From Candidatus Rokuibacteriota bacterium (GTDB lineage: Bacteria; Methylomirabilota; Methylomirabilia; Rokubacteriales; CSP1-6), in contig JACPCX010000155.1 of the NCBI GenBank assembly GCA_016184305.1, positions 1-31,546 of the forward strand: a stretch of DNA of 31,546 nt, read 5' to 3'. Below, one piece after another: positions 1-31,546 of this stretch (position 1 is its first letter; each line of letters begins with the position of its first letter). The notes beneath the pieces are model-generated. The model searched no databases, was not told the DNA's origin, and saw nothing but the letters and a program-made list of their open reading frames with translations. The position numbers were made by a program, and so were the translations under genes.

Positions 1-156
1 GGTGCCCGCGATCTCTGGGTCCGCATGGCCGAGGCCTCCAAGAGGCAGGCCCGTCCCCCCGAGTTCCTCTCGACGCACCCCTCCGAGGCCACGCGCATCA
101 AGCAGATCGAGGCCTGGATGCCCGAGGCCATGAGCCACTACCGCCCGGCCAGATAG
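1..156 (+). CDS. 3' end of an M48-family (BepA/YfgC/Oma1-like) metallopeptidase, truncated by the window edge
   Basis: Frame 1 reads GARDLWVRMAEASKRQARPPEFLSTHPSEATRIKQIEAWMPEAMSHYRPAR*. The PPEFLSTHP..R motif is typical of M48 peptidase C-termini. Confidence 0.8.
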   Translation, partial: GARDLWVRMAEASKRQARPPEFLSTHPSEATRIKQIEAWMPEAMSHYRPAR

Positions 157-169
157 CCCCGCCCGCCCC

Positions 170-188
170 GATACCCCCTGGGGGTATC
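170..188. repeat. Perfect 19-bp palindrome GATACCCCC-T-GGGGGTATC (possible CsoR/RcnR-type operator or hairpin)
   Basis: 9-bp inverted arms around one central base, read directly; function inferred. Confidence 0.6.
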
Positions 189-299
189 AGGGGGTCCCCG
201 GGGGGCTCCGCCACGCCCCCAAGCAGCCGGCCGGAGCCTGGCAGCTCAATCCACGGTGGTCTCGGTCATGGGGGCCACTACCCGTGGACTTCCTCATCT

Positions 300-330
300 G
301 CGGGATTTCTCTATAAAATTCCGTCTTTTT
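300..330 (+). terminator. Possible intrinsic terminator of the upstream gene
   Basis: GCGGGATTT-loop-AAATTCCGT stem with G-U pairs, followed by CTTTTT. It could instead be an AT-rich UP element of the mraZ promoter. Confidence 0.3.
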
Positions 331-332
331 GC

Positions 333-361
333 TTGACAGCCTTTTCGCCACCAACTAGGAT
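333..361 (+). promoter_or_regulatory. Sigma70-type promoter of the dcw operon
   Basis: TTGACA (333-338), 17-bp spacer, TAGGAT (356-361), upstream of mraZ. Confidence 0.8.
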
Positions 362-362
362 T

Positions 363-397
363 GCCCACTGGGTGGGATAGATTCCCATGAAGTGGGA
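363..397. promoter_or_regulatory. Putative MraZ-binding boxes
   Basis: GTGGGA at 372-377 and 392-397, plus reverse-strand TGGG boxes (CCCA at 364-367 and 384-387). They resemble the TGGGN/GTGG repeats MraZ binds in its own promoter. Confidence 0.55.
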
Positions 398-442
398 CGC
401 CAACCAGATAAGGAGGGGAGTTTTCCCCCTCAGGGGCAGGCG

Positions 443-883
443 GTGTTTCGGGGGCATTTCAAGCACACGGTCGATCCGAAGGGGCGGCTCAGCATCCCGG
501 CGAAGTTCCGGGAAGCCCTGGCGGATGGCCACGGCGACAAGGTCGTCATCGTGCCCTGCGGCGATGCGCTCGAAGTGCATCCGCTCCAGCTCTGGCACGC
601 GCTCGAGGAGCGAGTGAATGCGCTGCCGAGATTCGATCCCGATCGGCGCCGAGTCCAGTACACGTACATCTCGCTCGCGCAGGACGTCACGCTCGATCCG
701 CAGGGACGCATCCAGATCCCTGCCGACTACCGCGAGCGCGTGGGGCTCGTGAAGGACGTGCTCATCATCGGCCTGACGGACAAGTTCGAGGTGTGGGATG
801 CGGAGCGGTGGGCGCACTTCCAGCGCGATCACGATGGACCGCTCGACGATCTGTTCGAGAGGCTGGCGGGCAAGGGAGTCTGA
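443..883 (+). CDS. mraZ: Division/cell wall cluster transcriptional repressor MraZ
   Basis: MFRGHFKHTVDPKGRLSIP and LDPQGRIQIP give two DxxGR SpoVT/AbrB motifs. First gene of the dcw cluster; GTG start at 443 chosen by homology. Confidence 0.97.
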   Translation: MFRGHFKHTVDPKGRLSIPAKFREALADGHGDKVVIVPCGDALEVHPLQLWHALEERVNALPRFDPDRRRVQYTYISLAQDVTLDPQGRIQIPADYRERVGLVKDVLIIGLTDKFEVWDAERWAHFQRDHDGPLDDLFERLAGKGV

Positions 884-889
884 GGCGGC

Positions 890-1795
890 ATGCAGCGGGA
901 GGGGATGGCGCACCTCCCGGTGCTGGTCGACGAGGTGACGTTCCTCTTGCGCCCCCGTCGCGGGGGCTGGGTCGTGGACGGGACGGTCGGCATGGGTGGA
1001 CACGCTGAGCGACTGCTGGAGCGCGCGGGGCCCAGAGCGCGGCTCCTCGGGCTCGATCACGATCCCGAGGCGCTCGCGCGCGCCAGGCAGCGGCTGTCCC
1101 GCTTCGGCGATCGCGTGGTGCTCAGGCAGGGAAGCTTCAGGCACCTCGCCACGCACGCGGGCGCCGCGGGCGTGACCGAAGCGGACGCTGTGCTCCTGGA
1201 CCTGGGCCTCTCCTCCTACCAGCTCGATGAGTCGGCGCGCGGCTTTTCCTTCCAGGGCGACGAGCCGCTCGACATGCGCTTCGACCCCGCCCAGGGGCCC
1301 ACCGCCGCCGAGCTCCTGAACTGCCTCCCGCAGGAGGAGCTGGCGCGCATCCTGTTCGAGTACGGCGACGAAACGCAAGCCCGCCGCATCGCCCGGCGCA
1401 TCGTCGAGCAGCGGGCCCGGGCGCCCTTCGCGACGACGGCGGATCTGGTGGCCGTGGTGAAGCGAAGCGTGCCGCGCGCTGCCTGGTCACGCCGCACCCA
1501 CGTTGCCACGCGCACCTTCCAGGCCCTCCGCATGGCCGTCAACGACGAGCCCGGGGCGCTCCGCGAGGCTCTCCCCCAGGCCGCCGAGCTGCTCGCCATC
1601 GGCGGCCGGCTCGGCGTCATCTCCTTCCACTCCGGCGAGGACCGCATCGTGAAGCGCATGTTCCGGAGCCTCGAGCCGACACGCTTCGGCGAGCTGGAGC
1701 CGTCCCCGATCGAGCCCGACCCGGACGAGGTCAGACACAACCCACGCGCGCGGAGCGCCAAGCTCCGCGTGCTCGCGCGCCTGGAGGCAGCATGA
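890..1795 (+). CDS. rsmH: 16S rRNA m4C1402 methyltransferase RsmH
   Basis: HLPVL, DGTVGMGGHA, DLGLSSYQLD, RGFSF, ISFHSGEDRIVK and NPRARSAKLR motifs. Alternative start at 905. Confidence 0.97.
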   Translation: MQREGMAHLPVLVDEVTFLLRPRRGGWVVDGTVGMGGHAERLLERAGPRARLLGLDHDPEALARARQRLSRFGDRVVLRQGSFRHLATHAGAAGVTEADAVLLDLGLSSYQLDESARGFSFQGDEPLDMRFDPAQGPTAAELLNCLPQEELARILFEYGDETQARRIARRIVEQRARAPFATTADLVAVVKRSVPRAAWSRRTHVATRTFQALRMAVNDEPGALREALPQAAELLAIGGRLGVISFHSGEDRIVKRMFRSLEPTRFGELEPSPIEPDPDEVRHNPRARSAKLRVLARLEAA

Positions 1796-2259
1796 GAATC
1801 GACGAGCGAGGGGGAGCGCCGGCGGCACGGCTCTGGGCGGGGACGCTGGACCCGGCCTTCCAGCAGGCGGCGCGGTTCCACCGCGAGCCGGACCGGCGCC
1901 GGCTCCGGGCCATGGCCGTGGGCGTGCTCTGCGCGACCGTCTTCATGCTGGGCGTGCTCGGGATCGTCGGGCTCAAGGTCCACCAGGTCCGGCTCTCGTA
2001 CCAGCTGGACGCCCTGCGCGCGACGCGGGCAGAGGCCGATGAGCTGAACCGGCGTTTCCGGGTGGAGCTGGCCACGCTCCACTCCCTGGCGCGCCTCGAG
2101 GACAGGGCTCGCACCGAGCTCGGGATGGTCCCCCCCGGCCGGGATCAGGTCCGGCTCGCGCGCGAGTTCGTGCCCGGCGGCAGTGGCCTGAGCAGCGTGA
2201 GCCCGCCCCGCACCGCATCGGCCCAGCGGGTGAGCCCTGTCGAGGCGCCCGTCCGCTAG
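1792..2259 (+). CDS. ftsL: Cell division protein FtsL-like
   Basis: One TM segment followed by a coiled coil ending ARTELGM; position between rsmH and ftsI; ATGA overlap. Confidence 0.8.
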   Translation: MRIDERGGAPAARLWAGTLDPAFQQAARFHREPDRRRLRAMAVGVLCATVFMLGVLGIVGLKVHQVRLSYQLDALRATRAEADELNRRFRVELATLHSLARLEDRARTELGMVPPGRDQVRLAREFVPGGSGLSSVSPPRTASAQRVSPVEAPVR

Positions 2260-2289
2260 CATGAAGCCTCCGGAGGCCGTGGAGCCGCC

Positions 2290-4299
2290 ATGATCTCGCG
2301 CCGGATGGAGGGCCTGAGGATCCGGACGCTGATCGTCGCAGGCTGTCTCGGCCTGGCCTTCCTCGGGCTCTCCGGCCGGCTGGTCTACCTGCAGGTCGTC
2401 AAGCACGAGGAGTACCTGCGCCTCGCCGAGAGCCAGCACGCCAAGGCGATCCCCCTCACGGCGAAGCGGGGCGCGATCCTGGACCGGCATGGGCAGGTCC
2501 TCGCCGTCTCCTCGGCGGCCGAGACGCTCTTCGCCCTGCCCGGGCGCGTGGACGACGCCGACCGGCTCGCGCGCCGGCTCGCGCCGATCCTCGACGAGCC
2601 CGTGGGCGAGATCGCCAGGCGGCTCCAGTCCTCGAAGCGGTTCGTCTACGTCAAGCGCCGGCTGCCGCCCGCCGTGGCGCAGGCGGTGCGGGACTTGCGC
2701 GAGCCGGCGCTGGGCTTCGTCGAGGAGAGCCTCCGGCTCTATCCCAACCGGGAGTTGGCCGCCCACGTGGTCGGCTTCGAGGGGGCCGAGGGGAAGGGGC
2801 TCGGAGGCATCGAGCAGGTCTGGGAGGCCCAGCTGGCCGGACGGGAGGGCCGGGCGCTCGTCGAGCGCGACGCGCTCGGGCGCGAGGTGTCCGGCGCCCC
2901 CCGGATCCTCAAGCCCGCCCGCCCCGGGCAGGGCCTTGTCCTCACCATCGATGCGACGCTCCAGTACGTCGCCGAGAAGGAAGTGGACGCCGCCTGGCGC
3001 CGGACAGGCTCCAAGGCCGCCATGGCCATCGCCATGGATCCGCGGACGGGGGAGGTCCTCGCCGTGGCCATCCGGCCCACCTTCAACCCCAACACCTTTT
3101 CCTCGGCCACGGACGAGGAGCGACGGAACCGCGCGGTCACCGATCCCTTCGAGCCGGGCTCCACGTTCAAGGTGATCCTGGCCGCCGCCGCCCTCGACGA
3201 GGGCGTGTTCCGGCCCACCGACCGCCTCTACGGGGAGCAGGGCGCCATCAAGGTGGCCAGCGCCACGATCCACGACTGGAAGAAGTACGGCTGGCTCACC
3301 TTCGCGGAGGTGCTGCAGCACTCCTCCAACGTGGGCGCCATCAAGGTCGGGCTCCAGCTCGGCAAGGAGCGCTACTACAAGTACATCACCGGCTTCGGGT
3401 TCGGCACGCCGACGGGGGTCGGGCTGCCGGGGGAGAGCCGGGGCCAGCTCCGCTCGACCCAGCGCTGGTCGGGGCTGTCGCTGGCCACCGTGTCCATCGG
3501 CCAGGAGATCTCCGTGACGGCGCTGCAGATGGTCGCCTCCTTCGCGGCCGTGGCCAACAACGGCCGCCTCATGCAGCCGCAGCTCGTCCGGGCTGTCCTC
3601 GACGCGCAGGGGCGGGAGATCCAGGGATTCGAGCCCCGCGTGGTCCGCCAGGTCATCACCCCGGATACCGCGCGCGTGCTGACCGGGATCATGACCCTGG
3701 TGGTCAGCGACGGGACGGGACGCAACGCGGCCATCGCGGGCTTCGACGTGGCCGGCAAGACGGGGACCGCGCAGAAGCTCGATCCCGCCACCCGGCGCTA
3801 CTCGCGTGCGCCCGGCGTCCTGTCCTTCGTGGGATTCGTCCCGGCCGATGACCCGAGGCTCGCCATGCTGGTGATGCTCGACGAGCCCAAGAACGAGAAG
3901 TGGGGGAGCGAGGCCGCCGCGCCCATCTTCGCCGCCATCGGGCGCGCGGCGCTGCGACATCTCCAGGTGTCGCCGCGCGACTCGGCTCCGGTCCAGATCG
4001 TGCGCGGCGAGGGCGGGGCCGCGGCCGAGCCGGCGGTCGCATCTCTCGGCGCCGCCGGCTCACTCCGCGCCCTCGTGCGGCCCGCCGCCTTCACGCCGGT
4101 CGCCGAGAGCGCCCGCCTCATGCCGGCTCTCGTGGGGCTCTCCCTGCGCCACGCCATGGAGGCGCTGGCCCCGCTGGGCGTGCCCGTCGAGATCACGGGC
4201 GGTGGCGTCGTGGTGGCTCAGTCCCCGCCGCCGGGGGCCGCGCTCCTGGACGGCATGCCCTGCCGCCTGACCCTGGCCTCTCCGGCAGCGAGGCGATGA
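2290..4299 (+). CDS. ftsI: Class B penicillin-binding protein FtsI/PBP3 with a C-terminal PASTA-like domain
   Basis: RGAILDR, FEPGSTFK (SxxK), SSN and KTGTAQK motifs; C-terminal MPALVGLSLRHA..VVAQSP PASTA-like segment. Confidence 0.95.
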   Translation: MISRRMEGLRIRTLIVAGCLGLAFLGLSGRLVYLQVVKHEEYLRLAESQHAKAIPLTAKRGAILDRHGQVLAVSSAAETLFALPGRVDDADRLARRLAPILDEPVGEIARRLQSSKRFVYVKRRLPPAVAQAVRDLREPALGFVEESLRLYPNRELAAHVVGFEGAEGKGLGGIEQVWEAQLAGREGRALVERDALGREVSGAPRILKPARPGQGLVLTIDATLQYVAEKEVDAAWRRTGSKAAMAIAMDPRTGEVLAVAIRPTFNPNTFSSATDEERRNRAVTDPFEPGSTFKVILAAAALDEGVFRPTDRLYGEQGAIKVASATIHDWKKYGWLTFAEVLQHSSNVGAIKVGLQLGKERYYKYITGFGFGTPTGVGLPGESRGQLRSTQRWSGLSLATVSIGQEISVTALQMVASFAAVANNGRLMQPQLVRAVLDAQGREIQGFEPRVVRQVITPDTARVLTGIMTLVVSDGTGRNAAIAGFDVAGKTGTAQKLDPATRRYSRAPGVLSFVGFVPADDPRLAMLVMLDEPKNEKWGSEAAAPIFAAIGRAALRHLQVSPRDSAPVQIVRGEGGAAAEPAVASLGAAGSLRALVRPAAFTPVAESARLMPALVGLSLRHAMEALAPLGVPVEITGGGVVVAQSPPPGAALLDGMPCRLTLASPAARR

Positions 4300-5801
4300 G
4301 GCGTCCCCCCGTGCCCACCTCCACGCTTCTCGACGCCCTGCCGGTGAAGACGGTGCACGGGGCCCTGCCGCTTACCGTGACCGGCATCACCTACGACTCC
4401 CGGAAGGTCGTCCCGGGCGACCTCTTCGTGGCCGTGCCCGGGCTCAAGCAGGACGGGCGTCGCTATGTTCGTGATGCCGTGGGGCGCGGCGCCTCCGCGG
4501 TGGTGCTCGAGGGGCCGGGCCCGCTGCCCGCCGCCCTCGCCGCGCAGATCGTGGTCCCCAGCGCCCGCGAGGCCCTGGCGCGACTCGCGGACGCCTATTA
4601 CGGCCATCCGTCGCGGGCCCTCACGCTCGTCGGCATCACCGGCACCAACGGCAAGACGACGACCACTTTCCTGGTGGACGCGCTCCTCCGTGCCGCGGGG
4701 CACCGGACCGGGCTCATCGGCACCATCGAGTACCGGATCGGCGACGAGGCGATGGCGGCGGGGCAGACCACTCCCGAGGCCGTGGAACTGCAGGCCCTTC
4801 TCGCCCGCATGCGGGACGAGGACGTGACGGGGGTGGCCATGGAAGTCTCCTCCCATGCGCTGGCGCTGGCGCGGGCCGACGGGACGCAGTTCGACGTGGC
4901 GGTGTTCACCAACCTGACCCAGGATCACCTGGACTTTCACGGCACCCTCACGGAGTACCGCCGCGCCAAGAGGCGGCTGTTCGAGCTCCTGGCCTCGGGC
5001 GCCAAGCCCCGCCGCTCGGCCGTGATCAATGCCGACGATCCGGCGGGCCCGTCCATGGTGGCGGGGCTCGATCTGCCGATCCTGACCTTCGGCATGGGCC
5101 CGGCGGCGGCGATCCGTCCGCGGCAGGCGACGTCCGGGGCGGAGGGGATCAGGATGGAGCTGGAGACGCCAGCCGGTCCCGTGACAATCGCCTCGCCGCT
5201 GTCCGGCGAGCACAACGCGATGAACCTCCTGGGGGCTGTCGGCGTCGCTCTCGCCCTCGGCATCGCGCCGGAGCTGGCGGGGGGGGCGCTGTCGGGTGTG
5301 GCCACCGTGCCGGGGCGCTTCGAGCGGGTGGAGGCGGGGCAGGCCTTCCTGGTGGTCGTGGACTACGCCCATACCCCGGATGCGCTGGAACGGGTCCTCA
5401 CCACGGCCCGCAAGCTCTTACCCGGCGGGGGGCGGCTGGGGGTGGTCTTCGGGTGTGGCGGCGACCGGGACCGCGGCAAGCGCCCCCTCATGGGCGGCAT
5501 CGCCGCGCGGCTCTGCGACGGCGTGTGGGTCACCTCAGATAACCCGCGGAGCGAGGCACCGGAGGCCATCATCGCCGAGATCGTGACGGGCATCCCCGCC
5601 GCCGGCCCGGGCGCCGCGCGGCATGTTACGATTCCGGACAGGAAGGCCGCCATTCGCGATGCGCTCGGGTGGGCCCGGGCCGGCGACGGGGTCGTGATCG
5701 CCGGCAAGGGCCACGAGACCTACCAGATCGTTGGTGCTCAGGTGCTTCCCTTCGACGATCGGGCCGTGGCCCGGGCGATCCTCGCGGAGCGAACAGCATG
5801 A
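4296..5801 (+). CDS. murE: UDP-MurNAc-dipeptide:meso-DAP ligase MurE
   Basis: GITGTNGKTT, MEVSSH, NLTQDHLDFH, DYAHTPD, DNPR (mDAP-type) and AGKGHE motifs. ATGA overlap with the ftsI stop. Confidence 0.97.
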   Translation: MRRPPVPTSTLLDALPVKTVHGALPLTVTGITYDSRKVVPGDLFVAVPGLKQDGRRYVRDAVGRGASAVVLEGPGPLPAALAAQIVVPSAREALARLADAYYGHPSRALTLVGITGTNGKTTTTFLVDALLRAAGHRTGLIGTIEYRIGDEAMAAGQTTPEAVELQALLARMRDEDVTGVAMEVSSHALALARADGTQFDVAVFTNLTQDHLDFHGTLTEYRRAKRRLFELLASGAKPRRSAVINADDPAGPSMVAGLDLPILTFGMGPAAAIRPRQATSGAEGIRMELETPAGPVTIASPLSGEHNAMNLLGAVGVALALGIAPELAGGALSGVATVPGRFERVEAGQAFLVVVDYAHTPDALERVLTTARKLLPGGGRLGVVFGCGGDRDRGKRPLMGGIAARLCDGVWVTSDNPRSEAPEAIIAEIVTGIPAAGPGAARHVTIPDRKAAIRDALGWARAGDGVVIAGKGHETYQIVGAQVLPFDDRAVARAILAERTA

Positions 5802-7201
5802 GGACACGGGCGCGGATGTTCACGATCGAAGACGTGGTGCGCGGGACCCAGGGGGCGCTCGTCGGCGGCGACCTCGGCGTCCACGCCTCCGGCGTGTCCA
5901 TCGACAGCCGGAGCCTGCGCGTGGGCGAGGTGTTCTTCGCCATCCGCGGCTGGCAGCAGGACGGCCATGCATTCGTCCAGGACGCCGCCGCGCGGGGCGC
6001 CTCCTGCCTCGTGGTGCACTCGCTCCCCGATGACCTTCCCTCGAGCGTGCCCGTGGTCCTGGTGGACGACACGACGCGGGCGCTGGGACGGCTGGCGGCC
6101 TACCACCGGGCCCGCTTCACCATCCCCGTCGCCGCGGTGACCGGCTCCAACGGCAAGACCACGACGAAGGAGATGATGGCGGCGGTGCTGGAGACCCTCG
6201 GACCCATCCTCAAGCCCCAGTCGAGCTTCAACAACCAGTGGGGGCTGCCGCTGACCCTGCTCCAGCTCTCGCCCCAGCACCGAGCCGTGGCGCTGGAGCT
6301 GGGGTCCAGTCGGCCGGGAGAGATCGCGGCCCTGGCCGAGATCAGCCGCCCCACGGTGGCCGCGGTGACCACGGTGTCGAGCGCCCACACGGAGTTCCTC
6401 GGCTCCCTCGACGGCGTGCAGGCCGAAAAGGGGGCGCTCGTCGCCGCCATCCCGCCCGAGGGCGCCGTCGTGCTGAACGCCGATGACCCGCGCGTGCTGG
6501 CCATGCGGGATGCGAGCCGGGCGCGGGTGCTCACCGTGAGCGCCGAGCGCGAGGCCGACGTCCGCGCGGTCGGGATCCCCGCCGAGACCGAGGAGGGCCT
6601 GGCGGTGACGCTGGAGATCCGCGGCGCCCGCCGGACGGCCCGGCTGGCCTTCGCGGGACGCCACAACGTGACGAATGCCCTGGTGGCCGCGGGGGTCGGG
6701 CTTGCGCTGGGGCTGCCGCTGGCCCAGATCGCGGGGGGGCTCGAGGCCGCGCGCCCGGCCAAAGGGCGCTGCGTCTGGCGGCGCGCCGGGGCGCTGCTCA
6801 TCCTGGACGACACCTACAATGCCAACCCCGCCTCGGTCGGCGCGGCGCTGTCCACGCTCGCCACCGCGCGCGAGGCCGGGCGCCTCATCGTCGTGCTCGG
6901 CGACATGCTGGAGCTCGGCGAGATCGGCGAGGCGATGCACCGCGAGGTCGGGCGCGCCGTGGCGGTGTCCGGCGCGGCCGAGTTCATCGGCGTCGGGCGC
7001 CTGGCACGCGTCGCGGTGGAGAGCGCGCGGGAGGCAGGGCTCGGCGAGTGCCATCACGTGGGCACGTTCGAGGACACGGTGGCACTCCTGCTCAAGCGGC
7101 TGGCGCCCGGGGACGCGGTCCTCGTGAAGGGCTCACGCGGCATGCGCATGGAGCGGGTGGTGGACGCCCTCCTGGCCCGGTTCGGAGGAGACGATGCCTG
7201 A
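5798..7201 (+). CDS. murF: UDP-MurNAc-tripeptide:D-Ala-D-Ala ligase MurF
   Basis: VTGSNGKTTTKEM, FNNQWGLPLTL, DDTYNANP, LGDMLELG and VKGSRG motifs. Confidence 0.97.
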   Translation: MRTRARMFTIEDVVRGTQGALVGGDLGVHASGVSIDSRSLRVGEVFFAIRGWQQDGHAFVQDAAARGASCLVVHSLPDDLPSSVPVVLVDDTTRALGRLAAYHRARFTIPVAAVTGSNGKTTTKEMMAAVLETLGPILKPQSSFNNQWGLPLTLLQLSPQHRAVALELGSSRPGEIAALAEISRPTVAAVTTVSSAHTEFLGSLDGVQAEKGALVAAIPPEGAVVLNADDPRVLAMRDASRARVLTVSAEREADVRAVGIPAETEEGLAVTLEIRGARRTARLAFAGRHNVTNALVAAGVGLALGLPLAQIAGGLEAARPAKGRCVWRRAGALLILDDTYNANPASVGAALSTLATAREAGRLIVVLGDMLELGEIGEAMHREVGRAVAVSGAAEFIGVGRLARVAVESAREAGLGECHHVGTFEDTVALLLKRLAPGDAVLVKGSRGMRMERVVDALLARFGGDDA

Positions 7202-8280
7202 TGCTCTACCATCTCCTCGTTCCGCTCGCCCGGGACCACATCGTCTTCAACGTCTTCCGGTACATCACGTTCCGGGCGGCGATGGCGACGGTGACCGCGC
7301 TCATCATCTCGTTCGTGCTGGGGCCGTGGCTGATCCGGCAGCTCCGCCAGATGCAGCAGGGCGGCGAGACGATCCGCGAGGACACCCCGGAGCGGCACCG
7401 CGAGAAGGCGGGCACGCCGACCATGGGCGGGCTCGTCATCCTGGCGGCCATCCTGGGGACGACGCTCCTCTGGGCCAATCTCAGGAACCGCTACGTGTGG
7501 ACGGTCATCCTCGCCACGGCGGGTCTGGGTGGCATCGGGTTCCTGGACGACTGGCGGAAACTCCGCACGCGCAAGGGTGTCTCGGCGCGGCAGAAGCTCG
7601 GTGCCCAGATCCTCCTCGTCGGGCTCATCCTGGCGTGGCTCTTCTTCTGGCCGGTGGACGGCTTCACGACGGGGCTCGCGATCCCCTTCTTCAAGGGGTG
7701 GCTCCTGACGCTCGGCTGGCTCTGGATCCCGTTCGCCCTTCTGGTGATCGTGGGGGCCTCCAACGCCGTGAACCTCACCGACGGGCTGGATGGGCTCGCC
7801 ATCGGGCCCATCGTGATGGCCGGCGGCGCCTTCGCCATCATCGCGTACCTGACGGGCAACTTCCGCGCGGCGGAGTACCTGCGCATCCTGAACGTCAAGG
7901 GGACGGGAGAGCTGACGATCTTCTGCGGCGCGCTGGTGGGGGCGGCGCTGGGCTTCCTCTGGTTCAACACCTACCCGGCGCAGGTCTTCATGGGGGACGT
8001 GGGGTCGCTGGCGCTCGGCGGCGCCATCGGCACGCTGGCGGTGCTCACCAAGGCGGAGCTCCTGCTGCCCCTCATCGGGGGCATCTACGTGGTGGAGGCC
8101 GGCTCGGTGATCATCCAGGTGGCCTCGTTCAAGCTCACCGGCCGGCGCGTGTTCCGCATGGCGCCCTTGCACCATCACTACGAGCTCTGCGGGTGGGCGG
8201 AGCCGAAGATCATCGTCCGCTTCTGGATCGTGTCCTTCATGCTGGCGCTCCTGGCGCTCACGACGCTCAAGCTGCGCTGA
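7201..8280 (+). CDS. mraY: Phospho-N-acetylmuramoyl-pentapeptide transferase MraY
   Basis: KAGTPTMGG, NAVNLTDGLDGLA, VFMGDVGS and MAPLHHHYEL motifs; TGATG overlap with murF. Confidence 0.98.
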   Translation: MLYHLLVPLARDHIVFNVFRYITFRAAMATVTALIISFVLGPWLIRQLRQMQQGGETIREDTPERHREKAGTPTMGGLVILAAILGTTLLWANLRNRYVWTVILATAGLGGIGFLDDWRKLRTRKGVSARQKLGAQILLVGLILAWLFFWPVDGFTTGLAIPFFKGWLLTLGWLWIPFALLVIVGASNAVNLTDGLDGLAIGPIVMAGGAFAIIAYLTGNFRAAEYLRILNVKGTGELTIFCGALVGAALGFLWFNTYPAQVFMGDVGSLALGGAIGTLAVLTKAELLLPLIGGIYVVEAGSVIIQVASFKLTGRRVFRMAPLHHHYELCGWAEPKIIVRFWIVSFMLALLALTTLKLR

Positions 8281-8289
8281 GGGGATGAG

Positions 8290-9726
8290 GTGCTCACAAC
8301 CGAGAGCCGGGACCACCTCGCCGGTGGGGAGATGGTGATGCGCGGCGCCGCGTCTCGCCAGTGGCTTGCGGGTCGCACGGTGGCCGTCGTCGGCCTGGCC
8401 CGGAGCGGGATCGCCGCCGCCCGGCTCGTGGCGCGTCTGGGCGGGCGGGTGCTCGCCTCCGACTCGGCGCCCCTCGAGGCGTGGTCCGCTGAGGCGCGTG
8501 CCCTGGCCCGCGAGGGGCATGCGATCTGGGCGGGCGGACATCCGGCAGCCGCCTTCAGCGGCGTGGACCTCGTCGTGGTGAGCCCGGGCGTGCCGTTCGA
8601 CCTGGCCGCGCTGGCCCCGGTGCGCGCGCGGGGGGTGGAGGTCATCGGCGAGCTGGAGCTCGCGTGGCGGGTCATGGAGTGCGACGTCATCGCGATCACG
8701 GGGACCAATGGCAAGACGACGACCACGGCGCTCACCGGCGAGATCCTGCGGGGCCAGATGCGGCCCGTGCTGGTGGGAGGCAATATCGGCAACCCGCTCT
8801 CGGCGCAGGCGCTTGCCTGCCCGCCCGACGAGCTCGTGGTGGCCGAGGCGTCGAGCTTCCAGCTGGAGGCCACCGTGGACTTCCGGCCCCGGGTGGCCGC
8901 GGTGCTGAACCTCACGCCCGATCACCTGGACCGTCACGGCACCTTCGAGCGATACGTCGACGCCAAGGCCCGGATCTTCGCCAACCAGACGACGGCCGAC
9001 TGCGTGGTGCTCAACGCGGACGACGCGCCCACGGCGGCGCTTGCCGGCCGGACCCGCGCGCCCGTGGTGTGGTTCAGCCGCCGCCGGGCACTCGACCATG
9101 GCGTGTTCGTCCGGGATGGCTGGATCGTGGCGAAGCTCAACGGCCCCCCCGAGCCCCTCTGCCCGACGGCCGACATCCCGCTGCGCGGCCAGCACAACGT
9201 GGAGAACGTGCTGGCGGCGGCGGCCTGCGCCCTCTGGACGGGCATGGGGGCGGACGCGATCCGGAAGGGGATCGTGGCCTTCCGTGGCGTGCCGCACCGG
9301 ATCGAGCGCGTCCTCGATGGCCGGGGAGTGACCTTCTACAACGACTCCAAGGGGACGAACGTCGCCTCCACGATCACGGCCCTCGAGAGCTTCAGCGAGC
9401 CCGTCGTTCTCATCGCGGGGGGCAAGGCCAAGGGGCAGGACTTCGCGCCTCTCGCGGCGGCCGCCCGTGGGCGGTTCCGGCACGTGGTGCTCCTCGGGGA
9501 GGATCGCGACAAGGTCCGGGCCGCTCTCGCGGGGCTTGGCATCGGGATCGAGGAGGCCGCTTCCATGGAGGCCGCCGTCCGGGCCGCGGCCGCCGCCGCC
9601 CGGCCGGGGGACGTGGTGCTCCTGTCGCCGGCTTGCGCGTCCTTCGACATGTTCCAGAACTTCGAGCACCGCGGGGAGGTCTTCAAGGCGGCGGTGCGGG
9701 CCCTCCTGCAGGGCGGAACGCGCTGA
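8290..9726 (+). CDS. murD: UDP-MurNAc-L-Ala:D-Glu ligase MurD
   Basis: GLARSG, ITGTNGKTTT, EASSFQL, DHLDRH, YNDSKGTN and LSPACASFD motifs. Exact start uncertain. Confidence 0.96.
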   Translation: MLTTESRDHLAGGEMVMRGAASRQWLAGRTVAVVGLARSGIAAARLVARLGGRVLASDSAPLEAWSAEARALAREGHAIWAGGHPAAAFSGVDLVVVSPGVPFDLAALAPVRARGVEVIGELELAWRVMECDVIAITGTNGKTTTTALTGEILRGQMRPVLVGGNIGNPLSAQALACPPDELVVAEASSFQLEATVDFRPRVAAVLNLTPDHLDRHGTFERYVDAKARIFANQTTADCVVLNADDAPTAALAGRTRAPVVWFSRRRALDHGVFVRDGWIVAKLNGPPEPLCPTADIPLRGQHNVENVLAAAACALWTGMGADAIRKGIVAFRGVPHRIERVLDGRGVTFYNDSKGTNVASTITALESFSEPVVLIAGGKAKGQDFAPLAAAARGRFRHVVLLGEDRDKVRAALAGLGIGIEEAASMEAAVRAAAAAARPGDVVLLSPACASFDMFQNFEHRGEVFKAAVRALLQGGTR

Positions 9727-10829
9727 TGCCCCGCAAGCTCAGCCCCGACCTCTGGCTCTTCGGGGTGGTGCTGGTCCTGGTCTCCCTCGGCGTGGTGATG
9801 GTCTACTCGGCCAGCGCCATCATCGCCGCCGACCGCTTCGGCGATCCGCTCTTCTTCGTGAGGAAGCAGCTCGTCTGGGCGCTGGTGGGCGCCGGGTGCC
9901 TCTGGGCCGCCATGCGCCTCGACTACCGGACCCTCGAGCGCCTGGTGATCCCGCTCCTGGCGCTGTCGTTCGTGCTCCTCGTGCTGGTGCTGCTGCCGCC
10001 CTTCGGCCAGGCGATCAACGGGACGCGGCGCTGGCTCCGCATCGGCCCGCTGTCCTTCCAGCCGGTGGAGCTCGCGAAGTTCTCCCTCGTCCTGTACCTG
10101 GCGTCCTTTCTCGCGCGCCGCCCGGCCGCGCTGCGGACCTTCGGCCGGGGGCCGCTGCCGATCCTGCTGATGGCGGGGGCCATGGCCGGGCTCACGATCC
10201 TCCAGCCCGACCTCGGCAACAGCCTCACGCTCGTCGTCCTCACCATGGTGCTCGCGTATCTGGCCGGGGCCCGCTCCGGTCATCTGGCGGCGGTGGTCGC
10301 GGCGGCGCTGCCCGTCCTGGCGCTGCTCGTCGCCATGAAGCCGTACCGCTGGCGGCGCATGGTCGCCTTCGTGAACCCGTGGGACGATCCCCAGGGCAGC
10401 GGCTTCCAGATCATCCAGTCGTTTCTCGCCTTCGGGTCGGGCGGCTGGCTCGGGCGCGGGCTGGGGGAGTCGAAGCAGAAGCTCTTTTACCTCCCGGAGC
10501 CCTATACCGACTTCATCTTCGCCATCCTCGGCGAGGAGCTCGGGCTCCTGGGCGGGATGTGCGTGATCGCGCTCTTCGCCGTCGTGATCTGGCGTGGGCT
10601 CCGGGTGGGGCTCCGGGCGCCGGACGCCTTCGGCAGCTACCTGGCGCTGGGCCTCACCCTGATGCTCGCCACCCAGACGCTGGTGAACCTGGCAGTGGTG
10701 ATGGGGGCGCTCCCCACCAAGGGGCTGCCGCTGCCCTTCATCTCCTTCGGAGGGTCGGCCTTGCTCATGACCATGTTCTCTGCCGGCGTGCTGCTGAACA
10801 TCTCCCAGCACGCGAGCGCCGCCTCATGA
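9726..10829 (+). CDS. ftsW: SEDS peptidoglycan polymerase FtsW
   Basis: MVYSAS, NGTRRW, FQPVELAK, QPDLG, LPEPYTDFIFA and PFISFGGS motifs; multiple TM segments. Confidence 0.97.
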   Translation: MPRKLSPDLWLFGVVLVLVSLGVVMVYSASAIIAADRFGDPLFFVRKQLVWALVGAGCLWAAMRLDYRTLERLVIPLLALSFVLLVLVLLPPFGQAINGTRRWLRIGPLSFQPVELAKFSLVLYLASFLARRPAALRTFGRGPLPILLMAGAMAGLTILQPDLGNSLTLVVLTMVLAYLAGARSGHLAAVVAAALPVLALLVAMKPYRWRRMVAFVNPWDDPQGSGFQIIQSFLAFGSGGWLGRGLGESKQKLFYLPEPYTDFIFAILGEELGLLGGMCVIALFAVVIWRGLRVGLRAPDAFGSYLALGLTLMLATQTLVNLAVVMGALPTKGLPLPFISFGGSALLMTMFSAGVLLNISQHASAAS

Positions 10830-10874
10830 CACCACGACGGACGAGCGCGGCGAGCAGGCCGGCGGGGAGCGGAC

Positions 10875-12272
<1,398 letters not shown>

Positions 12273-12275
12273 CGA

Positions 12276-13157
12276 ATGCTTGGAGAGATCCGCGGCGAGG
12301 TGCGGTTCAAGGAGCCTCTCAGCTTCCACACGTCCTTGCGCATCGGAGGACCCGCCGACTTCTTCATCGTCCCCCAGGACGTGGAGGACATCCGACTGGC
12401 GCTGGCCTTCGCGGACAAGGAAGGGCTTCCCGTGGAGGTGATCGGTGGCGGGAACAACCTGCTGGTCCGTGACCGCGGGATCCGCGGCGTGGTCCTGCGG
12501 CTCGAAGGCTGCCTCGGACGCGCCGAGTTCAACGGGGAGGAAGCCGTGGCCGGCGCCGGCGTGAGCCTCTCCGCACTCATCCGCGAGGCGGCCGCGCTCA
12601 ACCTGGGCGGCGTCGAGTGCCTCGTGGGCATCCCCGCCACCATCGGCGGCGCCGTCGCCATGAACGCGGGCACCCCGGATGGGTGGATCGGCGATTTCGT
12701 CTCCGCGGTGTACTTCCTCCACCCGGACGGGACGCTCGGCGAGTTCAAGCCGGGCCCGGGGGCCTTCGGCTACCGCCTGTTCGCCGCGCCGCCCGGCGCC
12801 GTCCTCATCGGCGCCCGCCTGAGGCTCCACCGGCGGCCGCAGGCGGAGATCCAGAAGGACATCAAGCAGCGGCTCAAGCAGAAGAAGGCCACGCAGCCAC
12901 TGGCGCTGGCCTCGGCCGGCTGCGTGTGGAAGAACCCGCCGGGCGATGCGGCCGGGCGCCTCGTGGAGAAGGTGGGGCTCAAGGGCAAGCGGCTCAACGG
13001 CGCCGAGATCTCGGCCAAGCACGCCAACTTCATCGTGAACCGGGGCGGCGCCATGGCCGCCGACATCCTGGCGCTGATGGACATGACGCGCGAGCGCGTG
13101 CAGCACCAGTTCGGCATCACGCTCGAGCCGGAGATCCGCATCGCGGGAGAGGGATGA
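12276..13157 (+). CDS. murB: UDP-N-acetylenolpyruvoylglucosamine reductase MurB
   Basis: HTSLRIGGPAD, GIPATIGGAVAMNAG, SAGCVWKNP, KHANFIVN and LEPEI motifs. Confidence 0.96.
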   Translation: MLGEIRGEVRFKEPLSFHTSLRIGGPADFFIVPQDVEDIRLALAFADKEGLPVEVIGGGNNLLVRDRGIRGVVLRLEGCLGRAEFNGEEAVAGAGVSLSALIREAAALNLGGVECLVGIPATIGGAVAMNAGTPDGWIGDFVSAVYFLHPDGTLGEFKPGPGAFGYRLFAAPPGAVLIGARLRLHRRPQAEIQKDIKQRLKQKKATQPLALASAGCVWKNPPGDAAGRLVEKVGLKGKRLNGAEISAKHANFIVNRGGAMAADILALMDMTRERVQHQFGITLEPEIRIAGEG

Positions 13158-13172
13158 GGGGAGAGGGATGAG
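13145..13172 (+). repeat. Tandem 14-bp duplication GGGAGAGGGATGAG x2 at the murB/ftsQ junction
   Basis: 13145-13158 is identical to 13159-13172. Confidence 0.85.
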
Positions 13173-13240
13173 GGCCGCGCGGGCTCGACCACGGGCTCGA
13201 GGACCTCGCCTCTCCGAGTCCCCTGATCACGCGGCAGCGC

Positions 13241-14014
13241 GTGGGCCGGCGGCAGCACCGTCTCCGGACGAACCGCCGCGCGCGCCGGATGGGCCGGCTC
13301 GTGGTGGTCCTGGCCGTGGGGACCGGACTCCTGGCCGCGGGCGCCCTCGGCGTGGGCTGGCTCCTCACCGCCCCCCGCTTCGCCGTCGCGCGCGTCGAGG
13401 TGCGGGGCCACGCCCGCCTCAGCCCGGATGAGATCGTCGCGGCCTCCGGGCTCGCGCCCGGTGTGAACCTGTTCCGGGTGGATCCACGGGTGGCCGCCCT
13501 CGCGGTGGAGACGCTGCCACAGGTCCGCCGCGCCGAGGTGATCCGGACCTTCCCGAACCACCTCGCGATCGTCGTCGAGGAGCGCCGGCCGTTCACGCTC
13601 GTGCACGCTGGACGGCTGCACTGGATCGACGAGCAGGGGACGCCCGTGGCGCAGGAGCCCCGCGCCGTGGCTGTCGGGCTGCCGGTGATCAGCGGGCTGT
13701 CTCCGGAGGAGCTGGCCGCGGCCCCCGGCGAGCCCTCCGAGCGGCTCACCGCCGGCGTGTCGCTGCTCCGCCTGCTGCTGCGCTCCGGGAGCCCGCTCAC
13801 CAGCCAGATCTCCGAGATCGACGTCAGCCGCAAGGAGGGGCCGGTGCTCTACACCGTGGACGGGATCGAGGTCCGGCTCGGCACCGAGGAGTGGGAGGCG
13901 CGGATCGGGCGGCTGCTGGGCGTGCTGGCGCAGGTGGCGTCGTCGGGTGAGGCGGTGAGCAGCATCGACCTGCGGTTCCGCGACCAGGTCGTGCTCCGGC
14001 CCGTGGTCCCGTGA
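13241..14014 (+). CDS. ftsQ: Cell division protein FtsQ/DivIB
   Basis: TM segment, POTRA domain (VEVRGHARLS..NLF..R.FPNHL..V.ER) and C-terminal IDLRFRDQVVLRP; lies directly upstream of ftsA. Start uncertain. Confidence 0.92.
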   Translation: MGRRQHRLRTNRRARRMGRLVVVLAVGTGLLAAGALGVGWLLTAPRFAVARVEVRGHARLSPDEIVAASGLAPGVNLFRVDPRVAALAVETLPQVRRAEVIRTFPNHLAIVVEERRPFTLVHAGRLHWIDEQGTPVAQEPRAVAVGLPVISGLSPEELAAAPGEPSERLTAGVSLLRLLLRSGSPLTSQISEIDVSRKEGPVLYTVDGIEVRLGTEEWEARIGRLLGVLAQVASSGEAVSSIDLRFRDQVVLRPVVP

Positions 14015-15255
14015 GGCGCGGCATGGCGAGAGGGAAAGGGCGGCAGGTGATCGCGGGGCTCGACGTGGGGACGACCAAGATCTGCTGCGTCATCGCGGAC
14101 GCCTCCTCCGGCGGCGGCCTCGACATCGTCGGCATCGGCGTGAGCCCGTCCCGGGGGCTGCGCAAGGGCGTCGTCGTCAACATCGACTCGACCGTGGAGG
14201 CCATCAAGCAGGCGGTGGCCGAGGCCGAGCAGATGGCGGGCATCGAGATCGCCACCGTGGTGGCCGGGGTGGCCGGTGGTCACATCCGCGGGATCAACAG
14301 CCGGGCCGTGGTGGCCGTGTCGGGCAAGCACCGGGAGGTGAGCCGGACCGACATCGACCGCGCGCTCGAGGCCGCCAAGACCATCAACCTCGGCCAGGAC
14401 CGCGAGGTCATCCACGTCCTGCCGCAGACCTTCGTGGTGGACGACCAGGACGGCATCAAGGAGCCCCTGGGCATGTCCGGGGTGCGGCTCGAGGTCGAGG
14501 TCCACCTCGTCACGGGCGCGGTCACGTCGGTCCAGAACGTCATCCGCAGCGTGAACCGGGCCGGGCTCTCGGTGCAGGACATCGTCCTCGAGCCGCTGGC
14601 TTCCGCGGAGGCCGTCGTCTCGGCCGAGGAGAAGGAGCTGGGGATCCTGCTGATCGACCTGGGCGGCGGCACCACCGACGTGGCGCTTTTCCGGGACGGC
14701 GCCGTCTGGTACACGGGGATCCTGCCGCTGGGCGGCGACCACATCTCCAACGACATCGCGGTGGGGCTGCGCACGCCGACCGGGGACGCCGAGGAGCTGA
14801 AGAAGCGCTACGGCTGCGCGCTCACGGCGCTGGTCCGGGAGGACGAGACCATCGACGTGCCCTCGGTGGGCGGGCGCAAGCCGCGCCAGCTGTCGCGCCA
14901 GATCCTGTCCGAGATCATCCAGCCCCGGGTGGAGGAGATCTTCACGCTCGTGGCGCGCGACCTGACGCGGGCGGGGCTGCAGGACGTCGCCTCCGCAGGT
15001 GTGGTGGTGACCGGCGGCACCTCGATCATGCACGGCGTCGCCGAGCTGGCCGAGCAGGTGTTCGACCTGCCGGTGCGCCGGGGGCTGCCCACGGGCGTGG
15101 GGGGGCTCGCCGATGTGGTGCACAGCCCCATCTATTCGACGGCGGTGGGGCTTGCGCTGTACGGATCGCGCGGGCAGACGGGCGGAGGGCTGCTGGATGC
15201 CGGCGATGGGTCGCTGGCCGATCGCCTCCGCACCTGGCTCGCCCGGCTCTTCTAG
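14011..15255 (+). CDS. ftsA: Cell division protein FtsA
   Basis: GLDVGTTKI, GLRKGVVVNID, IDLGGGTTD and VVTGGTS motifs. Alternative ATG at 14023. Confidence 0.98.
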   Translation: MRRGMARGKGRQVIAGLDVGTTKICCVIADASSGGGLDIVGIGVSPSRGLRKGVVVNIDSTVEAIKQAVAEAEQMAGIEIATVVAGVAGGHIRGINSRAVVAVSGKHREVSRTDIDRALEAAKTINLGQDREVIHVLPQTFVVDDQDGIKEPLGMSGVRLEVEVHLVTGAVTSVQNVIRSVNRAGLSVQDIVLEPLASAEAVVSAEEKELGILLIDLGGGTTDVALFRDGAVWYTGILPLGGDHISNDIAVGLRTPTGDAEELKKRYGCALTALVREDETIDVPSVGGRKPRQLSRQILSEIIQPRVEEIFTLVARDLTRAGLQDVASAGVVVTGGTSIMHGVAELAEQVFDLPVRRGLPTGVGGLADVVHSPIYSTAVGLALYGSRGQTGGGLLDAGDGSLADRLRTWLARLF

Positions 15256-15323
15256 CGGTGCGGCACGACGGCGACTGACGTCGGGCGAGCGCGGCAGAGC
15301 GGCGGGCACAGGCGGGCGACACG

Positions 15324-15547
15324 GGTGATCGCGACTTACGCCAACGGAATGAACTGGCGAGCGTGGATGTCCGGCGGGGGCGGGCGGGCCTACGGCCCGG
15401 GGGCCCGCCCCAGGTGAGAGATGGGCGGGCCTACGGCCCGGGTGCCCATCCCAGGTGACGGCGACTGACGCCAACGGAATGAACCAGCGAGCGTGAACGT
15501 CCGGCGGGGATGGGCGGGCCTACGGCCCGGGTGCCCATCCCAGGTGA
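15324..15547 (+). repeat. Nested repeat array: two ~94-bp units (15324-15417, 15454-15547) and three copies of a 35-bp GC-rich hairpin
   Basis: Units share ACGCCAACGGAATGAAC..GCGAGCGTG..GTCCGGCGGGG and GGGCGGGCCTACGGCCCGGG..CCCAGGTGA. Hairpins lie at 15377-15411, 15418-15452 and 15507-15541. Confidence 0.92.
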
Positions 15548-15559
15548 AGGAGACCGCGA

Positions 15560-16711
<1,152 letters not shown>

Positions 16712-16749
16712 TCCCGCGCGGCCCGGGGCGGCCGTGAGAGAATACGGGC

Positions 16750-17493
16750 GTGATGACAGGACGCCCCGCCTTCCTCACCTCGCCCCTGCTCGAGGCCGCG
16801 GGGGTGCCCCATCTCTTCACGACGCGCCATTTCCCGGGGCTCGAGCGCGGCGCCAACGGCGGGTCGCCCTTCGGCGCCGCGGCCCGGGCGCTCCTCGCGG
16901 AGCGCGGGCTCCTCGCAGAACTGCCGGCCTTCGCTCGCCAGGTGCACGGAGCCGAGGTCGCCGAGGCCCGCGCAGGCGGCCGCGTCGGCGTCGCCGACGC
17001 CCTCATCAGCCAGCGGCCCGGCCTGCCGCTCTCCGTGTTCACCGCCGACTGCCTTCCCATTGTCCTCTTCGATCCCGACGGGCGCCGCCTGGCCGTGGTG
17101 CACGCGGGCTGGCGGGGCACGGTGCAGTCGGTCGCGCGCGCCGCGGTGACCGCGCTGACCCGGGCCGGTGCTCCGCCCGGGGGGCTCCTGGCCGCGGTGG
17201 GCCCATCCATCGGCCCCTGCTGTTACGAGGTGGATCTCCCCGTGATCGAGCGCCTCAGGACGGGCTTTCCGAGCGCCTGGCCGACCTGGGTCACCCCCGT
17301 CGGACCGGGGAAGTGGATGCTCGACCTGTGGAAGGCCAACGAGGACCAGCTCCGCGCCGCCGGTGTGGCGCCGTCCAGGATCGAGAACCCGCGGCTCTGC
17401 ACGGCCTGCCGGCTCGACCTCTTCTTCTCCTATCGTCGTGAGGGGAAGGGCGGCAGCCTCGCGACCGTGGCTGCCGTTCCTCCGTCGTCCTGA
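16750..17493 (+). CDS. pgeF: Peptidoglycan editing factor PgeF / YfiH-family purine nucleoside phosphorylase
   Basis: QVHG, TADCLP, HAGWRG, GPSIGPCCYEV and FFSYRR motifs; position after ftsZ. Confidence 0.95.
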   Translation: MMTGRPAFLTSPLLEAAGVPHLFTTRHFPGLERGANGGSPFGAAARALLAERGLLAELPAFARQVHGAEVAEARAGGRVGVADALISQRPGLPLSVFTADCLPIVLFDPDGRRLAVVHAGWRGTVQSVARAAVTALTRAGAPPGGLLAAVGPSIGPCCYEVDLPVIERLRTGFPSAWPTWVTPVGPGKWMLDLWKANEDQLRAAGVAPSRIENPRLCTACRLDLFFSYRREGKGGSLATVAAVPPSS

Positions 17494-17515
17494 GGAGGCC
17501 CAGGGCGGGCCGGCA

Positions 17516-17524
17516 TGCTAGAAT
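17516..17524 (+). promoter_or_regulatory. Possible extended -10 promoter (TGcTAGAAT) upstream of yggS
   Basis: TGn-TAGAAT in the pgeF-yggS gap, 21 nt before the ATG. Confidence 0.45.
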
Positions 17525-17545
17525 CGCGCAGCCGGACAGGGACTC

Positions 17546-18226
17546 ATGGTGGACATCAGGCGGAACGTCGAGGGGGTTCAGGCCGCGATCGAGCGGGCGT
17601 GCCGTCGGTGTGGCCGCGATCCGCGCGAGGTGCTCCTGATCGCGGTGTCGAAGACGGTGGACCTCGCGCGCATCCGCCTCGCGGTGGAGGCGGGGGTGCC
17701 CGCGCTGGGCGAGAACCGGGTGCAGGAGGCGAAGGAGAAAGTCGCGACCCTCGGCCATCCGGTGCCGTGGCACCTGATCGGCTCGCTGCAGACGAACAAG
17801 GCCAAGGAGGCGGCGCGGATCTTCGACTGCATCCAGGCGGTGGATCGGCTGGAGCTGGCCCATGAGCTGGACCGCCGGGCCCAGGCCGCGGGCCGCGTCG
17901 TGGACGGGCTCCTCCAGGTGAACCTGGGCGAGGAGCCACAGAAGGGCGGCCTGCCTCCTGCCGAGGTGAAGGCCGTACTCGACCAGGTCGCGGCGCTGCA
18001 GGGTCTGCGCATCCGCGGGCTCATGGCGATTCCGCCCCTGGTCCCGGCTGCCGAGGCCGCGCGCCCGTACTTCAGGCGGCTGCGCGAGCTGCGGGACGCC
18101 GTGGGCCTCGAGCACCTGTCCATGGGCATGAGCGGCGATTTCGAGGTCGCGATCGACGAAGGGGCGACCATGGTGCGGGTGGGCACGGCGATCTTCGGTC
18201 CCCGAGCCGCGCGGCCGGGGCCCTGA
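17546..18226 (+). CDS. yggS: PLP homeostasis protein YggS
   Basis: LIAVSK, GENRVQE, WHLIGSLQTNK, LSMGMSGD and VRVGTAIFG motifs. Confidence 0.97.
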   Translation: MVDIRRNVEGVQAAIERACRRCGRDPREVLLIAVSKTVDLARIRLAVEAGVPALGENRVQEAKEKVATLGHPVPWHLIGSLQTNKAKEAARIFDCIQAVDRLELAHELDRRAQAAGRVVDGLLQVNLGEEPQKGGLPPAEVKAVLDQVAALQGLRIRGLMAIPPLVPAAEAARPYFRRLRELRDAVGLEHLSMGMSGDFEVAIDEGATMVRVGTAIFGPRAARPGP

Positions 18227-18242
18227 GCGGGGTGGCGGAGCG

Positions 18243-19064
18243 ATGAGCGTCACGGGCAAGCGGATCGGGTTTCTGGGCGCGGGCAATATCGGAGAGGCCA
18301 TGATCAGGGGCCTGCTCCAGGCGGCCCTCGTCCCCGCCCAGGACATCGCGGCGAGCGACGCCCGGCCGGAGCGCCTGGCGCAGATCGCGCGGCAGCACGG
18401 GATTCGCCCCTGCGCCGACAACGCGACCCTGGTCCGCGAGTCCGACGTGATCGTGCTCGCGGTGAAGCCGCAGATCATGGCGGCCGTGTGCGAGGAGATC
18501 GCTCGCGCCGTGGACAAGAGCAAGCTGATTATCTCGCTGGCGGCGGGCGTCTCCACGACCACGCTCCGGCAGCACCTGCCCCACGTGGAGCGGCTCATCC
18601 GCGTCATGCCCAATACTCCCGCCCTCGTCCTGGAGGCCGTGACCGCCATCGCGCGCGCCGACGGACTCGAGAAGGGCGACCTCGAGACGGCGCAGGCGCT
18701 CTTCGGCGCCGTGGGGCGCGTCGTGGTCCTGGACGAGGAGGCGCTGGACGCGGTCACGGGGCTCTCGGGCTCGGGCCCGGCCTACGTGGCCATCGTGATC
18801 GAATCGCTGGCTGATGGCGGCGTGAAGATGGGCCTCGACCGGGCCACGGCCATGACGCTCGCCGCCCAGACCGTGCTGGGCTCGGCCAAGCTCATCCTCG
18901 AGACCGGCACGCATCCGGGGCAGCTCAAGGACATGGTCGCCTCCCCGGGCGGGACCACCATCGCCGGCATCGCCGCCCTCGAGGAGGGCGGGGTGCGCCG
19001 GACCTTCATCAACGCCGTGGAGCGCGCGACCCTGCGCTCCCGCGAGCTCGGGAAAGGGCGATAA
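18243..19064 (+). CDS. proC: Pyrroline-5-carboxylate reductase
   Basis: IGFLGAGNIG, LAVKPQ, RVMPNTP, LSGSGPAY and VASPGGTT motifs. Confidence 0.97.
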   Translation: MSVTGKRIGFLGAGNIGEAMIRGLLQAALVPAQDIAASDARPERLAQIARQHGIRPCADNATLVRESDVIVLAVKPQIMAAVCEEIARAVDKSKLIISLAAGVSTTTLRQHLPHVERLIRVMPNTPALVLEAVTAIARADGLEKGDLETAQALFGAVGRVVVLDEEALDAVTGLSGSGPAYVAIVIESLADGGVKMGLDRATAMTLAAQTVLGSAKLILETGTHPGQLKDMVASPGGTTIAGIAALEEGGVRRTFINAVERATLRSRELGKGR

Positions 19065-19065
19065 C

Positions 19066-19332
19066 GTGCTCCCCTACAGTCTCGTCAACTTCATCGGCTG
19101 GCTCCTGAGCCTCTACTCCTGGGTGATCATCGCCGCGGCGCTGATCACCTGGGTGAGCCCCGATCCCCGCAACCCCGTCGTGCAGTTCCTCTCCCGGGCG
19201 ACCGAGCCCGTGCTGCGGCCCGTGCGCCAGCTCCTGCCCCCGTGGAAGACGGGAGGGCTCGATCTCTCGCCCCTCATCGTGCTGATCGCCATCCAGTTCG
19301 TGGAGCGGGTCATCCTGCCGGCGCTGTACTGA
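19066..19332 (+). CDS. yggT: YggT/YlmG family membrane protein
   Basis: Hydrophobic 88 aa with NPVV..TEPVL.PVR..P...GLDLSP. Confidence 0.93.
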   Translation: MLPYSLVNFIGWLLSLYSWVIIAAALITWVSPDPRNPVVQFLSRATEPVLRPVRQLLPPWKTGGLDLSPLIVLIAIQFVERVILPALY

Positions 19333-19342
19333 GGAGGGGACC

Positions 19343-19852
19343 GTGCGCATCACGCCCATGGACATCAGGCAGCAGCAGTTCACGGTGAAGATGTTCCGCG
19401 GTTTCGATGTCCAGGAGGTGGACACCTTCCTCGAGGACGTCGCCCAGGACTACGAGGCCCTCATGAGGGAGAACACGCTCCTCAAGGAGCAACTCCAGGC
19501 GTTGGAGGAGCGCACCCGCGGCCTCGAGGAGCGGGAGCGGGTGCTGCAGCAGACGCTCGTCACCACCCAGCGGTTGACCGAGGAGATGAAGGAGGGTGCG
19601 AGGCGCGAGGCGGCGCTCGCGGTGCGCGAGGCCGAGGTGGCGGGCGAGAAGCTCCTGGAGGCGGCCCGGACCGAGGAGGCGGTGATCCGGAGCGAGATCA
19701 TGCTGCTCAAGCGCAACCGCCGCCAGCTCGCCGAGGGAATCCGGTCCACCATCGAGATGTACCAGCGCATGGTGGAGCCGGACCTTCGCTCGAGCCCGCG
19801 CGAGGGCGCCGCGCCCGGCGCCGAGCCGCCTGCCAGCGCCGAAGAGGAATGA
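19343..19852 (+). CDS. divIVA: DivIVA domain-containing protein
   Basis: ITPMDIRQQQF...RGFDVQEVDTFL N-terminal signature followed by a coiled coil. Confidence 0.93.
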   Translation: MRITPMDIRQQQFTVKMFRGFDVQEVDTFLEDVAQDYEALMRENTLLKEQLQALEERTRGLEERERVLQQTLVTTQRLTEEMKEGARREAALAVREAEVAGEKLLEAARTEEAVIRSEIMLLKRNRRQLAEGIRSTIEMYQRMVEPDLRSSPREGAAPGAEPPASAEEE

Positions 19853-20151
19853 TGGCCGCTCCTCCCAGCACGCGAGAGGCACGCTTGCTCCATGTCCGCG
19901 TCCGGCCCGGCGCCTCGCGGAGCGAGGTGCTGGGCTGGGAGGGCGAGACGCTCCGCGTGCGCGTCACCTCCCCCCCCGAGGATGGGCGGGCCAACCGGGC
20001 CGTCGCCGCGCTGCTCGCGGCGGCCCTCGGGGTGCCGCCGTCATCGGTGGAGCTGGTGCGCGGTGGCGCCGCCCGGGACAAGCTCTTCCGCGTGCGCGGC
20101 CTTGACCCCGCCGGCCTCAAGGCCCGTCTCGGCAAGGAATCGTCCCGATGA
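19849..20151 (+). CDS. DUF167 (YggU/UPF0235) protein
   Basis: VRVRPGASR, PPEDGRAN and ELVRG..ARDK motifs. Confidence 0.92.
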   Translation: MMAAPPSTREARLLHVRVRPGASRSEVLGWEGETLRVRVTSPPEDGRANRAVAALLAAALGVPPSSVELVRGGAARDKLFRVRGLDPAGLKARLGKESSR

Positions 20152-21164
20152 TCTCGCCGATCCGCTGGCAGGGGGACCGTCTCCTGCTCCTCGATCAGAC
20201 GCTGCTGCCCGTGCAGGAAATGGAGCGTCCCTGCACGACCTGGCAGGAGGTGGCCGAGGCCATCCGCACGCTCGTGGTCCGGGGGGCGCCGGCCATCGGG
20301 GTGACGGCGGCGTTCGGCGTGGTCCTGGCCGCGCGCGCAAGCGCGGCCCGCGAGTTCGACGGCCTCATGTCGGACCTGGAGGAGGCCATCAAGGGCCTCG
20401 GGGCCACGCGCCCCACGGCCGTCAATCTCTTCTGGGCGCTCGAGCGCATGCGGCGCGTGGCGCTCGCCCACCGACAGCTGCCGGTGCCGGCGCTCCGCGA
20501 CCGGCTCCTGGCCGAGGCGCAGGCCATCCTCGACGAGGACGTGGCGGCGAACCGCGCGCTGGGGGCCCACGGCGCGACGCTCGTGCCCGAGCGGGCGCGC
20601 ATTCTCACTCACTGCAACGCGGCGGCCCTGGCCACGGCCGGCTACGGGACGGCAGGGGGGGTGATCCGCGCGGCCCACGAGCGGGGGCGCGTGGCGCTGG
20701 TCTGGGTGGACGAGACGCGCCCGGTCATGCAGGGCTCCCGGCTCACGGCCTGGGAGATGGTCAAGGAGGGAATCCCCCACCGGCTCATCTCGGACGTGGC
20801 GGCGGCCTTTGTCATGAAGCGAGGCGAGGTGGACCTGGTGGTCACGGGGGCCGACCGCATCGCCGCCAACGGGGACACCGCCAACAAGATCGGCACCTAC
20901 GGGCTCGCGGTCCTCGCCCGCTACCACGGGATCCCGTTCTACATCGCGGCGCCGCTGTCGACGATCGATCCGTCCATCCCGACCGGCGCCTCCATCGTGA
21001 TCGAGGAGCGGGACCCGGCCGAGGTGCGCGGAGTGGCGGGGCGCCAGACGGCGCCCGCGGACTCGCCGGTCTTCAACCCGGCCTTCGACGTGACGCCGGC
21101 CGAGCTGATCACGGCCATCATCACCGAGCGCGGCATCTCCCGCCCCCCGTACGCGTTCACGTAG
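20148..21164 (+). CDS. mtnA: S-methyl-5-thioribose-1-phosphate isomerase
   Basis: VRGAPAIG, TRPTAVNL, LTHCN, DETRP..QGSRLTAWE, GDTANKIGT and NPAFDVTP motifs. Confidence 0.96.
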   Translation: MISPIRWQGDRLLLLDQTLLPVQEMERPCTTWQEVAEAIRTLVVRGAPAIGVTAAFGVVLAARASAAREFDGLMSDLEEAIKGLGATRPTAVNLFWALERMRRVALAHRQLPVPALRDRLLAEAQAILDEDVAANRALGAHGATLVPERARILTHCNAAALATAGYGTAGGVIRAAHERGRVALVWVDETRPVMQGSRLTAWEMVKEGIPHRLISDVAAAFVMKRGEVDLVVTGADRIAANGDTANKIGTYGLAVLARYHGIPFYIAAPLSTIDPSIPTGASIVIEERDPAEVRGVAGRQTAPADSPVFNPAFDVTPAELITAIITERGISRPPYAFT

Positions 21165-21223
21165 CGTCAGCGTTCTGATACGGTGAGTCGCGTGACCACT
21201 TTCGCTTCCGGAAGGAGCCCTCG

Positions 21224-22366
21224 ATGAAGAAGTACTACCTCATGGCCCCGGGTCCGACCCCGGTGCCGCCCAGCGTGCTGCTCGCCATGGCGCAGCCCAT
21301 GATCCACCACCGGACGGCCGAGTACGCGGCGCTCTTCACCGGGGTGCGGGCGGGGCTCAAGCGCCTCTTCCAGACGACCGGGGAGGTGATCCCCTTCGTG
21401 TCCTCCGGGACGGGCTCCATGGAGGCCGCGGTGGTCAACACGCTCTCGGCCGGAGACACCGTGCTGGCGCTCCGGGCCGGCAAGTTCGGCGAGCGCTGGG
21501 AGGAGATCTGCCGCGCCTACGGTGTGACCGTGGTGTCGATGGCAGCGCCCTACGGCCAGACGGTGTCCGCGGAGACGGTTGCGGAGGCGCTGCGCAGGCA
21601 CCCCGAGGCGCGCGCCGTGCTCATGCAGCATAGCGAGTCCTCGACGGGCGTGCTCCACGATGTCCAGGGGATTGCCGCCGCGACGCGGGGGACCCCGGCC
21701 ATCCTCATCGTGGACGCCGTCTCGAGCCTCGGCATCGCCGACCTTCGCCTGGACGAGTGGGGCGTGGACCTCGTGGTGGCGGGGTCCCAGAAGGGCCTGA
21801 TGCTGCCACCCGGCCTGTCCTTCTGCGCGCTCTCAGAAAAGGCCTGGGGGCACGTCACGGCGTCGCGGCTGCCCAGGTACTACTTCGATCTCGCCGCCGA
21901 GGGGAAGTCGGTGGCGAAGAACGATGCCCACTTCACGCCGGCGGTGTCGATCATGCTGGGACTGCGCGAGGTGCTGCGGATGCTCGACGCCGAGGGGCTG
22001 CCGAACGTCTTCCGGCGCCACGAGCGGCTGGCGCGCGCCACGCGGGCCGGCGTGGAGGCGCTCGGGCTCGAGCTCTTCGCCAAGGCCAGTCCGAGCCCGG
22101 CGCTGACCGCCGTGGTGGCGCCCTCCGGGATTGACAGCCAGAAGGTGCTCGGCGCCTACTCGGCCTCCCACAACATCACCATCGCCGGCGGCCAGGGGGC
22201 GATGAAGGGCCGGGTCTTCCGGCTCGGGCACATGGGTTACGTGGGCGACTTCGACGTGATCACGGCGCTCTCGGCACTGGAGCAGGTGCTTCACGAGCTC
22301 GGCCACCCCGTGGACTTCGGTGCGGCCGTCAGGGCCGCCCAGAAGGTGTTCGCGGAGCGCGGCTGA
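21224..22366 (+). CDS. Class V PLP aminotransferase (alanine-glyoxylate/serine-pyruvate/phosphoserine type)
   Basis: LMAPGPTP, SSGTGSME, HSESSTGV, VDAVSS, GSQKGLMLPPG and FRLGHMG motifs; SD AAGGAG. Confidence 0.93.
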   Translation: MKKYYLMAPGPTPVPPSVLLAMAQPMIHHRTAEYAALFTGVRAGLKRLFQTTGEVIPFVSSGTGSMEAAVVNTLSAGDTVLALRAGKFGERWEEICRAYGVTVVSMAAPYGQTVSAETVAEALRRHPEARAVLMQHSESSTGVLHDVQGIAAATRGTPAILIVDAVSSLGIADLRLDEWGVDLVVAGSQKGLMLPPGLSFCALSEKAWGHVTASRLPRYYFDLAAEGKSVAKNDAHFTPAVSIMLGLREVLRMLDAEGLPNVFRRHERLARATRAGVEALGLELFAKASPSPALTAVVAPSGIDSQKVLGAYSASHNITIAGGQGAMKGRVFRLGHMGYVGDFDVITALSALEQVLHELGHPVDFGAAVRAAQKVFAERG

Positions 22367-22379
22367 GCCGGGAGCGGTC

Positions 22380-22388
22380 TGGTAGAAT
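22380..22388 (+). promoter_or_regulatory. Possible extended -10 promoter (TGgTAGAAT), near-leaderless
   Basis: TGn-TAGAAT 6 nt before TTG 22395 and 12 nt before ATG 22401. Confidence 0.4.
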
Positions 22389-22394
22389 CAGCCG

Positions 22395-23027
22395 TTGACC
22401 ATGGGCCTCAGACTCTTGCTCCTCCGTCACGCCGAGACCGCCTGGAACCGGGAGCGCCGCTACCAGGGCTGGACGGACACCGGTCTGTCCGATGCCGGGC
22501 GCGGCCAGGCCGAGGCCGCCGGGCGCGCGCTCGCCGGCACCCCGCTCCAGGCCGTCTACGCGAGCCCGCTGTGCCGGGCGCAGGACACCGCCGCCGCCGT
22601 CGCTGCGCCCCATGGGCTTGTGGTCCGCGCGGCCGAGGCCTTCAAGGAGATGGGCTTCGGCCGCTGGGAGGGGCTCACGGTGGACGAGGCGCGCGCCCAG
22701 GACCCTGCCCTCTATCGCGCCTGGCTCGAGACGCCACACCTGGCCTCGCCGCCGGGGGGCGAGAGCCTCGAGGAGGTCAAGCGGCGGGTGCTGGCGGGGC
22801 TCGATGCGCTGCGGAACGAGCACGACGAGGAGACGGTGTGCCTCGTGGCCCACGGCATCACGGCGCGCATCCTGATCCTCGAGGCCCTGGGTCTGCCGCT
22901 GGCGCGGATCTGGTCGCTCCACGTCTCCTCGGCGGGCATCTCGGAGCTCGAGTTCCGGCCGGACTGGACCGCGCTGCACCGGATGAACACGCTCGTCCAC
23001 CTTGACGCCGTCCTGGCCGGGCGGTAG
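22395..23027 (+). CDS. Histidine phosphatase superfamily protein (dPGM/CobC/PspA-like)
   Basis: LRHAET.WN..RYQG..D, SPL.RA.DT, EMGFGRWEG, GGES and LVAHG motifs. Start 22395 or 22401. Confidence 0.92.
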   Translation: MTMGLRLLLLRHAETAWNRERRYQGWTDTGLSDAGRGQAEAAGRALAGTPLQAVYASPLCRAQDTAAAVAAPHGLVVRAAEAFKEMGFGRWEGLTVDEARAQDPALYRAWLETPHLASPPGGESLEEVKRRVLAGLDALRNEHDEETVCLVAHGITARILILEALGLPLARIWSLHVSSAGISELEFRPDWTALHRMNTLVHLDAVLAGR

Positions 23028-23038
23028 GAGTCCCCGCG

Positions 23039-24370
23039 GTGGAGCGCCGGCCGCAACAGACCCAGCTGCCCAAGGGCGTCAAGATCTACCTCCCCGACGA
23101 GGCCGCGCAGAAGCGCGTCGTCGAGGAGCGCCTGCTGGGCGTCTTCCGCCGCTGGGGGTACCGCGAGGTGGTGACGCCCACCTACGAGTACTTCGACGTG
23201 CTGTCCCAGGGGACGGACCACGACCTCCAGGAGGGCATGTTCAAGATGGTGGACCGCGAGTCGGGGCGGCTCCTGGCTCTCCGCGCGGACATCACGCCCC
23301 AGATCGCGCGCATCGTGGCCACGCGGATGCGGGACGAGCCCAAGCCCCTCCGTCTCGCGTACGTCACCAACGTCTTCCGGTACGACGAGCCTCAGGTGGG
23401 CCGCTACCGGGAGTTCTACCAGGCGGGCGTCGAGCAGGTGGGCCTGCCGAACCCGGAGGGCGATGCCGAGATGATCGCCATGACGGTGGAGTGCCTGCGC
23501 GCGCTCGGGCTCGACCAGTTCCAGCTCGACGTCGGGCAGACGGACTTCTTCCGCGGCATCCTCGAGGACCTCGCCGTGGACGAGACGACGGCGGGCCGGC
23601 TCCGCTCGGCGCTCTCGCGCAAGGACGTCTCGGCCCTCGAGCGGCGAGTGGAGGAGCTGGGCGCGCCGGCGGCCGTGACCGAGCTGCTCCTGGCGCTGCC
23701 CTCGCTGTACGGCCGCGGCGAGGTGATCGCGCGCGCCGAGCGGCTCGTGAAGAACGCGCGCTCGGAGGCGGCGCTCCGCAACCTGTCCGAGGTGTACCGG
23801 CTGCTGGGGCTGTACGGCCTGGCCGGCGCGGTGCTGCTCGATCTCGGCGAGGTGCGCGGCTTCGACTACTACTCCGGGGTGCACTTCGAGGCCTACGTCA
23901 CCGGGCTCGGGGCGGCGCTGGCGGGGGGCGGGCGCTACGACCAGATGCTGGGGCGCTTCGGCTACGACTGCCCGGCGACGGGCTTTGCCGTCGAGGTGGG
24001 GCGGGCGCTCCTGGCCATGGACTCCCAGGGCGCGGCGGCGGCGCTGCCCGGGCCGGACTTCTTCATCATCGACTTCACCGCGGACAAGACGCGGGCACTG
24101 GCGCTCGCGCGCCGGTACCGCGATCTCGGCGCCGCGGTGGCGCGGGACATCATCAGTCGAGGGATCGAGGACTCCATCGCCCATGCGCGCCAGCAGCGCG
24201 CGCGCTGGGTGCTCGTGATCGGAGGAGGCCGGACCGAGCCCGACGAGGTGCGCGTGGTGGACCTCTCGGTGGATGAGGAGCGGACGTGCGCCGTCGCCGA
24301 TCTTCTCGCCGATCCCGCGCGGCACTTCCCCGTATTCCGACCCGAGAGCGGGAGTCGCGGCCATGCCTAA
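23039..24370 (+). CDS. hisZ: ATP phosphoribosyltransferase regulatory subunit HisZ
   Basis: HisRS-like fold with LRADITPQIAR, REFYQAGVE, DLGEVRGFDYYSG and GGGRYD; adjacent to purA, the usual hisZ context. Confidence 0.9.
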   Translation: MERRPQQTQLPKGVKIYLPDEAAQKRVVEERLLGVFRRWGYREVVTPTYEYFDVLSQGTDHDLQEGMFKMVDRESGRLLALRADITPQIARIVATRMRDEPKPLRLAYVTNVFRYDEPQVGRYREFYQAGVEQVGLPNPEGDAEMIAMTVECLRALGLDQFQLDVGQTDFFRGILEDLAVDETTAGRLRSALSRKDVSALERRVEELGAPAAVTELLLALPSLYGRGEVIARAERLVKNARSEAALRNLSEVYRLLGLYGLAGAVLLDLGEVRGFDYYSGVHFEAYVTGLGAALAGGGRYDQMLGRFGYDCPATGFAVEVGRALLAMDSQGAAAALPGPDFFIIDFTADKTRALALARRYRDLGAAVARDIISRGIEDSIAHARQQRARWVLVIGGGRTEPDEVRVVDLSVDEERTCAVADLLADPARHFPVFRPESGSRGHA

Positions 24371-25691
24371 CATCGTGGTGGTGGGCGCCCAGTGGGGCGA
24401 CGAGGGCAAGGGGAAGGTCGTGGACGTGCTGGCCCCGCACGTGGACGTGGTGGTGCGCTACCAGGGCGGCAACAACGCGGGGCACACGGTGGTCGTGGGG
24501 AAGGAGAAGTTCGTGCTCCAGACCATCCCCTCGGGGATCCTCCACCGCGGCTGCCGCTGCGTGATCGGCTGCGGCGTCGTCATCAACCCGGCCTCGCTCA
24601 TCGACGAGATGGAGGCGCTGGTGCAGCGGGGTGTCTCCCTGGACGGCAACCTCTACATCTCCAAGAACGCGCACCTCATCATGCCCTACCACCCGGCACT
24701 GGACCGCGCGGCGGAGTCGCAGGCCGGCAAGCGCCGCATCGGCACCACGGGCAAGGGCGTGGGGCCGGCCTACGCGGACAAGGCCGCGCGCGTGGGCATC
24801 CGCATGGCGGACCTCCTGGACGAGCAGCTCTTCCGGGACAAGCTCGAGTTCAATATCCGCCAGAAGAATCGGCTCCTGCGCGAGATCTACGATGCCGAGG
24901 AGTTCACGGTGGAGGCGATCCTCGGGCCGTACCTCCGCTACGCCGGGTGGCTGGCGCCCTACATCACGGACACGGCCCTGCTGCTCTCGCGCTGGATCGA
25001 CGGCGGCGCCTCCGTCATGTTCGAGGGAGCGCAGGGCACCATGCTGGATGTGGACCACGGGACCTACCCGTTCATCACCTCGTCGAGCACGACGGCCGGG
25101 GGCGCGTCCACCGGGTCCGGCGTGCCGCCCACGAAGATCCACGGGGCGCTCGGCATCTCCAAGGCGTACTGCACCCGCGTGGGCGGCGGCCCGTTCCTGA
25201 CGGAGGTCTCGGGCGACCTCGCCGACCTCCTGCGCACCCGCGGCAACGAGTTCGGCTCGGTCACCGGACGGCCCCGGCGCTGCGGCTGGGTGGACGCCGT
25301 CGGGCTCCGGTATGCCGCCCGCATCAACGGTCTCGACGCGTTCGCCATCACCAAGCTCGACGTGCTCGACGCCTCCGAGACGGTGAAGATCTGCGTGGGG
25401 CATCGGTACCGCGGCGAGGTCTTCACGGAATTCCCCGAGGAGGAGCGCATCTGGCACGAGGCGGCGCCCGTCTACGAGGAGCTGTCGGGGTGGCAGACCT
25501 CGACCCACGGCATGCAGGACTATGCCGAGCTGCCCACCAAGGCGCGGGAGTATCTCGAGCGGCTCTCCGAGATCGTCGGCGTCGGCATCGCGCTGGTCTC
25601 CACCGGCCCCGTCCGTGACGACACGATCATCGTCGCGGGCTCGGCGCTGTCCCGCTGGTTCCCGTCGCTCGGCCGCGCGGCCTCCCCGTAG
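24363..25691 (+). CDS. purA: Adenylosuccinate synthetase
   Basis: GAQWGDEGKGK, GGNNAGHT, IGTTGKGVGPAY, EGAQG, GTYPFITSS and TGRPRRCGW motifs. Confidence 0.99.
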   Translation: MPNIVVVGAQWGDEGKGKVVDVLAPHVDVVVRYQGGNNAGHTVVVGKEKFVLQTIPSGILHRGCRCVIGCGVVINPASLIDEMEALVQRGVSLDGNLYISKNAHLIMPYHPALDRAAESQAGKRRIGTTGKGVGPAYADKAARVGIRMADLLDEQLFRDKLEFNIRQKNRLLREIYDAEEFTVEAILGPYLRYAGWLAPYITDTALLLSRWIDGGASVMFEGAQGTMLDVDHGTYPFITSSSTTAGGASTGSGVPPTKIHGALGISKAYCTRVGGGPFLTEVSGDLADLLRTRGNEFGSVTGRPRRCGWVDAVGLRYAARINGLDAFAITKLDVLDASETVKICVGHRYRGEVFTEFPEEERIWHEAAPVYEELSGWQTSTHGMQDYAELPTKAREYLERLSEIVGVGIALVSTGPVRDDTIIVAGSALSRWFPSLGRAASP

Positions 25692-25713
25692 CGCGCGCTC
25701 GAGCCGCCCGGCC

Positions 25714-25742
25714 TTGACGGGGCTCTGCGCGGCGGGTAGGTT
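25714..25742 (+). promoter_or_regulatory. Putative sigma70-type promoter of the cyclase gene
   Basis: TTGACG (25714-25719), 17-bp spacer, TAGGTT (25737-25742); GGGAGG SD before GTG 25764. Confidence 0.55.
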
Positions 25743-25763
25743 GGGCGCAGGGGAGGGCTGGGT

Positions 25764-28700
25764 GTGACGTGTCCGCGGTGCCAGAGCGGCAACCGCCCGG
25801 GAATCAAGTTCTGCGAGGAGTGCGGGGCCCGCCTGGCCCTCGCATGCCCCTCCTGCGGCGCCGAGGTCCTCCCGGACCGGAAGTTCTGCGGCGCTTGCGG
25901 CGGGGCCCTGGCCGAGAGGCCCGCCGGCCGGACCGCCTCGCCACAGGCCTACACCCCGAAGCACCTCGCCGAGAAGATCCTCGTCTCCAAGAGTGCGCTG
26001 GAGGGCGAGCGCAAGCAGGTCACCGTGCTCTTTGCCGATCTCAAGGGCTCCATGGAGCTGCTCGCCAACCGCGACCCGGAAGAGGCCCGCCGGCTCCTGG
26101 ACCCGGTCCTCGATCGGATGATGGAGGCCGTCCACCGCTACGAGGGCACTGTGAACCAGGTCATGGGCGACGGGATCATGGCGCTCTTCGGGGCGCCCCT
26201 CGCCCACGAGGACCACGCGGTGCGCGCCTGCTATGCCGCGCTCCGGATGCAGGAGACGGTGGGGGGGTACGCCGAGGAGCTGCGCCGGACCCAGGGGCTC
26301 GACGTCCAGATCCGCGTGGGCCTCAATTCCGGCGCGGTGGTGGTCCGCTCCATCGGCAGCGACCTGCACATGGACTACACGGCCGTGGGGCAGACCACGC
26401 ACCTCGCCGCGCGCCTGGAGCAGCTCGCCCGTCCCGGGACGACGCTGATGACGGCCAACACCCTCCGGCTCGCCGAGGGCTATGTGGAGGTCCATCCGCT
26501 GGGGCCCGTGCCGGTGAAGGGCCTCGCCGATGCCGTGCAGGTCTATGAGATCGTGGGCGCGGGGCCGGTGCGCTCCCGGCTGCAGGCCGCCGCCGCCCGC
26601 GGACTCTCCCCCTTCGTGGGGCGCGATGGGGAGATCGACGTGCTGCGCCAGTCGCTGGAGCCCGTGCAGGACGGCCACGGGCAGATGGTGGCCGTCGTCG
26701 GCGAGCCTGGCGTGGGCAAGTCGCGGCTCTTCTGGGAGTTCACCCACTCGCATCGGCTTCACGGCTGGCTGATCCTCGAGGGGAGCGCTGTGTCGTATGC
26801 GCGGCTCACCTCCTACTACTCGGTCGTCGATCTCCTCCGCGGCTACTTCCAGATCGACGATCGCGACGACGCCCGCAGGATTCGCGAGAAGGTCACGGGC
26901 AAGCTTCTCACGCTGGACGAGGCGCTTCGGCCCACGCTGCCGACCTTCCTCGAGCTCCTGGACGTGCCCGTGGAGGACCCGGAGTGGCAGGCGCCCGATC
27001 CGCCGCTCCGCCGCCAGCGGACGCTGGAGGCCGTCAAGCGGCTCCTCCTCCGCGAGAGCCAGGTGCAGCCGCTGGTGCTGGTGTTCGAGAACCTCCAGTG
27101 GATCGACTCCGAGACCCAGGCCTGTCTCGGCCACCTCGTCGAGGCCCTGCCGACGGCGCGTGTCCTGATCCTGGTCAATTACCGGCCGGAGTACGAGCAC
27201 CCGTGGGGCGGCCGGCGCTACTACACCCAGCTCCGCCTCGATCCGCTCCCGCCCGTCACCGCGGGCGCCCTCCTGCGCGCGCTCCTGGGAGACGACGCTT
27301 CGCTCGAGCCCGTCAAGCGCCTGCTGATCGAGGGCACCGAGGGCAACCCGTTCTTCATCGAGGAGGGCGTCCGCATGCTCATCGAGACGCAGGTCCTCGC
27401 CGGGGAGCCCGGTGCCCATCGTCTGGCAAAGGCGCTCACGACCATCGAGGTGCCCGCCACGGTGCAGGCGGTGATCGCCTCGCGCATCGACCGGCTCGCC
27501 CCCGAGGAGCGGCGGCTCCTGCACGCCGCCTCCGTCATCGGCAAGGACGTGCCGCTGGTCCTCCTGCGCGCCGTGGCGGACCTGCCGGAGGACGCCCTGC
27601 GCGAGAGCCTCACGCGGCTTCAGGCGGCCGAGTTCCTCTACGAGACGGGGCTGTACCCCGATCTCGAATACACCTTCACCCACGCGCTGACGCACGACGT
27701 GGCCTACGGCACGCTGCTCCAGGAGCGGCGCCGCGCGCTCCACGCCCAGATCCTCAGGACCATCGAGCGCCTGTCTCCCGATCGCCACGCCGAGCAGGCC
27801 GAGATGCTGGCCGATCACGCGTTCCGCGGCGAGGTGTGGGACAGGGCCGTGCCCCACCTCCGCAAGGCCGGCGCCAAGGCGGCGGCGCGCTCCGCCAACG
27901 TGGAGGCCGTCGTGTATCTGGAGCGGGCGCTCACCGCCCTGGGGAAGCTGCCGGAGAGCCGCGAGACGACGCAGGAGGGCATCGACCTGCGCCTGGAGCT
28001 GCGGCCGCCGCTGCTCCAGCTGGGGGATCTGCCGAAGGTGCTCGCGGTGTCGCAGCAGGCCGAGAACATGGCCAAGCTGATCGGCGACGAGGCGCGGCTG
28101 GCGCGGGTGTATAGCTACCTGATCAATTACCACTACCTCAAGGGCGAGCCGGAGATGGCCATCGCCTACGGCGAGCGCTGCCTCGCCATCGGCGAGGCCG
28201 GGGCCGACGCGGCGCTGCAGGCGATGGCGCGCAGCTACATCGGCTACAGCTATCACGCGCGGGGTCAGTACCGTGAGGCCGAGACGATCCTCGCCCGGAA
28301 CGTGGAGAAGCTCGAGGCCATGCGCGCCCTCGAGGGCGCGGGGCCCCAGACGGTGATCTCCTACGTGAGCTCGAGCGGCTGGCTCGCCTTCACGCTGGCC
28401 GAGCTCGGGGACTTCGACCAGGCGCGCGCCTGCGCCGACACGGCCGAGCGGACGGCGGAGGCCGAGCGCCACGCCTACGCCCAGGCGATCGCGTGGAGCC
28501 TCGGGGGGCTCGTGGCGCTACAGCGCGGGCATCTGGACCGGGCGCTGCACTTGCTGGAGAAGAGCCTCGAGACCTGCCGGACCAAGCAGCTCACGGTATG
28601 GCAGCCGATCCCGTCATCGCTGCTCGGGCTCACTCAGGTCCTTCTCGGCCGGCCGGAAGAAGGGCTGCGTCTCCTGGAGGACGGGGTCGCGCGCACCGAG

Positions 28701-29378
28701 GCGCTCGGCGTGAAGGCGTACCTCGCGCTCTGGGCGGCGCAGCTCGGCGAGGGCCTCGTCGCCGCCGGCCAGGCCTCCCGCGCGTTCGCGGCGGGCGAGA
28801 AAGCGCTCAGCCTCGCCATCGCCCACAAGGAGCGCGGCCACCAGGCCCGCGCGCTCCGGCTCCTGGGCGAGGTCGCCCTGCGCAGCCATCCGCCGGATCT
28901 GGCGAAGGCGGGGCAGGACTTCGCCCAGGCCCTCGCGCTGGCGGAGGAGCTCGGCATGCGCCCGCTCGCCGGTCGGATCCGCCTCGGGCTCTGCCAGCTC
29001 CACCTCGAGACGGGACACCGCCCCCAGGCCGAGGAGCACCTGATCGCCGCACTCGCCCTGTTCCGCTCGCTCGACATGCGCTTCTTCCTCGCGCAGGCGA
29101 CGGCCGAGCTCAAGCGCCTCGGGCACATCTTCGTCGTGGCCCACCACAACCTCGGTCTCTTCGAGTTCCTCAAGGAGAAGTTCGCCGGCGATGGCGAGGT
29201 GACGGTGATCCTGGATCGGCGGGGCAGCGAGCGCCGGGGCGACGGGCCCCCTTCCGCCTCCGAGCGGGGCCGTGCCGAGCGCCGTTACCCCGGCTCGGGT
29301 GACGGCGCCCTGCGCCTGCGGGGCCTGGTCGTGCTCCCGCGCGAGGCGGGCCCACCGCCGGCGCGCTTCTCCGAGTAG
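25764..29378 (+). CDS. Multidomain signalling protein: double Zn-ribbon, class III adenylate/guanylate cyclase, STAND/AAA ATPase, TPR-like repeats and a small C-terminal domain
   Basis: Four CxxC pairs; ERKQVTVLFADLKGS, MGDG and IRVGLNSG cyclase motifs; GEPGVGKS Walker A; TEGNPFFIEE; YTFTHALTHDVAY; helical repeats. The last two codons and the stop come from the inserted intron. Confidence 0.95.
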   Translation: MTCPRCQSGNRPGIKFCEECGARLALACPSCGAEVLPDRKFCGACGGALAERPAGRTASPQAYTPKHLAEKILVSKSALEGERKQVTVLFADLKGSMELLANRDPEEARRLLDPVLDRMMEAVHRYEGTVNQVMGDGIMALFGAPLAHEDHAVRACYAALRMQETVGGYAEELRRTQGLDVQIRVGLNSGAVVVRSIGSDLHMDYTAVGQTTHLAARLEQLARPGTTLMTANTLRLAEGYVEVHPLGPVPVKGLADAVQVYEIVGAGPVRSRLQAAAARGLSPFVGRDGEIDVLRQSLEPVQDGHGQMVAVVGEPGVGKSRLFWEFTHSHRLHGWLILEGSAVSYARLTSYYSVVDLLRGYFQIDDRDDARRIREKVTGKLLTLDEALRPTLPTFLELLDVPVEDPEWQAPDPPLRRQRTLEAVKRLLLRESQVQPLVLVFENLQWIDSETQACLGHLVEALPTARVLILVNYRPEYEHPWGGRRYYTQLRLDPLPPVTAGALLRALLGDDASLEPVKRLLIEGTEGNPFFIEEGVRMLIETQVLAGEPGAHRLAKALTTIEVPATVQAVIASRIDRLAPEERRLLHAASVIGKDVPLVLLRAVADLPEDALRESLTRLQAAEFLYETGLYPDLEYTFTHALTHDVAYGTLLQERRRALHAQILRTIERLSPDRHAEQAEMLADHAFRGEVWDRAVPHLRKAGAKAAARSANVEAVVYLERALTALGKLPESRETTQEGIDLRLELRPPLLQLGDLPKVLAVSQQAENMAKLIGDEARLARVYSYLINYHYLKGEPEMAIAYGERCLAIGEAGADAALQAMARSYIGYSYHARGQYREAETILARNVEKLEAMRALEGAGPQTVISYVSSSGWLAFTLAELGDFDQARACADTAERTAEAERHAYAQAIAWSLGGLVALQRGHLDRALHLLEKSLETCRTKQLTVWQPIPSSLLGLTQVLLGRPEEGLRLLEDGVARTEALGVKAYLALWAAQLGEGLVAAGQASRAFAAGEKALSLAIAHKERGHQARALRLLGEVALRSHPPDLAKAGQDFAQALALAEELGMRPLAGRIRLGLCQLHLETGHRPQAEEHLIAALALFRSLDMRFFLAQATAELKRLGHIFVVAHHNLGLFEFLKEKFAGDGEVTVILDRRGSERRGDGPPSASERGRAERRYPGSGDGALRLRGLVVLPREAGPPPARFSE

Positions 29379-29463
29379 GGGAGGTCAGCTCGTCCGTCGG
29401 TAGGACGGCCGGCTGCCTCCCCCCTCACAGACCCGAGCGTGCGGAATTGCCGCACTCGGTTCC
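29370..29463 (-). ncRNA. Group II intron domains V and VI
   Basis: DV GGAACCGAGTGCGGCAATTCCGCACGCTCGGGTCT (29463-29429) has the AC bulge. DVI GGGAGGCAGC...GCTGACCTCCC CT-A-CTCGGA has the branch A 7 nt from the 3' end. Confidence 0.92.
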
Positions 29464-30804
29464 TCAGACATGACTCACCGCACCGACCCAGGGCCGAGCG
29501 ATATACGGCCGCTGCAACGGGTACGCGACGAGAAGTTCTGCGTAACGGCGCCAGGGCAGCGTCCGCCCGCGGGTCCGCCGGTTGAGCCACTTACGCCAGA
29601 GCCTCCGAACAGTCCGATAAAACTCCCACAACCGCCGGAAGTTCGTCGGCCGCCCGTAGTACTGGTAGTGGCCCCGCAACATCGCGTTGAGAGCCGCCCA
29701 CTGCTCCACGACCGGCTTGTGCCGGTGTCGCTGACACCATGCCGAAACCCGTTTCAGGCTCCGGCGCAGCCGCTTCCGCATCGTCCGCACGTGGATGGTG
29801 AACTTCCCCCGCCGGCTTCGCCGACAGACGTGGGTAAACCCGAGAAAATCAAACGTGGCCGGCTTCGGCCCCCCGCCCGCTTCCGACTTCGTCAGCGCGG
29901 CCCGCCCAAACTCGATCAGGCGAGTCTTGTCCGGGTGCAGCCTCAGCCCGTACTTCTCGAACCGCTTCCTCAGCACCTCCAGCACCCTCTCGGCATCCTC
30001 CCGATACTGAAAACAGCAAATGAAGTCGTCCGCGTACCGAATTTCGTAGGCCTCGCCCCGCAGCCGCGGCTTCACCACGTCCTCGAACCACTCGTCGAGC
30101 ACGTAGTGCAGGTAGATGTTGGCCAGCAGCGGACTAATCACCTGCCCCTGGCCCACCCCCGTCTGCGTGACCAGCAGCCGTCCGTCCTCCAGTACCCCGA
30201 CGTTGATCCATTTCCCGATCAGCCGGAGTATGCCCCCGTCCCGCACCCGCTTCTCGATCAACTCCATGAGCTGGCTCCTCACGATCGTATCGAAGTACGC
30301 ACTGATGTCCGCTTCCAGCACATAGCCGACCGGCCGCCGACAGATCACCCGGCCGATCTCGTCGAGCGCCTCCTGCGCGTTGCGCCCCGGACGGAAGCCG
30401 TACGAACACCCCAGGAAATCCTGCTCGTAGATCGCCGTGAGCAGCTCCAGCGCCGCCTTCTGCACGATCTTGTCCTCCAGGGCGGGTATGGAGATCGGTC
30501 TCTCCGTCCCCTCCTCTTTCGGGATGTAGACCCTGCGTAGCGGCTGCGCCCGGTACTGCCCGCTCTCCAGCCGATCGTGGAGCTCCTCCAGATTCTCCCT
30601 GACGTGCCCGCCGTACTCCGCGTACGTGACACCATCCACGCCCGCGCTCGCGTCCTTCCGCAAACCCATCCATGCGCGCTCCAACGCCGTCACCGTCAGA
30701 AGATGAGCGATCGAGGTAAACTGAAGTGTCTTGTTCGCCCGAGCCCGTGCGGCTATTCGGTCGAGTCCCGTTGACATGTTTGCTCGATCTCTGAGTACCG
30801 CCAT
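29464..30804 (-). CDS. ltrA: Group II intron reverse transcriptase/maturase, no endonuclease domain
   Basis: SAGVDG, RRVYIPK, EDKIVQ, SYGFRPGR, ADISAYFD, QGQVISPLLANIYL, YADD, LHPDKT, FDFLGF and X/thumb RGHYQYY motifs. No HNH domain. Alternative start 30777. Confidence 0.97.
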   Translation of the reverse strand: MAVLRDRANMSTGLDRIAARARANKTLQFTSIAHLLTVTALERAWMGLRKDASAGVDGVTYAEYGGHVRENLEELHDRLESGQYRAQPLRRVYIPKEEGTERPISIPALEDKIVQKAALELLTAIYEQDFLGCSYGFRPGRNAQEALDEIGRVICRRPVGYVLEADISAYFDTIVRSQLMELIEKRVRDGGILRLIGKWINVGVLEDGRLLVTQTGVGQGQVISPLLANIYLHYVLDEWFEDVVKPRLRGEAYEIRYADDFICCFQYREDAERVLEVLRKRFEKYGLRLHPDKTRLIEFGRAALTKSEAGGGPKPATFDFLGFTHVCRRSRRGKFTIHVRTMRKRLRRSLKRVSAWCQRHRHKPVVEQWAALNAMLRGHYQYYGRPTNFRRLWEFYRTVRRLWRKWLNRRTRGRTLPWRRYAELLVAYPLQRPYIARPWVGAVSHV

Positions 30805-31436
30805 GTCGCCCTCGACCGGTACGTCGGTCTGTTCCCTCCTTCCCTCCCGTGGGTCCCGGCTCTCACCAGTTCCCCACGCTCGTTGGTACTACGAGGTCGT
30901 AAGACTCCTCCACGCCCGTCCCGGCCGTCTCCGGTCTCCCTCGACGGCCCGGTACCTCTCCGCTGAATGCCCGTTCGTTCCCCTGGCCAGGGCATTCACC
31001 CAGCCGGGGCCTGGCCCGTTGCTGTCAGGCGCGCCATGCCTGCTTGGTACGGGAGGAGACGGGAGGTCTCCCAGGTTCCTGGAGAATCCCTGTGAAAGCG
31101 TGCCCCGGGCTAGGGACTCCGGCGGCTCCCAACGACCTCGCCGTATCGGTCGTCCGGATGCTGTCTTCCGCCAGGCTAACGGCGTCGACATCCGCCACGG
31201 TAAACGATTTCGGAGCTGCACCCTCGCGGCCCGCTTCCTCGCTGCCTACGCTTCGCCCCCGCCAGTCGCCCGACGAGAGGCAAGGCTCGCTACCGGCCTG
31301 CCCGCTACGGCTTTGGCCGGGCTGGACTCTCACCAGCTGGACTCTTTCGAGAGGTTTCCGTCAGCTCATGTCGACTTCCCCCTCTCCCAGGCTTAGCCTG
31401 GCGCGATAGCCTGGATTTCCACGGAGCGGAATTCCC

Positions 31437-31546
31437 CTAAGAACTGCCCGAGATCGGCCTCTGTTTGGCCTCCTCGCCGGCGCGGTTGAAGCGTGGGCCG
31501 AGTGCAGTGTCGGCAGCCGCCGTTCCCTCGTAGTTCGGGTCGGCGA
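31437..31546 (-). CDS. Possible 3' end of a convergent gene of unknown function
   Basis: A minus frame is open from the window edge: ADPNYEGTAAADTALGPRFNRAGEEAKQRPISGSS*. No recognisable motif. Confidence 0.3.
   Translation of the reverse strand, partial: ADPNYEGTAAADTALGPRFNRAGEEAKQRPISGSS

Follow-up and report, generated by a model that had tools for sequence, protein, structure and literature searches.

Alternative, coupled bases in the catalytic core and at the ends of a lineage of group II introns

The window, a stretch of 31,546 nt from a contig of a Candidatus Rokuibacteriota bacterium, holds a whole group II intron on the minus strand, on the strand opposite to a cyclase gene (Table 1). 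The RF02005 match spans the full length of the model, and with 133.7 bits against a gathering score of 49 (E 4e-38) the group II assignment is not a matter of chance. The general model of domains V and VI, RF00029, gave 31.6 bits, which is under its gathering score of 40 and is expected because domain V is altered. The reading frame of the RT/maturase (30804..29464) is intact, as originally predicted, with YADD present, and it matches Pfam RVT_1 at 1e-31 and the group II RT/maturase family TIGR04416 with 346.9 bits (cutoff 300). The last two codons and the stop codon of the cyclase gene lie inside the intron, and in the empty site the join 29369/31407 reads ...TTC TAG, with a stop codon exactly at the junction. 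The repeated element whose end forms the 5' exon has a depth above that of the intron in the DNA runs, and the last 34 nt of this exon recur intron-free, followed by G, in related genomes. The window's own genome has one copy of the intron only.

Table 1. Positions of the intron, its parts and the adjoining features in the window.
Feature	Position	Strand	Basis
Whole group II intron, 2037 nt, 5' UCGCG...GGA 3'	29370..31406	-	sequence, empty-site contig, exon-binding covariation
Intron 5' end UCGCG (canonical GUGYG)	31402..31406	-	sequence
3' tail GA (canonical AY); A29370 = gamma', G29371 = penultimate base	29370..29371	-	
Domain I segment	31107..31330	-	Rfam RF02005 (group-II-D1D4-6), 133.7 bits, E 4e-38
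J2/3 linker UUA (canonical RGA), directly after GGAGTC; U30902 = gamma	30900..30902	-	
Domain V, triad AAC at 29461-29459, G29432 opposite middle A, AC bulge, 5-nt loop	29430..29462	-	
Domain VI, basal helix UGAG/CUCG, bulged branch A at 29376	29372..29427	-	RF00029 alignment and fold
Intron-encoded RT/maturase, 446 aa, without endonuclease domain	29464..30804	-	ORF, Pfam, TIGR04416
Cyclase/AAA/TPR gene, 1204 aa	25764..29378	+	ORF; Pfam Guanylate_cyc, AAA_16, TPR
5' exon, end of repeated element with homing site	31407..31546	-	
IBS1 (AGGCUA), final 6 nt of 5' exon	31407..31412	-	complementary to EBS1 loop
EBS1 (UAGCCU), hairpin loop of domain I	31173..31178	-	pairs with IBS1 31412-31407
EBS3 (C, in GGAGUC-C-CUAGC)	31114..31114	-	alignment column complementary to first 3'-exon base
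IBS3 (G), first 3'-exon base	29369..29369	-	pairs with EBS3 C31114
Tentative EBS2 (GGAUU) facing AAUCC 31417-31413	31085..31089	-	5-nt complementarity alone, found by script

Read on the minus strand, the sequence has the TCGCG start, the GGA end, the AAC at 29461-29459 with its A opposite G, and the TTA at 30902-30900 that the original prediction described. The intron closes with ...CCTACTCGGA, its last base at 29370. Intron bases 3-5 (GCG) match the consensus; the ends, UCGCG...GA, depart from GUGYG...AY, and the triad AAC departs from the AGC that is general in group II introns (CGC in IIC). The loop of domain V is CAAUU, and loops of five nucleotides are found in most relatives. In the RF00029 alignment A29376 bulges out above a basal helix of 4 bp; it is seventh from the 3' end and is the predicted branch point, in agreement with the branch A first proposed 7 nt from the end.

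The ends themselves were fixed by independent lines of evidence. A contig of run X2, a DNA metagenome, joins 29369 to 31407 exactly, skipping 2037 bases, and represents the empty site; its depth is 7.3, alongside a filled junction contig at 6.0. The intron is bounded by U31406 and A29370, and the predicted junctions 31406/29370 match this contig as well as the EBS1/IBS1 and EBS3/IBS3 pairings. EBS1 and IBS1 match at six of six positions in the window and covary across at least seven differently retargeted sublineages, for instance as IBS1/EBS1 CGGAUA/UAUCCG (L017), UCGGGA/UCCCGA (L018) and GGCGCA/UGCGCC (L008). The base after GGA differs among copies (A, C, G or T), and EBS3-IBS3 is a Watson-Crick pair in 27 of 28 copies, or in all 28 if G.U is counted. 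The 5' exon is recognised via EBS1-IBS1 and the 3' exon via EBS3-IBS3. Mis-called boundaries with true GUGYG/AY ends nearby are virtually impossible: a 3' end at ...CCCCUAC (29375), where CUAC at 29378-29375 resembles a canonical AY end, was rejected, as the RF00029 alignment makes A29376 of this CUAC the bulged branch A and starts the basal helix CUCG with C29375, the partner of the EBS3 column is the base that follows GGA, and the empty-site contig skips 29370..31406; moreover, no GUGYG adjoins IBS1.

We compared 95 ORF-bearing introns, in 73 of which both the triad and J2/3 were readable. An AAC triad is accompanied by a J2/3 of the form N-U-A in 50 of the 73 and an AGC triad by N-G-A in the other 23, and none is discordant, so the proposal that J2/3 G to U accompanies triad G to A holds throughout the set. 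Of these 50 AAC rows, 44 have UUA as J2/3, 5 have GUA and 1 has AUA. The triad A faces G in 45 rows and A in 11; in canonical kin the triad G faces U, A or C. As the opposite base varies in both kinds of intron, this position follows no simple isosteric rule. The 5' ends among relatives are UCGCG, UUGCG, UAGCG, UCGCU or UCGUU, and all AAC introns whose ends were inspected by eye start with U and end in G-N (the window's intron, L002-L005, L008-L018, L021, L037-39, L042, L043, L045, L046, L072, L074, L082, L084, L091-93, L120 and L121). One intron, L061, is the only one with an AAC/AUA core and canonical GUGCG...AC ends. It is a single copy, a second one was not found among 301 genomes of its class, and it could be a decaying copy.

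The pairing of gamma U with the terminal A, also part of the original prediction, stands in so far as gamma and gamma' covary, UUA occurring with a terminal ...GA and GUA with ...GC. It does not set the variant apart; canonical AGC relatives have U-A as well, and also A-U, G-C and C-G, so the gamma-gamma' pair is ordinary covariation and U-A is not special in itself. What is unusual is the coupled change of triad-G/J2/3-G to A/U and of G1/penultimate-A to U/G. The latter, a first base changed from G to U with a penultimate base changed from A to G, is a second coupled pair beyond those listed at the outset.

All 56 domain Vs of this type that were read in relatives carry AAC; they come from several phyla and have intact RT genes. 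The changes are common to the window's whole RT clade and to further clades, and the alignment of homologs shows that they are lineage-wide and not private to the window's copy. Together with the full concordance of the 73 introns, this favours the functional variant that had been proposed over decay, as judged from comparative sequence data. Among 25 distinct domain Vs of the AAC type, pairing holds in 99.7% of cells, and both sides have changed in 5 of the 12 pairs; none of 500 shuffles reached the covariation score. The 2-nt bulge, AC in the window, stays a bulge among relatives while its first base varies. By these comparisons domain V is under structural selection. In domain VI, every copy that was read keeps the bulged A and, after it, the 4-bp basal helix.

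There are also several signs of mobility. Genomes carry multiple copies of the intron with different flanks, some insertions are nested within other introns, and within a population some genomes have the intron and others lack it. The lineage is found on plasmids of cultured Alteromonas, Methylocystis, Rhizobium, Mesorhizobium and Bradyrhizobium as well. It is hardly credible that the intron is a decaying, catalytically dead copy in which the odd bases are private mutations. The RF00029 score of 31.6 against 40, the single copy in the window's genome and the antisense position to the adjacent cyclase gene would fit a dead copy, but all 56 AAC-type introns that were read, with intact RT genes, have these bases too, domain V has compensatory changes, EBS1 and EBS3 follow different target sites, and filled and empty alleles occur together in one metagenome.

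The number of times the core has switched is less certain. On the RT tree the core state changes at least four times, with poorly supported deep nodes, and on the ribozyme tree three times, with all variant introns but L061 in one 32-row clade (support 93). Three to four independent switches are few, and much of the association could come from one ancient event. Along this line the substitutions might be tolerated hitch-hikers from one ancestor, associated by shared descent and not mutually compensatory, and the single clade, the unresolved deep RT nodes and the variable base (G or A) opposite the triad A all point that way. Even so, we find it very improbable. Elsewhere in group II introns these positions are the most conserved of all, and the 73 introns include no mixed state. 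The canonical L085 (GUGCG, GGA, AGC, ...AC), whose nearest plasmid kin at 53-57% RT identity are all of the variant type, departs from them at all the coupled positions at once, and in L061 the triad, the opposite base and J2/3 have changed jointly with the canonical ends kept. Furthermore, in a model intron the J2/3 mutation G421C raised the lariat-3' exon intermediate 4.5-fold over wild type, and a deletion of the J2/3 GA almost abolished splicing, according to the cited sections (PMC6224600).

It is likely that the window holds an active, retromobile intron with an IIB-like RNA and an endonuclease-less RT/maturase, belonging to a large lineage with alternative, internally consistent core bases. 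In the catalytic triplex the second base of J2/3 normally docks on the second base of the triad. In this lineage the J2/3 U would read the middle triad A, opposite G or A, in place of a G that reads a G.U or G.A pair. J2/3 keeps its third base (A) and the triad its first (A), and the bulge is unchanged; the geometries of the U.A(.G) triple and of the U1-G contact are conjecture. In the second step gamma U30902 would pair with the last base, A29370, and U31406, the first base, would contact the penultimate G29371, replacing the usual contact of G1 with a penultimate A. As the branch A29376 is kept, lariat formation would be expected. The excised RNP would reverse-splice into sites ending ...AAUCCAGGCUA/G, the target here being the tip of a repeated element adjoining a gene's stop codon, and host replication primers are presumably used because the protein has no endonuclease. 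These steps are derived from what is established for group II active sites, where consecutive triples are formed by J2/3, the triad and the bulge; A422 of P.li.LSUI2 (the third J2/3 base) docks on A551, the first triad base, and gamma is A420 (from the cited part of PMC6224600). Of the two bases at the 3' end, the penultimate one contacts G1 and the last one pairs with gamma (cited parts of PMC3669008 and PMC4238363).

Contigs in the RNA-library runs X15 and X16 have a head-to-tail junction, the 3' GGA joined to the 5' UCGCG. The joint was seen in assembled contigs of relatives 90-99% alike, with sides of 27 and 32 nt and one mismatch, and was not seen in two DNA runs. It is a full-length joint of the circle type and not a lariat junction; the absence of lariats is uninformative, as assembled contigs cannot cross the 2'-5' branch. 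From this junction, the mobility, the presence/absence polymorphism and the genomic footprints of reverse splicing we infer that the ribozyme is catalytically active. An alternative is that the introns are functional and have shifted from branching to circles or hydrolysis, with U1 and the penultimate G adapted to that pathway. The full-length head-to-tail junction is the sole RNA junction seen, in both runs, and circles are documented for endonuclease-less bacterial introns such as RmInt1 (cited passages of PMC4238363). We regard such a shift as rather unlikely, as the bulged A and 4-bp basal helix in every copy of domain VI that was read argue that branching is retained.

With the active, mobile intron as the preferred reading, it is conceivable, and we put it forward tentatively, that the lineage represents a second natural solution for the two-metal active site, with the triplex built on U.A(.R) and not on G.G(.U), U1-G(penultimate) in place of G1-A, and the modules switching in concert. 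If so, 'AGC' and 'GU...AY' would be one of two self-consistent codes and not chemical necessities. The two kinds of core might then be mutually incompatible, and variant and canonical introns could coexist or nest without cross-reacting. Among spliceosomal introns, the U12-type AT-AC introns are a minority class whose terminal bases are off the norm and covary with each other. The likeness is an analogy only, the machinery being different, and no homology is claimed.

Nothing in group II introns is more conserved than the AGC triad and its triple helix with J2/3, the feature that links these introns to the spliceosomal U6 snRNA. The widespread lineage matters because this active-site design is common to group II introns and the spliceosome, and it reveals negotiable features of a splicing active site. 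For three tertiary contacts, so far probed mainly by mutagenesis and in a few structures, it also offers a set of double-mutant cycles made by nature. A literature search found no paper describing coupled changes of the triad and J2/3 and of the intron ends. With copies on plasmids of cultured strains, the proposed coupling is open to bench experiments; Alteromonas macleodii EZ55, Methylocystis bryophila and Rhizobium etli Mim1 are among the cultured carriers. Tools that expect GUGYG, AY and AGC miss these ribozymes, RF00029 being sub-threshold here, with the consequence that the RT genes are annotated and the introns and their boundaries are not. Authors of boundary-finding pipelines reported intact IEPs without predicted boundaries (cited parts of PMC4028801 and PMC3552965).

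Among the closest described introns are those of class E/F (IIE/IIF), of which we compared Cl.be.I2, Ge.ur.I1 and Pe.th.I2 as treated in the cited sections of Nagy et al. 2013 (PMC3753933) and Toro & Martinez-Abarca 2013 (PMC3552965). Like the introns of the lineage, they are about 2 kb long, have a small IIB-like ribozyme and encode an endonuclease-less RT/maturase of some 430-450 aa; they occur in similar hosts (Acidobacteria, Proteobacteria, Firmicutes), and their domain V loop has 5 and not 4 nt, which is named as an E/F peculiarity (PMC3753933). Unlike class E/F as described there, the lineage has U1, J2/3 N-U-A, the triad AAC and a 3' G-N. An altered triad or J2/3 is not mentioned for class E/F in those sections, and in a text search the words 'triad' and 'AGC' were absent from the text of Nagy et al. 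(PMC3753933), where the 5' site of Ge.ur.I1 was predicted from the GUGYG consensus. The sole named E/F member on our RT tree, Ni.ha.I1 (class F/g3, L083), is canonical and lies at a branch length of 2.9 from the window RT.

The IIC triad CGC, for example in O.i.I1, is the one accepted natural departure from AGC, and it is accompanied by a different J2/3, AGC in O.i. where RGA is found in other introns (cited parts of PMC4424553 and PMC3669008). In IIC it is the first triad base that is changed, whereas here it is the middle base, the normal G.U wobble former, together with the termini; unlike IIC, the RNA here is IIB-like, with EBS1, EBS3 and probably EBS2. UHB.I2 (CL1/IIB1), predicted as 5'-UUGCG..GU-3', shares the U start and the lack of AY, but it is a single computational prediction with an IEP of class CL1 and, in a figure legend, an AGC triad in domain V, and coupled core changes are not described for it in the cited passages (PMC7923331).

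RmInt1 (class D, Sinorhizobium meliloti) is likewise endonuclease-less, mobile and located in insertion sequences; it deviates from AY, ending in CC, and forms both circles and lariats (PMC4238363). Its penultimate pyrimidine was called unique among group II introns by the authors, and the cited passages describe a deviation at the 3' end only, (PMC4238363), whereas in the lineage the triad and J2/3 are altered together with the first and the penultimate base. An intron on an S. meliloti plasmid in our set (L081, 44.6% identity) ends in CUCGAC and not in CC.

The unusual core bases of this group II intron are not private to the copy in the window. A scan for relatives of its reverse transcriptase (RT), with one genome per species, gave 523 stretches, of which the best 80 were kept, yielding 79 loci with related introns (L002-L080). 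We added 15 plasmid loci of cultured bacteria; the plasmids searched include NC_007959, an accession in Toro's Table S2. The counted set, from the best 80 of 523 and the plasmids, was 95 ORF-bearing introns (L002-L093 and the window). Domain V could be located in 89 of them, and its triad reads AAC in 56 and AGC in 33. Triad and J2/3 were both readable in 73 introns, 50 with AAC and N-U-A in J2/3 (44 UUA, 5 GUA, 1 AUA) and 23 with AGC and N-G-A (11 AGA, 10 GGA, 2 UGA), where the J2/3 of L055, L060 and L065 was set by hand to AGA because the automatic regex pick was false. None of the 73 showed a mixed state, in agreement with the predicted coupling of G to U in J2/3 with G to A in the triad.

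In the AAC hairpins the base facing the middle triad A is either G (45 hairpins) or A (11), and the middle G of the AGC hairpins faces U (14), A (16) or C (3). Among 25 distinct AAC-type hairpins 99.7% of the helix cells are paired, 5 of the 12 pairs show double-sided changes, and the covariation score was reached by none of 500 shuffles, which implies that the hairpin is under selection with the A mismatch retained.

In the window itself, the 5' end, J2/3, triad, bulged A and 3' end named in the original prediction were all found where it had put them (see the table below), and the ORF is intact as it had claimed. Pfam and NCBIfam profile searches showed the 446-aa RT/maturase to be without an endonuclease domain. 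The general domain V/VI model RF00029 gives 31.6 bits, below its gathering score of 40, and its alignment shows a normal domain VI, in which the basal helix UGAG/CUCG is accompanied by a UA bulge and a tail of 2 nt. A canonical AY end at ...CCCCUAC (29375) was ruled out by this alignment, by the EBS3 column and by an empty-site contig, both described below. No second copy of the intron was found in the window's own genome, but this MAG is only 88.8% complete and the absence is not established. Domain VI is short here (29427-29372), without the insert of about 50 nt seen in most relatives (e.g. L003, 2880-2990), which carries a conserved hairpin capped by GAAA, together with a motif, CAUGG/CCUAA, that resembles a tetraloop receptor.

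Features of the window's group II intron
Feature	Position	Strand	Detail
Group II intron	31406..29370	minus	2037 nt, sequence reading
Domain I-IV, Rfam RF02005 match	31330-31107	minus	133.7 bits, E 4e-38
RT/maturase ORF	30804..29464	minus	446 aa with YADD; NCBIfam TIGR04416 346.9 bits, cutoff 300
5' end UCGCG	31406-31402	minus	sequence
J2/3 UUA, directly 3' of GGAGUC	30902-30900	minus	sequence
Domain V	29462-29430	minus	triad AAC 29461-29459; G29432 faces middle A
Bulged A of domain VI	29376	minus	RF00029 alignment
3' end CUACUCGGA	last base 29370	minus	sequence

The splice sites are set by three independent lines of evidence, and all agree with the predicted junctions 31406/29370. The first is EBS1, UAGCCU (31178-31173) in the hairpin loop GUUAGCCUG, which pairs with AGGCUA directly 5' of U31406. 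The pairing covaries in retargeted relatives, with EBS1/IBS1 being UAUCCG/CGGAUA in L017, UCCCGA/UCGGGA in L018, UGCGCC/GGCGCA in L008, UGCGCU/AGCGCA in L009, UAGGAG/CUCCUA in L038 and UACCCG/CGGGUA in L045. The second is EBS3, for which a domain I alignment of the 28 copies passing filters was used. One column, the X of GGAGUC-X-CUAGC (window base C31114), can form a Watson-Crick pair with the base that follows GGA in 27 of the 28 copies (22 C-G, 2 U-A, 2 G-C, 1 A-U; the last copy has G.U). This is the EBS3-IBS3 pairing, and it places the 3' splice site after A29370. The third is an empty site. A contig from the public DNA run X2, which belongs to another sample in the same study as the probable source, joins 29369 to 31407 at a depth of 7.3 and omits exactly 2037 bases. 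Its short side is 29 nt and the joint has an ambiguity of 1 nt, caused by the same letter at both ends. Beside it stands a filled-junction contig (29353-29444, depth 6.0), and together they imply that an intron-less allele coexists with the intron-bearing one, at the predicted junctions.

The intron lies antisense to a gene for a 1204-aa cyclase/AAA/TPR protein (25764..29378, plus strand). In the empty site this gene reads ...TTC TAG, and the intron is inserted exactly where the last sense codon meets the TAG stop (29364-29378, 31407-31409); in the filled allele the gene gains two codons (Ser-Glu) and a new stop. In the empty site the minus-strand frame likewise runs into a stop at this junction, which is a palindrome, CTAG. 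The 5' exon (31407-31546, minus strand) has a depth above that of the intron in DNA runs, and other left neighbours; its final 34 nt, which end in ...GUGGAAAUCCAGGCUA and are followed by G, recur without intron in related genomes, at L111, L113 and L115. The intron-less case L112, from an unpublished genome, was left out of this evidence. The 5' exon is the end of a repeated element. At L111 an ORF lies some 260 nt downstream of the repeat; its N-terminus has a weak IS481/IS630-like NCBIfam match, far below cutoff, and no Pfam family was found in it, so that the label of insertion-sequence end is tentative. With the intron-less repeat ends and this weakly transposase-like ORF, the homing site appears, tentatively, to be the very tip of an insertion-sequence-like repeat.

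The termini also follow the core. Only ends read by eye are quoted, as the 5' ends and 3' tails called by script, with many false picks, were excluded from the counts. All AAC-type introns with eye-read ends have U first and G-N last (for L061, see below), and their 5' ends are mostly UCGCG, with UUGCG, UAGCG, UCGCU and UCGUU also found. The last base tracks gamma, the first base of J2/3. UUA goes with a tail ...GA in the window's clade, in Alteromonas (L084) and in Desulfobacterales/Calditrichia (L072 and L074), and GUA with ...GC in L045, Methylocystis (L082), Bradyrhizobium (L091), Rhizobium (L092, L093, L120) and Mesorhizobium (L121). The canonical relatives have GUGCG starts and AY-type tails, with the gamma pairs A-U, G-C, U-A (L086, L089) and C-G (L105, L108, L109). 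The pairing of gamma U with the terminal A, which had been predicted as part of a compensatory set, is borne out by this covariation, but it is nothing special to the variant; since canonical introns also vary this pair and two of them share U-A, it is ordinary covariation. The unusual set is instead U1, the middle U of J2/3, the middle A of the triad and the penultimate G. Intron bases 3-5 (GCG), the third J2/3 A, triad bases 1 and 3 and the 2-nt bulge are still canonical.

It was also possible to observe these ends in RNA. Contigs from the metatranscriptome runs X15 and X16 lead out of the intron's 5' region past 31406/31407 and, after two intervening letters, resume at 29373. On the RNA strand the joint reads ...CUC-UG-A|UCGCG..., in which base 1 follows the full 3' end CUCGGA, altered at one position from G to U. 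The junction is of the circle type and takes in the whole intron; it is not a branch junction. The contigs were assembled from relatives that are 90-99% similar, with 27 and 32 nt on the two sides of the joint, and neither run covers either exon of the window. No head-to-tail joint was found in the two DNA runs examined. No lariat junction appeared, which contigs cannot display in any case, and these data speak neither for nor against lariats. They give moderate evidence that introns of the window's kind are excised at these ends in nature.

To place the variant state we used two trees. The RT tree had 64 representatives, taken from 87 rows of at least 390 aa and one partial outer-intron RT, minus 23 near-duplicates. 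In it the AAC state occurs in four places and needs a minimum of 4 changes: a 28-row clade including the window (support 97), L072 with L074 (support 100), an Alteromonas/rhizobial group (support 95) that has L085, the fully canonical intron of Halomonas, as its sister (support 99), and L061, a lone intron of an uncultured Clostridia MAG within a canonical Firmicutes group (support 99). The ribozyme tree, built from 47 rows of domains I-III after masking of J2/3, groups all variants but L061 in one 32-row clade (support 93) with L085 included, and needs at least 3 changes. The nearest plasmid relatives of L085 are all variant-type, with 53-57% RT identity. The two trees and these relatives fit one old origin of the variant, one or more wholesale reversals or re-origins at L085, where all positions would have changed together, and L061.

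L061 has GUGCG...AC ends, AAC facing G and J2/3 AUA, and is the only intron so combined; its gamma A would face a terminal C. This single copy suggests that a switch of the triad/J2/3 module is possible while the termini module stays as it was. No relative with an AAC core and canonical ends was found in 301 genomes of its class. Five of these matched at E<=1e-100, one being L061's own, and as the nearest relative (55% identity) is canonical, L061 remains a singleton.

An explanation of the concerted change can be sought in the geometry of the core. In published structures J2/3, triad and bulge form consecutive major-groove triples; in P.li.LSUI2, with gamma at A420, the triad base A551 is docked by A422, the third base of J2/3, and the mutation G421C increased the lariat-3' exon intermediate 4.5-fold relative to wild type (parts of PMC6224600). 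Reviews describe the ends as follows: gamma forms a pair with the last base, G1 is in contact with the penultimate one, and EBS3 pairs with the exon's first base (parts of PMC3669008 and PMC4238363). By register, the middle J2/3 base would read the middle triad base, and the change from G/G to U/A fits a third-strand U that would lie on the Hoogsteen face of the triad A, replacing G on G. The switch from G1/A to U1/G fits a replaced first-penultimate contact. The metal ligands are backbone phosphates, so a swap of core bases could preserve catalysis.

Literature searches, in which most matches were judged by listing and several subscription papers were outside reach, found no published account of an AAC-triad lineage. 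For RmInt1 a non-A penultimate base is termed unique by its authors (in passages of PMC4238363), and one CL1 intron, UHB.I2, is in print with predicted UUGCG..GU ends (in a part of PMC7923331). Two groups describe intact intron-encoded proteins whose intron boundaries were missed by tools (portions of PMC3552965 and PMC4028801), and these may include the AAC lineage. New here for this lineage are its termini and their covariation with the core, as well as an empty site and the junction seen in RNA.

The family is multi-copy with unrelated flanks in several genomes, with 4-5 copies in one Terriglobia MAG (L003-L006, L046), at least three in genome G002 and two in G003. Words of the window's intron occur in 20 sequencing runs of 17 studies of soil, sediment and groundwater, with at least half of the words in 14 runs. 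Carrier MAGs are labelled Acidobacteriota, Verrucomicrobiota (Chthoniobacterales), Gemmatimonadales, Gammaproteobacteria, Desulfobacterales and Calditrichia, and plasmids of cultured Alpha- and Gammaproteobacteria are also carriers.

Nested arrangements were observed as well. The L017 intron (about 860-1000) is inserted into a further copy of its own family, within domain VI, and in L020, L034 and L035 a different intron, starting GUGCAG..., lies directly 3' of the variant's domain V. At L023 another intron begins right after the variant's 3' end. A UUGCG start for an AGC-type intron was considered for the Bryobacterales loci L075-L080 and rejected when reading L077 against L082 revealed a twintron, whose inner canonical intron begins GUGCG and whose outer variant intron has the UUGCG start. 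In these twintrons (L077-L080 and L075, all Bryobacterales MAGs) the canonical intron (GUGCG, AGA, AGC, ...AAU) lies in domain I of the variant (UUGCG, GUA); the outer intron of L079 seems ORF-less, with domain V (AAC, ending ...GC) directly 3' of domain III. L028 differs from the near-identical L027 past the basal domain VI helix (CUCG-AU... as compared to CUCG-GA), and its 3' end may be damaged or interrupted. L006 starts at CGCG directly behind GGGCUA, without the first intron base, and other sequence stands in place of its 3' part; this copy is probably dead, in an otherwise active family.
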